Counted from the stretch's first letter, positions 1 to 64,000 are shown. The stretch: 64,000 nucleotides of DNA from Candidatus Moraniibacteriota bacterium (GCA_026396275.1 JAPLXC010000005.1:1615-65614); one strand, 5' to 3'. Numbers and translations: made by a program. The notes: generated by a model not told the origin, from the sequence alone.

Positions 1-501
1 CTTTTTAAAGATTTCTCGTGTTTCGGCATTCATCAAGAGATCAAGATATCTTCTCCGTAAAAGTTCCTCAATGTCTTTGAGTCCGTAATATTCCGTCGGG
101 ATGGGGCGCATATTCTTTGCCAGTATTTTCCAGTCAAAAACATCCAGTGTTTTTTCCTCTTTTTTGGTCTTAAATAATTTTCCCTTGACTTCAATAAAGT
201 CGCCGATTTCAATGTTGTCAATAAATAATTTATATTTATTCCCTCCGACATTTTTTTTGCTTAAAAATATCTGAATTTTTGCTGTTCCGTCCTCAATATG
301 GGCAAAAGCTGACCCGCCCATTGGCCGAAGGGATTTCACTCGGCCGACCAAATAAATTTCGCTGGCGGCGAGCTTGTCGAAACATTCCAGAGCCTCTCCA
401 TTAGTGAAACTCCGCTGTGACTGTTCCGGGTATGGTTCCATTCCGGCTTTTTTTAGAGCTTCGAGTTTTTGCAATTTAGTTTTAATAATATCTTCGCGCA
501 T
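1..501 (-). CDS. lysS: lysyl-tRNA synthetase (class II), N-terminal anticodon-binding part; continues beyond window start
   Basis: Own translation of the frame open from 501 down to 1: MREDIIKTKLQKLEALKKAGMEPYPEQSQRSFTNGEALECF...GRVKSLRPMGGSAFAHIEDGTAKIQIFLSKK...KGKLFKTKKEEKTLDVFDWKILAKNMRPIP...RRRYLDLLMNAETREIFKK. The KGKLFKTK and RYLDL motifs match the LysRS N-terminus. Track ORF 33..251 is a different, overlapping frame. Confidence 0.85.
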   Translation of the reverse strand, partial: MREDIIKTKLQKLEALKKAGMEPYPEQSQRSFTNGEALECFDKLAASEIYLVGRVKSLRPMGGSAFAHIEDGTAKIQIFLSKKNVGGNKYKLFIDNIEIGDFIEVKGKLFKTKKEEKTLDVFDWKILAKNMRPIPTEYYGLKDIEELLRRRYLDLLMNAETREIFKK

Positions 502-548
502 GCTTATAATTTAACTTATTTAAAGGAAATTGGCAAATAAAAAGGACT

Positions 549-580
549 GCGACTCGCACAGTCCTTTAGCAGCAATCAAT
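549..580 (-). terminator. hairpin GGACTG-loop-CAGTCC followed by a T-run on the minus strand
   Basis: Inverted repeat then TTTTTAT read on the minus strand, just downstream of the small ORF and greA. Confidence 0.45.
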
Positions 581-587
581 GAGCAAT

Positions 588-689
588 TTACTTTTTATCT
601 TTTGCCAGTTCCTTAATTGGGCAAAAGCCGTACCAAGTACATAATTTCATATCGCAACCGCCATAATATCCGCCTTTGCACTTTTCCAT
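588..689 (-). CDS. unannotated 33-aa Cys/Gly/Tyr-rich peptide MEKCKGGYYGGCDMKLCTWYGFCPIKELAKDKK
   Basis: ATG preceded by AGGAGGTG at a 7-nt spacing. Four Cys residues. Lies between greA and the terminator. Too short for the ORF track. Confidence 0.4.
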   Translation of the reverse strand: MEKCKGGYYGGCDMKLCTWYGFCPIKELAKDKK

Positions 690-706
690 TTTCTTCACCT
701 CCTATT

Positions 707-1165
707 TTACTTCACATCCAAAATCTTATACCGAACTCTACCATTGGGCGTTTCCACTTCAACCGCATCTCCTTTGACGCGGCTCATAAAAGCCCGACCC
801 ATCGGGGATTCGTTGGAAATTTTAAATTCGGTCGGATTGGCCTCGTTTGAACCGACAATTTGAAATTCCATCTCACTGCCATTAAATTTCACTTTCACCC
901 GTGATCCAATCTGAATGCCGATAACCGACCTGTCATGCTTCACTATCTGAGAATCCTTGATAATCATTTCCAGCTCCGCTACGCGGGCCTCGTTTTCATT
1001 CTGCTGGCGCTTGGCCTCGGCGTATTCGGCGTTTTCGGATAGATCCCCTTGTTCCTTGGCTTCCTTGATCGCCTGGGCTATTTCCTGCCGCATTACTGTT
1101 TTTCGCCAGTCAAGTTCCTCCTGAAGTTTTTTGAACCCTTCTCTAGTAATGAGTCGTGCCATTTT
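707..1165 (-). CDS. greA: transcription elongation factor GreA
   Basis: MARLITREGFKKLQEELDWRKT...SENAEYAEAKRQQ... is a typical GreA coiled-coil plus FKBP-like domain. Start taken at the internal Met of ORF 707..1246. Confidence 0.85.
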   Translation of the reverse strand, partial: KMARLITREGFKKLQEELDWRKTVMRQEIAQAIKEAKEQGDLSENAEYAEAKRQQNENEARVAELEMIIKDSQIVKHDRSVIGIQIGSRVKVKFNGSEMEFQIVGSNEANPTEFKISNESPMGRAFMSRVKGDAVEVETPNGRVRYKILDVK

Positions 1166-1365
1166 ATTGATTGTCTTTAACTTTTTAAAAGAGGCCGCTG
1201 AAAAAGCAGCAGTCCCCCGAAATAAACCCCGCGGAAATATTGACACTGATTATCTAAAAATACTACTTTTATGGAATTTTATCAAGAGATAATTACTGCT
1301 TCAAAGCAGGTGATTTTCTTGCGGGGCAAAAAAGCAAACCCATCATATCAAATAATGCCAGGATG

Positions 1366-2694
1366 TCAAGCGCCGAAAATATTTTCTATTTTCTCAATCA
1401 CTTCAAAGCGCAAAATGTCGCGCATAGTTACGGCAATCATCAGAACAATGAGCAGAACAAATCCGATTGTATGAACCAGCTGTTCGACTTTCCGACTAAC
1501 TGGAGAACCCTTGAGTTTTTCAATTAAAATGAATAATATCCGGCCGCCGTCCAGCGCAGGAAAAGGAAGTCCGTTTATAATCCCCAAATTTATGCTAAGA
1601 AGAGCCGCGAACTGTAAAATATAAACCAATCCCAGTTCAGTTACTTGCTTGGTAAGGTAGGCAATCCCCACCGGTCCGGACACGTCTACGGCCACTTTTT
1701 CTCCCACGACCAGTCCTTTTATTATGTCAGCCAGAGTCACAAAAATTGTAACAATCAAATCAAAAGTTGTTTCAAAGCCCTTTATCAGCGCCTCGTACCA
1801 CGGATATTTTAACACGGCTGTCTGGACTAATGAGATGCCTAGCGCTCCCTGATCGGCCGGATGTTCTAGACGGGGAGTGCCCTCAAGATCCAGCAGTTTT
1901 TTTCCGCGCTTGATCTCAAATGCGATTTCTCTTCCTTTATGATCATTAATCACTTTCTGAACATCTGAGATTCGAGAAAAGGGAGCCGCGCATTGGGGAA
2001 TATCTATTTTACATCCTACGATTTCATCACCGATCTGCATCCCCATCAGTTCCGCTGGAGAGCCAGGAATAATCTGGGAAATTTGAATTTTTGATCCTTT
2101 GAGCGGCAGCTGTGATTCATCTACCGGCTGGGGAGCGCCAACGGCGTAAACGGCCGCGAGTAAAAGCCAAGCCAGCAAAAAATTCATAATGATTCCGGCC
2201 GCCAGCACCTTAATTCTGGTCCAGGCTGATTTTCCGGCGAAACTGTCCGGATCGGAACGCTCTGAACCATCTTCCCCTTTAATTTTGACAAATCCGCCCA
2301 GAGGAATCCAGTTCAATGAATAGACAGTACCCGCTTTCAATTGACCCTTTTCTATTGCCTCATTAGAAACAGTTTGCTTTTTTCCGAAAATAAAATTCCA
2401 CTTCTTTACCGGAACGATTTGATCAATCTCTTGAATTCTATCTGTCACTTTTTCCTCAATTATTTCTCTTGAGCCAATTTGATAGTCAGAAATTTGAACT
2501 TCTTCTGTTCGCTTTTCGGCTACTTTTTCTATTTTCTGACCAGTTAGAATCTGAAAACCAAAAATCCTGGGAGGAAACCCGAAGCCGAACTCTTCGGCGG
2601 CAATGCCATTTCTCCGCGCCAGCAAAAAATGCCCCAACTCGTGGACGAATATGAGCAAGCCGAGTACAATAATAAAAACTAGCGCCGTAAGCAT
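1366..2694 (-). CDS. rseP: RseP-like site-2 zinc metalloprotease with PDZ domain
   Basis: HELGHFLLAR HExxH motif in a TM helix, a PDZ-like segment, and a C-terminal LDGG motif. Confidence 0.8.
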   Translation of the reverse strand: MLTALVFIIVLGLLIFVHELGHFLLARRNGIAAEEFGFGFPPRIFGFQILTGQKIEKVAEKRTEEVQISDYQIGSREIIEEKVTDRIQEIDQIVPVKKWNFIFGKKQTVSNEAIEKGQLKAGTVYSLNWIPLGGFVKIKGEDGSERSDPDSFAGKSAWTRIKVLAAGIIMNFLLAWLLLAAVYAVGAPQPVDESQLPLKGSKIQISQIIPGSPAELMGMQIGDEIVGCKIDIPQCAAPFSRISDVQKVINDHKGREIAFEIKRGKKLLDLEGTPRLEHPADQGALGISLVQTAVLKYPWYEALIKGFETTFDLIVTIFVTLADIIKGLVVGEKVAVDVSGPVGIAYLTKQVTELGLVYILQFAALLSINLGIINGLPFPALDGGRILFILIEKLKGSPVSRKVEQLVHTIGFVLLIVLMIAVTMRDILRFEVIEKIENIFGA

Positions 2695-2728
2695 AAATTC
2701 ATCTTTTATTGCTAAATCTTGAACTTAA

Positions 2729-2834
2729 AAATCCAAATGTCAAAACCCAAATTATTTCAAATCAAGTCAAAATGCTTAAATTTTTAAAATTTAGTCATTT
2801 GAAATTGATTTGGCCATTTGAACTTTGAACTTTG
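2729..2834 (+). repeat. AT-rich miniature element with terminal inverted repeats AAAATCCAAAT / ATTTGGATTT (copy A)
   Basis: About 105 bp, homologous over its full length to 36186..36298 and to 56983..57113 (inverted). Confidence 0.55.
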
Positions 2835-2838
2835 GATT

Positions 2839-3396
2839 TCATACCGTCATTATCTCTCTTTCTTTCTTATCCCTTAACTCTTCAATCTGTTTATTATATT
2901 CATCAACAACTTTCTGCAATTTGTCTTTGCTCCGAAATTTGTCATCTTCGGAAATCTTTCCTTTCTTTTCCATATCCTGAATTATTTTCCAGACATCTTC
3001 CCGCCCGGTACGCACCGCGATTCTTGCCTCTTCGGCTTTCTGATTGAGTACTTTGACCAATTCTTTCCGGCGCTCTTCGGTGAGAGCCGGAATGGAAACA
3101 CGGACAACTTGACCATCATTAGCAGGATTTAGGCCTAAATCCGATCCTTTGATGGCTGATTCAATTCCAGTAAGAGCGTTTTTATCCCAGGGACTTATGA
3201 CAATGAGGCGCGGTTCGGGAACACTGATGGTGGCTAGTTGATTAAGAGGGGTCTTGGTTCCGTAATAGTCCACTAGAACATTTTCTACCAGGGCGGGGTT
3301 GGCCCTTCCGGTTCGTAGTTTTCCCATTTCTTCTTTAAAGCGTTCAATGGCTTTGTCCAGTTCTTCTTTTTTGTTTTCAATTAAGGATTCGTACAT
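2839..3396 (-). CDS. frr: ribosome recycling factor
   Basis: 185 aa. VDYYGTKTPLNQLA...RVSIPALTEERRKELVK are RRF hallmarks. Confidence 0.9.
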   Translation of the reverse strand: MYESLIENKKEELDKAIERFKEEMGKLRTGRANPALVENVLVDYYGTKTPLNQLATISVPEPRLIVISPWDKNALTGIESAIKGSDLGLNPANDGQVVRVSIPALTEERRKELVKVLNQKAEEARIAVRTGREDVWKIIQDMEKKGKISEDDKFRSKDKLQKVVDEYNKQIEELRDKKEREIMTV

Positions 3397-3411
3397 TATT
3401 TTTGTAGAGAA

Positions 3412-4464
3412 TTAGTTATCCTTTTTCAATCCCAGGTAAATAATCCCCGGGTTTAGTGGATCATATTGAATAACACTGGAAATTTTTGCTGTCTCAAGCT
3501 GTATCGTAAACCATTGTACTCCTCCGTCAATTGACTTATAGACCGCTTGGGCGGCGCTGTAGATCAGTTCCTGGGAATTTTGAGGATTGATCGTCATCGC
3601 CCTCACCGGAAAATTTTTAGAGCTCTCTAGCACGTTAAGCGGCGTCCAGGTCTCCCCAAAATCAGTACTTTTTGCAATTCCCTCATCCAAACCGGCATAC
3701 AAAGTTCCTGATCTTTGCGGATCAGAGGCAAGTGAAAAAACACGGTTGCTCCCGATTTCCGCGCTGCTTTGAAGATTTTTCTCAAGATTTTCAAAACTCT
3801 CCCCGCCATTTTTGGTTCTCAAAATCCCTTGTTCCAAAACTGAAAAGTACACTATATTGCCATCCGCCGAATCGAAGACACTCTGGGTAACTGCTCCTTG
3901 GACTTTAAAGAGATTAAGCCAGGTCTCGCCGCCGTTTTCTGTCTTAAATATCGCTCCCTCGCTGGTGCTGGCGTAAAGCACCTGGAAGTTTGCCGGATTA
4001 ATTGAGAGGGAGATAATAACAGTGCCGTCAGCCGGCTCTGTGTAGATTTCCTTCCAGTTCCCGCCGGCATCCTCGCTTTTGTAAATCTTTCCGCGCTTTT
4101 GCCATACCCCTAAAGCATAAAGAACTTGGGTATTGGATCGGTCGATTGCCAAACCATAAACCTTGCCCGGAGGAAAATTAATTTTTTCCCAATTTTCCCC
4201 TCCATTCTGGCTCAAATAAATTCCATTTTCTCTTGTCCCAATATAAACAATCTGGGAATTCGCGGGATCAATAGCGATTGATAATATTTCAACTGAAGAA
4301 ATGTTTTTTTCTTCACTGATTTTTACTTTCGGCTCCCATATTTTTCCGCCGTCAGTCGACTTTAAAATGCTCGCGCTGGATGGCGAACTATTTCCCGTCA
4401 AACTGCAACCAGAAAGAAAAAAGAGGGAGATGACTAAAAAAGAGAGTGCGATAAATTTTTTCAT
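3412..4464 (-). CDS. lipoprotein with BNR/Asp-box (SxDxGxTW) beta-propeller repeats
   Basis: MKKFIALSFLVISLFFLSGCS lipobox, then seven S-x-D-G-G-x-x-W repeats (STDGGKIW, SQNGGENW, SEDAGGNW, TENGGETW and others). Start taken at the internal Met. Confidence 0.6.
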   Translation of the reverse strand: MKKFIALSFLVISLFFLSGCSLTGNSSPSSASILKSTDGGKIWEPKVKISEEKNISSVEILSIAIDPANSQIVYIGTRENGIYLSQNGGENWEKINFPPGKVYGLAIDRSNTQVLYALGVWQKRGKIYKSEDAGGNWKEIYTEPADGTVIISLSINPANFQVLYASTSEGAIFKTENGGETWLNLFKVQGAVTQSVFDSADGNIVYFSVLEQGILRTKNGGESFENLEKNLQSSAEIGSNRVFSLASDPQRSGTLYAGLDEGIAKSTDFGETWTPLNVLESSKNFPVRAMTINPQNSQELIYSAAQAVYKSIDGGVQWFTIQLETAKISSVIQYDPLNPGIIYLGLKKDN

Positions 4465-4638
4465 GCTGTTATTATAGCACAGAAAAGGCGAAAAAAACAA
4501 AAAGGCGCTAAAAACTGACAACTGCCAAAAAAATTAGCACCTCCGCAAAAAACTTGCTCCAACTTACCAAAATTAACCCGCAGATGCCAAGCACCCGGAT
4601 CCCGGTTACAAACCAGCTTTGAATTATGAAAGGCGGAT

Positions 4639-4911
4639 TTACTCTTCTATTTTGAAGACCATTGCTCCTTCATGAGTGCCCTGGTCAACTTTCACCGCTA
4701 CTTCGTCTCCGCTTTTCCCGGACTGAATCTTTTCGTGTTCCACCTCCATTGACTCGATTTTCTGGGCGACTTCGCTCTCTCCATGGACAAACTTGACCGT
4801 CTCACCGATTGCCAGATTGTCGGTAAGCCGCACCACTGCCACCATCGCCTTGTCAAAATAGTGGATAACTTTGCCAACCTGTTTGCCGGCAGGCATGGTT
4901 TCCTTTTCCAT
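4639..4911 (-). CDS. hypothetical 90-aa protein
   Basis: Track ORF with no recognisable family. Acidic C-terminus. Confidence 0.3.
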   Translation of the reverse strand: MEKETMPAGKQVGKVIHYFDKAMVAVVRLTDNLAIGETVKFVHGESEVAQKIESMEVEHEKIQSGKSGDEVAVKVDQGTHEGAMVFKIEE

Positions 4912-4995
4912 AGGATTTTAACATTTAATTCCCGATAGACCTTTGCATAATGATATCATAAGCGCCACAAAAAAAGCAATAGCGCCGGTCTTTTA

Positions 4996-5023
4996 TTGAC
5001 TAATGAGGATTCTTTGATATAAT
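4996..5023 (+). promoter_or_regulatory. sigma70-like promoter TTGACT-16nt-TATAAT upstream of the tRNA-Lys locus
   Basis: Near-consensus -35 and -10 hexamers with a 16-nt spacer, about 95 nt before the first tRNA-like sequence. Confidence 0.5.
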
Positions 5024-5119
5024 GATATTTGTTTAGCCGCGTTTGTAAAAAAGCCGAGCATCACTTGTCTCGAGAATTTTTACGAATTAAAGCGCCCGCA
5101 CCCAGTTAATTAAGAGAAC

Positions 5120-5138
5120 GCGCTGTTAGCTCAGCTGG
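5120..5138 (+). pseudogene. duplicated 5' fragment (acceptor plus D-arm start, 19 nt) of tRNA-Lys
   Basis: gcgctgttagctcagctgg is identical to 5233..5251, then diverges. No matching 3' acceptor strand. Confidence 0.5.
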
Positions 5139-5189
5139 CCCGCCCGCCATCGCAAGCCTGGCTTGCTCAGGCGTTGCAGGCGGGTAGAA
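5139..5189 (+). repeat. GC-rich hairpin element (CCCGCC...GGCGGGTAG), family member
   Basis: Stem CCCGCC/GGCGGG with a ~30-nt loop. Related to the elements at 8228, 10619 and 34262. Followed by the palindrome AGGGTAAATTTACCCT. Confidence 0.4.
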
Positions 5190-5232
5190 AAGGGTAAATT
5201 TACCCTGAAAGCAATTGCTGAGAAATACAATT

Positions 5233-5305
5233 AAAGAAATGCGCTGTTAGCTCAGCTGGTAGAGCAGCTCCCTTTTAAGGAGACGGTCGGGGGTTCGAAT
5301 CCCTC
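5233..5305 (+). tRNA. tRNA-Lys (anticodon UUU), CCA encoded
   Basis: Cloverleaf: acceptor GCGCTGT/ACAGCGC, D-arm GCTC-AGCTGGTA-GAGC, anticodon loop CTTTTAA, T-loop TTCGAAT, 3' ACCA. Confidence 0.9.
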
Positions 5306-5323
5306 ACAGCGCACCAAAATACT

Positions 5324-6793
5324 ATGTTCAGCTACACGCTACAGCGAGTATTTTTTTGGACCTTGGTCCTCCTCTTTTTTGTCACCACGGGTGTTCTTAT
5401 CTTTTATGCCCTTGGATACCGTTTTAGTTTTGAACGCGGGATTTTTATTCACGCGGGATCAATTTCTGTAAAACCAAATCCCCAGCAGGTAAACATTACC
5501 ATAAACAGTAGTCCTGTTTCCCGAAAAAAACTAAACTACCTCAATAATTCCTATCACATCGACGGGCTCAAGCCGGGAGAATACCAGCTGAAGATTTCTT
5601 CGCCTGGATTCCAGGCGTGGTCAAAAAAAGTTGCGGTTCATAGCGGCACTTCCACTGAATTCTGGAATGTTCTGCTTGCTAAAGAGCAATATCCGCGCAC
5701 CAGTTTTTACACTTCTCAGGCCGGAAAATTTTTTCTTTCACTTAAAAGCAAATACATCGCCTACATCCAGAATCAAGGTCAAGAATTTCTTGTCAACATT
5801 CTCTCTCTTGATTCAGCTCTTTCCGAGACTGTTTTTTCTTCCCCGGACTATGAGTTGGATGAGAAAGAAAGCATCCAGTGGTCGCCGCAAGAACATGCTA
5901 TTATTATTCCAACAAATCAAAAAAATCCGGAAGAAAGAAAAAAGCATTATTTTATCGTTGACATTGACACAAAGCGCGCTATTAATCTTAAGGACCTGGC
6001 CGCGGCTGAAAATATTGAATCCGTCCATTGGAACACGACAAAAAAGAATTTTGTTTACTATCTTACTGAAAGAAATCTTTACCGTCTGGATCTTGGTAGT
6101 CCCCAAGAAAAAAAATTAGTCGCCCAAAATATCAGCGGTTTTAATCTTTCCTCAAGCGGCTTGTATTATTTTCAGCTTCCCAGCGGAATTGTCTACAGGG
6201 CGGATCCGGAAGGAGAAAGACCGCCGGTTCAAATTACCACTTCTCCCCCCGCCGACATGAGCAATACTAACTATCAAATCGTGGTTTATGACGAAAAAAG
6301 AATTGCTTTGCTTAATGAAACCAGCCGGAAAATATTCATTTGGAATCAGGGTGACCATGATAACTACTTTCGAGAACTTTCAGAAAATGCTTCAGGAGCG
6401 CAGTTTTCCGATGATGGAAAAAAGCTCCTGTTTTGGAACGATTGGGAAATATTCGTTTACTTCAGCCGCGACTGGGAGGTCCAGCCAGTTCGATTAGAGA
6501 ATGAACTGATGAATATCACCCGCTTTTCCCAAAAAATAGAGAATGTCCAGTGGTCAAAGGACTATGAACATGTTGTTTTTACCACTGACAAAAAAATAAA
6601 AGTGGTCGAACTTGACCACCGCGATCGCCGCAATATTTTTGATATTACTGCACTTAAAATAGATTATTCCTGGCTCATCAGCGACTTTTCTAATAATAAA
6701 TTGTATTTCACTGACAAGGCAAGCGAAGAAGATCCTTTTTTTGAAATCTATAGCATTGATTTTCCTGAAAAAACGGGAATTTTAGGATTGTAA
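5324..6793 (+). CDS. membrane-anchored hypothetical protein with PEGA-like and beta-propeller-like regions
   Basis: 489-aa ORF with an N-terminal TM helix. No confident family. Confidence 0.5.
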   Translation: MFSYTLQRVFFWTLVLLFFVTTGVLIFYALGYRFSFERGIFIHAGSISVKPNPQQVNITINSSPVSRKKLNYLNNSYHIDGLKPGEYQLKISSPGFQAWSKKVAVHSGTSTEFWNVLLAKEQYPRTSFYTSQAGKFFLSLKSKYIAYIQNQGQEFLVNILSLDSALSETVFSSPDYELDEKESIQWSPQEHAIIIPTNQKNPEERKKHYFIVDIDTKRAINLKDLAAAENIESVHWNTTKKNFVYYLTERNLYRLDLGSPQEKKLVAQNISGFNLSSSGLYYFQLPSGIVYRADPEGERPPVQITTSPPADMSNTNYQIVVYDEKRIALLNETSRKIFIWNQGDHDNYFRELSENASGAQFSDDGKKLLFWNDWEIFVYFSRDWEVQPVRLENELMNITRFSQKIENVQWSKDYEHVVFTTDKKIKVVELDHRDRRNIFDITALKIDYSWLISDFSNNKLYFTDKASEEDPFFEIYSIDFPEKTGILGL

Positions 6794-6835
6794 ACCCCGC
6801 TATATAGTGCGGGGTAAAAGGATAAGTGTCAGAAA

Positions 6836-7303
6836 CTATCGTTTCTGCCATTGCGGGGCGCGTCGGGCTTTTTTCAGTCCTGGCTTTTTGCGTTCCACAA
6901 TCCTCGCATCCCGAGTAAGAAAACCGTTGTCTCTCAAAACTTTTTTTAAGTTCTCATCATAAACCACCAGTGCTCGGGAAATTCCTAGCCGGATTGCTTC
7001 TGATTGTCCCCGAAATCCTCCCCCTCTTACCAGAGCAGACATTCTGAACTTCCCCTGCGTGCCGCTGATCTTAAACGGCGCCAAAACAAGATCCTGAAAA
7101 GACAAGACGGGAAAATAATCTTTCAACTTGCGTTTATTTATGACTAAATCATCTTCCTTAGATTGCACTTTGGAATAAAGTTTTACCTGGGCTACGGATG
7201 TTTTCCTTTTTCCAACCGCATAAAAGTACTTCTCCTTGGGAGCTTCCTTTTTTTCCTCCTTTATAATCTTCTTGTTTTCTTTAACTTTTTTTCTCACTGG
7301 CAT
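6836..7303 (-). CDS. rpsI: 30S ribosomal protein S9 with Lys-rich N-terminal extension
   Basis: C-terminal ...GLKKARRAPQWQKR is an S9 signature. Immediately downstream of rplM. Confidence 0.85.
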   Translation of the reverse strand: MPVRKKVKENKKIIKEEKKEAPKEKYFYAVGKRKTSVAQVKLYSKVQSKEDDLVINKRKLKDYFPVLSFQDLVLAPFKISGTQGKFRMSALVRGGGFRGQSEAIRLGISRALVVYDENLKKVLRDNGFLTRDARIVERKKPGLKKARRAPQWQKR

Positions 7304-7394
7304 ATAGACAGTTTACAAAATTACAAATCTATTGTGAATATTCAAATATATTTTTAAAATTCGTATATTCGTACAGATTCGTAATTCGTAGAGA

Positions 7395-7766
7395 TTAACC
7401 TATTTTGTGCGGATGCTTGTCATCTTTGTATATAAACAGTCTTTTCATCATTAACTTTCGAAGTTTATTTTTCGAAAGCATCCCATATATGGCGTCTTTT
7501 AATACTTTTCTCGAGTCCTTTTTTAGTTGCTCATCTAAAGTAGTTGAAGTTATTCCTCCGGGATAGCCGCTGAAGCGATGATAAATTTTCTTGTGCCGTT
7601 TACTGCCGGTAAAGCCAATTTTGTCCGAATTAATAATCACCACCGCGTCACCTTCATCCCGATGGGGGGCAAAATCCACTTTGTTTTTTCCCCGCAATAT
7701 TACCGCTACCCGGGAAGCTAAGCGTCCTAGGATTTTTCCTTCCGCGTTGAATAAATGATATTTCAT
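7395..7766 (-). CDS. rplM: 50S ribosomal protein L13
   Basis: MKYHLFNAEGKILGRLASRVAVILRGK... matches L13. Confidence 0.9.
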   Translation of the reverse strand: MKYHLFNAEGKILGRLASRVAVILRGKNKVDFAPHRDEGDAVVIINSDKIGFTGSKRHKKIYHRFSGYPGGITSTTLDEQLKKDSRKVLKDAIYGMLSKNKLRKLMMKRLFIYKDDKHPHKIG

Positions 7767-7780
7767 ACAATTATTAGAGA

Positions 7781-8146
7781 TTACACAAACTCTATCACCG
7801 CCATATTAGCGCTATCGCCTCTTCTTCTTCCCAATTTAACCACCCGCACGTAACCGCTTGATCTCTCACTAAATCTATTCAAAAAATCACTAGAGAGTTT
7901 TTTCACTGCCGGCGACGGGATCATATTTTGGAGATCTCTTATAACTTTCACTTTCTTTTTATCATCAACTTTCGCTTGTTTTGCTTTATGAATAATTCTT
8001 TCAACCAATGGCTTCAGTTCTTTGGCCTTGGCTTCGGTGGTGGCAATTTTTTCCCGCATAATCAAACTGGCCAGCAGTGATTTTAAAAGCGACCGGCGCT
8101 GTTTTCTGATCCGACTTAATTTTCTTCCTTTGACTCTGTGTTTCAT
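7781..8146 (-). CDS. rplQ: 50S ribosomal protein L17
   Basis: MKHRVKGRKLSRIRKQRRSLLKSLLASLI... matches L17. Follows rpoA in the alpha operon order. Confidence 0.85.
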   Translation of the reverse strand: MKHRVKGRKLSRIRKQRRSLLKSLLASLIMREKIATTEAKAKELKPLVERIIHKAKQAKVDDKKKVKVIRDLQNMIPSPAVKKLSSDFLNRFSERSSGYVRVVKLGRRRGDSANMAVIEFV

Positions 8147-8227
8147 GCAAATTGTCTACTAATTACGAATCTTGTACTAATGTACGAATTTTGCTTTTTA
8201 TTTTCTGTTATTCGTATATTCGTATGT

Positions 8228-8256
8228 GATTCGCCCGCCTGCCGGCGAGGCAGGTA
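8228..8256. repeat. GC-rich hairpin element CCCGCCTGCC-GGCGA-GGCAGGT
   Basis: A 22-nt core identical to 34262..34283. Stem CCTGCC/GGCAGG. Confidence 0.5.
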
Positions 8257-8281
8257 ATTCTCAGAGTTATTGCGCACAATA

Positions 8282-9274
8282 TTATTCTGATTGTTTTAAT
8301 GTAAGCCCGAACTCTCCGATCGATTTTTTAATTTCTTTAATCCCCTTCTCGCCCATTCCTTCAAGGTTTTTTAAATCCTCTTCCGTCATTTTAATAATAT
8401 TTTTCACCTTGGCGATTTTATTGGTTTCCAGTATGTTTAGTGTCCGGGTGGAAAGTCCTTTCAGTTCGGTAACTTTTATCCTAAGGGGATCATCCGGGAT
8501 GACTTGCTCGCCAGGCACCTCTTCGGTTTTTTCCTTGGCGGAAGAAACAGCTTCCAGCTTCCCAGCTGCCATTTCTGCTTCTTCTGCTGTCTCCACTTCA
8601 AGCAGCAGCGAAAACTGGTCAACCAAAATCTGAACGGCTTTCTGAAAGGCCTCTCGAGGAGTAATGCTTCCATCGGTGACAATCTCCAGCGTGATCTTGT
8701 TATAATCAGTTCTTTTTCCTACCCGCATATTCTCAACCTCGTAATTGACTCTTCTAACCGGTGTGTAGACGGTGTCAATGGCAATGGCGCCAATTTCTTT
8801 TTCTTTTCGCTCCTGCTGTTCAACCGGAACATAACCAATTCCTCCAGCTACTTCTAGTTCCATATCTATTTCTGTCTTTTTGTCGGTGACAGTAGCAATC
8901 AGCTGATCAGTATTAACAACCTCAATACCAGACGGGCATTTAATTTCACCGGCGGTGATTTTTCCTTCTCCTTTATGTTTCAGCACGACCTCCATTGGTT
9001 CATCGCCGTGCATCTTGAATCGAACCTTTTTGATATTAAGAATAATTTGTACCACATCTTCCATTATTCCCGGTATCGTGGAAAACTCGTGTGACACGCC
9101 TTTAATTTTTACCGATGTTACCGCCGCTCCGGAAAGAGATGAAAGCAATACTCTCCTAAGGGCATTCCCCAGCGTTGTTCCGTAGCCCGGATGGCAGTCC
9201 ATAATTTCAAATTTTCCGCTCCGTTCATCTATGGTAGTGTACTTCGGCTTTAGAGGAAGCGATATTGTTAGCAT
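8282..9274 (-). CDS. rpoA: DNA-directed RNA polymerase alpha subunit
   Basis: GTTLGNALRRVLLSS plus dimerisation and C-terminal domains. Start set at internal MLTISLPLKPKY by alignment to RpoA. Confidence 0.9.
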   Translation of the reverse strand: MLTISLPLKPKYTTIDERSGKFEIMDCHPGYGTTLGNALRRVLLSSLSGAAVTSVKIKGVSHEFSTIPGIMEDVVQIILNIKKVRFKMHGDEPMEVVLKHKGEGKITAGEIKCPSGIEVVNTDQLIATVTDKKTEIDMELEVAGGIGYVPVEQQERKEKEIGAIAIDTVYTPVRRVNYEVENMRVGKRTDYNKITLEIVTDGSITPREAFQKAVQILVDQFSLLLEVETAEEAEMAAGKLEAVSSAKEKTEEVPGEQVIPDDPLRIKVTELKGLSTRTLNILETNKIAKVKNIIKMTEEDLKNLEGMGEKGIKEIKKSIGEFGLTLKQSE

Positions 9275-9366
9275 AGTTTTAGCTTTCAGCTTGATTAGTT
9301 TTTTGGCTTTTAGAATTAATATTGATAAATCCCAATAAGCCAGCAAGCTAGTCAAGCTGTTAAAGT

Positions 9367-9999
9367 TTATCTTGAATAATACTCAACAACTAATTGAGGA
9401 TCAATGTTCATTCCCACTTCTTCGCGCTTGGGGATCGCGCTGATTTTTCCTGTCAGGGTGGAAGAATCAAACTGAATCCAGGAAGGAAAGTCCTTCTTAT
9501 TTTTCAAAATTGGAAGCTGCATGATGAAATAGTTTTTATTCTTTTTTGACTCTGAGATTTCTACTTTATCGCCGACTTTAACTTTAAAAGAGGGAATGTT
9601 GACCTTTTTTCCATTTACTAAAAAAGATCCGTGGCGCACTAGTTGGCGCGCGAGCTGCCTAGAACTTGCAAAACCAAGCCGGTAAACTATGTTGTCCAAG
9701 CGCATTTCCAGCCGTTCAAGCAGTAAATCTCCCGTAATCCCGGGTTTATGCTTCACTTCATTAAAGTGCTTCCTGAACTGCCGTTCCATAATGCCATAGA
9801 CCCTTTTAATCTTTTGTTTCATCGCCAACTGCCTTCCATATTCGCTTAATCCCCGCGACTTTTTTTTACCGTGTGCTCCCGGCGGATATGGCTTTCTTAT
9901 CATGGCGCATTTTGGCGAATTGCAGCGATCACCTTTAAGAAAGAGCTTTTCACCGGCTCGGCGGCACATTTTGCATTTGGAATTAAGAATTCTTGCCAT
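9367..9999 (-). CDS. rpsD: 30S ribosomal protein S4
   Basis: MARILNSKCKMCRRAGEKLFLKGDRC zinc-ribbon N-terminus and an S4 domain. Confidence 0.9.
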   Translation of the reverse strand: MARILNSKCKMCRRAGEKLFLKGDRCNSPKCAMIRKPYPPGAHGKKKSRGLSEYGRQLAMKQKIKRVYGIMERQFRKHFNEVKHKPGITGDLLLERLEMRLDNIVYRLGFASSRQLARQLVRHGSFLVNGKKVNIPSFKVKVGDKVEISESKKNKNYFIMQLPILKNKKDFPSWIQFDSSTLTGKISAIPKREEVGMNIDPQLVVEYYSR

Positions 10000-10099
10000 G
10001 ATGCTAATTATGATTCGAATTATATCCGAATTTCAATCCAAATTTTTAATAAAAATCATTCGGATATTTATTCGAATTTAATTCGGATGCTTATTCGAA

Positions 10100-10546
10100 T
10101 TACACCCGGCGCGGTTTCTTGGGCCGACAGCCGTTGTGAGGTATCGGAGTGACATCTTTAATTAAGACCAATTCAAATCCCCTGTTGGCCAAAGCTCGAA
10201 TAGCGGCTTCCCTGCCGCTTCCTACTCCTTTAACATAAACCTCGAGCTCGGAAATCCCGTATTTTTTTACTTTTTCTGTTACATCTCCCGCTACTTGAGT
10301 GGCAGCATAAGGAGTGGCTTTTTTCGCCCCCTTGAAACCCAAAAGACCGGAGCTTGACCAGCCAAGCATCGCGCCATTCAAATCTGTTACTGTTATCAGA
10401 GTATTGTTATAAGTGCACTGAATATAGGCCTTTCCTTTATAAATCTGCTGCCGAATTTTCTTTTTTTTCTTTTTCGGCAGTTCTTGAACGTCGGAGGTCT
10501 CACTCTTTTCTTCCTTATCTTTTCTAACTATATCTTTCCCAGCCAT
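10100..10546 (-). CDS. rpsK: 30S ribosomal protein S11
   Basis: C-terminal ...ALANRGFELVLIKDVTPIPHNGCRPKKPRRV. Confidence 0.9.
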   Translation of the reverse strand: MAGKDIVRKDKEEKSETSDVQELPKKKKKKIRQQIYKGKAYIQCTYNNTLITVTDLNGAMLGWSSSGLLGFKGAKKATPYAATQVAGDVTEKVKKYGISELEVYVKGVGSGREAAIRALANRGFELVLIKDVTPIPHNGCRPKKPRRV

Positions 10547-10618
10547 AAAGTTTCACTAATCACAAATTAAACACTTATGAGCAAATTAAAATTATTTATT
10601 CATACATTCGTACAAAAT

Positions 10619-10668
10619 TCGCCCGTCTGCCTCGATGGTCATCAAGGCATTTCGGGCAGGTATTTCGT
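10619..10668. repeat. GC-rich hairpin element, long-loop variant (CGCCCGTCTGCC...GGGCAGGTA)
   Basis: Flanks match the element at 8228; the loop differs. Confidence 0.4.
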
Positions 10669-10674
10669 AGAGAT

Positions 10675-11064
10675 TTACGTTTTTTCCGCCGCCGACTTGC
10701 GTCCGCTTCCCATAGTCCGTCGGACATTGCCTCTCACTGTTCGGCTGTTTGTCTTTGTCCGCTGGCCCCTGATCGGCAGTCCTTTCTGGTGTCGGCTTCC
10801 CCGGTAACAGCCGATTTCCTTGAGGCGCTTGATGTTCATTCTTACTTCATGCTTTAACTCCCCTTCTATCTTATACTTCTTTTCTATTTCTTCCCTAAGC
10901 TGATTGGCTTGCTCCGCCGTCAAGTCCTTCGCCCGGGTATTACGCGGGATGCTAAGATGATCCAAAATTTTCCCACTGGTAGAATGCCCTATACCAAAAA
11001 TATAGGTTAGCGCTATTTCTATTCTTTTTTCGTCCGGAAGGTTAACTCCCGCAATTCTTACCAT
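10675..11064 (-). CDS. rpsM: 30S ribosomal protein S13
   Basis: MVRIAGVNLPDEKRIEIALTYIFGIG... Confidence 0.9.
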   Translation of the reverse strand: MVRIAGVNLPDEKRIEIALTYIFGIGHSTSGKILDHLSIPRNTRAKDLTAEQANQLREEIEKKYKIEGELKHEVRMNIKRLKEIGCYRGSRHQKGLPIRGQRTKTNSRTVRGNVRRTMGSGRKSAAEKT

Positions 11065-11147
11065 GATACGAATTGTAATACGAATTATATTCGAATTATG
11101 GTCCGAATTCGTTTTTCATTCGGATTTAATTCGGATAATAATTCGTA

Positions 11148-11261
11148 TCACCCTTGGCGCTGCTTATGCTTGGGATTAGAACAAATCACGTAAATTTTTC
11201 CTTTACGCTTGACAATTTTGCATTTGGCGCAAAATCTTTTAACTGATGCCCTTACTTTCAT
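11148..11261 (-). CDS. rpmJ: 50S ribosomal protein L36
   Basis: Own translation gives [37 protein letters not shown] (37 aa). Absent from the track because it is under 60 aa. Confidence 0.85.
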
Positions 11262-11395
11262 AAAGTTAGCTACTAAATACTAATCTTTTACGAATATACC
11301 AATAAGTTTAGATTTTTTCCAAAAAATTCGTATATTAGTATGTGATTCACCACCGCCCTGGCGGGGTCCCGCTACAGCGGGATAATTAGTAGATA

Positions 11396-11611
11396 TTATA
11401 ATCTCTTTACTATTCTTCCTTTCGTCAAATCATAGGGACTTAGCTCCAGCAGAACCCGATCGCCGGGAAGAAGGCGTATATAATTCACCCTCATTCTTCC
11501 TGAAATGTGAGCCATCACCTCATGCCCGTTTTCCAGCTGAACCTTAAAGGTCGTACTAGGGAGGGTCTCAATAATTGTTCCCTCAAGCTTGATTAATTCT
11601 TTGTCCGCCAT
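11396..11611 (-). CDS. infA: translation initiation factor IF-1
   Basis: 71-aa S1-like fold, ...[16 protein letters not shown]... Confidence 0.9.
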
Positions 11612-11849
11612 AGATACTAATTATGATCCGAATTACATTCGAATTATTATCCGAATTCGTATTTCATTTGGATTTAATTCGTATTATCAATTCGGATCAA
11701 TACAAAAATAGAGGAGCTTTTATCCTGCCAACATTGCTCGCCAGATGACGAGAGACAGGAATGTAAGCGTTTCTATCCTAATTCCTGAAGTCCTACAATT
11801 TGCCACCTCTATTTTCCGCGCCTTATTTAGTTTTTCAAATGTCGTGTTT

Positions 11850-11877
11850 ATATTGTAACACCACGCTATTTTTTGTC
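11850..11877 (-). promoter_or_regulatory. sigma70-like promoter TTGACA-16nt-TACAAT for the infA/alpha operon
   Basis: Read on the minus strand: TTGACAaaaaatagcgtggtgtTACAAT, about 240 nt upstream of infA. Confidence 0.5.
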
Positions 11878-11887
11878 AATACCGATT

Positions 11888-13309
11888 TTACAAATTTAAT
11901 GTCCGCAACTCCACCGTGGTCTGTTTTTCGTAAGATGGAATTCGACTGGGAAAAAACTTGGGCCAAAAGTCAACTTCAATCCTCTCGATCTGAGGATAGT
12001 TTTTAAGCGTGTCTTTAATCTGCTCTTCATTCTTGCCCAAAAGATCTTTTTTCAACTGCTCAAGATTCAGTTCGGGATTTAAAATAATTTTCCCGTGGAC
12101 TTTGATCTTGACAATCCGGGCGCTAAAATCGGGAGAAATGTTCCCGTACTCAACTTGAACGGCTACCGGAGCAACTGACTCATTTTCTTCGGATTTTTGC
12201 CAAAATACTCCTGTAATTATTTTCTTAGTGTCGTCCTCTGAAAACGCGATTGCTCGGGCGGTAACTTTTATGTAATAATCAAAATTATCTTTCAGGTCTC
12301 CAACCTTTGCCGCGGGAGCCGCATCTTTTATTTCCTGTTCCAGCGCTCCCGGCAGAAGAATGTATCCGGCCGGAAAATCTTTTTTCAATTCCTCTTCCAG
12401 CTGGGCTTTAATTTCTGTTTCCGCCTTGCGCTTTGCCTCGTCAATATCCTGCTGAGAAACGATGGGAGTCGCAGTCCCTCCTGATCCGCCACTAGTCATT
12501 GGCTTTGTAGAGCGAGCGTAAAATTTTTCGTACTTGGGACCCCCCTCAAATCCGGGGATTGAAAACTCTGAAAGGCCAATGTTATAGGACTCTCCCGACT
12601 CATCCGCTATGACTTCCGCTTCAATCGCTCCTGGTTGGGCCTTGCCCTCCACTGAAGTCATTCCAGGCACAGTTACTCCCTTAACTAGGCGAAAAAGTTT
12701 TCCGTCTGAAGAAAGAAGGCGGGTAGTAGCTACAAGCGGCTGGGAAGAATTGCTATATTCATTGTAAATTACCACTTTCCCCCGAGCTTTCTGCAAAGAA
12801 GAAGCGCTTTTTCCGGTTGTCTGATAAGACACTGTAAGTTCCTTCTCTTTTTCGGTTACCTTTATGGGAATTGTCTGGGACTGCATATCCGCCTCGGAGC
12901 GAGCAGCATCTCCCGTTATTTCCAGATCCATTTCCTGGATCTTATGGCGGGGGTAGATAATAACTTTTGAGCGCGGAATAAATAAATACGCGGCCACTCC
13001 TGATCCGGCAAATAAGCATATAGAAATGAATATCACCAGAAGCTTTTTGGCTTTTCTAGAAATCGGCTCGGAAAGGCGCTCATCGGGTTTGGCAGTTTTT
13101 TTGGAAACCGGTCCAGTAACAGGCGTCTCGGACTCAACAGCTTTTTTGTCAACTTGAAAAAAGCTCTCTAACTTTTTTTCCTTTTGAGGACTGAGTTTTC
13201 TCTCAAACTGAAATCCTTTGGCAAGAGGAATATTTTCCTCGATTCTCTTTCCTCCAGAAGAAACAAGCACGTCATTTATAGCCGGGCTTCTCCTCGGAGT
13301 AGGCGCCAT
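11888..13309 (-). CDS. hypothetical single-pass membrane protein (473 aa)
   Basis: Track ORF with one TM helix (LLVIFISICLFAGSGVAAYLFI). No known family. Confidence 0.4.
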   Translation of the reverse strand: MAPTPRRSPAINDVLVSSGGKRIEENIPLAKGFQFERKLSPQKEKKLESFFQVDKKAVESETPVTGPVSKKTAKPDERLSEPISRKAKKLLVIFISICLFAGSGVAAYLFIPRSKVIIYPRHKIQEMDLEITGDAARSEADMQSQTIPIKVTEKEKELTVSYQTTGKSASSLQKARGKVVIYNEYSNSSQPLVATTRLLSSDGKLFRLVKGVTVPGMTSVEGKAQPGAIEAEVIADESGESYNIGLSEFSIPGFEGGPKYEKFYARSTKPMTSGGSGGTATPIVSQQDIDEAKRKAETEIKAQLEEELKKDFPAGYILLPGALEQEIKDAAPAAKVGDLKDNFDYYIKVTARAIAFSEDDTKKIITGVFWQKSEENESVAPVAVQVEYGNISPDFSARIVKIKVHGKIILNPELNLEQLKKDLLGKNEEQIKDTLKNYPQIERIEVDFWPKFFPSRIPSYEKQTTVELRTLNL

Positions 13310-13317
13310 TTCCTTGC

Positions 13318-13824
13318 TTATTCTCTCCTGGCCCGGTCTTTGCCTTTCGGTAGCCGGACCGCGCCGATTGCCTTCTTGGCTGATTTTCCGGTCTTATCTT
13401 CCTCTTCGTCGAAAAATTCTTGAGAGCCGATATTTTCCAGTCTTTCCCGCTTATCGACTCTTCTGACGGAAATTTCCTTCCCGCCGGTTAACTGCTTGCT
13501 GGCAGAAAGCAAAGTCAAATTCTCATCTTTCTCGCGAGCAGTCTCCAGTCCGTCTAAGTTCGAGCGAACCATTATTCCGACTTTGCGAGCCAGCGTCTCG
13601 CCGGCTTCATCTTGAGTGACAAAAACAATCTGCTTTTTTAACTTTTCTGCTTCCTTCTTAAGTATTTTTAAATTTACAACACTTTGCAAGACCATCGCTC
13701 GTTTGGGAACAACAAAAAAGTTTTCGCTCACCTTGGATTTTCTAAGGCGATCAACTAGGGAAGTAATTTCTTCATCGCCGCCGATGTATAATAACTGGTG
13801 CATAAATTTCCTTAATGTTGGCAA
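13318..13824 (-). CDS. hypothetical protein (168 aa)
   Basis: Track ORF tightly spaced with its neighbours. Confidence 0.4.
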   Translation of the reverse strand: MPTLRKFMHQLLYIGGDEEITSLVDRLRKSKVSENFFVVPKRAMVLQSVVNLKILKKEAEKLKKQIVFVTQDEAGETLARKVGIMVRSNLDGLETAREKDENLTLLSASKQLTGGKEISVRRVDKRERLENIGSQEFFDEEEDKTGKSAKKAIGAVRLPKGKDRARRE

Positions 13825-13871
13825 TTATTGAATTTAGGGAGAAAATTAGCCAAACCCGAATTTGGCTTGCG

Positions 13872-15137
13872 TTAGTTCTGAATGGATTGCACAGCCCTTC
13901 TTAAAATTCCGGCCATTACTTTTTCCTCCCCCGCGATATCCAGAGTCAAATTGGCCAGCCCCATCGGAGTCACATCTTGCGGACTGCGAAGCTCTCCCGT
14001 GCTGTCAATAATCCGGACCACGTCCCGGGGCTGTAAAAAATTTACCGCCGGTGCTTTAGCGAAAGGAAGGTTTTTCGTCCACTCCTTTGAGGAAAGTATC
14101 TTCCGAATACCCGGCAGAGCTGATCCTCCTCCGCAGAGCAAAATTTTTGAAGGCAAAACATCGGAACCGGCGAATTCCTCCAGTGAAAGCTCGACGCCGC
14201 TCAGCCAAACCAGATAATCATTCCTCAAAATCTGCTCGATTTTCAAACCGACATCAGCGCCTAATTTCCCTTCGGAGTATTTTATTTTGAGTACCTCGGC
14301 TTCGTCAAAACTGACCCCCAGTTCCTGGGCAAGCCGTTTGGTAAAAGCTATCCCGCCGAGAGCAAACATTTTTGTCCCTTCCAGGCCTCCATTGCGAACA
14401 ACAGCAATGTCCGTCGTTCCGCCGCCCATATCAATGAAAATAGCGCTAAAATCCAGAATGTCTTCATAATCCACTGATCGGGCAACAGCGTATGGCTCCG
14501 CCACTATGCTTAAAAGGTTGATTTCTAATTCATCGGCAATTGTCTGAAGGGCGCCCAGATGAATCATTGGCGCGTAAGCATTAAAAACGCTTATGGAAAC
14601 GTCTTTCCCTTGAAAGCCGGAAGGATTAGTTATTTGATAGCCATCAATTCGCGTGTCAACAATGGCAGCGTTAATAAGACGCACCTCGATGTCATTCTGT
14701 CCTGTTTCCCAAGCCAGCTGTTTCTGAATCCGTTCAAATGCCTTAACTTGGACTTTTTGGATAATGTTTTTCAGTTCTGGAAGATCGATCTTCGCTTCCG
14801 GATTGGCCCGCTCGTAATGAACAGTGGTGGTAGTGCCCTTTACCAATTCTCCGGCAATGCCGACAATGGCTTTTTTTATCTTTTTTACTCCCGCCTGCTT
14901 GAGAGCCGCGCTGATCGCCTCCTGGCAAGTGGCGATTACTCCACTTATGTCCGAGACCGCTCCGCTTTGCATGTTTCCGTGTTTCTGGAACGCCTTTCCC
15001 ACTCCGATAACTATTCCTTTCACTTCCTCTGAATACAATTCAAAAACCAGCGCTTTAACCACCCCGGTGCCGATGTCCAGCGCTAAAACTAAGTCGGAAT
15101 ATCCTTTGCCCTTAAAAATTTTCGAAAGAAAACTCAT
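13872..15137 (-). CDS. ftsA: FtsA/PilM-family actin-like ATPase
   Basis: LALDIGTGVVKALVFE phosphate-1 motif and an actin-like fold over its length; 421 aa fits FtsA. Confidence 0.65.
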   Translation of the reverse strand: MSFLSKIFKGKGYSDLVLALDIGTGVVKALVFELYSEEVKGIVIGVGKAFQKHGNMQSGAVSDISGVIATCQEAISAALKQAGVKKIKKAIVGIAGELVKGTTTTVHYERANPEAKIDLPELKNIIQKVQVKAFERIQKQLAWETGQNDIEVRLINAAIVDTRIDGYQITNPSGFQGKDVSISVFNAYAPMIHLGALQTIADELEINLLSIVAEPYAVARSVDYEDILDFSAIFIDMGGGTTDIAVVRNGGLEGTKMFALGGIAFTKRLAQELGVSFDEAEVLKIKYSEGKLGADVGLKIEQILRNDYLVWLSGVELSLEEFAGSDVLPSKILLCGGGSALPGIRKILSSKEWTKNLPFAKAPAVNFLQPRDVVRIIDSTGELRSPQDVTPMGLANLTLDIAGEEKVMAGILRRAVQSIQN

Positions 15138-15151
15138 TGTTTTTTAAATTT

Positions 15152-16162
15152 CTAAAGCCCTATGGCTCTTGCCTTTATCTCCTTGATTTTTTCGCTCATT
15201 TCCGCCTCGTTCAAAAGTCCCCCATGCGCTCCATAAAACTTAACTGAACTTCCTCCATTGGCAATTCCCCACCGCAGCGATTCATTAAGATCTTTTCCTT
15301 TTATTGTCGCCGCCAAAAAACCGCTGGAGAAAGCATCGCCGGCTCCTGTGGTTTCCAGTGGTTCAGTCACGATTGCTTCCGCCTGGAATATTTTATCTCC
15401 GCCGTATGACCAGGCCCCCCTGGCTCCGTCGGTTAAGGCCACTATCCGCGGACCCAGCTCCTTCAGAGTTCTGATTAGCGTCACTTCATCATTTAATTGA
15501 TCAGTGGAAAATCCTTTGCCTAAAGAGGAAACGATTTCAATTGATTCATCCTTATTTAAAAGCAGCAGATCGCAGGAGTGGACGGCTTCAATTACTTTTC
15601 CCACATTATCATGAATGGTTTTTTGTCGGGGATTAAAAGCCAGATGAACTTTATTTTTAGCAGCAAACTCAATAATCTTTGCGAGATTTTCTTTCCATTT
15701 TCCACTAAGATCGCCGATAAAAATCCATTCGGGATTTTCTATTTTTTCCGGAATAAATTCCAGTTTCGCGTTGGCTTTCTGGTTAGAAAATATGACGCGC
15801 TCCCCGCTCTCTTTATCCACCACAATCGCCGAAAGATCGCTTTGGCAATCATTTTCCCGTCTTAGATAACTGGTGTCTACTCCCACTTTTTTAAACTCAT
15901 TTTTTATCCATTCTCCCGCCAGATCATCGCCGATCGTAGTGTAGCAAGAGGCGCCCAGTCCTAGGCGCGCTAATCCGCCGGCGACATTAGCCGCGCATCC
16001 TCCCAGCGCCTCAAAGCGATCATCAATGTGATATTTAGCGCCCAGCTCAAAAGCTATTTTCCTTTGAGACGTTAAGTCCTCCGGGGTATCAAGAATAATC
16101 CCATCGCTGGTGGGAAAAAAGATGTCTTTTGAGGTGGAACCAATGCAGATAATTCGCGCCAT
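15152..16162 (-). CDS. PfkB-family carbohydrate kinase (ribokinase-like)
   Basis: GGCAANVAGGLARLG and TGAGDAFSSGF motifs. Confidence 0.8.
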   Translation of the reverse strand: MARIICIGSTSKDIFFPTSDGIILDTPEDLTSQRKIAFELGAKYHIDDRFEALGGCAANVAGGLARLGLGASCYTTIGDDLAGEWIKNEFKKVGVDTSYLRRENDCQSDLSAIVVDKESGERVIFSNQKANAKLEFIPEKIENPEWIFIGDLSGKWKENLAKIIEFAAKNKVHLAFNPRQKTIHDNVGKVIEAVHSCDLLLLNKDESIEIVSSLGKGFSTDQLNDEVTLIRTLKELGPRIVALTDGARGAWSYGGDKIFQAEAIVTEPLETTGAGDAFSSGFLAATIKGKDLNESLRWGIANGGSSVKFYGAHGGLLNEAEMSEKIKEIKARAIGL

Positions 16163-16186
16163 AAATTAAAAATCAAATATCAAAAA

Positions 16187-16382
16187 TCAAAATGTCAATG
16201 CAAAATGTAAAAATGGTTTTATTCTTTTTGATTTTTAATTTATCATTTTGCCTGCCCGAAATGCCCTCTATATTAAACTGACCAGTTTTGTTTGATTTCA
16301 TAAGAACGCAATTTTTCTAAATTATTTAAAGATTTCAAGGCAGGCGGGCATTTTGATTTTTGCATTTTGATTTCTTATGTTT
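16187..16382. repeat. AT-rich element bounded by inverted repeats CAAAAATCAAAATG(C/T)AAAA (family 2)
   Basis: Inverted 25-30-nt arms at 16187..16235 and 16335..16382. Homologous arms occur at 59779..59925 and 23470..23556. Confidence 0.45.
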
Positions 16383-16396
16383 GAAACTTTAATTGA

Positions 16397-17731
16397 CTAT
16401 TTATCCAGTAAATCCTCCTCTATTTTTAATAATCTGTTATATTTAACTATTCTCTCTCCTCTGGAAAGTGATCCTGATTTGATGAAGTCCGCTCCGGCGC
16501 CCACTGCCAGATCGGCAATGAAATCATCCGTTGTTTCTCCCGAACGATGAGAGATAATTATTTTCATTTTATTTTTTCTAGCCAGTTCTATGCAAGAGAG
16601 CGTTTCGCTTAATGTTCCTATTTGATTAACCTTAATTAATGCGCTGTTACATGCTTTTTCGGCAATAGCTCGCTTAAGACGCTTGATGTTAGTTACCAGC
16701 AGATCATCTCCAATAATCATATGCTCTTTTAAGATACTGCGCTGGATTCCCTGAAAAAGCGGCTTCTGGCCAACTCGTTCCATTAAGTAAGCCCATCCAT
16801 CCCAATCTTCCTCCTGCAGTCCGTCCTCAATAGAAACAACGTAATATTTATCAATGAATTCACGGTACAAATTAACCAAACCCTCCCGTCCCAACGATAC
16901 TCCTTCCGGTTTGAGAACATACTGGTTATCCTCTCTTTGATAAAAAGAAGTGGCCGCCGCATCCAGTCCCAAAACGATGTGAGCGCCTAGCAGATATTCG
17001 CTTTCCTTAACCGCCCGGGTAATGAATTCCAGTGCCTGGCTGTTGCTTTCCAGCCGGGGGGCAAAACCGCCTTCGTCTCCCACTCCGATGCTATAATCGC
17101 CTCTTCCCAAGAGGTCTTTAAGGTTCCAAAAAATCTCGCTTCCCGCCCGGAGTTGTTCAGAAAATGATTTAATTCCCGTTGGAATTATCAAAAATTCCTG
17201 AATGCTTAAGCCCGAGTCGCTGTGACGGCCGCCATTGAGCACATTAAACATCGGGATGGGTAGTTTTAGTTTTTGTTTGCCCACTGAATCTTTACCACCG
17301 AAAAGATTTTTAGGGTTTGAGATTTTATTTATATATTCGTAAAGAGGTACCTTTTCACTTTGAGCTGCCGCTCGGCAAACCGCCAGCGACACACCCAAAA
17401 TGGCGTTGGCTCCCAGACGGGATTTGTTCTCCCTTCCATCCAGCTCAATCATTGCTTTGTCAATTTTCTCCTGATCACCGGCAGGCATTCCCTTAAGCGA
17501 CTTAAAAATCTCCGTGTTCACATTCTCTACGGCTTGCCTTACTCCCTTTCCCTGATAGCGCGATTTGTCACCGTCGCGCAACTCAACGGCTTCAAAAGTA
17601 CCTGTCGAAGCACCTGAAGGAACAGCGGCTACTCCGATTTCCCCATTGTCCAGTTCAATTTCTACCTCAATGGTGGGATTCCCCCGCGAGTCCAGAATTT
17701 CCCGCGCCTGTATTTTTTTAATTTTTGACAT
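16397..17731 (-). CDS. eno: enolase
   Basis: MSKIKKIQAREILDSRGNPTIEVE... full-length enolase. Confidence 0.95.
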   Translation of the reverse strand: MSKIKKIQAREILDSRGNPTIEVEIELDNGEIGVAAVPSGASTGTFEAVELRDGDKSRYQGKGVRQAVENVNTEIFKSLKGMPAGDQEKIDKAMIELDGRENKSRLGANAILGVSLAVCRAAAQSEKVPLYEYINKISNPKNLFGGKDSVGKQKLKLPIPMFNVLNGGRHSDSGLSIQEFLIIPTGIKSFSEQLRAGSEIFWNLKDLLGRGDYSIGVGDEGGFAPRLESNSQALEFITRAVKESEYLLGAHIVLGLDAAATSFYQREDNQYVLKPEGVSLGREGLVNLYREFIDKYYVVSIEDGLQEEDWDGWAYLMERVGQKPLFQGIQRSILKEHMIIGDDLLVTNIKRLKRAIAEKACNSALIKVNQIGTLSETLSCIELARKNKMKIIISHRSGETTDDFIADLAVGAGADFIKSGSLSRGERIVKYNRLLKIEEDLLDK

Positions 17732-17745
17732 AATTATTACTATTA

Positions 17746-18822
17746 TTATACCATAAGAACCTTGATTCCTGGCAGAGAAATTCCGCTTAGATACTCCAGC
17801 ATCGCGCCACCCCCGGTGGAAACAAAAGAAATCTGATCCAGGGCCGCGTTTTCTTCAAGAACCTGAACTGACTCCCCGCCCCCCACTAAACTAAATGATT
17901 GGCTGGCAATGACGGCCTCTAAAATCTTTTTCGTCCCGTTATCAAATGGTTTTTCTTCAAATTTTCCCAGCGGGCCATTCCAAACGAGAGTTTTAGCAGT
18001 TTCAATAATTTCAGTAAATTTCTGAATGGTTTTCCCGCCAATATCCCGGCGGCCGTTAATATAATCGGAGGGCAAAATAACTTTTTTTGAAAACGCCACA
18101 TGCTGGTCCTGCGCTTCAGTAGCTATCTTTCCTCCTACCAGCACATGGTCGTAGGTTTTTTCCAAATTCCTAATAAGCGGCAATTTGGTTTCGATTTTTG
18201 CTCCGCCAATGATAGCCACGGCGGGACGGTCGGGATTATTTCTCACTTTGGAAAGATTCTCAATTTCTTTCTGCAGCCGAAGACCGGCATAACTGGGCAA
18301 AAATTTGGTCACTCCGGTAACGGACGCTTGATCGCGGTGGCAGACGCTGAAAGCGTCATTGACGAAGATATCAAACGGCTTAGCTAAAGCTTTGGAAAAT
18401 TCTTCATAGTTTTTCTCTGCCCCGTGATCTGCCGCCTCGGCGAATTTTACGGGGTCCTCCCCGGGATAAAACCGGACGTTTTCCAAAAGCAACACCTCGC
18501 CTTCTTTAAGTTCCTCGATACTTTTTTTAACTTCTTCATCAATGCAGCTTTCGGCAAATTTTATTTTTCTTCCTAAAATATTTTCCACATCGTCAATAAT
18601 CTGGCGCAGCGAATATTTTTCGTCAACTTTTCCCTCCGGCCGTCCTAGATGGCTAACTAAGGCAAGTTTTGCGCCCTTTTGTCCTAAAATATGCTCTACC
18701 GTCTCACAGCAGGACTTGATCTTGAATTTTTCCATTACGTCCTCATTTTCCAGTTCCACGTTAAAGTCAACTCGTAGTAAAACTTTCTTATTTTCTAAAT
18801 TTACTTCTTGAATTTTTCGCAT
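17746..18822 (-). CDS. pgk: phosphoglycerate kinase
   Basis: N-terminal RVDFNV and C-terminal GGGESVQ...STGGGAMLEYL motifs. Confidence 0.9.
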   Translation of the reverse strand: MRKIQEVNLENKKVLLRVDFNVELENEDVMEKFKIKSCCETVEHILGQKGAKLALVSHLGRPEGKVDEKYSLRQIIDDVENILGRKIKFAESCIDEEVKKSIEELKEGEVLLLENVRFYPGEDPVKFAEAADHGAEKNYEEFSKALAKPFDIFVNDAFSVCHRDQASVTGVTKFLPSYAGLRLQKEIENLSKVRNNPDRPAVAIIGGAKIETKLPLIRNLEKTYDHVLVGGKIATEAQDQHVAFSKKVILPSDYINGRRDIGGKTIQKFTEIIETAKTLVWNGPLGKFEEKPFDNGTKKILEAVIASQSFSLVGGGESVQVLEENAALDQISFVSTGGGAMLEYLSGISLPGIKVLMV

Positions 18823-18832
18823 TTTTGTATTA

Positions 18833-19585
18833 TCAGATTTTTATTATTAAATCATCCTTGGCAAAAACAGTGTTTTTGAAAATCTTTCTGGCTTCTTTTT
18901 GTGCTCTTCTTCTGTCCTGAAGCGACAAATACTGATTAGCGGAAAAGTGGGTGAGGATTAATTTTTTAACCCTGGCTTTCTTGGCAATGCTTGCTGTCTC
19001 CTGGGGATTAGTGTGTCCCCATTTTCCGGAAAAAACGCCGGGTGATGCTGAACACTCATGAATGAGAAAATCGCTTTCTTTTGCTAAATTAACAACATTT
19101 CTCGTCGGACCAGTGTCAGAACAGTAAGTAATAATTTTGCCTTCGATCTCCAAGCGATATCCCAATGAAGGATCGGCATGATAAAGCTTTTTCGCCGTGA
19201 AAGGAAAGGGTGATTTGTTTTTGCCTTCGGAAATTTCCACAATTTTTATTGGAAAAGGCCGTTTCTTGAACGGAACAGTGAAGGGGCTTCGGATAATTAA
19301 GTCCAAAAATTTTTTATTTCCCTTTCCAGTAAAAATAAAAAATGGTTTTTTTCTGCCAAGCTTGTCAAGTTTGTTGATAGCATGAAAACCGATAATATGA
19401 TCAAGGTGCAAATGACTCAAAAATAAATAAATCGGCTTATCCTTTTTCGCATACCTATTCAGTTTATGGATACCGTCACCGGCATCAAAAACCACATAAA
19501 AATTTTTGCTTTCAATAAGAGTACAAACAGTGTTTCCGCTTTTTGTCGCGTACCAGCCATTTGTTCCTAAAAAAGTTATTCTCAT
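18833..19585 (-). CDS. metallo-beta-lactamase-fold hydrolase (RNase Z-like)
   Basis: HLHLDHIIGF HxHxDH motif. Confidence 0.7.
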   Translation of the reverse strand: MRITFLGTNGWYATKSGNTVCTLIESKNFYVVFDAGDGIHKLNRYAKKDKPIYLFLSHLHLDHIIGFHAINKLDKLGRKKPFFIFTGKGNKKFLDLIIRSPFTVPFKKRPFPIKIVEISEGKNKSPFPFTAKKLYHADPSLGYRLEIEGKIITYCSDTGPTRNVVNLAKESDFLIHECSASPGVFSGKWGHTNPQETASIAKKARVKKLILTHFSANQYLSLQDRRRAQKEARKIFKNTVFAKDDLIIKI

Positions 19586-19791
19586 AAGTCGCGCTTAGAT
19601 TTATTTTTCCAATCTGAAATAATTATGTTTTTTCTTTTAATTTTTATGCTGATTTTCTGCTTTTCTTTCCACTTTAATTTCTTTACAAAATCTTTGGGAA
19701 TTACCGCCCCGTAGCTGTAGCGGCTCATTTTCATCAATTTCCCCGTTTCTTTTTCCATATTATTATATAGTATATACGTCGTACATATCAC
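19582..19791 (-). CDS. small AbrB/MazE-like (SpoVT/AbrB swapped-hairpin) protein
   Basis: MSRYSYGAVIPKDFVKKLKWKEKQKISIK resembles an AbrB-type DNA-binding fold. Overlaps the MBL gene by 4 nt. Confidence 0.35.
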   Translation of the reverse strand: MICTTYILYNNMEKETGKLMKMSRYSYGAVIPKDFVKKLKWKEKQKISIKIKRKNIIISDWKNKSKRDL

Positions 19792-19873
19792 GTCTATACC
19801 AAGTATATACCAAATTTATTTTAACAGCATCCGGATTGTAATTCGGATATAATTCGGATTTAAATTCGTATCA

Positions 19874-20971
19874 TTACCCCATTCCCAAAATTCCGATCAT
19901 CACACCAATAAGCGCCGTGACGGCGGTGAAAACCCAAGCCCGCATAGTTACTTTCGGCTCCGGCCAGCCCTTGGCCTCAAAATGATGATGGATTGGCGCT
20001 GCCAGAAATATCTTCCGACCCAGGAAACGTTTACTTAAAAGTTGAAGTGCCGCGCTTCCCGATTCTAAAACATACAAAAATACAATGATGAATAAAATGA
20101 TTGCTGAATTAGTAAGCATAGCCACTACTCCAAGGGTTATTCCCAGAGAAACCGCTCCAGTATCCCCCATAAAAAATCGCGCCGGATAGATATTGAACCA
20201 CAAAAAAGCCAGAAGCGCTCCGGCTAGCGCTGCGCAAAACGCCGCCAGATCCACCTTATTGTGAAGGAAGGCGATAAGTCCAAATGAAGAAAAGGCCATA
20301 AGGAGCACCCCGCCGTTAAGGCCGTCCAGCCCGTCCGTCTCATTGGAGGAAATAGCGGTAAAAATAATGACAAACATAAAAAGCGGAATATACCACCAGC
20401 CGATCGAAAAGTCGCCGACGGCCGGAATGTGAATCCGGTCCCAACCGAGTTTCCAAAAAAACCACCAGGCGCCTACTCCGGCAATAGTCAACAGCCACCA
20501 GAAGCGTGCGATAAACCGTATCCCTCCCCCCTTATTTTTCCCGCAACCGCGGACGCTCATAATGTCATCAAAAAGACCCAGCACGCCCGCCGCAACTAAG
20601 GCGAATAAAGGAAGCCATACCTGCTTTCGGCTTAAAAAATCAAGCCGGGCAATGAAATTAATGTTTAACCATTTGGCAATGATAGGAAAAAGATAATGGG
20701 AGGAAAAAACAAGAATAAGAACAGAAATCCAGACCAGCACTCCGCCCATCGTCGGAGTACCGGCTTTTCTGGCATGAAGCTTGCTCACAAAAGTAAGTTT
20801 TTCTCCGTCCACTGACTGATCTTTTATTTTAATTCCGATCCGGTACTTATACAGGATTTTTGTCCACAGCGGAGTAATTAAAAACGCCAGCAAAAATGCC
20901 AGTAGTCCCGTGACTAGCACCTTGATTATGTCAACCACTACTGGGATAGTTTGAATTTGCGCAAGTTGCAT
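19874..20971 (-). CDS. mraY: phospho-N-acetylmuramoyl-pentapeptide transferase
   Basis: Polytopic membrane protein with GT4 MraY/WecA motifs. Confidence 0.85.
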   Translation of the reverse strand: MQLAQIQTIPVVVDIIKVLVTGLLAFLLAFLITPLWTKILYKYRIGIKIKDQSVDGEKLTFVSKLHARKAGTPTMGGVLVWISVLILVFSSHYLFPIIAKWLNINFIARLDFLSRKQVWLPLFALVAAGVLGLFDDIMSVRGCGKNKGGGIRFIARFWWLLTIAGVGAWWFFWKLGWDRIHIPAVGDFSIGWWYIPLFMFVIIFTAISSNETDGLDGLNGGVLLMAFSSFGLIAFLHNKVDLAAFCAALAGALLAFLWFNIYPARFFMGDTGAVSLGITLGVVAMLTNSAIILFIIVFLYVLESGSAALQLLSKRFLGRKIFLAAPIHHHFEAKGWPEPKVTMRAWVFTAVTALIGVMIGILGMG

Positions 20972-21055
20972 ATCCGAATTTTAATCCTAATTATATCCGA
21001 ATAATAATCCGAATTCACATAACAATTCGGATATAATTTGGATTTTAATTCGCAT

Positions 21056-22069
21056 CTACCGCCATTCATAGGAACGCCACGCCCAGTCAACCATTGTCTT
21101 AATATCCTGCCAGCGATAAGGATCATCAAGCACTACTGCCACAATTTTGTGTTTTTTAGAAGGATCGGTTGAAGCCAGAAGCAACGAGTGGCCAGCCAGT
21201 GGAGTAAAGCCGGTTTTTCCTCCCAGGCAATTAGGTACCTGATCGAGCACCAGATCGGTATTCAAGATAGTGTGGGAATATTTACCGTCGGCGGATGTAA
21301 CAATGGTATTGGTGGGAAGCCGGAAAATATGCCAGATAAGATCGTATTTCATTGAGTAGGCGGCGATTCTGGCAACATCGTAGGCGGAAGAATGGCATTC
21401 TGATTCCCGGCCGTCTATTTCCAGTCCCGAAGGCGTGCAAAATCGGGAGTCCCCTAGTCCAAGCTCACGCGCTTTTTCGTTCATAAGTTTGGCAAATTCT
21501 TCCTGGGAGCCGCTGATATGTTTTCCTAAAGCTATAGCCGCGTCATTGGCACTGTTCATAAGCATCGCTTTTAAAAGACCAGACACGGTGATTTTTTCCC
21601 CTGCTTTAAGCCGCTGGCTGATGCAATAACCCGAACGGGGACAGCCGATTTTCGTTCCCTCGGCATAAACCGCTTCTTCATCCACTGTCACTTCTTCATT
21701 AAGATTGGAAATTCTTTCCATCACAATTACGGCGGTCATCAATTTTACCAGAGAAGCAATGGGGCGGTGCTCCCGTCCATTTTGATAGTGAAGGATAGTT
21801 CCTGATTCAACGTCTAAAATAAGAGAAGAGTGGGCATTGGGGATAGCCAGGTCCGTTGCCGCCTCTTTTTTTGTCGGTAAAACAGCAGGCGGAAGAGGAT
21901 TTTTTTTGGGGAAAAGCCCTTCCTGGGATTTTTCCGCTCCCTGAATTTCTTTGGCATAATTTTCCAAAATATTTTTTTTATTCTGACCATCGCTAATCCA
22001 CGGCGTCGTAATCCAAAAAAAATTCAGCGGGAAAATGATAATTGTGACTAGGGTAATAATACTGCTCAT
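21056..22069 (-). CDS. D-alanyl-D-alanine carboxypeptidase (peptidase S11, PBP5-like)
   Basis: SLVKLMT (SxxK), SAND and KTG-like motifs. Confidence 0.8.
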   Translation of the reverse strand: MSSIITLVTIIIFPLNFFWITTPWISDGQNKKNILENYAKEIQGAEKSQEGLFPKKNPLPPAVLPTKKEAATDLAIPNAHSSLILDVESGTILHYQNGREHRPIASLVKLMTAVIVMERISNLNEEVTVDEEAVYAEGTKIGCPRSGYCISQRLKAGEKITVSGLLKAMLMNSANDAAIALGKHISGSQEEFAKLMNEKARELGLGDSRFCTPSGLEIDGRESECHSSAYDVARIAAYSMKYDLIWHIFRLPTNTIVTSADGKYSHTILNTDLVLDQVPNCLGGKTGFTPLAGHSLLLASTDPSKKHKIVAVVLDDPYRWQDIKTMVDWAWRSYEWR

Positions 22070-22073
22070 TCTG

Positions 22074-22655
22074 CTATTCTTTAGTGATTATTGACTGGAC
22101 TCGCTCATCGGAAGAAAGACGCTCGTAATCAGGAAGTTTTTTAACATCGTCCATTCCCAAGACCTTCAGAAAATCAAACGATATCTGATAAATGTATCCT
22201 CGCGCGTCTTTGGGATTTTCTTCCCTTCTCACCAGGCCCCGGAGCAGCAGGTTTCGCAGCGTATAGGTGCAGTTTACTCCGCGGATGGACTCAATTTCTG
22301 AACGGGTAATTGGTCCCCGATAAGCGACAATTGAAAGCACTTCCAGCGCCGCCGAGGAAAGTGATTCCTGGAGTTCTCCCCGGATTAGCTGCTTAACAAA
22401 CTGGGCGTTATCCGGCTGGGTGGCCATCTGGACTTCGTCTCCGCTGCGCACTAAAATTAGTCCGCTTTTTTTCGTCGAATATTCAGCCGACAGCATCATC
22501 AGGGCGTTCTCCACCTCCGGCTTTAGGGCTTGCGTTATTTTTGCCAGGCGGGATAATTTCACCGGCTCGCCGCTGACAAACAACAAACTTTCAATGATGG
22601 ATTTTAATTTATTAATTTCCATATGGATGAACACAGATAAGAAACTGATTTTCAC
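22074..22655 (-). CDS. scpB: segregation and condensation protein B
   Basis: Two winged-helix repeats; LLFVSGEPV motif. Confidence 0.8.
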   Translation of the reverse strand: MKISFLSVFIHMEINKLKSIIESLLFVSGEPVKLSRLAKITQALKPEVENALMMLSAEYSTKKSGLILVRSGDEVQMATQPDNAQFVKQLIRGELQESLSSAALEVLSIVAYRGPITRSEIESIRGVNCTYTLRNLLLRGLVRREENPKDARGYIYQISFDFLKVLGMDDVKKLPDYERLSSDERVQSIITKE

Positions 22656-22727
22656 AGATCACAGATCATATTTTTCCATCCGTGATCCGTATTAATCTGT
22701 AAAATTAGTGTAATCGGTTTTATCACC

Positions 22728-23432
22728 TTAATCAGTTTTATACTTCATCTTTATCTCTTTAAACATTCCGCTTTGCTCGACATTTATTATCTTCTGCTTC
22801 ACCAGCTCCAGCATTGCCAGAAAAGAAACAATCACCTCGATTTTGTCCCGCGCGCCGGAAGCCACTTCCGCAAACGACACTTCAATTCTTTCACGCAGCA
22901 CTTTCTGCAAATGGGATATTTTTTCTTCCAGAGTCACAATCTCCCGGACTATTTCTTCTTCCAGTTTTTCCACCAGCGGAATTTCCTTCAAAACTTTGAG
23001 GAAGGACTCTTTAAGGGAAAACGCGCTGACTCCGGGGGGAGGATAAAAAAAGGGTGTGATGCCCAGAAAACTTTCGCGGGAAAAGCTGGATTTCGGAGAA
23101 TGAAAAAGGGCGCTGATTTGACGGGAGACATCCTTGAATTTTTTATATTCGGCTAGCTGGTACTCTAGATCCTTGATTTCTTTTTCTTCCTCATCGCTTA
23201 GCGCCAGCGTCGGCAGGAGTGCTTTGGACTTAATAAGAATGAGCCGGGAAGCAATTGACAGGAACTCCGCCAGGTTTTCCAGGGTGATGTTTTCTTGGCA
23301 CTCAACATATTTTAGGTACTGGTCTGCCACCTTTGCTAAACTGACCCGGGTGACATCCAGTTTCTGCTCTTCAATCAACGCCAAAAGAAGCTCCATCGGC
23401 CCTTCGAATTGTTCTAATTTTATCTTATACAC
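22728..23432 (-). CDS. scpA: segregation and condensation protein A (kleisin)
   Basis: FEGPMELLLALIEEQKLDV N-terminus. Confidence 0.8.
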   Translation of the reverse strand: MYKIKLEQFEGPMELLLALIEEQKLDVTRVSLAKVADQYLKYVECQENITLENLAEFLSIASRLILIKSKALLPTLALSDEEEKEIKDLEYQLAEYKKFKDVSRQISALFHSPKSSFSRESFLGITPFFYPPPGVSAFSLKESFLKVLKEIPLVEKLEEEIVREIVTLEEKISHLQKVLRERIEVSFAEVASGARDKIEVIVSFLAMLELVKQKIINVEQSGMFKEIKMKYKTD

Positions 23433-23555
23433 TACTTTACTTTAGCTCAAAATTTAAAGCTTAAATCTCAAAACTACAGCGAAAAGCTAAAAAATATTTT
23501 ATTATTTTTGAGTTTTGAGTTGTGACTTTGCGCTTTGCATTTTGCGTTTTACGCT

Positions 23556-24053
23556 TTACTTTTTCACACTGAAACTTCCGATAATCGGTTTTTCCTTTTT
23601 CACATACTGGTTAACAGCCACTCGAATAGAGATATCGTATTCTCCCGATCCCAGATAAACCTTTTTATTTTTAAGCAGCAACTTGTCAATATAGATGTCT
23701 TTTTTCAGAATTCCTCGGAAAGGAGGAGTGGCTCCTATTTTCCCCGGAGCATTTTTTTTCATCCAGGGTTCTTTGGCCAGTTCAATTCCCCGCTGCATTT
23801 TTTCGCCCTTCTTTTTCATTTCCGCGTTAACCGCCTTCAGGAATTTTGCTTTGTCCAGTTTTCTATCAGACGGCAGAAGCGCTACCATCCAGTCATTACC
23901 GGATTTCAGCACCAGCGCCTTGGCGACTTCTTGCGGTTTGACATGCTCGGTTTGAGCCGTGTCCCAAGCCGTATAGGTAGTGCGATGGCTAATAACTTCA
24001 TATTTATATCCGCTTTTTACTAAATAACCAGCGATTTTTTTGGAAATGGGCAT
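23556..24053 (-). CDS. ybaK: YbaK/ProX-type aminoacyl-tRNA deacylase
   Basis: 165-aa YbaK-like fold. Consistent with the ProRS here lacking an editing domain. Confidence 0.7.
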   Translation of the reverse strand: MPISKKIAGYLVKSGYKYEVISHRTTYTAWDTAQTEHVKPQEVAKALVLKSGNDWMVALLPSDRKLDKAKFLKAVNAEMKKKGEKMQRGIELAKEPWMKKNAPGKIGATPPFRGILKKDIYIDKLLLKNKKVYLGSGEYDISIRVAVNQYVKKEKPIIGSFSVKK

Positions 24054-24192
24054 AGGTTTTTATTATGAAATTACTTAGCCATTATAACATTTGGCTTGAA
24101 AAATTCAAATTCCCGAAGCCACGCTTCGGGAATTATTTTCCACTCCGGGAACTGCTATCTGCGATCCGCGTTCATCCGCACATAAATCTGCG

Positions 24193-27100
24193 TTAATCCG
24201 TAGTTTTAACTATCCACCAGCTAAATTCTAATTCTTCATCAACTGTTTTTTCTACTTCAACTTTGAAACTTTCGCTTTCTTTTATTTTGGTAACAGCCAG
24301 GGGTTGTTTGGCTACTTTTTTAGCCGTGACAAAAATCTCACATTTATCCGTCACTGCCTTGGTTTTCACTGTCACGCTTTTCCCGTCGGATCCCGTCTCG
24401 TCGTCTTTGCCGTCTTCGTCTTCGTCTTTTTCCACGGGGAGGATTTTGGCAGTGCCAAGAGTTCTTTTTTCTTCATCAGAAACCTTGACGGTAAACGCTC
24501 CGGCTACTATTCCTTCCGCCTCTACCTTGCCCAAGACGCTGATGTCGCCGGGATTTTGCACCTGATCAATACCCAGAACCAGCTTAATGTAGTCAATATC
24601 ATTTTTATTGGCTTCCATCTGGGCGACATTCAGTTCCTGGTTAGTGAGCGCCTTCAGTTCGTCAATTTGGGCCTGGAGCGTAACCGTGAGATTTTCCAGA
24701 GCGGCAACCCGGCTTTCCAAGTTGCTGTTTTGGGCTTCCAAATCCACAACCTTATCTTGAACATTATTGATATTATCACTAACAATTGAGAGTTGTTCGT
24801 CCACCGAGGTCTGCAGTTCCGCCAGATTAGTGACGCTTTCGTCCGTCTTGAGAGCCAGTGTCTCCACATTAGTTGATATCCGCTGGTCTTCGGTTTGCAA
24901 TCCGCCGATTTGTGTCTGCTGCTCCTGCATAGACTTTACTATCAAGGGAGTCAGCTTGGAATAATCCACCTGCCAGTATTTGGTGTCGTTTTCGGGAATG
25001 GTGACGGCTTGAGGGTATACATCATATAACTCCTGGGCGATGACGCCGTAGACAATTTCTTTGGTTGGATCGGACTTGAAGTTGAACTGGCGGATTTGGA
25101 TATTCATCAAATTATTGATGCCGATGTTGGCCAGAGTGACGTTTTCCTTCAGCCGGACGTCTGAAGAAGTGTTGTAATAAGTCTGGGTGTTGTTGTAAGT
25201 GATGGATCCAACGGCGGTGCCGTCACCGTCGTTGAACTGGATCAAGGTGTTGGTTCCGGCGGGAGTGTCTTCACCGGCTTGGATGAGCAAACCGTAGCGG
25301 TCGGTGTTGTTGCCGTCATTGTAAAATTCGGCGGCGTAATCTGCGGAAGCGTTGTCATAAACATGAAGCGCCGCTCCAGGCCCCGTCGTCCCGATGCCGA
25401 CATTGCCGGCGAAATATGACTGGCCGCCGGCTGAATAAATCGCATAATTTATGGCGCTCCCCCTACTTTGGTTCTCCAAGTAAAAGCCGTAGTTGTTTGT
25501 TATTGGCCCGGCGCCTGTTGGATTGGGAATATATAGAGCATACCCATCTGTTATGGTTCCTGCTCCTTCATTATGAATAGCGGTATATGTACCATATGCA
25601 GCAGTTACGGCCCCGGTACTCATATTCCCGGCACGATTCCAACTACCGTATGCAGTTGTAATAGTACTGGATGACCAGTTATGAGATTTATTCCTTGCCC
25701 CATATGATGTGGTCACATTTCCTGCTCCTGCGTAACTATTGGCAGTATGAGTGCCACCTACTAAGTCAGTTACGGTTCCAGACCCATAGTGCAAAGCAGA
25801 GTGATCCGACCCTTCAAGGCGCGGGAAGTTCTGCGCATTCCCGCTCTGCGTTGCAACTTCAAAATTGGAACCATATGCTTCAGAGGAGGGTGCGCTGGAA
25901 GGGTTAAGCGTGAGTCTTAGATAATGGCCTATGACATAACTAGTGCTGAGACTCGTCAGTATATCTCGACTGTCAATTAACGTTAGCGATGATGCTCCAT
26001 CTATTGCTTTGTTTATGCCACTGTCGGAACCAATGGCCGCCCTTTGAGAGACGGTGAAATTCCCATTGACTTCAAGTTTTTCCACCGGACTCGTCGTCCC
26101 AATGCCGACATTGCCGCCCTCAAATATAGCCGAATAATTAGTTGTTCCTCCAGTGGCATTTACATAAAGTCCGCGGTTGACAGCCGAGGTTCCGTCCCAG
26201 GTTCCGGTTGATGTTACCGATAAGCCCGTTTTTGTTATCGAGGCGGTTGAAGATGTGGCCGTGTTGGTAAGAAGATTGCCTATGTAATCGGCGGTTTTAG
26301 ACCCGCTGGCTATGGTGTGTAAAATGGAAGTTGGTGAAGTCGTCCCGATGCCGACTTTACCACCGAAATAAGATGGATTCCCGTCTGCTGCATATAGCGA
26401 ATATCTGGCACCAGAACCAGAATTGGTGTCATTTTCAATATAAAGCGCGGCTGTGCCGTATGAAGGGGATGTATCATTAGTCAGAATAAACTCACCAGCA
26501 TAATTAACTGACGCGTTACTGCCAACAACACTAAGAGCTTGTCCTGGACTCGTCGTCCCAATCCCCACAAGGCCATTGGAATTAATCACCAATCTATCAT
26601 TTGTCCCCAGAGCCGTGGTGGAAATCTTGAATTTGTCCGAGTCGGAATCGTCCACACCCATAGTGAATTTTACGGAAGGGGTGGCACCGACGCGGAACTG
26701 GAGAGAGGGATCGTAGGTGGTATCAGAAAGATTAGTGAGAGTTAATACCGGATTGGCGTCAGTGTCTTGGATTTCAAGAAGAGAGGCCGGACTCGTCGTC
26801 CCAACGCCGACGTTGCCGGCGAAATAGGACTGGCCGCCAGCCGAATAAATGGCGTAGCTGGTGGTGCCAAAGGCCTGGTTCTCAAGATAAAGGCCGTAGT
26901 GAGTGCCAATCGAGCCATTAGAGTAAGGAGAACGAATATAAAGACCATAGTCAGTCGTGACTGAAGAACCAGCCCGGTAGGCGCCGCTTCTGATTCTGGC
27001 TCCGTAATTGTTGGTGACTGTGCCGTCAGTGGCGACATCAAGGTCAATGCCATAGTTGTTGGTAATAGAACCTAAATTTGAAGCGTTATAGATGCAGGAA

Positions 27101-28344
27101 TAAACATATAATCCCGTCATCTCTCTGACATCGCCTCCTCCGACCGAAGTGGCCCATATAGTACCGCTGGTAAGATAATCTATTGTTCCGCTTCCATAAT
27201 GATTCGCTCCCGCTCCCAGTGCAGAGACGAAAGCAATATTTTTAGTATTGCCGGAAGGAATTTGGGTTTCAAAGTAGGCGCCGGTAGCTCCTCCCCAATC
27301 TGCTCCGGTCAGATCAATGGTCGGATCAACTTTGATAGTAGAATTGAGAGGATTCCAATATTTATAAGTGGAGAAATCAGTCAGGGTTTGGGAAAAATCA
27401 AAAAGTAAAGGCCAGTCCCAGTCATTCGTCACTCTTCCCATCGCATCATTGCCAGCCGAGATCCGGCCGGTGGCGACAAAATCGCCACTCACCGTGAGCT
27501 TGGCTAGAGGAGAGGTAGTCCCGATTCCCAGCCAGTCGTTGGTGTCATCCCAGTACATTCCGGAGAAGGCCGTCCAGGAGCCGGCGTTATTGTAGAGCAT
27601 CTGGCCTTCGGTGCCGTTGGGGAGTGAACCGCCGCCGGAGAGATTAGTTGTTCCCCAGTAAAGATTTCCGCCGGAGTTGTAAAGCGTGGCAGTGGTAGTT
27701 GAAGGAGCGGCGTCATTGAGATAGATTCCGGCCGACCCTCCGTCTGTGCCTTGGACGTGAAGCTTATTAGAAGGAGAAGAGGTGCCGATGCCGACGTCGC
27801 CTTGAGCAACCAAGTTCCCGTCAGAAGTGATGCCACTGGCGGCATAGAGAGTATTAACGGTGAGGTCAATGTCGTCGTCAATGTCTTCGTTTTTAATGGA
27901 TTCGTTTTTAATTTCGCGGGAATCCACCGCTCCGGTGATAATCCGGACAAGGCCGTTGGATTTGATCTGGATGTCTCCGGTTTTGTATTTTGTCGTTCCG
28001 TCTTCGGAGATGACCGGGGTGAAGATTATTCGGGAAAGGATTCTATCGTTTTGTGAGGAGGGATCAAAATAAAGGGTATCGAGAGTATTATCGTTAGAGG
28101 CCATACCTCTTAGAGTTGTTGATGTTAAGAGAGGTGCTGTCTCTTGATTGGATTCTTCTCCGAGGATATTTTCGTTGCTGTTAGTATCCAGACTGTTAGT
28201 ATTCAGCTCTTTCTGGAGATATTGGAAAAAAACAAAAAAAATAATCAGGATTATTATGAGGAATATCAAAATCATTCTTCCGGGGAAGGAAAACCGGGAT
28301 GATGGCTGGGGAGAATTTTGGGAATGCGGATATGAAGAAATCAT
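24193..28344 (-). CDS. giant repetitive surface protein with phage tail-fibre-like C-terminal intramolecular chaperone (peptidase S74-like) domain
   Basis: 1383 aa with an N-terminal TM/signal region and many GN(V)GIGTTSP-type repeats. NTSSDVRLKENV...GVIAQELYDVYPQAV matches the tail-fibre chaperone/endosialidase auto-processing motif. A C-terminal coiled coil follows. Confidence 0.7.
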   Translation of the reverse strand: MISSYPHSQNSPQPSSRFSFPGRMILIFLIIILIIFFVFFQYLQKELNTNSLDTNSNENILGEESNQETAPLLTSTTLRGMASNDNTLDTLYFDPSSQNDRILSRIIFTPVISEDGTTKYKTGDIQIKSNGLVRIITGAVDSREIKNESIKNEDIDDDIDLTVNTLYAASGITSDGNLVAQGDVGIGTSSPSNKLHVQGTDGGSAGIYLNDAAPSTTTATLYNSGGNLYWGTTNLSGGGSLPNGTEGQMLYNNAGSWTAFSGMYWDDTNDWLGIGTTSPLAKLTVSGDFVATGRISAGNDAMGRVTNDWDWPLLFDFSQTLTDFSTYKYWNPLNSTIKVDPTIDLTGADWGGATGAYFETQIPSGNTKNIAFVSALGAGANHYGSGTIDYLTSGTIWATSVGGGDVREMTGLYVYSCIYNASNLGSITNNYGIDLDVATDGTVTNNYGARIRSGAYRAGSSVTTDYGLYIRSPYSNGSIGTHYGLYLENQAFGTTSYAIYSAGGQSYFAGNVGVGTTSPASLLEIQDTDANPVLTLTNLSDTTYDPSLQFRVGATPSVKFTMGVDDSDSDKFKISTTALGTNDRLVINSNGLVGIGTTSPGQALSVVGSNASVNYAGEFILTNDTSPSYGTAALYIENDTNSGSGARYSLYAADGNPSYFGGKVGIGTTSPTSILHTIASGSKTADYIGNLLTNTATSSTASITKTGLSVTSTGTWDGTSAVNRGLYVNATGGTTNYSAIFEGGNVGIGTTSPVEKLEVNGNFTVSQRAAIGSDSGINKAIDGASSLTLIDSRDILTSLSTSYVIGHYLRLTLNPSSAPSSEAYGSNFEVATQSGNAQNFPRLEGSDHSALHYGSGTVTDLVGGTHTANSYAGAGNVTTSYGARNKSHNWSSSTITTAYGSWNRAGNMSTGAVTAAYGTYTAIHNEGAGTITDGYALYIPNPTGAGPITNNYGFYLENQSRGSAINYAIYSAGGQSYFAGNVGIGTTGPGAALHVYDNASADYAAEFYNDGNNTDRYGLLIQAGEDTPAGTNTLIQFNDGDGTAVGSITYNNTQTYYNTSSDVRLKENVTLANIGINNLMNIQIRQFNFKSDPTKEIVYGVIAQELYDVYPQAVTIPENDTKYWQVDYSKLTPLIVKSMQEQQTQIGGLQTEDQRISTNVETLALKTDESVTNLAELQTSVDEQLSIVSDNINNVQDKVVDLEAQNSNLESRVAALENLTVTLQAQIDELKALTNQELNVAQMEANKNDIDYIKLVLGIDQVQNPGDISVLGKVEAEGIVAGAFTVKVSDEEKRTLGTAKILPVEKDEDEDGKDDETGSDGKSVTVKTKAVTDKCEIFVTAKKVAKQPLAVTKIKESESFKVEVEKTVDEELEFSWWIVKTTD

Positions 28345-28409
28345 TTCCTTTGGTGAAAATTTTTACTATTTGTCCGATTATGCTTTAATTTTACCAACTT
28401 TGGAAAAAT

Positions 28410-29651
28410 TTACAAATCCCTCTCTGTTTCTCCCTTTGTTAAAGGAGGAACTCTTATTTCCCTCTCGCTTCTGTTATCCACCAGCCGGAAAGCCGGATAA
28501 AGGGCGGAAAAAGCGACCAGCGCTGTCAGGAGGAAAATCGATTTAAGCGGAAAAATGAACAGAAAAGGCGTTGAAATAATGGCGGCTGCGATGTAAGCTG
28601 CCGCCCGCGAAGTCCGGAAAAAGTCAATGACATCTATGTCAGTGCTTTCAATCCTTTTATAAAAATAAGAATCGCGCAAAATTTCAACCAGTGACGCCCC
28701 GATTCTGGTGGCAAAAAGCACGAGCGCCCAAACGGCAACCGAAGTGGAGCTTATGAAGTAGACAGAAAATGTGGCGATTGCCATAACAATGAGAGAAAAA
28801 ATAATAAGTTCTTTCTCTCCGGTTTTTTTGTCGGCGATCAGTCCGGCCGGATATTGAAACAAGACAAACGGAACAAGCATCACGGTAAAGACAATTCCGA
28901 TTTGATCCCATCCCAAACCCAAGTTGCGAAGATAAATCGGCGTGTAAATCACCATCAGCGCATAGAAAAATTCAAGTACAAATGAGATGTAGTAAGCGCG
29001 TAAAACATTCTTTCGCAGGGACACTTTTTTTAAAATTTCCATTATGGTGGGGCGGTATTTCACGTTTTCTCTTAAATTACGCAGCCCTAAAAGAGCAAAT
29101 AAAAATATGAAAGAATAAAGGATAATTAAAAAAATAAAAATTCCATGAAATCCGAATTTGTCCAGGAGCCGGGTGGAAAGAAGCGGTCCGAAAACGTAAC
29201 CGGTGTTCATAATGGTAAGGTGCAGCCCCCGGATTCTTCCGGAAAATCGGTCAGTCGAGCAGGACTCCAGAATCATATCCAGCGCTACCCAGGCCAAACT
29301 GCCGGCAATGAGATATAAAATAAGCGGTATCAGGGCAAGAAAATTCGGAGGCAAAAAAACAAGTAATAGAATAATTGGAATTTTACAGAGCAGAATGAAA
29401 AGAAACGCCCGGGATCTCCCGTAGGCGGCGACGACTTTGTGAAAATTAAGAAGGATAATAAGCTCGATGGCGTAAGCGACTAAATAAAACACTCCGACAT
29501 TTTCCGTTCCCGAAATGTTCTTGAAGTACGTTGACAAAATGTAAATCAGGACTGCCTGGCCGAATCCCAATAAAAAAGAAATAAAACTGATCAGTTTTAT
29601 CTTTTCTTCGTTTAAGTGCTCTTTGTGAAAACAAAATTCGCTGTCGGACAT
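28410..29651 (-). CDS. MFS-family transporter
   Basis: About 12 TM helices. Confidence 0.7.
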   Translation of the reverse strand: MSDSEFCFHKEHLNEEKIKLISFISFLLGFGQAVLIYILSTYFKNISGTENVGVFYLVAYAIELIILLNFHKVVAAYGRSRAFLFILLCKIPIILLLVFLPPNFLALIPLILYLIAGSLAWVALDMILESCSTDRFSGRIRGLHLTIMNTGYVFGPLLSTRLLDKFGFHGIFIFLIILYSFIFLFALLGLRNLRENVKYRPTIMEILKKVSLRKNVLRAYYISFVLEFFYALMVIYTPIYLRNLGLGWDQIGIVFTVMLVPFVLFQYPAGLIADKKTGEKELIIFSLIVMAIATFSVYFISSTSVAVWALVLFATRIGASLVEILRDSYFYKRIESTDIDVIDFFRTSRAAAYIAAAIISTPFLFIFPLKSIFLLTALVAFSALYPAFRLVDNRSEREIRVPPLTKGETERDL

Positions 29652-29679
29652 TGTGTTTTAGTTTTCTGACCAAGTATTA

Positions 29680-31089
29680 TTAGAAAATTTTTCTTTTCGT
29701 CTTTCTTTTGATTACTTTTATACCCACTTCTTCTAACTGCTCTTTGCCTAACTCGCTCGGGGCTTTCATCATTAAATCTTCCGCTTCTCCAGTTTTTGGA
29801 AAAGCTATCACCTCTCTAATATTAGGCTCATTCATAAGGATCATGATTAATCTATCAATACCGGGAGCAATACCGCCATGAGGAGGAGCGCCATATTCGA
29901 AAGCTTCAAGCATGTGACCAAATCTTTCTTTAATCGTTTCTTCATCCAGTCCTAAAAGCCGGAAGATCTTATGTTGAATTTCCTTTTTATGAATTCTGAT
30001 ACTCCCCCCTCCTATTTCACATCCATTTAGTACAATATCGTAAGCCCGAGCACGTACTTTATCTGGATTCGTTCCAAGTAGCTTAATGTCTTCTTCAAGA
30101 GGGGCTGTGAAAGGATGATGAGATGAGGTACGTCGGCCGTTCTCGTCCTTCGTAAAAAGTGGAAAGTGTAAAATCCAGCAGAATGCTAACTTATTTCTGT
30201 CATTTTTGTCAGTTCGAAGATCCGGTTTATCAGTTCCATATCTTTCCATTGCATCTTGATAATTTAATTCGGGAAAAGGTATCTGGGTGATTTTTTTCTC
30301 TGGAAAGTGTTTCTTAACAAGTTGAATAAGACACTCCTCATACAGATCTCTAATTTCCTTTTCGTCTGCAAAACTCATCTCCACATCAAGTTGAGTAAAT
30401 TCCGGCTGGCGATCACCTCTTTGGTCTTCATCGCGAAAGCATCTCGCAATTTGGAAGTACCTTTCAAATCCTGCCACCATTAACAACTGTTTAAACTGCT
30501 GGGGCGACTGAGGAAGAACATAAAATTTACCTTTATGAAGGCGTGAAGGAACAATATATTCTCTTGCTCCTTCAGGAGTTCCTTTTGTAAGAATAGGGGT
30601 TTCTATCTCTAAGAATCCTTTTTCCAGATAAAAATCTCTTATAAATTTTATCACCCTACTTCGTATTATTATGTTATTTCTCATTCTATCTGTACGAAGA
30701 TCCAGATAGCGATATTTTAGTCGAATCTCTTCCTGTACTTCAGAAGTATCTTTTTCTATTTCAAAGGGAGGAGTTTTTGATTCATTCAAGATCTCTATTT
30801 TCTCTACCGTTATTTCCACTCTCCCTGTAGAAATTTTTTCATTAACAGCGCTACGTGGTCTTTCCTTAATTATTCCCTCCAGCTCTATGACATACTCACC
30901 GCGCAGTCCTTTGGCGGCTTCATAGGCCTCCTTTTTGTCGGGAATAATCACGCATTGAACGATGCCGCTCCGGTCGCGAAGATCAATGAAAATAAGCTTG
31001 CCGTGATCACGGCGCCGGTGTACCCAGCCCTTGAGAAACACTCGCTCTCCTATTTTTTTCGGCGTGTCAATGATTAAAGTTCGCTGCAT
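29680..31089 (-). CDS. aspS: aspartyl-tRNA synthetase (short form lacking the GAD insertion)
   Basis: N-terminal OB fold and class II motifs [18 protein letters not shown]...GGGSIRIH. Confidence 0.85.
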
Positions 31090-31184
31090 AAATTAAACTA
31101 AAAAAACTGAGAAGCTGAAGAACAGAGAAACATTTTTAAGCTTCTTGGTTTCTCAGTTGCTTAGTTTTTTAGTTGCTTAGTTGC

Positions 31185-31988
31185 TCAGTTATTTAATATT
31201 TCTTCAACTTTTTTTGACAAATCGCTCGGTACGATCCGGGTTTTGACAAAAAAATCAGAAATTCCCATCGCCTGAACTTTTTTTAATTCTTCATCATCAA
31301 CTGAAGCGGAAAGAACGATCAGAGGAATATTTTTCGTTTTTTCTTCCAGTTTCAGCCGCTCGATTAATTCGCTTCCGGTCATCGCCGGCATTATCACATC
31401 CAGAATGATGAGGTCAAAATTTTTAGCCAGCGCTTCTTTGAGTCCCCAGGCGCCGTTTCTGGCAAATTCCACTTCATAGCCGTCCGTGCGCAGTTTCTCT
31501 CCAAACATTTCCAAAAAAATTTCTTCGTCCTCAATAAAAAGAATTCTTTTCTTCTCTCCCTCTTTCTCTTCAGAAGAAGGGTTCCCTCTTCTCTGCTCAT
31601 TCTTTTTTTCTTCCTCATACTCACTAAGCATTCGCTGAATTTCCTTTACTAGATCTGATGGGGTGTAGCGGGTTTTGGGAATGAATCCGTCCGCCCCGGC
31701 CTCAAACGCTTTATCTTGATCCTCTTTTTCGTCCAGGTTGCTGAAGATTATCACTTTCATTTCCGGGTTGTATTTCCCGCTTTGCTTGAGCTCTTTTAAC
31801 ACGCTCAAACCGCTCATGTCCGGAAGCACCATATCAAGAAGGACAAGATCAAACTTATCATCCCGGGCTTTTTTAAGAACCTCGGCTCCGCTGGCCGCCA
31901 CGCCAACCTCAAAACCGGCCGCGGAAAACTTACGCTCGTAAATTTCCGAAATCATCGGATCGTCTTCAACAATAATGATTTTGGACAT
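31185..31988 (-). CDS. response regulator with two tandem receiver (REC) domains, no output domain
   Basis: Two D-D...D...K receiver patterns (LLDMVLPDMSG and ILDVIMPAMTG). Confidence 0.8.
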   Translation of the reverse strand: MSKIIIVEDDPMISEIYERKFSAAGFEVGVAASGAEVLKKARDDKFDLVLLDMVLPDMSGLSVLKELKQSGKYNPEMKVIIFSNLDEKEDQDKAFEAGADGFIPKTRYTPSDLVKEIQRMLSEYEEEKKNEQRRGNPSSEEKEGEKKRILFIEDEEIFLEMFGEKLRTDGYEVEFARNGAWGLKEALAKNFDLIILDVIMPAMTGSELIERLKLEEKTKNIPLIVLSASVDDEELKKVQAMGISDFFVKTRIVPSDLSKKVEEILNN

Positions 31989-32020
31989 ATGTTTACATTT
32001 TATCTAAAACAAGCAAAAAA

Positions 32021-32899
32021 TCAAGTTCCGTTTTTCCTGAAATATTCCACTACTTCCTGAATTACCCATTGCGGAGTTGAGGCGCCAGCGGTAATGCCGA
32101 CTTTTTCAATTTTTCTAAGCCATTCTTTTTTAATCTGATCAGCTCTTTCGATAAAATAGGACCGCGGATTGATTCTTTTGGCAATTTCCCAGAGCCGAGT
32201 GGAATTGGCGGACTCCGAAGAGCCAATTACCACTACCGCGTCGCTTTGGCGGGCGATTTTTTTCACTTCATTCTGGCGATCATGAGTTGTGCGGCAAATG
32301 GTATTGATGACCTTAACATCAGGGCAGAAGTTATGGACGAAGGAACTCACGATTTCGGCGAGATCCAGATCCTGGGTTGTCTGGAATAAAACAGTGACGC
32401 GCTTAAACGAATTTAATTTCAGTTCTTTTAATTCTTTTACCTTTTCCACGATTATGGCGGTATTTTTAGACCATTCTCTGATGCCTTTCGTTTCTTTATG
32501 GTCTTTGTCGCCAATGATGACAAGCTTGTGCATTTTTTCAGCGAATACTTTGGCGAGCCGCTGCACCCTTATCACTCTCGGGCAGGTTGTGTCAATAAGC
32601 CAGATTTTTTCTTTGCGGCAAAATTCATAAAGCGCCGGTCCGATTCCATGAGCAGTGATTACTAGCGTGCCGATCTTGCTTTTAAGGTTTCGTAAATTTT
32701 TGAAAAGATTTCGGTCAACCTGGATTTTTTTCACTCCCAGATCTTCCAAATTCTTCACGACATCGGCATTGTGAACCAGCGATCCCAAAACATAAATTGG
32801 TTTTTTGACTTGAGGATTGCCAACAGCGCTCACGATCATATCATAAGCGCGCCTTACTCCCTCGCAAAACCCGGCGTGTTTAGAAAGTGTAATCTTCAT
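32021..32899 (-). CDS. ispH: 4-hydroxy-3-methylbut-2-enyl diphosphate reductase
   Basis: MKITLSKHAGFCEGVRRA; full-length LytB. Confidence 0.9.
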   Translation of the reverse strand: MKITLSKHAGFCEGVRRAYDMIVSAVGNPQVKKPIYVLGSLVHNADVVKNLEDLGVKKIQVDRNLFKNLRNLKSKIGTLVITAHGIGPALYEFCRKEKIWLIDTTCPRVIRVQRLAKVFAEKMHKLVIIGDKDHKETKGIREWSKNTAIIVEKVKELKELKLNSFKRVTVLFQTTQDLDLAEIVSSFVHNFCPDVKVINTICRTTHDRQNEVKKIARQSDAVVVIGSSESANSTRLWEIAKRINPRSYFIERADQIKKEWLRKIEKVGITAGASTPQWVIQEVVEYFRKNGT

Positions 32900-33016
32900 G
32901 AAATAAATAATTTACCCCAAACTCAATTCAGGGGTCTATTAAAGCCATCCTAACAAAAATGGCTGTTTTTTACTTATTCTCAAAGTTATTTTACCAAACT
33001 TTTCGCCAAAATAAAA

Positions 33017-33046
33017 GGAGATGTAACAATTCGCTGTTACATCTCC
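33017..33046 (-). terminator. perfect hairpin GGAGATGTAACA-loop-TGTTACATCTCC followed by T-run
   Basis: A 12-bp stem then TTTTATTTT on the minus strand, after the gene at 33071..33637. Confidence 0.6.
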
Positions 33047-33070
33047 AATTCTAAGGATCAAAATAAAGTA

Positions 33071-33637
33071 CTAACTTGCGAGCAACGCCGCGGGATTGAA
33101 GTCGCTCCAGTCGTCGTCAAGCCAGCGGCCGTGCCAGTGCCACCTGCCGCCGTGCCAGTCGAGGTAACGGACGCTGAGGTAGCCAGTGGAGTCGCGATAA
33201 ATCGTTCCCCAAAAAAACACGTATTTGTCTTTCCATTCCTCAGGAATAAGGTGTGGATTGGCAAGTAGATAATCAAGGACGTTGGCGTTGAGAACTGGCA
33301 TTTTTTCCAATTCCTTGTGCAGTATGTTTCCCTCGATCACTTTTCTATCCCTTTGCTTCTTAGAAAGATAAAGTGAGATTTCTGTCGGATCCCACTTTAA
33401 CTGCCTGCCCTTTTTGTGCCTAATCACATTCCATCCGCTTGGGACGAAGGGATCCGCATCACAGTTGATTACATGGTCGATAAGCTTAATTTCTGCATAA
33501 CCAAGTATTACCTGACGAACTTGAGCAAGGATATCGCCCTCACTTAATTTTTTTATCTCTGCATTTGTCCAATCTCCGCGCCGAAACGCGGCTTTTAACT
33601 CCCCAGCCTGGTCAACATCGAGCATTATTTCGCTCAT
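33071..33637 (-). CDS. hypothetical protein with His/Trp-rich GC-rich C-terminal tail
   Basis: 188-aa ORF. The last ~40 codons (...WHGGRWHWHGRWLDDDWSDFNPAALLAS) are about 60% GC, against ~38% locally. Confidence 0.5.
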   Translation of the reverse strand: MSEIMLDVDQAGELKAAFRRGDWTNAEIKKLSEGDILAQVRQVILGYAEIKLIDHVINCDADPFVPSGWNVIRHKKGRQLKWDPTEISLYLSKKQRDRKVIEGNILHKELEKMPVLNANVLDYLLANPHLIPEEWKDKYVFFWGTIYRDSTGYLSVRYLDWHGGRWHWHGRWLDDDWSDFNPAALLAS

Positions 33638-34002
33638 CGTTAACTCCTTTCTTTTTGCAACAGTGTTCTTGCGAACGTGTTGCGGTTATTAAGAACATTT
33701 ATCCCGCTAATGCGGAATACCGGCCATTTTTATGACCAACGCTTAATTGTACACCTAAACCGGCCGACTGTCAAATGCCGGAGTCAATTTTTGGTTTAAA
33801 TGAAGTATTTATTAGCTCAGATTTTAAATTATATTCACTAAAAGCATATCTTAAGATATTTTATTACACTTCCAAACTTTAAAAAATCAATAACTCCCAT
33901 GGATTGCGACCGCAATTTATGGCAACCATAAGAAAAATTCTAAAATCTTTTGACACTTTGCTCCGATCGGGGCATACTGTCAAATAAATTATTTTTGGCG
34001 AG

Positions 34003-35280
34003 CTACTTTTTACTCTTTATAAGCTCTACTAATTTTTGAATATCGAAAAGTGTCGGTTTATTTTCATTTCTCTTCTTCACTTCCACTCCCCCGGCTTTCA
34101 ATGATTTTTCACTTACCACAACACGATATGGAATACCGATAAGATCCGCGTCGGCAAATTTCTCCCCGGCGCTCGCTTCACGATCGTCATGCAGCACTTC
34201 AATTCCATTGTCCTGCAATAATTTATATATTTTATCAACCTCTTCATCAATTTTGATTTTTGACCCGCCTGCCGGCGAGGCAGGTTTTTGATTTTTGATT
34301 TTGAGCAGGTGCACCTGGTAAGGTGCAACTGCGATTGGCCAGATGATTCCTTTTTCGTCATGATGAAGCTCAACAATCGTTCCCATAAGGCGATTAAGGC
34401 CGATGCCATAACAACCCATGGTAATTAATTTGTCTTTTCCGACTTTGTCTTTGACAGTCAAATTAAACGGCTTGGTAAATTTATCCCGAATCTTGAAAAT
34501 ATTCCCGACTTCAATTGCTTTTTCAGTTCTGAACTTATCAGTGCCGCACTGGGGGCATTGGGGCGTTTCATGTTTAATTTCTTTGTTAATCGCCACCTTG
34601 CATTTATCGCAGATATATATGGTATCTTCGCCGGCTTCGGAGAGGGTCTGAAATTCATGGGAATATTTGGAAAAAGTGCCGCCGGTGGCAAAAGTAAGGT
34701 GGGTTTTTCCGCCAATGCCTGCTTTATTAAAGATGTTAAAGTAACTTTTCTTTACTTTTTCGTAGTAATTATTAAGATCATCCTCATTAAGATGAAAAGA
34801 ATAGAGATCTTTCATTAAAAATTCCCTTCCCCGCAGCAGCCCGGACTTTGGCCGCAGCTCCATCCGGAATTTGTTCTGAATCTGATAAGCGTAAAAAGGG
34901 ATATCTTTGTAGGAATGGATGTATTTTTGAACAAGGGGAACAATCACCTCCTCATGAGTTGGCCCCAGGGCGAATTCACGCCCGCCCGAATCCTTGACTT
35001 TATACAAATCATCCATCGTGTTCCAACGTCCGGTTTTTTCCCAATTTTCCTTAGGCTGAAGCGCCGGCATAAAAATTTCCTGCCCGCCGACAGCGTTTAT
35101 TTCTTCCCGGATTATATTCTCTATCTTTTTCATTACCCGGAGCCCTAGTGGAAGAAAAGAATAAACCCCGGCCATTAATTTCTCCACAAAACCGGCTCGA
35201 ATTAGAAGCTGGGCATTGGCGCTCGTCTCGTCCTTCGGTGCCTCTTTTTGGGTTTTAGTGAAAAGCTTGGACTGCAACAT
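34003..35280 (-). CDS. proS: prolyl-tRNA synthetase (no editing domain; Zn-ribbon insertion)
   Basis: Class II motifs and an anticodon-binding domain. CDKC...CPQCG ribbon. Confidence 0.9.
   Translation of the reverse strand: MLQSKLFTKTQKEAPKDETSANAQLLIRAGFVEKLMAGVYSFLPLGLRVMKKIENIIREEINAVGGQEIFMPALQPKENWEKTGRWNTMDDLYKVKDSGGREFALGPTHEEVIVPLVQKYIHSYKDIPFYAYQIQNKFRMELRPKSGLLRGREFLMKDLYSFHLNEDDLNNYYEKVKKSYFNIFNKAGIGGKTHLTFATGGTFSKYSHEFQTLSEAGEDTIYICDKCKVAINKEIKHETPQCPQCGTDKFRTEKAIEVGNIFKIRDKFTKPFNLTVKDKVGKDKLITMGCYGIGLNRLMGTIVELHHDEKGIIWPIAVAPYQVHLLKIKNQKPASPAGGSKIKIDEEVDKIYKLLQDNGIEVLHDDREASAGEKFADADLIGIPYRVVVSEKSLKAGGVEVKKRNENKPTLFDIQKLVELIKSKK
34262..34306. repeat. GC-hairpin plus TTTTGATTTTTGATTTTG element embedded in-frame in proS
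   Basis: Identical 22-nt core to 8228..8256. Read on the minus strand it encodes ...KIKNQKPASPAGGSK... inside ProS. Confidence 0.5.
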
Positions 35281-35321
35281 AACTTTATTTTTTATTTGCC
35301 TTGGTTATTTGGCTTAACTCT

Positions 35322-35774
35322 TTACCTCAATAATTCTTCTACTATTTTTTTCACCATGTTTCCATCTGCTTGACCTTTGAGGCGTCCCATGGCGGCGCCC
35401 ATCACGCGTCCCATATCGGCTTTCGACGCCGCGCCGGTACCCGCGATAACTTCCTTCACGATTTCCCTGATTTTATCTTCACTCAACTGCTCCGGCATAT
35501 AAGCGGAAAGGATCTCAATTTCTTTTTTTTCTTTTTCGGCAAGGTCGCTCCTCCCACCTTTTTCGTATTGTTCGACACTGTCGCGGCGCTGTTTGATCGA
35601 GCGGGCAATAACCTCGACAACTTCCTCGTCGGATAGTCCTTCATCCTGCTTCTTTTTTTCAATTTCAGCGTTGTGGATAGCGCTGCCAAGAAGGCGCAAA
35701 ACATCGCGGCGAAACGCGTCGCCGGTTTTCAGCGCTTCTTTTAGATCATTGGAAATTTTTTCCTTTAAATTCAT
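35322..35774 (-). CDS. yqeY: GatB/YqeY-domain protein
   Basis: 150-aa YqeY-like. Confidence 0.75.
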   Translation of the reverse strand: MNLKEKISNDLKEALKTGDAFRRDVLRLLGSAIHNAEIEKKKQDEGLSDEEVVEVIARSIKQRRDSVEQYEKGGRSDLAEKEKKEIEILSAYMPEQLSEDKIREIVKEVIAGTGAASKADMGRVMGAAMGRLKGQADGNMVKKIVEELLR

Positions 35775-35882
35775 ATTCTTGTTTACGAATTACTAATTCC
35801 ATACGAATATACGAATATACGAATTACTTTTTGAATATTAGTATATTCGTAAAAGCGAAGCGCATTAGTAATTAGTAAATAC

Positions 35883-36134
35883 TTATTCCATTTTACGTTT
35901 AATATCTTTCAGTGTTTCTTCGTCAAATTTTCCTAATTTTTTCAGTTTATCAATTTCCTTGCGGATTCGGACTTTATATAGCGCTTCTTTTCTCTTTTCC
36001 CTTTTGCTTTTTTCTTCAGCCCGAAACCGCGTCCGGCGGGCGCGAACAAGAATGCCGCTCTGCTGAACCCGGCGGGAAAATCGGCGGATTAAACTTTCCG
36101 CTGTCTCTCTTTCCTTTTTTCGCACTTCAATCAT
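35883..36134 (-). CDS. rpsU: 30S ribosomal protein S21-like
   Basis: Basic 83-aa protein, ...ESLIRRFSRRVQQSGILVRARRTRF... Confidence 0.65.
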   Translation of the reverse strand: MIEVRKKERETAESLIRRFSRRVQQSGILVRARRTRFRAEEKSKREKRKEALYKVRIRKEIDKLKKLGKFDEETLKDIKRKME

Positions 36135-36185
36135 CTAAAACCTCCAATCTAGAAATTTCTAATTACCAACTTCTAATTTCCAATA

Positions 36186-36298
36186 AAAATCCAAATGTCA
36201 AAATCTAAATTGTTCCAAGTCAAGCCCAAAATCTAAATTTTTAAAAATTTAAACATTTGAAATTGATTTGAAATTTGAGCTTTGGAATTTGGATTTTT
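36186..36298 (+). repeat. AT-rich miniature element with TIRs AAAATCCAAAT / ATTTGGATTTT (copy B)
   Basis: Aligns end to end with 2729..2834. Confidence 0.55.
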
Positions 36299-36304
36299 AA
36301 TAAA

Positions 36305-36652
36305 TTAAACTGGTCTTATTTCTTCATACAATTTTGCTCCTCCGATGAGATGCAAATGAACATGAGGAACCTCCTGTCCCCCGTCTTTTCCCGTTCGAAA
36401 CAACAGCTTGTATCCCTTTCCCGCAATTCCCGTTTGCCGGGCAATGTTTCGAGCGGTAATTATCAATTTTCCAATGAGCTCTTTGTCATTTTCCTCTAAA
36501 TCATTGGTGCTGGCGATATGCTTTTTGGGAATAATCAAAATATGGACTGGTGCAATAGGATGAATATCTTTGAACGCCAAGACATCGTTATTTTCATAAA
36601 CAATCTCTGCCGATATTTCTTTGGCAACAATTTTGCAAAAAATACAATCCAT
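36305..36652 (-). CDS. HIT-family hydrolase
   Basis: HVHLHLIGG histidine triad. Confidence 0.85.
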   Translation of the reverse strand: MDCIFCKIVAKEISAEIVYENNDVLAFKDIHPIAPVHILIIPKKHIASTNDLEENDKELIGKLIITARNIARQTGIAGKGYKLLFRTGKDGGQEVPHVHLHLIGGAKLYEEIRPV

Positions 36653-36685
36653 AATTCCTGAATTATCCGCTGCGCAATACCACGC

Positions 36686-38098
36686 TTATTGTTTTAAAAC
36701 AATTACCGGACTTTTGAGAATTTTTCTCACTGCTGTGATTAGCTTTTCGCCGGTAACTGTCTCTTGAGTTCCGCTTACCATGTCTTTTACGATTACTGTT
36801 CCGTCCAAGGCCTCTTTCTGGCCGATAATAAGGGTAATTTCCACTCCCAATCGATCAGCTATCCGCAACTGCGATTTTAAACTGCCTCTGCCAAAACTTT
36901 CTGCTACGAGGATGCCGTTTTTCTCCAATTCGGAAAACAGCCGCAAGCTTTTCTTTTTAGCTAGATCCCCGAGTTGTGCCAGAAAGATTCTGGGTTTGGG
37001 TTCCCGGTATGGTTTGGCGTTCACCCTTTTCATTTCCAGCACCAGACGGTCCAGTCCCAGGCCAAAACCAATGGCTGGGGTGGATTCGCTTCCGAGCAGT
37101 TTAATGAGATCATCATATCTTCCTCCGCCCCCAAGGGAATATTTTCGTCCTTCTTCTTCCTCTGACCAAATTTCAAAGACGGTTTTCGTGTAATAATCTA
37201 GCCCTCTTACCAATCGCGGATTAATAAAGTACGGGAGATCCAGCTCGTCCAGATATTCCAGAAGATTCTTAAAATGCACGCGGCACGGCGCGCACAAGTG
37301 ATCAACTGATTGGGGCGCGGCCGCCGCCAACTGAGCACATTTGTCCTCTTTGCAGTCCAGAATGCGCAAGGGGCTGACTTCTAATCTTTTCCTGCAGTTT
37401 TGGCACAGTTTATGTTTTTTTGATTCCAGATAGGAAACCAGGAGTTTTTGGTACCCCGGACGACATTCCCCGCAGCCGATGCTATTAACCTGAAACTGGA
37501 TGTTTTTTATTCCCAAACTGCTAACTACTCGCTGGGCCAGCTGAATGACTTGAGCGTCCAGGATGGGATCCTGCTCGCCAAAGACATCAAAATTTGCCTG
37601 CCAGTGTTCCCGATAACGTCCTTCCTGGGGACGATCGTAGCGGTAAACCTGGCCCACTGAAAAAAGCTTTACCGGTTTCGGCCACACGTTCATCCCATGC
37701 TGAATATAAGCCCGCGCTATCCCGGCCGTAAATTCCGGGCGAAGCGCTACTTTATCCCCGCCCTTAGTGACGAAGGTGTACATTTCTTTTTCCACAATAT
37801 CAGTTCCTCGGCCAATCGAACGGGCAAAAAGATTGGAATATTCCAGCACCGGCGTGTCAATTCTTTTAAATCCGAATTCCTGTGCCGCCCGACCAACAAC
37901 TCTCCTCACCTGATTCCAATAGGGCTGTTCCCCCGGCAAAATGTCGCGCATTCCTCTAGGCGGCTGAAGAAAAATAATTTCTTCCGTCGGAAGTTCCTTT
38001 TTCTTCCTGACGCTTTTTTTCGCCACAGGTCTCCTCGGCGCTTTGGCTCGACGCTTTGTTTTTTTCGAATTTTTTCTCCTGTCTTTGCCTTTCACCAT
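36686..38098 (-). CDS. hisS: histidyl-tRNA synthetase with Lys/Arg-rich N-terminal extension
   Basis: Class II HisRS motifs and an anticodon-binding domain. The first ~40 aa are highly basic. Confidence 0.9.
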   Translation of the reverse strand: MVKGKDRRKNSKKTKRRAKAPRRPVAKKSVRKKKELPTEEIIFLQPPRGMRDILPGEQPYWNQVRRVVGRAAQEFGFKRIDTPVLEYSNLFARSIGRGTDIVEKEMYTFVTKGGDKVALRPEFTAGIARAYIQHGMNVWPKPVKLFSVGQVYRYDRPQEGRYREHWQANFDVFGEQDPILDAQVIQLAQRVVSSLGIKNIQFQVNSIGCGECRPGYQKLLVSYLESKKHKLCQNCRKRLEVSPLRILDCKEDKCAQLAAAAPQSVDHLCAPCRVHFKNLLEYLDELDLPYFINPRLVRGLDYYTKTVFEIWSEEEEGRKYSLGGGGRYDDLIKLLGSESTPAIGFGLGLDRLVLEMKRVNAKPYREPKPRIFLAQLGDLAKKKSLRLFSELEKNGILVAESFGRGSLKSQLRIADRLGVEITLIIGQKEALDGTVIVKDMVSGTQETVTGEKLITAVRKILKSPVIVLKQ

Positions 38099-38149
38099 AT
38101 TTTTTTCTTAACTTATCGCTAAAAATTGACTGTGAATTTACGGACCGAG

Positions 38150-38788
38150 TTAAAAAACCGATGCTTTCTCAAGCGGCCAGGCGCGGAGAATAACTTTCCC
38201 GATAACTTCATCACTTTTGAGCGGCCCCCAGGAACGCGAGTCGTGGCTGGACGAACGGTTGTCTCCTAATACAAAATACTCATCGCCTCCCAGCTGGAGC
38301 ACAACACTGCCGGCGGTCTTTACGCCAGAAGCCAGATATTCACTTTCATCCAAAATGGAGCCACCCGGATTTCTCGCATTGTAGATTAAAACTTCTCCAT
38401 TTTCTATTGCTATCTTTTCTCCAGGAAGACCAATCACCCGTTTGATAAAATACTGCTGGTGATTTTTAGGATAGCGAAACACAATCACATCTCCTCTTTT
38501 AAGTTCCTTGAAGGGACGGATTGAAAAAAAGTGAATTTTATCAAAACCGACATCCGTCTTTTTATATCCCAGCTCATTAATAATAAGATATTCACCATCT
38601 TCAAAAGACGTTTCCATTGAAGCGCCCTGAACAAAAAATGGCTGAAAAAGAAAGACCCTGATCGGCACGATAATCACCAGCGCCCAGAGGAAAACTTTAA
38701 CAACTTCCACAATAAAACTGCCTACTCCGTAGTATGATTCTTTCCGGCTGTGGCCAGCGTAATTTTTTCCCGGATTGTCTTTTTTCAC
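38150..38788 (-). CDS. lepB: signal peptidase I
   Basis: GASMETSF and ...GDNRSSSHDSR S26 motifs. Confidence 0.85.
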   Translation of the reverse strand: MKKDNPGKNYAGHSRKESYYGVGSFIVEVVKVFLWALVIIVPIRVFLFQPFFVQGASMETSFEDGEYLIINELGYKKTDVGFDKIHFFSIRPFKELKRGDVIVFRYPKNHQQYFIKRVIGLPGEKIAIENGEVLIYNARNPGGSILDESEYLASGVKTAGSVVLQLGGDEYFVLGDNRSSSHDSRSWGPLKSDEVIGKVILRAWPLEKASVF

Positions 38789-38878
38789 GGTTATTTCCCT
38801 AAAAAGATGCTAAACATACTCATCTTATCATCTTTTTTCTGTCTTTGCAAGGGCGGTCTCCGGCGTAACTTTTGACAT

Positions 38879-40390
38879 TTGCCTCCAAGCTGGGATACTA
38901 TGAAAACGATGGATGTGATCAATATCAAAAGTGACAAAAAGAGTAAAAAAAATGTAATACTGCTGGTTGTTGCAGTTCTCTTTTTAATAATCGCATTGGG
39001 GGGGATATATTTCGGCTGGAAAATCCACGCGGTTAGCAAAAGAATTAATATCAGCAACAGCACTGGTGTTTCTTTTACTGATAATGTCCAAGCGGTGGCT
39101 TCTTTAGTTGTTCCCTCCTCGCGTCAAGTTCTCAAAGGGGAAGAAGAAGGCAGGATAAACGTTCTGCTGCTTGGAACAGCCGGTGAAAATCAGCCGGGCA
39201 AAAACTTGACCGACACGATAATGATTATGAGCATCAACACCGCCAGTAAAAAAGTGGCTCTTCTGTCTCTTCCTCGTGATTTATATGTCTCTGCTCTCGG
39301 AAAATCCTGCGCGACAAGAATTAATGAAGTCTACCATTGCGGTCTCCTCCACGGCGAAGGGGTTGATCCGATCAAAAGCGTCGTAGAAGAGATTACCGGA
39401 ATTCCGATTCACTATTTCCTGGCTTTGGATTTTGAGGGATTTAAAAAAATTATTGATGATATTGGAGGGATCAATATTATGGTTGAGCGCGACATTTATG
39501 ATCCCCGCTATCCCGGGCCAAATTACAGCTACGAGACCTTCGAAATAAAAAAAGGCCTCCACCATATAGATGGAGCAACAGCATTGAAATACGCCCGGGA
39601 GCGCCATGCTGACCCTGAAGGCGATTTTGGCCGGGCTCGCCGCCAACAACAGATCATTCAAGCGTTTAAAAATAAAGTGTTCTCCCTGCAAACCTTCCTC
39701 AATGTTTTCAAATTAAACAGTCTGCTCAACACTTTAGAAAAAAATATAAAAACTAATGTCTCGCTGGAGAAAATTGAAAGTTTTATCCACTTAAGCAAAC
39801 AAGTTGATAGCCAGAACGTCACCAATATTGTAGTTGATGCCTGGAAAAAAGACAGTCTTTTGAAAGTATCCCATCTGCAAAGAGGAGACCTGCGCGTGTT
39901 TATCTTGATCCCACGAGTGGGAAATTTCAGCGAAATTCAGGAATTAGCGCAAAATATATTCGATGTTGAGAAAATACGCGAGCGCTGGGCGGAAATTGAG
40001 AAAGAAAAGGCAAGTATCGCGATAATAAATCAAAGCAGCGACAAAAACCTGGCAGTCAAGATTCAAAATTTGTTAAGGGAAAAGCTGAAGCTTACTGATG
40101 TCAAACTGATTACCTCTCGTAGCACAATCAGCAGAGACAATACAATAATTATCGATAATACTTCAGGAAAAAAACTTTTTTCTCTTGACGAATTGATCAA
40201 AAAACTGCCGGCTACTTTAGGCAAAGAAAGAAATGATATAATAAGCGTGAGCACAGATTCAGATTTTGTTATCCTGTTAGGAAAAGACCTGGAGAAAACC
40301 TACGCTTTTGAGGAGGACAGTATTGAGGAGTTTAACAAAGCAAGCGAGGATCAGGAATATTTCTTAAATAATCAGCAAACTAAATACTAA
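38879..40390 (+). CDS. LytR-CpsA-Psr (LCP) family protein with C-terminal extension
   Basis: LLLGTAGENQPGKNLTDTIMIM...LPRDLYV LCP core. Confidence 0.8.
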   Translation: MPPSWDTMKTMDVINIKSDKKSKKNVILLVVAVLFLIIALGGIYFGWKIHAVSKRINISNSTGVSFTDNVQAVASLVVPSSRQVLKGEEEGRINVLLLGTAGENQPGKNLTDTIMIMSINTASKKVALLSLPRDLYVSALGKSCATRINEVYHCGLLHGEGVDPIKSVVEEITGIPIHYFLALDFEGFKKIIDDIGGINIMVERDIYDPRYPGPNYSYETFEIKKGLHHIDGATALKYARERHADPEGDFGRARRQQQIIQAFKNKVFSLQTFLNVFKLNSLLNTLEKNIKTNVSLEKIESFIHLSKQVDSQNVTNIVVDAWKKDSLLKVSHLQRGDLRVFILIPRVGNFSEIQELAQNIFDVEKIRERWAEIEKEKASIAIINQSSDKNLAVKIQNLLREKLKLTDVKLITSRSTISRDNTIIIDNTSGKKLFSLDELIKKLPATLGKERNDIISVSTDSDFVILLGKDLEKTYAFEEDSIEEFNKASEDQEYFLNNQQTKY

Positions 40391-40394
40391 CAAA

Positions 40395-40934
40395 ATGAAA
40401 ATAATAATCGGTCTGGGTAATCCCGGAAAAAAATATGCGAATACCCGCCATAATGTCGGGTTTATGATAGTGGATAAATTGCGGGAAGCGTGGGACTTCT
40501 CTGCTTTTGAATTAAATAAGAAATTTAATTCTGAAATTTTAGAAGGAAATATAGATGGAAAAAAAATAATGCTCGTCAAACCGCAAACTTTCATGAATTT
40601 ATCCGGCGAAGCAGCAAGAAAGATTTTAGATTTCTATAAATTGACGCCGGCCGACATTATTGTTATTCACGACGATTTAGATATTGATCTTGGAAAATTC
40701 AAAATTTCCGACGATTCCTGCGCAGCAGGACATAACGGTGTGCAGGATATTATTGATAAATTAAGCACACAAAAATTTAAAAGAGTAAGAATTGGAATCG
40801 AGGGCGAAGAAAAAAATAAAAGCCGGACAGTCCCCAGCGAAGATTTCGTGCTTCAAAAATTTGAAGATGTAGAATTAGGAAAAATAGAAAAAGTTTTAGA
40901 AGAAATTCTAGAAGAGCTAAGAAACTCTTTATAA
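40395..40934 (+). CDS. pth: peptidyl-tRNA hydrolase
   Basis: MKIIIGLGNPGKKYANTRHNVGF. Confidence 0.9.
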   Translation: MKIIIGLGNPGKKYANTRHNVGFMIVDKLREAWDFSAFELNKKFNSEILEGNIDGKKIMLVKPQTFMNLSGEAARKILDFYKLTPADIIVIHDDLDIDLGKFKISDDSCAAGHNGVQDIIDKLSTQKFKRVRIGIEGEEKNKSRTVPSEDFVLQKFEDVELGKIEKVLEEILEELRNSL

Positions 40935-40971
40935 TAATCTAGTCACTTTATAATAACCAAAATAAAAGTCA

Positions 40972-41000
40972 TATTACACTATCTGTCGGCCGACATAAGG
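40972..41000. promoter_or_regulatory. 28-bp palindromic operator-like site ACAC-N5-GTCGGCCGAC-N5-GTGT (copy 1)
   Basis: Imperfect palindrome. Two related copies sit upstream of the wHTH gene. Confidence 0.45.
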
Positions 41001-41052
41001 TGTCAAAAGATATTAAATATGCAAATCCATAACTTCCGAATTTATGTTCTGT

Positions 41053-41634
41053 TTAGATAATATTTTTATAAACTTTTTCTACAAGCAAATAATTGACATA
41101 ATTTCCTATTTTTCTTCTTTTTATTTCTTTTATCAAGTCCTCTGTTAAAGAATGCTTGCTTATAAAAACGCTCTCCTGTAATTTTCTGTAGTTTAGAAGA
41201 TATAATTCTTGCCTTAACCAGTTGCGTATTTTTCTTTTATCTTCAGGAATATCAAAAATGACTACTCTGAACTTATTGTCCCATTTTTTATCTAGGGTCT
41301 TTTTTCGATTTAAAACATATTTGGCCAGTATTTTCCCCATTTTTGTTAACACATACTTGTTCCCCCTTTTTTCCACGAAGCCCTGTTTTTGTAATCTTCG
41401 AATGCTCTGTCTTATTGTATTCTCTTTAAAACTGGTCTTTTTTGAAGAGGGTCCTGGCCAATCAAATGATGAGGCGGGAAGATCCGCATAAATTGATGGC
41501 GATAAGAAAGCATTAATAGTTAATTCTCCCATTTGGATTAAGGCAACAAATACCCAGGCCGAAGCATTGAGGGAATTTCTCACAACATTCCTGGTTATAG
41601 CTCTTACCAGTTTCAAGTTTTTCTTCTTTGTCAT
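41053..41634 (-). CDS. winged-helix DNA-binding protein fused to a Cas2-like (VapD/Cas2 fold) C-terminal domain; putative regulator
   Basis: N-terminal wHTH-like (...IRRLQKQGFVEKRGNKYVLTKMG...). C-terminal FRVVIFDIPEDKRKIRNWLRQELYLLNYRKLQESVF...GNYVNYLLVE follows the Cas2 pattern (YDV...RRR...YGxRVQxSVFE...R.YLL). Confidence 0.5.
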   Translation of the reverse strand: MTKKKNLKLVRAITRNVVRNSLNASAWVFVALIQMGELTINAFLSPSIYADLPASSFDWPGPSSKKTSFKENTIRQSIRRLQKQGFVEKRGNKYVLTKMGKILAKYVLNRKKTLDKKWDNKFRVVIFDIPEDKRKIRNWLRQELYLLNYRKLQESVFISKHSLTEDLIKEIKRRKIGNYVNYLLVEKVYKNII

Positions 41635-41679
41635 ATAACCATCTTTTAAAATTAATTCTATATTCCCGCTAGCTATATT

Positions 41680-41708
41680 ACACTATCTCACGGCCGGAGT
41701 AAAGTGTC
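41680..41708. promoter_or_regulatory. 28-bp palindromic operator-like site (copy 2), overlaps the putative promoter of 41053..41634
   Basis: ACACTATCTCACGGCCGGAGTAAAGTGT. On the minus strand a TAATAT -10-like hexamer follows directly. Confidence 0.45.
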
Positions 41709-41754
41709 ATATGACACACTATTTTAGTATTGCTTGTTAAATTAATATTAATTA

Positions 41755-41783
41755 TGTTACATAATCTGGCGGCCGGCGTCAAG
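41755..41783. promoter_or_regulatory. 28-bp palindromic operator-like site (copy 3)
   Basis: ACATAATCTGGCGGCCGGCGTCAAGTGT. Confidence 0.4.
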
Positions 41784-41831
41784 TGTAGTATAATTTATAC
41801 TCTATTATTTCTGAACGCTATTTTGGAAAAT

Positions 41832-42127
41832 AAAAAAGGCAGGTCTTGGTTTCCTAGATCTGCCTTTAAAGATTACTTTCTTTTGCCTTCCACAATTCCA
41901 CCCGCAGTGGCATCCTCACCTGAAAATTCAGGATCAGATACGCTTAACTACTTGCGGACATTAAGGAGGATCGCCCGCTTTGGACTGCGAGCAGAACCAT
42001 GGAAAGCAAACGACGAAGTCGTCCTGAACCCACCTTTGGCGGGTGAAGGATCTCGCAATAATACCGCGAATGGCGTTATTTATTAGATTCATCGACTTCG
42101 TTTGGAATGACAGATTGTTAGGAACTA
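41832..42127 (-). ncRNA. candidate ~300-nt structured transcript of unknown class (own promoter and terminator)
   Basis: Minus-strand promoter TTGACA-17-TATACT at 42134..42162 and an intrinsic terminator hairpin plus T-run at 41832..41866. About 48% GC. No ORF of 60 aa or more. tmRNA, RNase P and SRP hallmarks not found. Confidence 0.35.
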
Positions 42128-42133
42128 ACAATA

Positions 42134-42162
42134 CAGTATAGCAAATTACCGATCATTTGTCA
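42134..42162 (-). promoter_or_regulatory. consensus sigma70 promoter TTGACA-17nt-TATACT (minus strand)
   Basis: Read directly from the sequence. Divergent from dprA. Confidence 0.5.
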
Positions 42163-42193
42163 ACCCTCAAATTTGTGCTAAGATAAAGGCATT

Positions 42194-43297
42194 ATGGAGA
42201 ACAAAAATGACCTAAAACATTTAAACGCTTTGAATAAAATCCCAGGCGTCGGTTCCCAGAAAATGAAAATGCTCCTGAAATTTTTTAAAAGTTCCGAAAA
42301 TATCTGGAAAGCGGATTTGAAAAATCTCAAGGAAAGCAAAATTGGCGAGGCATTGGCTCAAAAAATTATCACGGAAAGAGAAAAAATAAATCCCAGCCTG
42401 GAATGGGAAAAATTAGAAAAAGAAAATATCAGAATAACAACCTTCACTGATGATAATTATCCCAAGCTTCTTAAAGAAATTATCAGCCCGCCGTATATAT
42501 TATATGTAAAGTCCGCCGATATGAATTTTAATTGGAATTCACAGCCGATGGTTGCCATAGTGGGTTCGAGAAAATTCACCCAGTATGGAAAACAGGTGGC
42601 GGAAAATTTCGCCAGAGAGCTGGCGAGAGCCGGAATTTACATTGTGAGCGGAATGGCTTATGGCATTGATTCATTCGCCCACAGGGGAGCGCTGGAAGGC
42701 GGAGGAAAGACCGTTGCCGTGCTGGGTAGCAGTTTAGAAGACAAAAATATCGGCCCGCGGTCCAATTATGAATTATCCCGGGAAATTATGGAAAACGGCG
42801 CGCTAGTTTCTGATTTTCCGACCGGCATTGTCTCTCTTCCCGGCAATTTTCCGGCGCGCAATCGAATTATGGCAGGACTGTCTCTTGGGACAATTGTAAT
42901 TGAAGCGGCGCTTGACAGCGGGAGTTTAATTACGGCCAATTTAGCGCTTGAAGCCAACCGCGAGGTCTTCGCCGTTCCCGGCTCTATCTTTTCTCCCCAG
43001 TCGGAAGGAACGAATAAATTGATTAAAAGCGGCGCCAAATTAGCCGCCAGCGTCACCGATATTCTAGAAGAATTAAACATTGAAAAGAAAGCCAGCGAGG
43101 AAAAAATTAAAAACATAATTCCGGCCACTCCCGAAGAAGAAAAAATTATCAAAAACTTGACGCATGAACCGACTCATATTGACACAATCACCAAACTTAC
43201 TAAACTGGAAGCAAGTGTCGTCTCTGGGACGCTCGCAGTGATGGAAATGAAAGGAATGATAAGGAATATCGGGGGGCAGAATTACATTGTTATATAA
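42194..43297 (+). CDS. dprA: DNA processing protein DprA (Smf)
   Basis: Rossmann-like DprA core (VAIVGSRKFTQYG...VSGMAYGIDS) and a C-terminal wH domain. Confidence 0.85.
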   Translation: MENKNDLKHLNALNKIPGVGSQKMKMLLKFFKSSENIWKADLKNLKESKIGEALAQKIITEREKINPSLEWEKLEKENIRITTFTDDNYPKLLKEIISPPYILYVKSADMNFNWNSQPMVAIVGSRKFTQYGKQVAENFARELARAGIYIVSGMAYGIDSFAHRGALEGGGKTVAVLGSSLEDKNIGPRSNYELSREIMENGALVSDFPTGIVSLPGNFPARNRIMAGLSLGTIVIEAALDSGSLITANLALEANREVFAVPGSIFSPQSEGTNKLIKSGAKLAASVTDILEELNIEKKASEEKIKNIIPATPEEEKIIKNLTHEPTHIDTITKLTKLEASVVSGTLAVMEMKGMIRNIGGQNYIVI

Positions 43298-43372
43298 CAT
43301 ATAACATGAAACATATAACAAATTTTAAAAAATGATTTGTTAGATTGTTACATGTTACGTGTTTCATGTTTC

Positions 43373-45601
43373 ATGAAACTGATTATCGTCGAATCTCCCA
43401 CTAAAGCCAGAACTATTTCCAAATTTTTGGAAAAAATTTATACTGTAAAATCCTCTTATGGCCATGTTCGCGATCTTCCCAAAAGCGAGATGGGAATTGA
43501 CATTGAAAATGATTTTAATCCCCGCTATATTATTCCTACTAAAGCCCGGACCAAAGTTTCAGAGCTTAAAGAACTTTCTAAAAAATCGGATGAGGTGATT
43601 CTGGCCACTGACGAAGACCGCGAAGGAGAAGCAATCGCATGGCACTTGGTTGAGGCACTCGGCCTAAATGCCAGCCGAGATACAAACGTTAAACGTATTG
43701 CATTTCACGAGATTACTAAGAATGCCATATTAAAGGCCTTAGAAAGTCCAAGGAATATTGACATGGATTTGGTCGATGCCCAGCAGGCGCGAAGGATTTT
43801 GGATCGCTTAGTCGGCTATGAACTTTCGCCGTTTTTGTGGAAAAAAGTGAAAAGAGGATTATCAGCCGGACGCGTGCAATCAGTCGCGCTAAGAATCATC
43901 GTGGAAAGAGAAAGGGAAATTGAAAAATTTGAAAAAGAAAATTATTGGGCGATAACCGCTGTACTTTCTAGGGATAAAAATAATTTTGAAGCCGGCCTCG
44001 CAAAAATCGGAGAAAAAAACGTTGAAGAAATCGTCACGCTAAAACTTTTCGCCGGTGACTACAAAACCAAAAAAACTGTCATCGACAGCGAGGCAAGGGC
44101 CAGAGAAATTATTGCCGATTTAGAAAAAGCAAATTACAAAGTAAAAAATATCACCGAAAAGGAAACTTCGCGCTATCCTTCCGCGCCTTTTACCACTTCT
44201 ACTTTGCAGCAGGCGGCCAATGCCAATTTGGGATTTTCCGCCAAGTTCACGATGAGCGTGGCGCAAAAACTTTACGAGCAAGGGCATATTACTTATATGA
44301 GAACCGATAGTGTGAATCTTTCTCTCGAATTAATGCTCGCGGCCAAAAAAATTATTACAAAACTTTTTGGAAAAAACTATGCTCTTCCCAATCCGAGATT
44401 TTATAAAACCAAATCCAAGGGCGCCCAGGAAGCCCATGAAGCCATCCGGCCGACTTATCCCGGCGAGACCCCGGAGGATTTAAAAAACAAGCTAGATCCG
44501 GCCGAATATAAATTGTATAACTTGATTTGGAAAAAAATGATTGCCTGCCAGATGCAGCCGGCAATTTTCGATTCAGTGAAAGCGGAAATTGAAGCCAGTT
44601 ATAAAGGCAATTATCTTTTACGAGCCAATGGTTCAACGCTTAAATTTGACGGGTTTCTGAAGGCATATAACAGCAAAGCACCAGGCGAAAACATTCTGCC
44701 GAAAATGAAAATTGGAGATAAATTAAATTTAATAAAAATTAATTTCGAGGAGAAAGCCACCACCCCTCCGCCGCGATATTCCGAAGCGACATTAATTAAA
44801 GTCCTGGAAGAAAACGGAATCGGCCGGCCGTCCACCTACGCGCCGATTATTTCTACCATCATTGAACGCAAGTATGTTGACAAGAACGAAGAGAAGCGTC
44901 TTTGCCCTCTGGAAATCGGGAAAGTGGTCAATGATCTTCTGGTAGAACATTTTCCCGAAATCGTGGATATTAAATTTACGGCAAACATTGAGGAATACTT
45001 TGATGAAATCGCGGAGGGAAAAAATGAGTGGGTTCCGGTCATTCGCAAATTTTATACGCCTTTTCATAAACACCTGGAGGCGAAAACCAAAGAAGTGAAA
45101 AGAGAAAATGTTCTAGAAAAACTTGATCGTCCTTGCCCTGATTGCGGCGGCGATCTTATTGTAAAATTCGGCCGTTTCGGAAAGTTCATAGCCTGCGCTA
45201 ATTTTCCAAATTGCAAATACACCGAAAAAACAGCCGAGGAAAAAAAGGTGGACGAAGAAAACTCTGGCGTTGTCTGCGACTTGTGCGGCGCCCCGATGAC
45301 AGTCAAGCGCGGAAGATATGGGACTTTTCTAGGATGCTCAAAATATCCTGAATGCAAGGGCATCAAGAAAATTGAAAACAAGATCGGCATGAAGTGCCCG
45401 AAATGCGAAAAGGGAGAAATAGTTGAGCGAAAATCCAAGCGGGGAAAAACCTTTTACGGCTGCAACCGCTGGCCGGAGTGCGATTTCGCGCTTTGGAATA
45501 AACCAACTGGCGAAACTTGCCCGCAATGCGGATCGCTTCTTGGCTATTCTTTCAAAAATAAAATAAAGTGTTCCAGAAAAGAGTGCGATTTTGAAAAGTA
45601 A
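43373..45601 (+). CDS. topA: DNA topoisomerase I with C-terminal zinc ribbons
   Basis: TOPRIM (MKLIIVESPTKARTI, DEDREGE), an active-site Tyr region and four C4 ribbons. Start set at the internal Met. Confidence 0.9.
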   Translation: MKLIIVESPTKARTISKFLEKIYTVKSSYGHVRDLPKSEMGIDIENDFNPRYIIPTKARTKVSELKELSKKSDEVILATDEDREGEAIAWHLVEALGLNASRDTNVKRIAFHEITKNAILKALESPRNIDMDLVDAQQARRILDRLVGYELSPFLWKKVKRGLSAGRVQSVALRIIVEREREIEKFEKENYWAITAVLSRDKNNFEAGLAKIGEKNVEEIVTLKLFAGDYKTKKTVIDSEARAREIIADLEKANYKVKNITEKETSRYPSAPFTTSTLQQAANANLGFSAKFTMSVAQKLYEQGHITYMRTDSVNLSLELMLAAKKIITKLFGKNYALPNPRFYKTKSKGAQEAHEAIRPTYPGETPEDLKNKLDPAEYKLYNLIWKKMIACQMQPAIFDSVKAEIEASYKGNYLLRANGSTLKFDGFLKAYNSKAPGENILPKMKIGDKLNLIKINFEEKATTPPPRYSEATLIKVLEENGIGRPSTYAPIISTIIERKYVDKNEEKRLCPLEIGKVVNDLLVEHFPEIVDIKFTANIEEYFDEIAEGKNEWVPVIRKFYTPFHKHLEAKTKEVKRENVLEKLDRPCPDCGGDLIVKFGRFGKFIACANFPNCKYTEKTAEEKKVDEENSGVVCDLCGAPMTVKRGRYGTFLGCSKYPECKGIKKIENKIGMKCPKCEKGEIVERKSKRGKTFYGCNRWPECDFALWNKPTGETCPQCGSLLGYSFKNKIKCSRKECDFEK

Positions 45602-45868
45602 CATCACGACAGTGTCTGACGAAATCGGGAGTGCTACAATTAATTTTCACTTCAGTATCCTGAAAGATCCTGAAGTTTTTTCATTTACCCACACCAATTC
45701 TTATAAAGACCTTTGGCAATCAATTACTAAAGTCAATAGGCGGCTTCGCCTTACGGCTTTAAATTACCTTGGGGTTTCCCTGGAATTGGTGCGGGGATAT
45801 GCCCAGCATAATTTCTATAACTTTCTTTAAACTTGCTCCTTTCTCCTCTTTCGTATAATCTAAAATAT

Positions 45869-47350
45869 ATGCTTGTCCTAGACGACATTTTAAAGTCCTT
45901 CAAGTTAGAGCTTACCGATGAGCGGCGGAAAATGATTACCGAGACCTATGAATTTGCCGCATCGGCCCACACCGGGCAAAAAAGAAAGTCCGGCGAGGAT
46001 TACATCCAGCACAGCTTGGAAACCGCCAAAACCCTGGCTGATATCGGCATGGGCTCACGCACTATTTCAGCAGCGCTTCTTCATGATGTTCCCGAAGACA
46101 CTGCCGTGGGACTTGAAGAAATAGAGAAAAAATTCGGAAAAGAAATCGCCAAAATTGTTGACGGCGTCACCAAACTGGGAAAACTGCGCTTGCGGGGATC
46201 GCAAAAGGAATTTTATCTTGAGAATCTCCGCAAGATGTTTTTCGCCATGGCGGAAGACATCCGCGTCGTGATTATAAAACTGGCTGACCGGCTTCATAAT
46301 ATGCGCACGCTGGAGCATCTTCCTCCCGAAAAACGAAAGCGGATTGCCCGGGAGACAATGGAAATCTTTGTGCCAATCGCCAACCGGTTAGGAATCGGCG
46401 AGATTAAAGGCCGACTTGAAGACCTGGCTTTTAAATACCTTGATCCTGAAAACTACGAATACGTAAAAAATCTTGAAGCCAAATACTACCAAGAAATAGA
46501 AAAATACATCAATCAGGCCATTAAAGAATTAAAAAAAGAACTTAAAAATGAAGGGATTGAAGTAATTGATATTTACGGCAGGGCCAAGCATCTATATCGG
46601 CTGTTTCTCAAGCTCCAACGCCACGATATGGACATAAGCCAGGTTTACGACTTAGCGGCTATTCGCATTATTGTCTCCGAGGTGGCTGATTGCTATGAAA
46701 CACTCGGCATCGTTCACAAAAAGTATCACCCGATGATCGGAAGAATAAAAGACTACATATCGCTTCCCAAGCCCAATGGCTATCAGTCCATCCACACCAC
46801 CGTTTTCGGCCCGGAAGGAAAAATTTTGGAAATCCAGATACGAACCAAGAGAATGAACGATGAAGCTGAATTCGGAATCGCCGCTCACTGGACCTACAGT
46901 GAAAAAGAAAAGAAGGGATGGAGAAAATACTTTTTCCCCAGAAAAAAGAAAGTTCCTGATGAAGAAATTGCCTGGGTCGGACAGCTTCAGGAATGGCAAA
47001 AGGAAATCGGCAGAGACGGCGAAGAATTTATGGAGGGGCTAAAGATCGACTTTTTTAAAAATCACATCTTTGCCTTCACTCCTAAGGGAGATATCATTGA
47101 TCTTCCGGAGGAAGCTACTCCCATTGACTTTGCTTATGCTATTCACAGCGAAATCGGAGAGAGGGCCGTAGGCGCCAAGGCCGACGGGAAAATGGTTCCT
47201 CTTGATTACTGCATCAAAAATGGTCAGGTGATTGAAATTCTTACTACCAAAGAATCCAAGCTCCCCAGCCGCGACTGGCTCAACTTCGTCAAAACATCAG
47301 TAGCCAGATCTCATATCGGAAGACGCTTGAGAAAAGAAGGGAAGCTGTAA
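45869..47350 (+). CDS. bifunctional (p)ppGpp synthetase/hydrolase, RelA/SpoT family (short, no TGS/ACT)
   Basis: HD domain (HDVPEDT) and synthetase motifs (YxSLH, RIKDYIS...GYQSIHT). Start at the internal Met, directly after a TATAAT box. Confidence 0.85.
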   Translation: MLVLDDILKSFKLELTDERRKMITETYEFAASAHTGQKRKSGEDYIQHSLETAKTLADIGMGSRTISAALLHDVPEDTAVGLEEIEKKFGKEIAKIVDGVTKLGKLRLRGSQKEFYLENLRKMFFAMAEDIRVVIIKLADRLHNMRTLEHLPPEKRKRIARETMEIFVPIANRLGIGEIKGRLEDLAFKYLDPENYEYVKNLEAKYYQEIEKYINQAIKELKKELKNEGIEVIDIYGRAKHLYRLFLKLQRHDMDISQVYDLAAIRIIVSEVADCYETLGIVHKKYHPMIGRIKDYISLPKPNGYQSIHTTVFGPEGKILEIQIRTKRMNDEAEFGIAAHWTYSEKEKKGWRKYFFPRKKKVPDEEIAWVGQLQEWQKEIGRDGEEFMEGLKIDFFKNHIFAFTPKGDIIDLPEEATPIDFAYAIHSEIGERAVGAKADGKMVPLDYCIKNGQVIEILTTKESKLPSRDWLNFVKTSVARSHIGRRLRKEGKL

Positions 47351-47448
47351 TAATTTCTAATTGATCTAATTATTCTAATTGACCTAAAAAATTTCCAAAA
47401 TTTTTTATTGGGATTTGAGAATTGGAGATTAATTAGAAATTAGATCAA

Positions 47449-48372
47449 TCAGGAATTAGAAATTTTGTTCAAGATGTTATTCAATTCTTCTTCTGAATAA
47501 TATTCAATAATAATTCTTCCTCCGCCTCCGGACTTGGCAATTTTGACTTTCGTTCCAAGAAATCCTACCAACTTATCTTCCAATTCTTTAATTTGAGGAT
47601 CAATGTTTAAAATCCGCTTATGAGGCCGGACAGAAATTTCCCTGGTCTTGTTTTCTGTTTGCCTCACCGTCAGATTTTGCTTTATAATAAGCTCGAACAG
47701 GACCCGCTGCTTTTCCGGATTGTCCATCGCTAAAATGGCTTTGGCGTGCCCTTCGGTAATTTGCCCCCCAGCAAGCGCTCGCTGAATTTCAACCGGTAAT
47801 CCTAAAAGGCGAATCTTGTTGGCGACCGAACTGCGACTTTTTCCTATCCGCAGCGCCACCTCTTCCTGGCTCATCTGAAAATCATCAGTGAGTTTTTTGT
47901 AGGCCCTGGCTTCTTCTACAGCATTGAGATCATATCGTTGGACATTCTCTACTAGAGCCAGTTCTAGCTTCTCTTTTTCTTTTGCCTCGCGAATTACAAT
48001 CGGGACAGTTGAGAGTCCCACTTGCTTGGCGGCTTGGAATCTTCTTTCTCCGGCGATGAGTTCAAATCGTGAACCGTTCTGGCTCACTACTAATGGTTGA
48101 ATAATTCCGTGCTGTTTAATTGATTGGGCTAGCCCTACTAGTTTCTCCTCGTCAATCTGAAGACGGGGCTGGTGAGGATTGGAATCAATTAAATTAATGT
48201 CGATCTCTGATACTTTACTTTGCATGAAACTTTCCTCTGAATTTCTGTTTACTTGCTCCTTTATTTCTCCGTTTTTCTGTTCTTTTGTTTCTCGGTTTTT
48301 TTGTTCTTGCGTTCCTTTATTTTTTTGAGGTATCAACGAGGCCAGGCCGCGCCCTAATCCGTAATTTTGCAT
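47449..48372 (-). CDS. parB: chromosome partitioning protein ParB
   Basis: GERRFQAAKQVGL and an HTH. Lys/Glu-rich N-terminal extension. Confidence 0.85.
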   Translation of the reverse strand: MQNYGLGRGLASLIPQKNKGTQEQKNRETKEQKNGEIKEQVNRNSEESFMQSKVSEIDINLIDSNPHQPRLQIDEEKLVGLAQSIKQHGIIQPLVVSQNGSRFELIAGERRFQAAKQVGLSTVPIVIREAKEKEKLELALVENVQRYDLNAVEEARAYKKLTDDFQMSQEEVALRIGKSRSSVANKIRLLGLPVEIQRALAGGQITEGHAKAILAMDNPEKQRVLFELIIKQNLTVRQTENKTREISVRPHKRILNIDPQIKELEDKLVGFLGTKVKIAKSGGGGRIIIEYYSEEELNNILNKISNS

Positions 48373-48395
48373 AAAATTGTTACATTGCTAAATTG

Positions 48396-49181
48396 TTACA
48401 CTGTAAATTTTTTATTTTCTTTTTCCTTTTCCAATATTTCTCTCGTCAGATTTTTATAGGCCCTGGCTCCTCCGGAAAAAGCGTCAAAATGCAAAATAGA
48501 TTTTCCGAAACTGGGAGCTTCGGCTAGACGCACGCTGCGAGGAATAACGCTGTCAAAAACATGACCAGGGAAATGATCGCGCACTTCGCGCACTACTTGG
48601 CGAGCCAGACGATTACGGCGATCATACATCGTGAGCACTGCTCCCATTACACTCAACTGCGGCTGGAGATTTTCCTTCACTAAATTAATCGTCTCGAGCA
48701 ATTGGCTCAAGCCCTCCAAAGCGTAATATTCCGTCTGGACCGGTATGATTACTTCGTCGCTGGCTGCCAGTCCGTTGATTGTGAGCAGCCCCAAGCTGGG
48801 GGGACTGTCGATAATAATATAATCGTATTCGGTGCGAATTTGGCGAAGAACATCATAAAGTTTAAACTCGCGGTTTTCAATGTGAACCAGTTCAATATTT
48901 GCTCCTGCCAGATCCTGCGAGGCTGGCATGACATCATGCCCGAAACTTTCCGTTTTCATGATAATTTCACGGGGGTGATGACCCATTATCATCGCATGGT
49001 ATAGGCTTTTAGAGAGTTCGCGAGTGTTAATACCCAGTCCTGATGAAGCATTTCCTTGCGGATCAAGATCAACCAGAAGCACAAACTTACCCGCCGCCGC
49101 AAGATACGTAGCTAAATTAATAGCTGTGGTGGTTTTTCCCACTCCGCCTTTTTGATTGACGAGAGATATGATTTTCGCCAT
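48396..49181 (-). CDS. parA: chromosome partitioning ATPase ParA/Soj
   Basis: KGGVGKTTTAINLA deviant Walker A. Confidence 0.9.
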   Translation of the reverse strand: MAKIISLVNQKGGVGKTTTAINLATYLAAAGKFVLLVDLDPQGNASSGLGINTRELSKSLYHAMIMGHHPREIIMKTESFGHDVMPASQDLAGANIELVHIENREFKLYDVLRQIRTEYDYIIIDSPPSLGLLTINGLAASDEVIIPVQTEYYALEGLSQLLETINLVKENLQPQLSVMGAVLTMYDRRNRLARQVVREVRDHFPGHVFDSVIPRSVRLAEAPSFGKSILHFDAFSGGARAYKNLTREILEKEKENKKFTV

Positions 49182-49205
49182 AATTAGCTATAGTATACAT
49201 CAAAA

Positions 49206-49221
49206 GCCGCTGTGGCGGAAT
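49206..49221 (+). pseudogene. orphan 5' tRNA fragment (acceptor plus D-stem start) complementary to the 3' half at 49443..49478
   Basis: gccgctgtggcggaa follows the pattern of the tRNA-Leu 5' end gccgaagtggtggaa. Its acceptor strand pairs with cagcggc at 49471..49477. Confidence 0.4.
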
Positions 49222-49268
49222 CCATGCACCAATCCCGACAAACGGGGTGGTGCGGGACAAGCTGGCAG

Positions 49269-49351
49269 ATTTACCCCGCACTAATTTTGCCGAAGTGGTG
49301 GAACGGTAGACACGTACGACTCAAAATCGTATGAGCTTATGCTCATGTGGG
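49269..49351 (+). tRNA. tRNA-Leu (anticodon CAA), long variable arm
   Basis: Acceptor GCCGAAG/CTTCGGC, anticodon loop CTCAAAA, a 17-nt variable arm, T-loop TTCGATT. Flanked by 18-bp inverted repeats CCCCGCACTAATTTTGCC / GGCAAAATTTAGTGCGGGG. Confidence 0.85.
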
Positions 49352-49442
49352 TTCGATTCCCACCTTCGGCACAATTTAGGCAAAATTTAGTGCGGGGCGC
49401 GCGACTCCCCAAACCAAATTCTCTTTCAGCGAATTGGTATGG

Positions 49443-49478
49443 GGCAGGCAAAATCGTGTGGGCTTACGCTCATATCGG
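49443..49478 (+). pseudogene. tRNA-Leu-like 3' half (anticodon loop to 3' end) lacking a contiguous 5' half
   Basis: caaaatcgtgtgggcttacgctcatatcggttcgactccgatcagcggca parallels the 3' half of the adjacent tRNA-Leu. No 5' acceptor strand within 200 nt except the fragment at 49206. Confidence 0.45.
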
Positions 49479-49596
49479 TTCGACTCCGATCAGCGGCACA
49501 TGTTTTGAACATGCTTCGTTGCTTGACTTTTTATCAATTCTGTACTAATATGATATATCGGACTTGTACAAGGTTTATTTAAAAAAGGAGGAAAAA

Positions 49597-49707
49597 GTGA
49601 AGAAATACGAGGAAAAAAACGGAGACCAGACACTTTTCGAAAAAATAAAAGAGAAGCTGGAATCGCTCTTGGCAACGATAATATTATGGAAGGGAGGACA
49701 TTTCTAA
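49597..49707 (+). CDS. unannotated 36-aa ORF (MKKYEEKNGDQTLFEKIKEKLESLLATIILWKGGHF)
   Basis: GTG start 6 nt after AAGGAGG. Followed by a perfect hairpin terminator at 49718..49751. Confidence 0.3.
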   Translation: MKKYEEKNGDQTLFEKIKEKLESLLATIILWKGGHF

Positions 49708-49717
49708 TTCCTACTGT

Positions 49718-49751
49718 CAGCCGCTTGTTCTAGATTTCTAGACAAGCGGCT
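49718..49751. terminator. bidirectional hairpin CAGCCGCTTGT(T)CTAGA-TTCTAGACAAGCGGCT
   Basis: A 16-bp inverted repeat between the convergent small ORF and tatD. Confidence 0.55.
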
Positions 49752-49767
49752 TTAATTTTCGAACTAT

Positions 49768-50628
49768 TTATAAATTGAAAAGTATTCGGGCATTTTGGGT
49801 GGTTATCTTAGCTATTTCTTTAACATCCAAGTTTTTCACTTCCGCAATTTTTTGAGCCGTGTACTTTACATAAACCGGTTCGTTTCTTTCTCCTTTTTTC
49901 GGAACCGGAGCAAGATAAGGGCAATCGGTTTCCAGCAGCACATTTTCTAAGGCGACTTCTTTAATCAGACGATTAAAGCTGTTTGAATAAGTTATCACTC
50001 CATTGAGGCCGATTTTATAGCTAAGTTCTGTGAATTGACGGGCGGTTTTGTAGCCGCCGACGAAACTGTGAATCACTCCTCTTTTTTCCACCGGATTATT
50101 TTCCAAAATTTCGTAAAGATCGTCGTAGGCATCCCAGCAGTGGATTATCATTGGCTTTCCAGTTCCATTGGCTAATCTTATTCCCTCTAAAAAAACTTTC
50201 TTTTGCTTCTTCTTCAATTCTTCTACGTTATCGCTTTCCTCAAAATGGTGATAATCCAGTCCCATTTCTCCAATTGCCACCATCTTACTATTTAAAGTGA
50301 GGGTCCTGTATTTATCATAATCAAAATTTTCTCCATTGAGAATAATTTCTTCACTTTCCCATTCTTCACTGCCGCTATATTCAATTTTACTTTTCTCAAG
50401 ATGAAGCGGATGAATTCCCACTGCCGCCCAAACTCCGCTTTCATATCTTTCGGCAATTTCCACTGCCCGCTGGCTTGTTGAATATTGTGAGCCAACATTA
50501 ATAACGAGCACATCATTATCGAGTGCCCGTTTTAAAACTTCGTCGGCGTCTTCGCGGAATGCTTTGAAATTTACGTGAGCGTGGGTGTCGATGAGCATGG
50601 CGTTGTCATGCTGAACTTGTTTCAGCAT
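49768..50628 (-). CDS. tatD: TatD-family metal-dependent DNase/hydrolase
   Basis: MLIDTHAHVNF; TIM-barrel TatD motifs. Confidence 0.85.
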   Translation of the reverse strand: MLKQVQHDNAMLIDTHAHVNFKAFREDADEVLKRALDNDVLVINVGSQYSTSQRAVEIAERYESGVWAAVGIHPLHLEKSKIEYSGSEEWESEEIILNGENFDYDKYRTLTLNSKMVAIGEMGLDYHHFEESDNVEELKKKQKKVFLEGIRLANGTGKPMIIHCWDAYDDLYEILENNPVEKRGVIHSFVGGYKTARQFTELSYKIGLNGVITYSNSFNRLIKEVALENVLLETDCPYLAPVPKKGERNEPVYVKYTAQKIAEVKNLDVKEIAKITTQNARILFNL

Positions 50629-50670
50629 CTAATTAGATCCCGAAACAAGTTCGGGATGACATTAATGATG

Positions 50671-52179
50671 TCATTTTATCCTTTGAAAAAGCGGTCCTGT
50701 CTTTTTAGTTTCCAAGGCGGTCTTAATTTTTTGAGATGTTTCGGGCATGAAGGGCATCAGTAAATCAGAATAAAGCATTAGATGAGAAAACAATTTTACT
50801 ACACTTTCTTTTAATTGTTTACTGTTTTCTTTGAATTCCCATGGTTTAGTTTTTTCAATATACTCGTTCATTTGTTTAATTCCTTTAAGCGTCCAATGGC
50901 TAACAAGTTTTCCTTTCTCATAATAGCCTCCTGATGTTCCCAACCAAATACCATAAAGTACTTGTTCTAATTTAAACTCAAAAAAAATAGATTGATACCA
51001 TTTTTTTATTTCGTCTAGGTCTATATCTTTTTCTGTGTAGTTATTAATTTCCTTAAATAGTTCCTTACCGTTTAATTGCAGTTTTTCGCTCATTTTTATC
51101 ACACGTGAAAGTAAATTTCCTAATCCATTGGCAAGTTCCGCATTATATTTTTCCGTAAATTTTTCCCAGCTGACATCCATATCCTCTCCAAAATTTCCAA
51201 AACTCAAAAGTAAGTAGCGCGTTCCATCTACACCAAATTTTTCAATCATTTCAAAAGGAGAAATTACATTTCCGAGAGATTTGCTCATTTTTTGGCCGTC
51301 AACCCCGATAAATCCGTTAATAAATATCTGTTTGGAAGAGGAAATTCCAGCTGACATTAACATTGCCTGCCACATAGCCACTTGCTGACGCAAATTATCT
51401 TTTCCAGCTAATTGCACTACCGGCCACCATTTTCGAAATTTTTCCATATCATCCGGCCAGCCAATAGCTGAAATGTAGTTTACCAGCGCTTCAAACCAGA
51501 CGTACATTACTTGTTCTGAATCGCCTGGCACTTCTACTCCCCATGGCATTTTGCTTTTGACCCGCGATATACTAAAATCTTCCAGTCCCTTTTCAACAAA
51601 TTTTTTCACTTCATTTAATCTCTTCCTGGGCAAAACAAATTCAGGATTCTTTTCGTAAAGAGCCAGTAAATCTTTCTGATATTTTGAAAATCGAAAGAAA
51701 TAATTTTCTTCCTCAATGATTTCCATTTCCTGATCCGGGTGAAGCGGGCATTTGCACCCGCCAATTAATTCTGACTCAGTTTTTTCCAATTCGCAGCCAA
51801 CACAGTATTTAATTTTATACTTCTTTTTATAAATATCTCCGTTGCTGTTACATCTTTCCCAAAATTCCTGTGCCGCTTTCACGTGATGCTCGTCTGTTGT
51901 TCGAATAAAATTATTAAAGCTCAAATTTAAAGTTCCTTTCAATTTTTTGAAAGATTCAGCTTGTTCATCACAGTATTTTTGAGCATCCATTTTTAATTCT
52001 TCGGCCTTTCTGAAGATTTTGAGTCCATGTTCGTCAGTGCCGGTATTAAAAAAAACTTCATCCCCTATTTGACGATGAAATCTGGCCAAGACATCCGCTT
52101 CAATAATTTCCAGCGCAAAACCAATATGCGGTTCGGCATTTACATATGGTAATGTGGTTGTTATGTAGAATTTATTCAT
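50671..52179 (-). CDS. metG: methionyl-tRNA synthetase (short form)
   Basis: LPYVNAEPHIGFALE aligns to the MetRS HLGH region. KMSKS and a CxxC...CxC zinc knuckle present. Confidence 0.9.
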   Translation of the reverse strand: MNKFYITTTLPYVNAEPHIGFALEIIEADVLARFHRQIGDEVFFNTGTDEHGLKIFRKAEELKMDAQKYCDEQAESFKKLKGTLNLSFNNFIRTTDEHHVKAAQEFWERCNSNGDIYKKKYKIKYCVGCELEKTESELIGGCKCPLHPDQEMEIIEEENYFFRFSKYQKDLLALYEKNPEFVLPRKRLNEVKKFVEKGLEDFSISRVKSKMPWGVEVPGDSEQVMYVWFEALVNYISAIGWPDDMEKFRKWWPVVQLAGKDNLRQQVAMWQAMLMSAGISSSKQIFINGFIGVDGQKMSKSLGNVISPFEMIEKFGVDGTRYLLLSFGNFGEDMDVSWEKFTEKYNAELANGLGNLLSRVIKMSEKLQLNGKELFKEINNYTEKDIDLDEIKKWYQSIFFEFKLEQVLYGIWLGTSGGYYEKGKLVSHWTLKGIKQMNEYIEKTKPWEFKENSKQLKESVVKLFSHLMLYSDLLMPFMPETSQKIKTALETKKTGPLFQRIK

Positions 52180-52181
52180 AT

Positions 52182-53420
52182 TTAATCCAATAACCTCTCA
52201 TAATTATTCGCCCAATAGAGGACTCGCTGGCAGTACCAGTTGTATTTGGACGAGGTTGTTCCTGACAAATACAATTTGGCCGCGTTGCACTCGCCTGATT
52301 TTTTGGTCGCTCCGCCCTTTGCTAATTTAAGCCCCATTGCCACCACTCCGTCAGTAAGATTCCAAGGATCCGGCGGATTGTGGCCGGTGACAGAAGCGAT
52401 TCGGCTTTTATATCCTATCCAGGTATCGGACATAAATTGCGCCACGCCCATCGCCCCGCCGGTTCCAGAATAGGAGCTGGGTGGGCAGGAAACTTTTCTC
52501 TTTTTCCATTCATAATCCAGTTCATCGCAAATGTCTTTGAATAATTCCAGTCTTCTTCCGCTCATCCGGCTGTCTTTTGCATAACATCCACCGGTGAATC
52601 TTCCTAGGTCCGATTCTACCACCAGCATTCCCATAATGAAATCTTTTCTCACACCGGATACTTTTGAAGCAAACCTTGCGGCGTCCTCAATGTCTTTGGC
52701 ATTATATGATTTTCCCAAATATCCAGAAAGATTGCTCCGCAATTTATACAGCTTGGCGTTAAGTTCGGCAATGGTCGCCTCTTTTTCCTGAATGTCGCCC
52801 TGCGTTTCATATTTTTCGGAAAGAAGTGCTTGCTGCTGATCTTGTTTAAGCGCCAGCAAACGCTCGTGATCTTTTTTGAGCTCTTCAAACTTTACTTTTT
52901 CCCCTTCAAGCTTCCCTTTGGAGGACTTAATATCCTCAATCAGGCCAAAAACTTTCTGCTGAATTAGGGCAATGTGATCAAGGCCGCCAAGAAATTGAGA
53001 AAAATTACTTTTGTCTAAAAGCGCTACTACCGGCGAATTGCTCCGGCTATAGTACATTTCCCGAACCAAGCTGGCCAGCACTCTCCTTTGAAAATTCATT
53101 TTTTCATTAGCCAGTTCTATTTCACTTTCGGCGCGGGAAATGTCTTCTCTAGTCCCTTGTACAAATGATTCGGTTTTTCTGACTTCTCCTTGAGTATAAT
53201 TGACGGATTGCTGAATCTGGCCGAGTTCTTGCTCCAATTTTTCTCTTTCTGCTTGCTCCTTTTCAATTTTGCTCTCGATATTTTCAATATCCTCCTTTAT
53301 TTCCGCTTGATTGGCTGGATCCTCGGCCACGACTACCCTGCCAGAAAGCACCATTAAGAGAAGCGACAACAAACAAACAAGAAGAAAGGGTGTAATCTTT
53401 TTTTCCTTCAGATTCCCCAT
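52182..53420 (-). CDS. secreted coiled-coil protein with C-terminal lytic transglycosylase (SLT-like) domain
   Basis: Signal/TM region, a long coiled coil, then MGMLVVESDLG...GTGGAMGVAQFM fitting the SLT catalytic Glu and GAxGxMQ motif. Confidence 0.65.
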   Translation of the reverse strand: MGNLKEKKITPFLLVCLLSLLLMVLSGRVVVAEDPANQAEIKEDIENIESKIEKEQAEREKLEQELGQIQQSVNYTQGEVRKTESFVQGTREDISRAESEIELANEKMNFQRRVLASLVREMYYSRSNSPVVALLDKSNFSQFLGGLDHIALIQQKVFGLIEDIKSSKGKLEGEKVKFEELKKDHERLLALKQDQQQALLSEKYETQGDIQEKEATIAELNAKLYKLRSNLSGYLGKSYNAKDIEDAARFASKVSGVRKDFIMGMLVVESDLGRFTGGCYAKDSRMSGRRLELFKDICDELDYEWKKRKVSCPPSSYSGTGGAMGVAQFMSDTWIGYKSRIASVTGHNPPDPWNLTDGVVAMGLKLAKGGATKKSGECNAAKLYLSGTTSSKYNWYCQRVLYWANNYERLLD

Positions 53421-53452
53421 TCTTTTATTTTACCACTGATTATTGCCAAGTC

Positions 53453-53485
53453 AAAAGCAGGACAAACGTCCTGCTTTTTTCTCTT
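53453..53485. terminator. hairpin GCAGGAC-aaac-GTCCTGC with flanking T-runs
   Basis: Inverted repeat between lytic transglycosylase gene and the GC-rich block downstream of rplY. Confidence 0.5.
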
Positions 53486-53634
53486 ATCGAAAAACAATTT
53501 GCCCACGCACCAGAAAGCCACGAACGCCGACTCGTGAGATGAATGACCTTCAGGCGGCTTTCGGTGCGGGGTTCCGCGCTTCCGAAAACCGAAAGGGCTG
53601 AAAACCCCGACCGTAAGGTCGAGGAGTGCTTCAC

Positions 53635-54330
53635 CTACTCTTTCTTTTCTACTGCTACTGCTTCTTCTTCCTTGCTCGCTACTTCCTCCACTGGAGCTTT
53701 TTCCGCTACTCCCTCAATGGCCGCTACGTCCTCCTCTACTTTTTCTTCAAGTTTTGCCAGTTCTTCCTCACTGCGCGGAGGAGCAACATTGGCTACTACT
53801 GTTTCTGTATCAACTAGTATTTTTACTTTGTCAGAAATATTAAGATCACTTATTTTTATTACATCGTCAAAGGTTTTAAGAGCGCCGGTATCAACTTCTA
53901 TTTTGGCTGGAAGATCAGCTGGAAGACAGTTTATGGGAATGGCATCAATACTTTTTACCAGAACTCCCCCCAATGCTTTAACCGCTTCTGATTCCCCGAT
54001 AAATTCAAGCGGGATTTCGGTTTCGATTTTTTGATCCATCCGGACCTGGAAGAAATCAATATGGGAAAATTTTTCGGATAGAGGGTCGATTTGAACGTCG
54101 TGAATCAGGACATTGGCTTTATTTTTTCCGTCGATGTCCAGCTCCAGGATAGTGCTTTCACCCGCTTGATCATAGGATTTCTCAAAATCCGAATAATTAA
54201 CCCAGAGCGGCCGGGAGGTAATTTTATTTCCGTAAAGAACAGCCGGAATCAGGCCCGCTTTTCGATGGACTTTTATTTTCTTTCCCATTACTTCCCTAAT
54301 CTTGGATTTTAAAATTATTTTTTCAGTCAT
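53635..54330 (-). CDS. rplY: 50S ribosomal protein L25/general stress protein Ctc
   Basis: N-terminal L25 beta-barrel (KVHRKAGLIPAVLYG) and an acidic C-terminal tail. Confidence 0.8.
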   Translation of the reverse strand: MTEKIILKSKIREVMGKKIKVHRKAGLIPAVLYGNKITSRPLWVNYSDFEKSYDQAGESTILELDIDGKNKANVLIHDVQIDPLSEKFSHIDFFQVRMDQKIETEIPLEFIGESEAVKALGGVLVKSIDAIPINCLPADLPAKIEVDTGALKTFDDVIKISDLNISDKVKILVDTETVVANVAPPRSEEELAKLEEKVEEDVAAIEGVAEKAPVEEVASKEEEAVAVEKKE

Positions 54331-54405
54331 TATTTTGCAAAACGAAATTAGTTACCAATCCAGTTTACATCAGCTTTGAAGAAAACGCAAGCCAATACAC
54401 TTTTT

Positions 54406-55512
54406 TTATTCTTTTTTTTCTTCACTATATTCTCTCCGGCCGCTTATGCCGAGCAGTATTCCTAAGGCGGCAAAAGCCGTGAGTAAAAAACTTCCTCCGT
54501 AACTTAAAAAAGGGAGCGGAATGCCGGTTACTGGTATGATTCCTATGTTCATTCCTATATTCACCAGAACCTGGATAAAATACATAATTAGAATTCCGCT
54601 AGCCAGGAGATAACCAAAGTTATCCGGAGCACGGGAAGCAATTCTTTTTATCCGGTAAAAAGCAACAAGAAACAGAAAAATAACCAGCCAGGAGCCAAAA
54701 AGCCCCAGCTCTTCAGACACCACTGCGAAAATGAAGTCGGTGTGTTTTTCCGGAAGAAAATTCAGCTGTGACTGCGAGCCATGGCCGATGCCTTTTCCAA
54801 TAAGCCCTCCTGATCCAACGGCTACCATTGACTGAATTACGTTATAGCCGCTTCCCCGCGGGTCGGATTCGGGACTGACCAGGCTTATGACCCTAGCTTT
54901 TTGGTAATCACCAAGATAAATCCAGCCGCTAGAAGCAAGAATAGCACCCGCTAAAATCAGGATGACGAGAGTCCTTTTGCTTATTCCCGAAATGAGAATC
55001 ATCCCCAGCCAGATTCCCGCCAGCACCATAGCCGATCCCAGGTCTGGCTGACGAAGAACCAGAAAAATCATAGCCGCGGTTAGAATCAGCGACGCGATTA
55101 ATCTGCCGGTTTCTCCCAGTTCCATTTTCTTTTGGGAAATAAAACTGGCCAAAAAAATGATGAGGGAGAGCTTTGCTATTTCCACCGGTTGAATATGAAA
55201 AGGCCCAAGACCGATCCATCCCACGGTGCCGCGGACAGTGCTTCCCAAAAAAAGAACCGCCGCCAAAAGAAATAGCATGGCAAAGTAAATGGCAGTGCTG
55301 TATGATTTGAGATAATGATAGTCGGAAAAAGCAAAAAAAAGCATTACTGCTGCTCCCAGTGCGGAAAATACGCACTGCCGGACAAAAACATTTAATCCGC
55401 CATTTGACTGGCCAGTCGCAGAAATGCTATAGAGCGAAAGAAGGCCGATGCCGAGAAGGAGAAGCACTGAAATAAGTAATATCCAATCAAATTTTAAAAG
55501 CTTATTAAGCAT
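54406..55512 (-). CDS. SEDS-family peptidoglycan polymerase (RodA/FtsW)
   Basis: 10-TM FtsW/RodA pattern. Confidence 0.85.
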   Translation of the reverse strand: MLNKLLKFDWILLISVLLLLGIGLLSLYSISATGQSNGGLNVFVRQCVFSALGAAVMLFFAFSDYHYLKSYSTAIYFAMLFLLAAVLFLGSTVRGTVGWIGLGPFHIQPVEIAKLSLIIFLASFISQKKMELGETGRLIASLILTAAMIFLVLRQPDLGSAMVLAGIWLGMILISGISKRTLVILILAGAILASSGWIYLGDYQKARVISLVSPESDPRGSGYNVIQSMVAVGSGGLIGKGIGHGSQSQLNFLPEKHTDFIFAVVSEELGLFGSWLVIFLFLVAFYRIKRIASRAPDNFGYLLASGILIMYFIQVLVNIGMNIGIIPVTGIPLPFLSYGGSFLLTAFAALGILLGISGRREYSEEKKE

Positions 55513-55598
55513 GATTTTATACTAAGCAACAAAAGAACAGAGAAACTAAAGAACCGCGGAACATTTTTTGTTTTTTAGTTCTTTAGTTTTTTAGTTCT

Positions 55599-56411
55599 TT
55601 AGTATTCTTGAAATTTTCCCCCCGGAAGATATTGCTTGATAAAGTTTTGAGAGTTATATACGTCGGCCTCGGCTTCCATTTCGACAATTTCCACCTCTCC
55701 TGGAAAGCTAAATGGCCACAGCAGGCGAAAGTCCCTTTGTTCGCGAGAATTTACCGTCCTCATATCTGTTGAATTTAAAGCCACCGGTTTTTTTCCAGAG
55801 TCCCTCAAAATCACATTTATTTTGATAAAGTTAAAGTCAAAAGGGCTGTCGTTTCGGAGCAGCCCATAGGCCTCACTGTATCCTACTCCTCCCGAAATTA
55901 GATTATAACGCTTGTTGTAAATGTCGAGTCGCGGCTTTTCGTAGTTCGAAAATTCCGCCCATTCAGTGCTCGCAATTATTACTTCCACTTCCTGGGGACC
56001 GACCGCCTCTAAATTGCTCTCAATAATATACTTCGTCTCCGCCGGAAGAATAAACCCTTTTCCGGAACGCCTGTCTATTTCTTTTCCGGAGGAATCCTTC
56101 AAAATAAATTCATAGGAAAAATCCGGGCTGCCGTACTCACTATTGGGATTTGATATTTTCGTCATTACATCATACCGGCCCGGCCCGCCGTAAATGAAAG
56201 CTTTTTCGGCAACTGCCAGCGGCTGCGCCATAAAAACTTTTTTGCAAGGGGCGCAAGGCCCGCCACAGTCAGTTCCCTCTTCTCTCTGATTTTTTTTCCC
56301 ATCAAAGCAGGTGGGAGCCGGTTTTGTCATTTGATAAATCAGCAGGCCAACAAGAAAAAAGATAACCAGGTAAACCGCGATAATAATAAGTCGCTTATAG
56401 TTTCGGGTCAT
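55599..56411 (-). CDS. membrane-anchored hypothetical protein with Cys-rich segment
   Basis: TM helix then CFDGKKNQREEGTDCGGPCAPCKK; the rest has no known family. Confidence 0.5.
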   Translation of the reverse strand: MTRNYKRLIIIAVYLVIFFLVGLLIYQMTKPAPTCFDGKKNQREEGTDCGGPCAPCKKVFMAQPLAVAEKAFIYGGPGRYDVMTKISNPNSEYGSPDFSYEFILKDSSGKEIDRRSGKGFILPAETKYIIESNLEAVGPQEVEVIIASTEWAEFSNYEKPRLDIYNKRYNLISGGVGYSEAYGLLRNDSPFDFNFIKINVILRDSGKKPVALNSTDMRTVNSREQRDFRLLWPFSFPGEVEIVEMEAEADVYNSQNFIKQYLPGGKFQEY

Positions 56412-56469
56412 TTTTTAGGCCTAATGCTTAATGCGTACTTCTGAAGATGCATTTTTATTATAATCAAAA

Positions 56470-56540
56470 ACAAAAAAACAAGCTAGTTTACCCCGCTCTT
56501 ATGGGCGTACGCTCATAGGCGGGGTAAAGATGGCTTGTTT
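56470..56540 (-). terminator. long imperfect hairpin plus T-run downstream of 5S rRNA
   Basis: AACAAGC...TACCCCGC...GCGGGGTA...GCTTGTTTTTTTG read on the minus strand. Confidence 0.5.
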
Positions 56541-56571
56541 TCCAAAAGCATTGTTCTAGCAACGACCCGAT

Positions 56572-56786
56572 GACTAAACTCACAATCTTGGCGACGGCCT
56601 ACTCTCCCCCCACACCAATTTCAACTACAGACCGCAATAATATTTCGCGTGCAAGTGAAGCGACTTCGCTTTCACAACTAAAATACCATAGCGACGTACC
56701 AAAAATTGGTGTGGGGGTACCATCGGGGCTGAAGTGCTTAACGGCCGAGTTCGGAATGGGATCGGGTGTACCCACTTCGCAAAAAT
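56572..56786 (-). rRNA. 5S rRNA with ~87-nt insertion in the helix IV terminal loop
   Basis: Aligned by eye to E. coli 5S. A 13-bp helix I (CAAUCUUGGUGAU / GUCGCCAAGAUUG), loop C CCGAACUC, ...CCGAUGGUA, then extended helix IV CCCCCACACCAA...UUGGUGUGGGGG enclosing ~87 nt, then GAGAGUAGG. Confidence 0.7.
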
Positions 56787-56982
56787 CACCAAGATTGTAA
56801 GTTCAGATCAAAATTTGAACTTCAAATTTATTTTAAGTAACTGCTAACTGCTAACTTGAAAAACGAGAAAGGTTTAATAGTTTATTAGTACTTCTTGGCT
56901 GAATCCCTCTCGGGACTTACACCTGAAGCCTATCAACCTCGTCTTCTTCGAGGAAACCATACCGCGCACAGCGCGGAAGTTC

Positions 56983-57113
56983 AAATTTCAAAGCTCAAAT
57001 TTTCCCGCCAAAGCGAGATCCCGCCGTGGCGGTGGCAAATCAATTTCAAATGGCTAAATTTCAAAAAAATTTTGTCATTTGGATTTTGGGCTTGATTTGT
57101 CATTTGGATTTTT
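56983..57113 (-). repeat. AT-rich TIR element (copy C) at the helix-98-equivalent variable site of 23S
   Basis: Its reverse complement aligns with copies A and B. Flanked by duplicated CGUGCGCAGCACG-like hairpins. Confidence 0.5.
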
Positions 57114-57162
57114 GATTTTGACATTCCGTGCTGCGCACGACAGTTGCCTAATCTTGGGGTGA

Positions 57163-57193
<31 letters not shown>

Positions 57194-57273
57194 TCGTCCG
57201 AACATAGCTACTCGGCGTTGCTCCTGGCGGAACAGCCGATACACCAGAGGTTCGTTCTTCTCGGTCCTCTCGT

Positions 57274-58042
57274 CACATATTCCCTTATTTCTAAGAGTGT
57301 AGACTATATCTTCATCCCCGATGGACATCGAGGAGCCGACGTGTTATAGCAACACATTTCCATATATTTTCCGTTGCTATCCTATCCCGCCTTGGCGGGA
57401 TAAAGTCGTTACGGGGTCAATCCTAAAATTTTTAGCAATTTTCTTTTGGTTCTTTTTTTCTTAGTAACATAATTTTCTTTCTGAATTTTCATCACGCAAT
57501 TAATAAGTTTAATGTAATCCTTCTTTTCAAGGTTCTTTTTACTAAGAATTTTTATAGCTTTTAATATTTCTTGGCACTGGATCTTTTTGAATTTAATAAA
57601 TGGCTTTAGTTTTTCGAGAATACTTTTTGCCTTATTATAGCCATTAATTCGTAGTTCGGTTATGCTATCATTTCTTCTGGAAATATAACCAATGCCGATT
57701 TTTTTCCTAATCCAGTACAAGGGTTTTTCGTGGCGCGAATCCTGATAAAAGCAAATAGTAACCATGAAGCGGCTTTTTCCATTGTCGCTTCGTTTTTTTA
57801 TTTGCAACATTAAGCTTCCATCGCCATCAAGAAAACCTGCAATATAAGCTAAATTAATTTTAGAACGACTTCCCACGGTATTATCTTAATTATTTATCCG
57901 GTCCTCAAGTAACTTTATCATATCACAAAATTCGCTGGACCGCAAATCATTTTGTGATCCCACAAACCGGAAAATAAATGAAGACTTCACCGTTATTAGT
58001 CGGATTTTCAATTCCGCTTGCGCGGAAAAGTAGCAATCTTCT
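57274..58042 (-). mobile_element. group-I-like intron in 23S rRNA at the sarcin-ricin loop (between E. coli U2656/A2657 equivalents), encodes a LAGLIDADG endonuclease
   Basis: Exon junction reconstructs CUCUAGU|ACGAGAGGACC. 5' exon ends in U and the intron ends in G. Shares blocks (AUCCGACUAAUAACGGUGAAG, AUACCGUGGGAAGUC) with the intron at 59118..59358. Confidence 0.7.
57409..57876 (-). CDS. LAGLIDADG-family homing endonuclease (intron-encoded)
   Basis: LAYIAGFLDGDGS motif near the N-terminus. 155 aa, single-motif type, inside intron A. Confidence 0.8.
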   Translation of the reverse strand: MGSRSKINLAYIAGFLDGDGSLMLQIKKRSDNGKSRFMVTICFYQDSRHEKPLYWIRKKIGIGYISRRNDSITELRINGYNKAKSILEKLKPFIKFKKIQCQEILKAIKILSKKNLEKKDYIKLINCVMKIQKENYVTKKKRTKRKLLKILGLTP

Positions 58043-58105
58043 TACTAGAGAAGACTCCCCTCAAGCAACAACGCCTACGGCAGATAGAGACCAACCTGTC
58101 TCACG

Positions 58106-58389
58106 CATATTTGTTCACTTATTACTAAGTGTATGGACTATAACTTAATCCTTTTTTATTTTGTACAAAATTAGGATTGCTAACATTTAGTCTCTACGGG
58201 TTTGTAATTATTTACAATTCCCTCGGTATTGTCCAAACATATTTTGGATTTTACCGAAATTAGTTAGCTTCTCTTTTAACATTACTGTTAAAAGCCGCCA
58301 TGAATGATGTCATTAAATATCCTCGGGTTCAAACAGTAAAATCTCCTTTAACTAAAAAGCTAATGAAGCTAATAGCTAAAAGCTGCTTT
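58106..58389 (-). mobile_element. group-I-like intron in 23S rRNA at the I-CreI-type site (E. coli ~2593; AACCGU|CGUGAGACAG)
   Basis: A 284-nt insertion in the invariant GUCGUGAGACAG segment. Intron ends in G. No ORF. Confidence 0.65.
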
Positions 58390-58453
58390 ACGGTTTGAAC
58401 CCAGCTCGCGTACCGCTTTAATTGGCGAACAGCCAAACCCTTGGGAGCTTCTC

Positions 58454-58493
<40 letters not shown>

Positions 58494-58720
58494 TCCTCCG
58501 TCGATATGGACTCTTGGGAGGAATAAGCCTGTTATCCCCGGGGTAACTTTTATCTGATGATCTTCCACCCTCCTATGAGGGATGGTCGGTTCACTAAATT
58601 CCACTTTCGTGACTGATTGACTTATGGGTCTTTCAGTAAAGCTGGCTTGTGCTTTTGCGCTACCGGCCCGATTTCCATCCGGACCTAGCCAACCTTAGTA
58701 AACGCCTCCGTTGCATTTTG

Positions 58721-58751
<31 letters not shown>

Positions 58752-59117
58752 AGGCACTGTTCCCAACCCGGTACCAATAACCAACAACTTACAACTCACA
58801 ACTAAAATAACATTAAAAGAAATGTTATCAGTTGTTTGTTATCAGTTAGTCATTAGTAACGGGTTAGGGTTAGAACTAAAACTTCAGCAGGGTGGTATTC
58901 CACTGTTGCCTCCATCCCGACCAGAATCGGGACTTCATCGGCTCCCACCTAAGCTCGGCAGCTAAAACTCTAATCCAATGCCAAGTTGTAGTAAAGCTCC
59001 ACGGGGTCTTTTCGTCTTGCCGTAGGTCGACGGCATCTTTACCGTCATTGCGATTTCACCGGGTCCTTCGTCGAGACAGTTACCAAGTCGTTACGCCTTT
59101 GATGCGGGTCAGAATTT

Positions 59118-59358
59118 CATTTTTGCTGTTTTGCTTTCGCAAACAATAGACTATATCTTCACCCCGATATTATATCGGGGGCCGACGTGTTACCCACAAT
59201 AATTGTGAGTCCAGATTAAATAAATAATCTGAGTCGTTACGGGGTCACTAGGACTTCCCACGGTATTACCATATCCTTCAAGGACTTAGGCTTCACCGTT
59301 ATTAGTCGGATTGCTCATGCCGCATTGCTGCGGCATTCAGGCAAATGTCTGACACTTT
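59118..59358 (-). mobile_element. group-I-like intron in 23S rRNA near E. coli position 1951 (CCUUGUCAGGU|AAAUUCUGACC)
   Basis: A 241-nt insertion. 5' exon ends in U and the intron ends in G. Homologous to intron A. No ORF. Confidence 0.65.
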
Positions 59359-59778
59359 ACCTGACAAGGAATTTCGCTACCTTAGGACGATTATAGTTAT
59401 CGCCGACGTTCACTGGCGCTTCGGGAACAAGCTTTCACCCGCTCCGTTAACGTTCCAGCACTGGTCAGGCGTCAGCCCCTATACTTCCCCTTGCGGGTTT
59501 GCAGAGACCTGTGTTTTTGGTAAACAGTCGCCTGGTAAACTTTCGCTGCGTCCCGCCCTTTTGGACTAAAATTTTAAGGCTTCATGAATTTTATTTTCAC
59601 AAGCTTAAAATTCATTCCCAAAAGGGCGGGAAAGACATTTCGCGAACTTACGTCTAGTTTTTTTGCCGAGTTCCTTAACGAAGGTTCTCCCGTTCACCTT
59701 GGGCTACTCGCCCAGTCCACCTGTGTCGGTTTTCGGTACGGACGCTGTTAGATTCGCTCGTATCGCGCTTCGCGCGAT

Positions 59779-59925
59779 ACATCGCTAAATTCAAAAATCA
59801 AAGTGCAAAATGCAAAATTAAGGAACTCGCTACACTCGTAATTTTTTATATTTTAAATATAAAATAATCAGTCGCGAAACGACACCAAAATTTTGATTTT
59901 TGATTTTTGCATTTTGAATTTGAGT
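59779..59925. repeat. AT-rich family-2 inverted-repeat element inside a 23S variable region (domain III)
   Basis: Arms CAAAAATCAAAGTGCAAAATGCAAAA / TTTTGATTTTTGATTTTTGCATTTTG, like 16187..16382. Confidence 0.45.
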
Positions 59926-61085
59926 GAGTATCACACGAAAGGTGATACGAACGACATAGAGGTTTTTCCTGGTAGCGCGCTCGTTCAGCTTCCCCTGATA
60001 AAATCAGAGTTCGCCGCGTTTCTTGAAGTAATGCCCTGCGGATTTGCCTGCAGAGCCCTCTTAAAACGCGGACGTTAATCCAATAAATCGCCTGAATTAC
60101 TGCACTACGTCACCTCATTTATAAACTAATAGCGGTGCCGGAATATTAACCGGCTGTCCATCGACTACGCCTTTCGGCCTCGCCTTAGGACCGACTAACC
60201 CTGGGATGATCGTCATTGCCCAGGAAACCTTGGACTTGCGGTGTGCCGGGTTTTCACCGGCATTGTGGTTACTCATGCCAACATTCTCACTTCCATAAAC
60301 TCCAGTCCGACTCACATCGAACCTTTGCTGCTTATGGAACGCTCTCCTACCGCCAATGCAAAGCATTGGCCCATATCTTCGGTACCATGTTTAGCCCCGT
60401 TACATTTTCGGCGCGAATCTTCTGGTCTAGTGAGCTGTTACGCACTCTTTAAAGGGTGGCTGCCTCTAAGCCAACCTCCTAGATGTATAAGAAAATTCAC
60501 TTCCTTTCCCACTTAACATGGATTTAGGGACCTTAGATGATGATTTGGGCTGTTTCCCTTTTGAGATCCGACCTTAGCGCCGGATTTCTGACTGCCTCGG
60601 TAAATATCGCAAGAATTCGGAGTTTGGTTGAGAACCCTGCGGCGAACCGCGAGTCCTCATTCAGTAGCTCTACCTCTTGGATACAATGTCGAGACGCTAG
60701 CCCTCAAGCTATTTCGGAGAGAACCAGCTATTGCCAAGCTCGGTTGGAATTTCTCCTCTACACACAAGTCATCTCCCAGTTTTGCACGGCTGGTGAGTGC
60801 GGGCCTCCCCCCGATTTTACTCGGGGTTCACCCTGCTCATGTGTAGCTCGCCTGGCTTCGGGTCTAGTCCGCGCGACACGCCTTGTACCACAATGGTACA
60901 AGGCAAAGCCCATTTAAGGCTCGCTTTCACTGTGCATATCCTCCAAAGGAGTTTATACAAGTCACGCAAAACTAACTCGTTGGCTCGTTCTACAAAAAGC
61001 ACGCAGTCACCCCGACTTGCGTCGGGGCTCCTACTCTTCGTTTGCATATGGTTTCAGGTTCTATTTCATCTCCCTCACCGGGATA

Positions 61086-61122
<37 letters not shown>

Positions 61123-62180
61123 ATCTCGCACAATATTTAGCCTTGGAAGATTAGTGCTCCCAGATTCAGACGGGATTTCTCCGGTCCCGCCCTACTTGAG
61201 AATAATAACCGTAAAGATGTTTTCTTTTTATGTACAGGGCTATTACCTTCTATGGCCGCTCTTTCCAGAGACGTTCTATTAAAAAAACATTTTATAACTC
61301 TACCTCCGCAGAATGTAACACGTTGAGAAAAATCTCAAGATGTTACAAACTCGGAGCGTTACCATCCCGCAACGCCGCAATCACCAAAGTAATTACGGTT
61401 TTGGCTTTTCCCCTTTCGCTCGCCACTACTTGGGGAATCACTATTGTTTTCTTTTCCTCCTGGTACTAAGATGTTTCAATTCCCAGGGTGCGCCATACGC
61501 ACCTATGAATTCAGCGCGTATTAATCCCGCCGAGGCGGGATTGGATTGCTCCATTCGGATATCCCCGGATCAAAGCTTGCTTGGCAGCTCCCCGAGGCTT
61601 ATCGCAGCCTGCTACGTCCTTCATCGCTTGTACGAGTCAAGGCATCCACCATATGCATGAGTAAACCTTTCTCTTTGTTAGCAGTTAGCAATTACTTAAC
61701 TTTAGCTAACTTTTTCTTAATTTACGACCTACTTAAAACTTACCACTTTTCACTGACTCATCTTTCCGCAAAACGCGAACAAGCCAATGACAGTTGGTTA
61801 AGACCTATTCAGTTTTCAAGGAGCGATTACTGCGGAAATAAATTAGAACAATATTATTCAAACTTATTTCAACACTAATCATCAACCTGTCACCCACTCA
61901 CCAGTTTCGAAAGCATTCTGGTGATTTCCTAAAACTGGATACACAGTCGCGCCTTCGGCTTGATCTGAAAAAATATTAAATATTGATAAAAACTGGTGAG
62001 GGATTTGTTTCTCTTATCAAAATCAAAGATTTTGAAGAGAAACAAAAAACCGCTTGTTCGGCGGGCTGTCTCCTCAAGAACAACTTAAAAATAAAGAATT
62101 TACCCGCTTCTTTTTCCAATATGCTTTTTTCGAATTGTCTTTACTATATGTTTGAAAAAATAATTAGTTAGTCAGTTTTC

Positions 62181-62223
62181 GACAACGTGTTGTCATATTA
62201 ACAATTCCCGAAAAGGATGTCAA
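62181..62223 (-). promoter_or_regulatory. rRNA promoter TTGACA-17nt-TAATAT with adjacent 14-bp palindrome GACAACGTGTTGTC
   Basis: On the minus strand: -35 at 62218..62223, -10 at 62195..62200, palindrome 62181..62194 at the predicted start site, about 510 nt upstream of mature 23S. Confidence 0.45.
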
Positions 62224-62305
62224 GAGGTCACACCAGAAGTTCTGTGAATAACTCATGCCTTTTGTTGTCCACTCTGTATTACAAACTTAATTACAACAAA
62301 TTTCA

Positions 62306-62331
62306 AACAAAAACAGCTTAGATAAGCTGTT
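62306..62331 (-). terminator. hairpin AAAAACAGCTTATCTAAGCTGTTTTT
   Basis: Perfect inverted repeat with T-run immediately after 62352..63044. Confidence 0.55.
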
Positions 62332-62351
62332 TTTGAAATTTCTAAATTTTT

Positions 62352-63044
62352 CTACTGGTTTCTTTCGGAAATTTCCTCCCGCAGTTTTTTAAGTATCGCC
62401 GCCGCTTCGTCTTTGCCACCCAGACCGAAAGCCAGTCCTACTGCCAGAGACAGCGCCGCTATCAAGCCAATGAATATGGTGTTAACCAAGGAGACCGCGA
62501 TTCCTAATTGAACGAGAGCCGCCAGCAACCCGAAAACCACAATCGCCCATTTGGAAATTGTCGCAAGCAACGTCGCGCTCATTATTCCCGCCGCCCGGGT
62601 GCTATGACGGACCACGTTATAGACGAAATTACCGAGCAAAAAGGCGATGGCCAAAATGATCGTGGCTACCACGAGATTGGGAATATAGAGAATGACGTTA
62701 TTGAGAAAGCCAGTTACTTGGCTAAGGCCAAGAATGTCAGTCGCCGCCATCAAAAATACCAAAATCAAAAACCATTTCACCAGCTCGCCGAAAAACCGGG
62801 AGACGCTTATCCGAAGACCTGTTCCCTTGAACTTTTCCCCTATCCCCATCTTATCCAGCGCTTGATCAATGCGAAGAACCATGATAATTTTTTCAGCCGC
62901 TTTTCCCAAGGCAACCGCTGCAATAAGTCCGAAAAGGAAAACAAGCAGTGCCCCGATAAGAGCAGGAAGAAAACTGATAAACCTCGCCCACAATTCAAGC
63001 AGGGACATTGTTATTGCTTCCCCCCATGTTTGTACCGGATTCAT
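62352..63044 (-). CDS. polytopic membrane protein (small mechanosensitive-channel-like / TM-helix repeat protein)
   Basis: About 5 TM helices and a charged C-terminus. Weak resemblance to the MscS N-terminal region only. Confidence 0.4.
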   Translation of the reverse strand: MNPVQTWGEAITMSLLELWARFISFLPALIGALLVFLFGLIAAVALGKAAEKIIMVLRIDQALDKMGIGEKFKGTGLRISVSRFFGELVKWFLILVFLMAATDILGLSQVTGFLNNVILYIPNLVVATIILAIAFLLGNFVYNVVRHSTRAAGIMSATLLATISKWAIVVFGLLAALVQLGIAVSLVNTIFIGLIAALSLAVGLAFGLGGKDEAAAILKKLREEISERNQ

Positions 63045-63156
63045 TTATTCACCTCCCGTCTAGTAAGCCCCTACACCCTTATGGATGTGGGGGTAAAAAT
63101 TATAAATCCTAAAAACTTTTAATGAAGTTCGGAGTCAGTGACAATTTTTCAAAACC

Positions 63157-63729
63157 CTACCGATTCAGTTCTTTCTTGAATTCTTCATAAATCTTTTCCA
63201 ACACTCCCAGCTCCGGCTGGCCGTCAACTGACAAAACCTTCATCCGGGCCTTAAAAAGCCGTTCTTTGGCTTCATTCAAAGCCAGTCCTTCTTTTTCCGC
63301 TTCTAGAAAGATTAGAGAAATATCTCCCAGATAGTGAATAAACTCCTGGCATTCCTTGCAGTCCTTATACTTTTCCAGCAGTTTTTCAGTTACGGAATAC
63401 ACCTGGCCGATACTGGCATAAAGAGAGTGAAAGTCGTCATAGATCGCCCTGAAAACCTTATCGTCCACGCCGGTTTCCAGTGACATTAAATAGATTTCTT
63501 TTTTAATCAGATCCTCCTTTGTCTGATCATCACTCCAGCTTTTCACTCTGGCTTCAATAAAAACCTCCTCGGCTGACCGCAGGTAGTCAACAAATTCCAC
63601 CAGTTCTTGATAGGGACTGTACTTTTCCTTGAGTTTCGTGCTGATCAGTTCAATTTTTTCTATCTCCTTTTGCATCCGTACTTCCTTTTCATATTGAGAC
63701 GACAAATTTTCCGGTGACTCAATTGACAT
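63157..63729 (-). CDS. hypothetical protein (190 aa)
   Basis: Track ORF with no family recognised. Confidence 0.4.
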   Translation of the reverse strand: MSIESPENLSSQYEKEVRMQKEIEKIELISTKLKEKYSPYQELVEFVDYLRSAEEVFIEARVKSWSDDQTKEDLIKKEIYLMSLETGVDDKVFRAIYDDFHSLYASIGQVYSVTEKLLEKYKDCKECQEFIHYLGDISLIFLEAEKEGLALNEAKERLFKARMKVLSVDGQPELGVLEKIYEEFKKELNR

Positions 63730-63768
63730 ATTTTCTAATTAAATCCTTTTTGCTCCTATGATTTTTTG

Positions 63769-64000
63769 TTAGGGTGCCGGGGTCTCTTGAGGGGCTTGTT
63801 CGGCGGATTGTTCCGGCGTCTGAACAGGCGGCTGGCTCTCATTGGCTCCACGGAGATTATTGGTAATGTTGGTGCCTCCGCTTTCAATATTGGCAATCAT
63901 CTTTTCTATCTGCTGCTTCGCGTCTTGCGATCCTTCCGGGAGCAGATCCAGCACGGTTCGATATTCACTAATAGCATCGCTCTTCCTCTGCGTCTTTTCA
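63769..64000 (-). CDS. hypothetical protein, N-terminus outside window
   Basis: Frame stays open upstream of the GTG at 63954 to the window end. Pro/Gln/Glu-rich C-terminus. Confidence 0.35.
   Translation of the reverse strand, partial: EKTQRKSDAISEYRTVLDLLPEGSQDAKQQIEKMIANIESGGTNITNNLRGANESQPPVQTPEQSAEQAPQETPAP

Follow-up and report, generated by a model that had tools for sequence, protein, structure and literature searches.

The 5S rRNA is among the most size-constrained of all RNAs, and domains II and V of the 23S rRNA are believed to be clamped by its 'toe', the helix IV/loop D region. Loop D inserts into a pocket of 23S helix H42 and touches H39 and H89 (PMC3614586). Enlarged versions of the molecule are on record. 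A published survey (Stepanov & Fox 2021, RNA 27:133, PMC7812874) counts 89 expanded 5S rRNAs, which fall into 15 types. Their inserts measure 13-109 nt and occupy 17 sites, and the genomes concerned are 36 of bacteria and 15 of archaea. [quoted passage not shown] Removal of the insert was not excluded for most of these cases, and the single helix IV case, the Desulfitobacterium 5S rRNA with a 69-nt insert, is suspected of being unable to bind the ribosome (PMC7812874).

In the CPR, rRNA genes are normally single-copy (PMC9297842), and roughly one 5S gene in two measures 105-110 nt, with neither helix IV nor loop D (Tsurumaki, PMC9297842). A survey of 645 CPR 5S genes by cmsearch detected no insertion sequence of 100 bp or more in any of them (Tsurumaki 2024, PMC11270868). 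In our literature search, no report of an expanded 5S rRNA in the CPR was found, nor one of an intervening sequence (IVS) within any 5S rRNA.

The locus considered here lies in a 64-kb (64,000-nt) stretch of DNA, hereafter the window, whose host is an uncultured Candidatus Moranbacteria bacterium (CPR, Parcubacteria) with a genomic G+C content of 42%; the RodA protein encoded in the window is identical to one from a Candidatus Moranbacteria MAG, which places the organism in this group. It adds a structurally distinct case to the rare expanded-5S phenomenon, in a phylum without an earlier description. The site is unfavourable and the gene apparently indispensable: the organism probably cannot live without it, and the toe of its 5S rRNA is extended by 90 nt. 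In relatives, helix IV ranges from 2-4 bp to the canonical 8 bp. An earlier reading of the window, made without database searches (the sequence-only reading), had regarded large 5S insertions as known from a few haloarchaea; this view is outdated, since 36 bacterial genomes are listed too (PMC7812874).

The expanded gene and its operon

The features of the operon around the 5S gene are the following.

56868..61672, minus strand: 23S rRNA gene with at least three introns (Rfam LSU and group I matches; blastn exon mapping against the relatives L002 and L108)
56794..56806, minus strand: 5' leader strand of the precursor processing stem, CUGAACUUACAAU (fold of 56807-56572)
56586..56793, minus strand: complete expanded 5S rRNA gene, 208 nt (Rfam, nhmmer, alignments with relatives, core conservation)
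56718..56793, minus strand: 5' core of the gene, with the helix I 5' strand CUUGGUGAU, helices II and III, loop C, helix V and the loop E 5' strand CCGAUGGUA (Rfam posterior probabilities of about 1; 75.4-bit nhmmer match)
56586..56606, minus strand: 3' core, with the loop E 3' strand GAGAGUAGG, the junction and the helix I 3' strand GUCGCCAAG (nhmmer E = 5.8e-5; 22/23 nt as in L001)
56574..56585, minus strand: 3' trailer strand of the processing stem, UUGUGAGUUUAG (A56586 pairs with U56794)
56473..56543, minus strand: long G+C-rich hairpin with a U-run (fold, z = -3.5), about 43 nt past the distal 5S end

The ends of the gene, 56793 and 56586, were set from homology with the relatives and from helix I pairing. 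An Infernal search with the 5S covariance model, which had been proposed as a check on the sequence-only reading, identifies the locus as 5S rRNA: RF00001 scores 57.4 bits against a gathering score of 38 with its match anchored at 56793, though the returned alignment comprises only 108 nt. The gene had earlier been placed, with no strand given, at 56572-56786; the locus was correct, while the limits were not, as the first 7 nt of helix I had been missed and the 3' end overshot by 14 nt. The central claim was that a genuine 5S rRNA has an extended helix IV whose loop holds some 87 additional nucleotides; it is upheld by the alignment with the relatives, by intact loop E and helix I, and by a split nhmmer match. 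With filters off, a profile built from four relatives aligns its positions 1-81 to 56793-56713 (75.4 bits) and its positions 92-116 to 56611-56587 (E = 5.8e-5). Read 5' to 3' on the minus strand, the order is the 23S 3' end, a 74-nt spacer, CUUGGUGAUUUUUGCGAAGUGGGUACACCCGAUCCCAUUCCGAACUCGGCCGUUAAGCACUUCAGCCCCGAUGGUA, CCCCCACACCAA, 87 nt, UUGGUGUGGGGG and GAGAGUAGGCCGUCGCCAAGA.

All three domains of the 5S fold are present. Helix I is closed, with the distal 3' strand pairing at 9/9 positions with the 5' end of the gene; helices II and III enclose loop C (CCCAUUCCGAAC); and helix V leads through loop E (strands GAUGGUA and GAGAGUA) into the expanded helix IV. Four relatives are invariant at 62 positions outside helix IV, and the core matches them at 61 of these, among them 12/12 such positions in the 3' core. 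It is 89% identical to the 5S gene of L001, while the RodA proteins of the two genomes are only 76% identical. Purifying selection on the core is clearly indicated by this comparison, because neutral DNA would not stay 89% identical at such a RodA distance.

The gene is also bracketed by a stem of its own. The 13 nt preceding it pair with the 13 nt after the distal helix I strand, and together with helix I they form 22 contiguous pairs in both the MFE and the centroid folds of 56807-56572 (-101.5 kcal/mol, z = -8.5), so that the whole 208 nt are enclosed. Equivalent stems of other sequence are found in relatives (GCAUUGU/ACAAUGC in L001 and L002) and in another expanded gene (AGAGUAUUAU/AUAAUACUCU in L060, see below). 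The pairing is therefore common to relatives and to other expanded genes and is built from differing sequences, and this covariation between genomes marks the predicted leader-trailer stem as a precursor processing stem.

The 5S gene lies 74 nt downstream of the 23S 3' end on the same strand and is thus placed for co-transcription with it. The 23S introns are at 59355-59118 (the classic 1917 region), 58389-58106 and 58039-57274, the last of which carries a LAGLIDADG ORF at 57876-57409 (Pfam LAGLIDADG_1). The hairpin at 56473..56543 is likely to be the terminator of the 23S-5S unit; it was missed by a simple terminator scan because of the stem and loop limits of the scan. Beyond it are genes for a 270-aa hypothetical protein, RodA and bL25, and the order 23S-5S-270aa-RodA-bL25 is common to the window and its relatives. 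The 5S gene accordingly occupies the orthologous position downstream of the 23S gene, in the same synteny as in L001, L002, L003, L108 and L109-L111.

No second 5S gene was found in the 64-kb window, either with Rfam or with a lineage-specific covariance model. The sequence-only reading hence survives its own refutation test within these 64 kb, since the locus scores above the covariance-model threshold and no canonical 5S gene accompanies it; in place of a search with the insert masked, the split nhmmer match and the core conservation count were used. The expanded gene is probably the only 5S gene of the organism. All in all, we regard it with high confidence as a genuine, selected, expanded 5S gene.

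Structure, distribution and fate of the helix IV rod

The expanded helix IV consists of the following parts.

56702..56717, minus strand: 5' strand of the 16-bp base stem, CCCCCACACCAAUUUU (MFE folds; pair probabilities 0.94-1.0)
56607..56622, minus strand: 3' strand of the base stem, GAAAUUGGUGUGGGGG (MFE fold, pair probabilities)
56619..56705, minus strand: 87 nt enclosed by the 12-bp stem, which continue the rod with small bulges and include its 3-nt apical loop

Helix IV and loop D occupy 111 nt here, against 20-22 nt in relatives with a canonical helix IV. The 12-bp stem had been described correctly by the sequence-only reading, with CCCCCACACCAA at 56717-56706 and UUGGUGUGGGGG at 56618-56607 enclosing exactly 87 nt. 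The 111-nt element folds as one 47-bp rod at -52.0 kcal/mol (shuffle mean -26.3, z = -8.36), and none of 200 shuffles folded as well. Its 16-bp base stem contains 15 Watson-Crick pairs and one G-U pair, with pair probabilities of at least 0.94; above it, segments of 4+4, 10, 2, 3, 3 and 4 bp follow, separated by 1-2-nt bulges, up to the 3-nt loop. The two hairpins that had earlier been proposed inside the insert are both present in the sequence, while the branched fold that they would form is 6 kcal/mol worse than the single minimum-energy rod (-45.9 kcal/mol). In the fold of the full-length RNA, helix I and the rod stay separate modules. The element resembles the expansions of Stepanov & Fox 2021 in that the insertion exceeds 13 nt, pairs with itself and leaves the core fold undisturbed.

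The rod has a G+C-rich base of about normal helix IV length, followed by an A/U-rich duplex. No trace of the ancestral helix IV sequence is left in the 111 nt, which argues for replacement or outgrowth of the whole helix and not for a clean insertion with target duplication. The suggestion that the insert is a degenerate mobile element, such as a MITE or a REP-like sequence, was not borne out: dispersed copies are absent from the window and from 110 fetched loci (blastn-short; the best off-target hit is a 15-nt exact match, E = 0.067), no target-site duplication flanks the insert, and Rfam finds no family other than 5S in 56540-56820, even at E<=10. A group I or group II intron was likewise rejected, as the insert has no catalytic core by covariance models and is only 87 nt long, where at least about 200 nt would be expected. 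The same Rfam search does detect the group I introns of the adjacent 23S gene.

Comparison with the 5S genes of related genomes, another check proposed with the sequence-only reading, places the expansion in context. Seven syntenic relatives were located through their RodA homologues (66-76% identical). Even the nearest sequenced relative by RodA is only 76% identical, and four of the seven (L001, L002, L003, L108; RodA 69-76%) have 5S genes of 117-119 nt.

L001, L002, L003, L109: 5S of 117 nt, helix IV region of 20 nt
L108: 5S of 119 nt, helix IV region of 22 nt
L110: 5S of 111 nt, 2-3-bp stem
L111: 5S of 108 nt, 4-bp stem and 3-nt loop

The canonical form of helix IV in these genomes is UCCUAAUC-UUCG-GAUUAGGG or similar (20-22 nt; 8 bp and a tetraloop). 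Since all seven relatives have 11-22 nt between the loop E strands and 108-119 nt in total, the expansion is lineage-specific. A helix IV of only 2-4 bp is tolerated in L110 and L111, which suggests that the loop D contacts are dispensable in this clade.

Further expansions were sought with a split-anchor pattern (CAGCNCCGATGRTA, a gap of 71-131 nt, GAGAGTAGG) in 185,579 species genomes and in JGI metagenomes. Most of the matches were spurious: some assemblies had N runs, some loci were tandem duplications or had another GAGAGTAGG further downstream, and four were chance matches in protein-coding sequence. These scans did not find the insert of the window elsewhere, although they did recover other expanded genes, given here with the length between the loop E strands.

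L060, Parcubacteria M10-OD1-1: 75 nt, identical in two further assemblies (L089, L106)
L043: 110 nt, base stem homologous to that of L060
L091: 88 nt, rod-like helix IV
L094: 78 nt, rod-like helix IV

L060 is a named Parcubacteria genome, and the other three have CPR-like rRNA. Each of the four genes is directly downstream of a 23S gene, and the 23S genes beside L043 and L091 contain group I introns. Past the first 3-4 bp the CPR inserts have no common sequence, with the exception of the L043/L060 pair, and thus at least four origins are implied. In all five operons, including that of the window, a G+C-rich clamp of about 6-10 bp, roughly the normal length of helix IV, is followed by an A/U-rich duplex. 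Outside the CPR, a Spirochaetales MAG has a Y-shaped helix IV of 76-77 nt in two copies (L011, L065), and Sporosarcina 5S-like sequences have a helix IV region of 73 nt.

What becomes of the rod in the cell is a separate matter. We favour, at a probability of roughly 45%, its excision as an RNase III-type intervening sequence over its retention. The leader-trailer stem would be the site of precursor processing, and the rod would be comparable in behaviour to the intervening sequences known from bacterial 23S rRNA. An RNase of the RNase III type, specific for double strands, would cut it above the G+C-rich base, with no religation, and the ribosome would receive a two-piece 5S rRNA of about 85-95 nt and 30-35 nt. 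The pieces would be held together by helix I, by helix V and loop E, and by what remains of helix IV, while loop D would be missing; relatives whose helix IV is very short naturally have none either.

Long perfect double-stranded RNA is as a rule a substrate of RNase III, and the near-perfect rod, with its 16-bp base and 47 bp in total, should be a good one; this counts against retention and favours excision. The pocket formed by H42, H39 and H89, where loop D normally resides, is a further argument (PMC3614586), and positions 89.1-93 are rated as sterically disfavoured for large expansions (PMC7812874). The clamp of about normal helix IV length with its A/U-rich continuation, found in all five operons, also speaks for excision. 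As in 23S intervening sequences, the distribution is sporadic and the sequences are unrelated: an extended stem-loop replaces the tip of helix IV, is absent in seven relatives, and has unrelated counterparts in L043, L060, L091 and L094. The 2-4-bp helix IV of L110 and L111 fits with this reading, and L111 encodes an RNase III. Several points weigh against excision. Our literature search turned up no naturally fragmented bacterial 5S rRNA, and the documented precedent, Halococcus morrhuae, keeps its 108-nt insert in the ribosome (PMC7530397). An RNase III motif is absent from the six-frame translation of the window, for which question 64 kb are uninformative. The steric argument is drawn from E. 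coli and yeast, and CPR ribosomes, which have no uL30, differ around this region (PMC9297842). The A/U-rich composition may merely mirror the 42% G+C genome, and this particular insert is present in one genome only.

Retention of the rod as an expansion segment is, by analogy with known cases, a close contender with somewhat less than an even chance of being correct. The mature 5S rRNA would then be 208 nt long, and the rod would project from the central protuberance near bL25, as is supposed for the Halococcus insert and for bacterial expansions of the Thermoanaerobacterium type. This reading has the better precedent, since several of the bacterial and archaeal genomes in the published list have an expanded 5S rRNA as the only type of the cell (PMC7812874) and the Halococcus insert has been observed by cryo-EM (PMC7530397). 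Helix IV length is very free in the clade, where 11-22 nt separate the loop E strands. [quoted passage not shown] The absence of uL30 in the CPR may also leave room. The obstacles are again the entry of the helix IV tip into the H42/H39/H89 pocket, the disfavoured rating of positions 89.1-93, and the suspicion that the Desulfitobacterium insert is non-functional. A perfect 16-bp continuation of helix IV would be unable to bend away before reaching the pocket.

In its most far-reaching form, which has somewhat less than an even chance of being right, the excision reading takes the rod as an intervening sequence removed by RNase III-type cleavage to give a two-piece 5S rRNA without loop D, a situation that would have recurred in at least four independent CPR-like lineages. 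If true, no fragmented 5S rRNA would have been described in bacteria before, so far as our literature search shows, and some of the short or normal CPR 5S calls made with covariance models may hide such elements. Two outcomes are to be considered: CPR ribosomes accommodate a bulky arm at a position that counts as sterically forbidden in E. coli, or bacterial ribosomes can work with 5S rRNA in two pieces. Both would bear on how dispensable the loop D contacts are.

Alternative readings of the locus

Three further readings of the locus jointly hold a small share of the probability. The best of them, which is nonetheless unlikely, is that the gene is inactive or decaying, either a pseudogene or a gene with an extraribosomal role, and that a normal 5S gene elsewhere serves the ribosome. 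There is precedent for this in expanded copies that stand beside normal ones and in 5S remnants at operon ends (Stepanov & Fox, PMC7812874), and the sequence examined amounts to 64 kb of the genome. A decaying gene would hardly be expected to keep 61 of 62 invariant core positions together with an intact processing stem and terminator. In addition, its syntenic slot is that of the canonical 5S gene in seven relatives, and the window contains no other 5S gene, canonical or expanded.

The second reading, which we consider very improbable, takes the covariance-model call at face value. The true 5S rRNA would be the 108-nt form 56793-56686, of the helix-IV-less Parcubacteria type, and the remainder would be a remnant, or a partly duplicated copy, of a 5S 3' end. 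It is the form picked by both models. The RF00001 alignment spans 56793-56686 without a helix IV, and its helix I is closed by CGUCGCUAUGG, which lies within the insert; the same 108-nt alignment was returned in gathering mode and at E<=10 on a 281-nt region. With our own covariance model, for which four canonical relatives were used, the identical short alignment was obtained (75.7 bits). The long alignment was produced by neither Infernal model; the evidence for the long form is homology, together with the processing stem. Genuinely short 5S genes also occur in relatives (L111, 108 nt; L110, 111 nt), and partial tandem 5S duplications in other CPR genomes (L067, L072, L081, L093). The end chosen by Infernal is as follows.

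56686..56705, minus strand: pseudo-3' end in the insert, UUUUUGGUACGUCGCUAUGG, where Infernal closes a spurious 108-nt 5S (8/9 pairs, three of them G-U)

By our estimate, a 9-mer with 8/9 complementarity is expected by chance in 87 nt at a frequency of about 0.2. The nhmmer profile has no match to the insert, or anywhere else in the window outside the two parts of the split match, even at E<=100 with filters off, and the proximal pseudo-end is therefore without homology to the 5S of the relatives. The distal end (GGGAGAGUAGGCCGUCGCCAAGA) is identical at 22/23 nt to that of the relatives (GGGAGAGUAGGCCGCCGCCAAGA) and falls within the match to model positions 92-116. The short form would also be without GAGAGUAGG, the loop E 3' strand, in which the relatives show little or no variation, and the leader pairs only with the distal trailer, the proximal end having no such extension.

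Infernal treats other large helix IV inserts in the same way. L043, with 110 nt between its loop E strands, was called at 87 nt, and L091, with 88 nt, at 101 nt; shorter inserts are spanned correctly, and L060, L094 and L011 were called at 172-175 nt. The short form is chosen because Infernal charges per nucleotide for long local-end insertions, and the 108-nt call is a local-alignment artefact. A partial 5S duplication within the insert was considered in view of GGUACGUCGCUAUGG, which resembles a 5S 3' end, and of the tandem partial duplications in Falkowbacteria; it was rejected on the missing nhmmer match at E<=100. The '5Gap1' short class (Tsurumaki 2022) comprises 105-110-nt genes in which the loop E strands are joined by few nucleotides and followed directly by the helix I 3' strand. 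The 108-nt call has no loop E 3' strand, no 3'-end homology and no processing stem, and does not belong to this class. The genuine short genes L111 and L110 look unlike it. Since such genes do occur in this clade, the published short class is real, and the call in the window only imitates it.

Since RF00001 searches with Infernal shorten such genes to 87-108 nt (the window, L043, L091), surveys of 5S length and insertion in the CPR can miss them. The gene described here would escape the 645-gene survey (PMC11270868) twice, first through cmsearch truncation and secondly because its approximately 91 extra nucleotides are below the 100-bp threshold.

The last reading, an assembly or amplification artefact in the form of a hairpin chimera, has the slimmest chance of all: the contig does come from a MAG, an identical RodA was found in only one record of the RodA search and inverted-repeat chimeras are known to happen, but the rod is imperfect (bulges, G-U pairs, a 3-nt loop), is not the reverse complement of adjacent DNA, has no other copy and has taken the place of the ancestral helix IV instead of duplicating it, and a like architecture occurs in independent CPR-like assemblies, with the insert of L060, L089 and L106 identical in three.

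Comparison with known systems

The closest described systems are the expanded bacterial 5S rRNAs (PMC7812874). In both, a canonical core is combined with a large, internally paired insertion, the occurrence is sporadic among relatives, and the genes have been overlooked by databases and annotation. The size of the insertion in the window (87 or 91 nt, depending on whether the enclosed nucleotides or the gain over relatives are counted) is within the published range, whereas the phylum, CPR/Parcubacteria, differs. The nearest single case is the 69-nt insert of Desulfitobacterium dichloroeliminans. The published sites are in the 3' half of the helix, while the insertion in the window is at the helix IV apex (loop D) and replaces the whole helix. 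Furthermore, the gene in the window is in what is probably the only rRNA operon of the organism, and so it cannot be dismissed as a spare copy, as the Desulfitobacterium gene is. Its insert has no sequence similarity to the helix IV inserts with which it was compared, those of Sporosarcina, the Spirochaetales MAG and the CPR-like operons.

In the archaeon Halococcus morrhuae (PMC7530397), as in the window, a single structured insert makes the 5S rRNA almost twice as long. The insert-bearing 5S rRNA of Halococcus is the only type in the cell, to which the gene of the window, there only probably the sole one, may be likened. The Halococcus insert differs in being archaeal, 108 nt long and branched, and in its solvent-exposed site (104.1-105) between loop E and the three-way junction. 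Its retention in the ribosome was shown by cryo-EM.

The intervening sequences excised by RNase III from the 23S and 16S rRNAs of Salmonella, Leptospira and Coxiella (PMC4990558) provide the other parallel. In both systems the tip of a helix is replaced by an extended stem-loop. Both are sporadic in close relatives and have unrelated sequences at the same site across lineages, and the genomes in which they typically occur are small, with one rRNA operon. The insert in the window has no ORF, while some of the 23S intervening sequences encode a 23S_rRNA_IVP protein.

Finally, the insertion sequences of CPR rRNA genes (Brown 2015; Tsurumaki 2024, PMC11270868) occur in the same kind of organism, and the 23S gene adjacent to the expanded 5S gene is itself an example, with its group I introns and a LAGLIDADG gene. 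Those insertion sequences are at least 100 bp long, are mostly group I or group II introns or carry homing-endonuclease ORFs, and reside in 16S and 23S genes. The 5S insert of the window, in contrast, is a plain hairpin with no intron signature.

Layout and introns of the 23S-5S unit

The 23S rRNA gene of the Moranbacteria window is interrupted by several introns, and its 5' flank carries protein-coding genes. The features concerned are as follows.

56868-61672, minus strand: 23S rRNA gene of about 4.8 kb that contains three or more introns
59355-59118, minus strand: 23S intron, in the E. coli 1917 region
58389-58106, minus strand: 23S intron
58039-57274, minus strand: 23S intron with a LAGLIDADG_1 open reading frame (57876-57409)
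59555-59632, minus strand: rod of 78 nt in 23S helix 63
56958-57143, minus strand: variable or expanded segment of about 186 nt in the 3' domain of 23S
63044-62352: mechanosensitive-channel-like gene, upstream of 23S

The Rfam LSU match to this gene ends at 58333, yet the model positions claimed are 1-2925. Only alignment to relatives recovered the two final exons, 58105-58040 and 57273-56868. No 16S rRNA gene lies upstream of the 23S gene within 61673-64000; this flank is occupied by a hypothetical gene and the mechanosensitive-channel-like gene, and the same arrangement is encountered in the syntenic relatives L002 and L003. In the clade to which the window belongs, the 16S gene is not linked to the 23S-5S unit.

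Rods and variable segments in 23S and 5S rRNA

The helix 63 rod (CCCGCCCUUUUGG...CCAAAAGGGCGGG) is G+C-clamped and A/U-rich, and folds at -44.3 kcal/mol (z = -7.6); L002 has 17 nt at this position, as against 78 nt in the window. In style it is like the rods found in 5S helix IV, and its clamp is nearly identical to that (CCCGCCCAAAUUUU...) of the 5S inserts in two other rRNA operons, those of the Parcubacteria locus L060 and of L043. The segment at 56958-57143 has a counterpart of only about 21 nt in the syntenic relative L108, and can be aligned to L002 at 77% identity. Within this segment, 42 nt (57001-56961) have a further match inside the 23S gene of L002.

L043 lies on contig CAZKWX010000005.1, labelled 'uncultured Bdellovibrionales bacterium', although the rRNA operon there has a CPR-like appearance. 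Two group I introns interrupt the 23S gene of L043, the 5S core is similar to that of L060, and the base of the helix IV rod is homologous to that of the L060 rod. The contig may have been mis-binned, or its label may be wrong.

Short, duplicated and expanded 5S genes

Shortened and expanded 5S genes have the following positions.

L110, 2891-3001: 5S gene of 111 nt, truly short
L111, 2816-2923: 5S gene of 108 nt, truly short
L011, 2726-2899, and L065: two 5S copies with a Y-shaped helix IV of 76-77 nt, in the Spirochaetales MAG Tobar15.5-16.5m-G27

L110 and L111 belong to close relatives of the window (RodA 66% identical), in which helix IV is cut down to 2-4 bp, so that the helix IV region spans 11 to 111 nt within one family-level group.

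A partial second 5S copy follows the complete gene after about 30 nt in L067, L072, L081 and L093 (Falkowbacteria/Patescibacteria), as well as in L101 and L105. This second copy sets in close to the 3' strand of helix III and includes a helix IV, a loop E and a 3' strand of helix I of its own. Such tandem copies are probably real, since they recur in several independent CPR assemblies without runs of N. In many draft genomes of cultured bacteria, a 5S gene runs into an incomplete second copy, with one N or several in a row between the two (L009, L024, L025, L033, L037, L050, L052, L054, and other 'Leaf/Root/Soil' and similar isolate assemblies). These fusions evidently arose as artefacts when collapsed rRNA repeats were scaffolded, and they imitate oversized 5S genes during pattern searches.

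Outside CPR, the Y-shaped helix IV of the Spirochaetales copies adds about 56 nt, and Rfam matches the expanded gene over its full length (174 nt, 92 bits). This is an expanded 5S rRNA from a phylum absent from the listing of Stepanov and Fox (2021). Sporosarcina species (L034, L073, L078 and L087) have 5S-like sequences with a helix IV region of 73 nt; in the last three, the 5' half is unrecognisable as 5S. The Sporosarcina sequences are similar to the pseudogene-like remnants reported from Peptococcaceae and Pseudoalteromonas.
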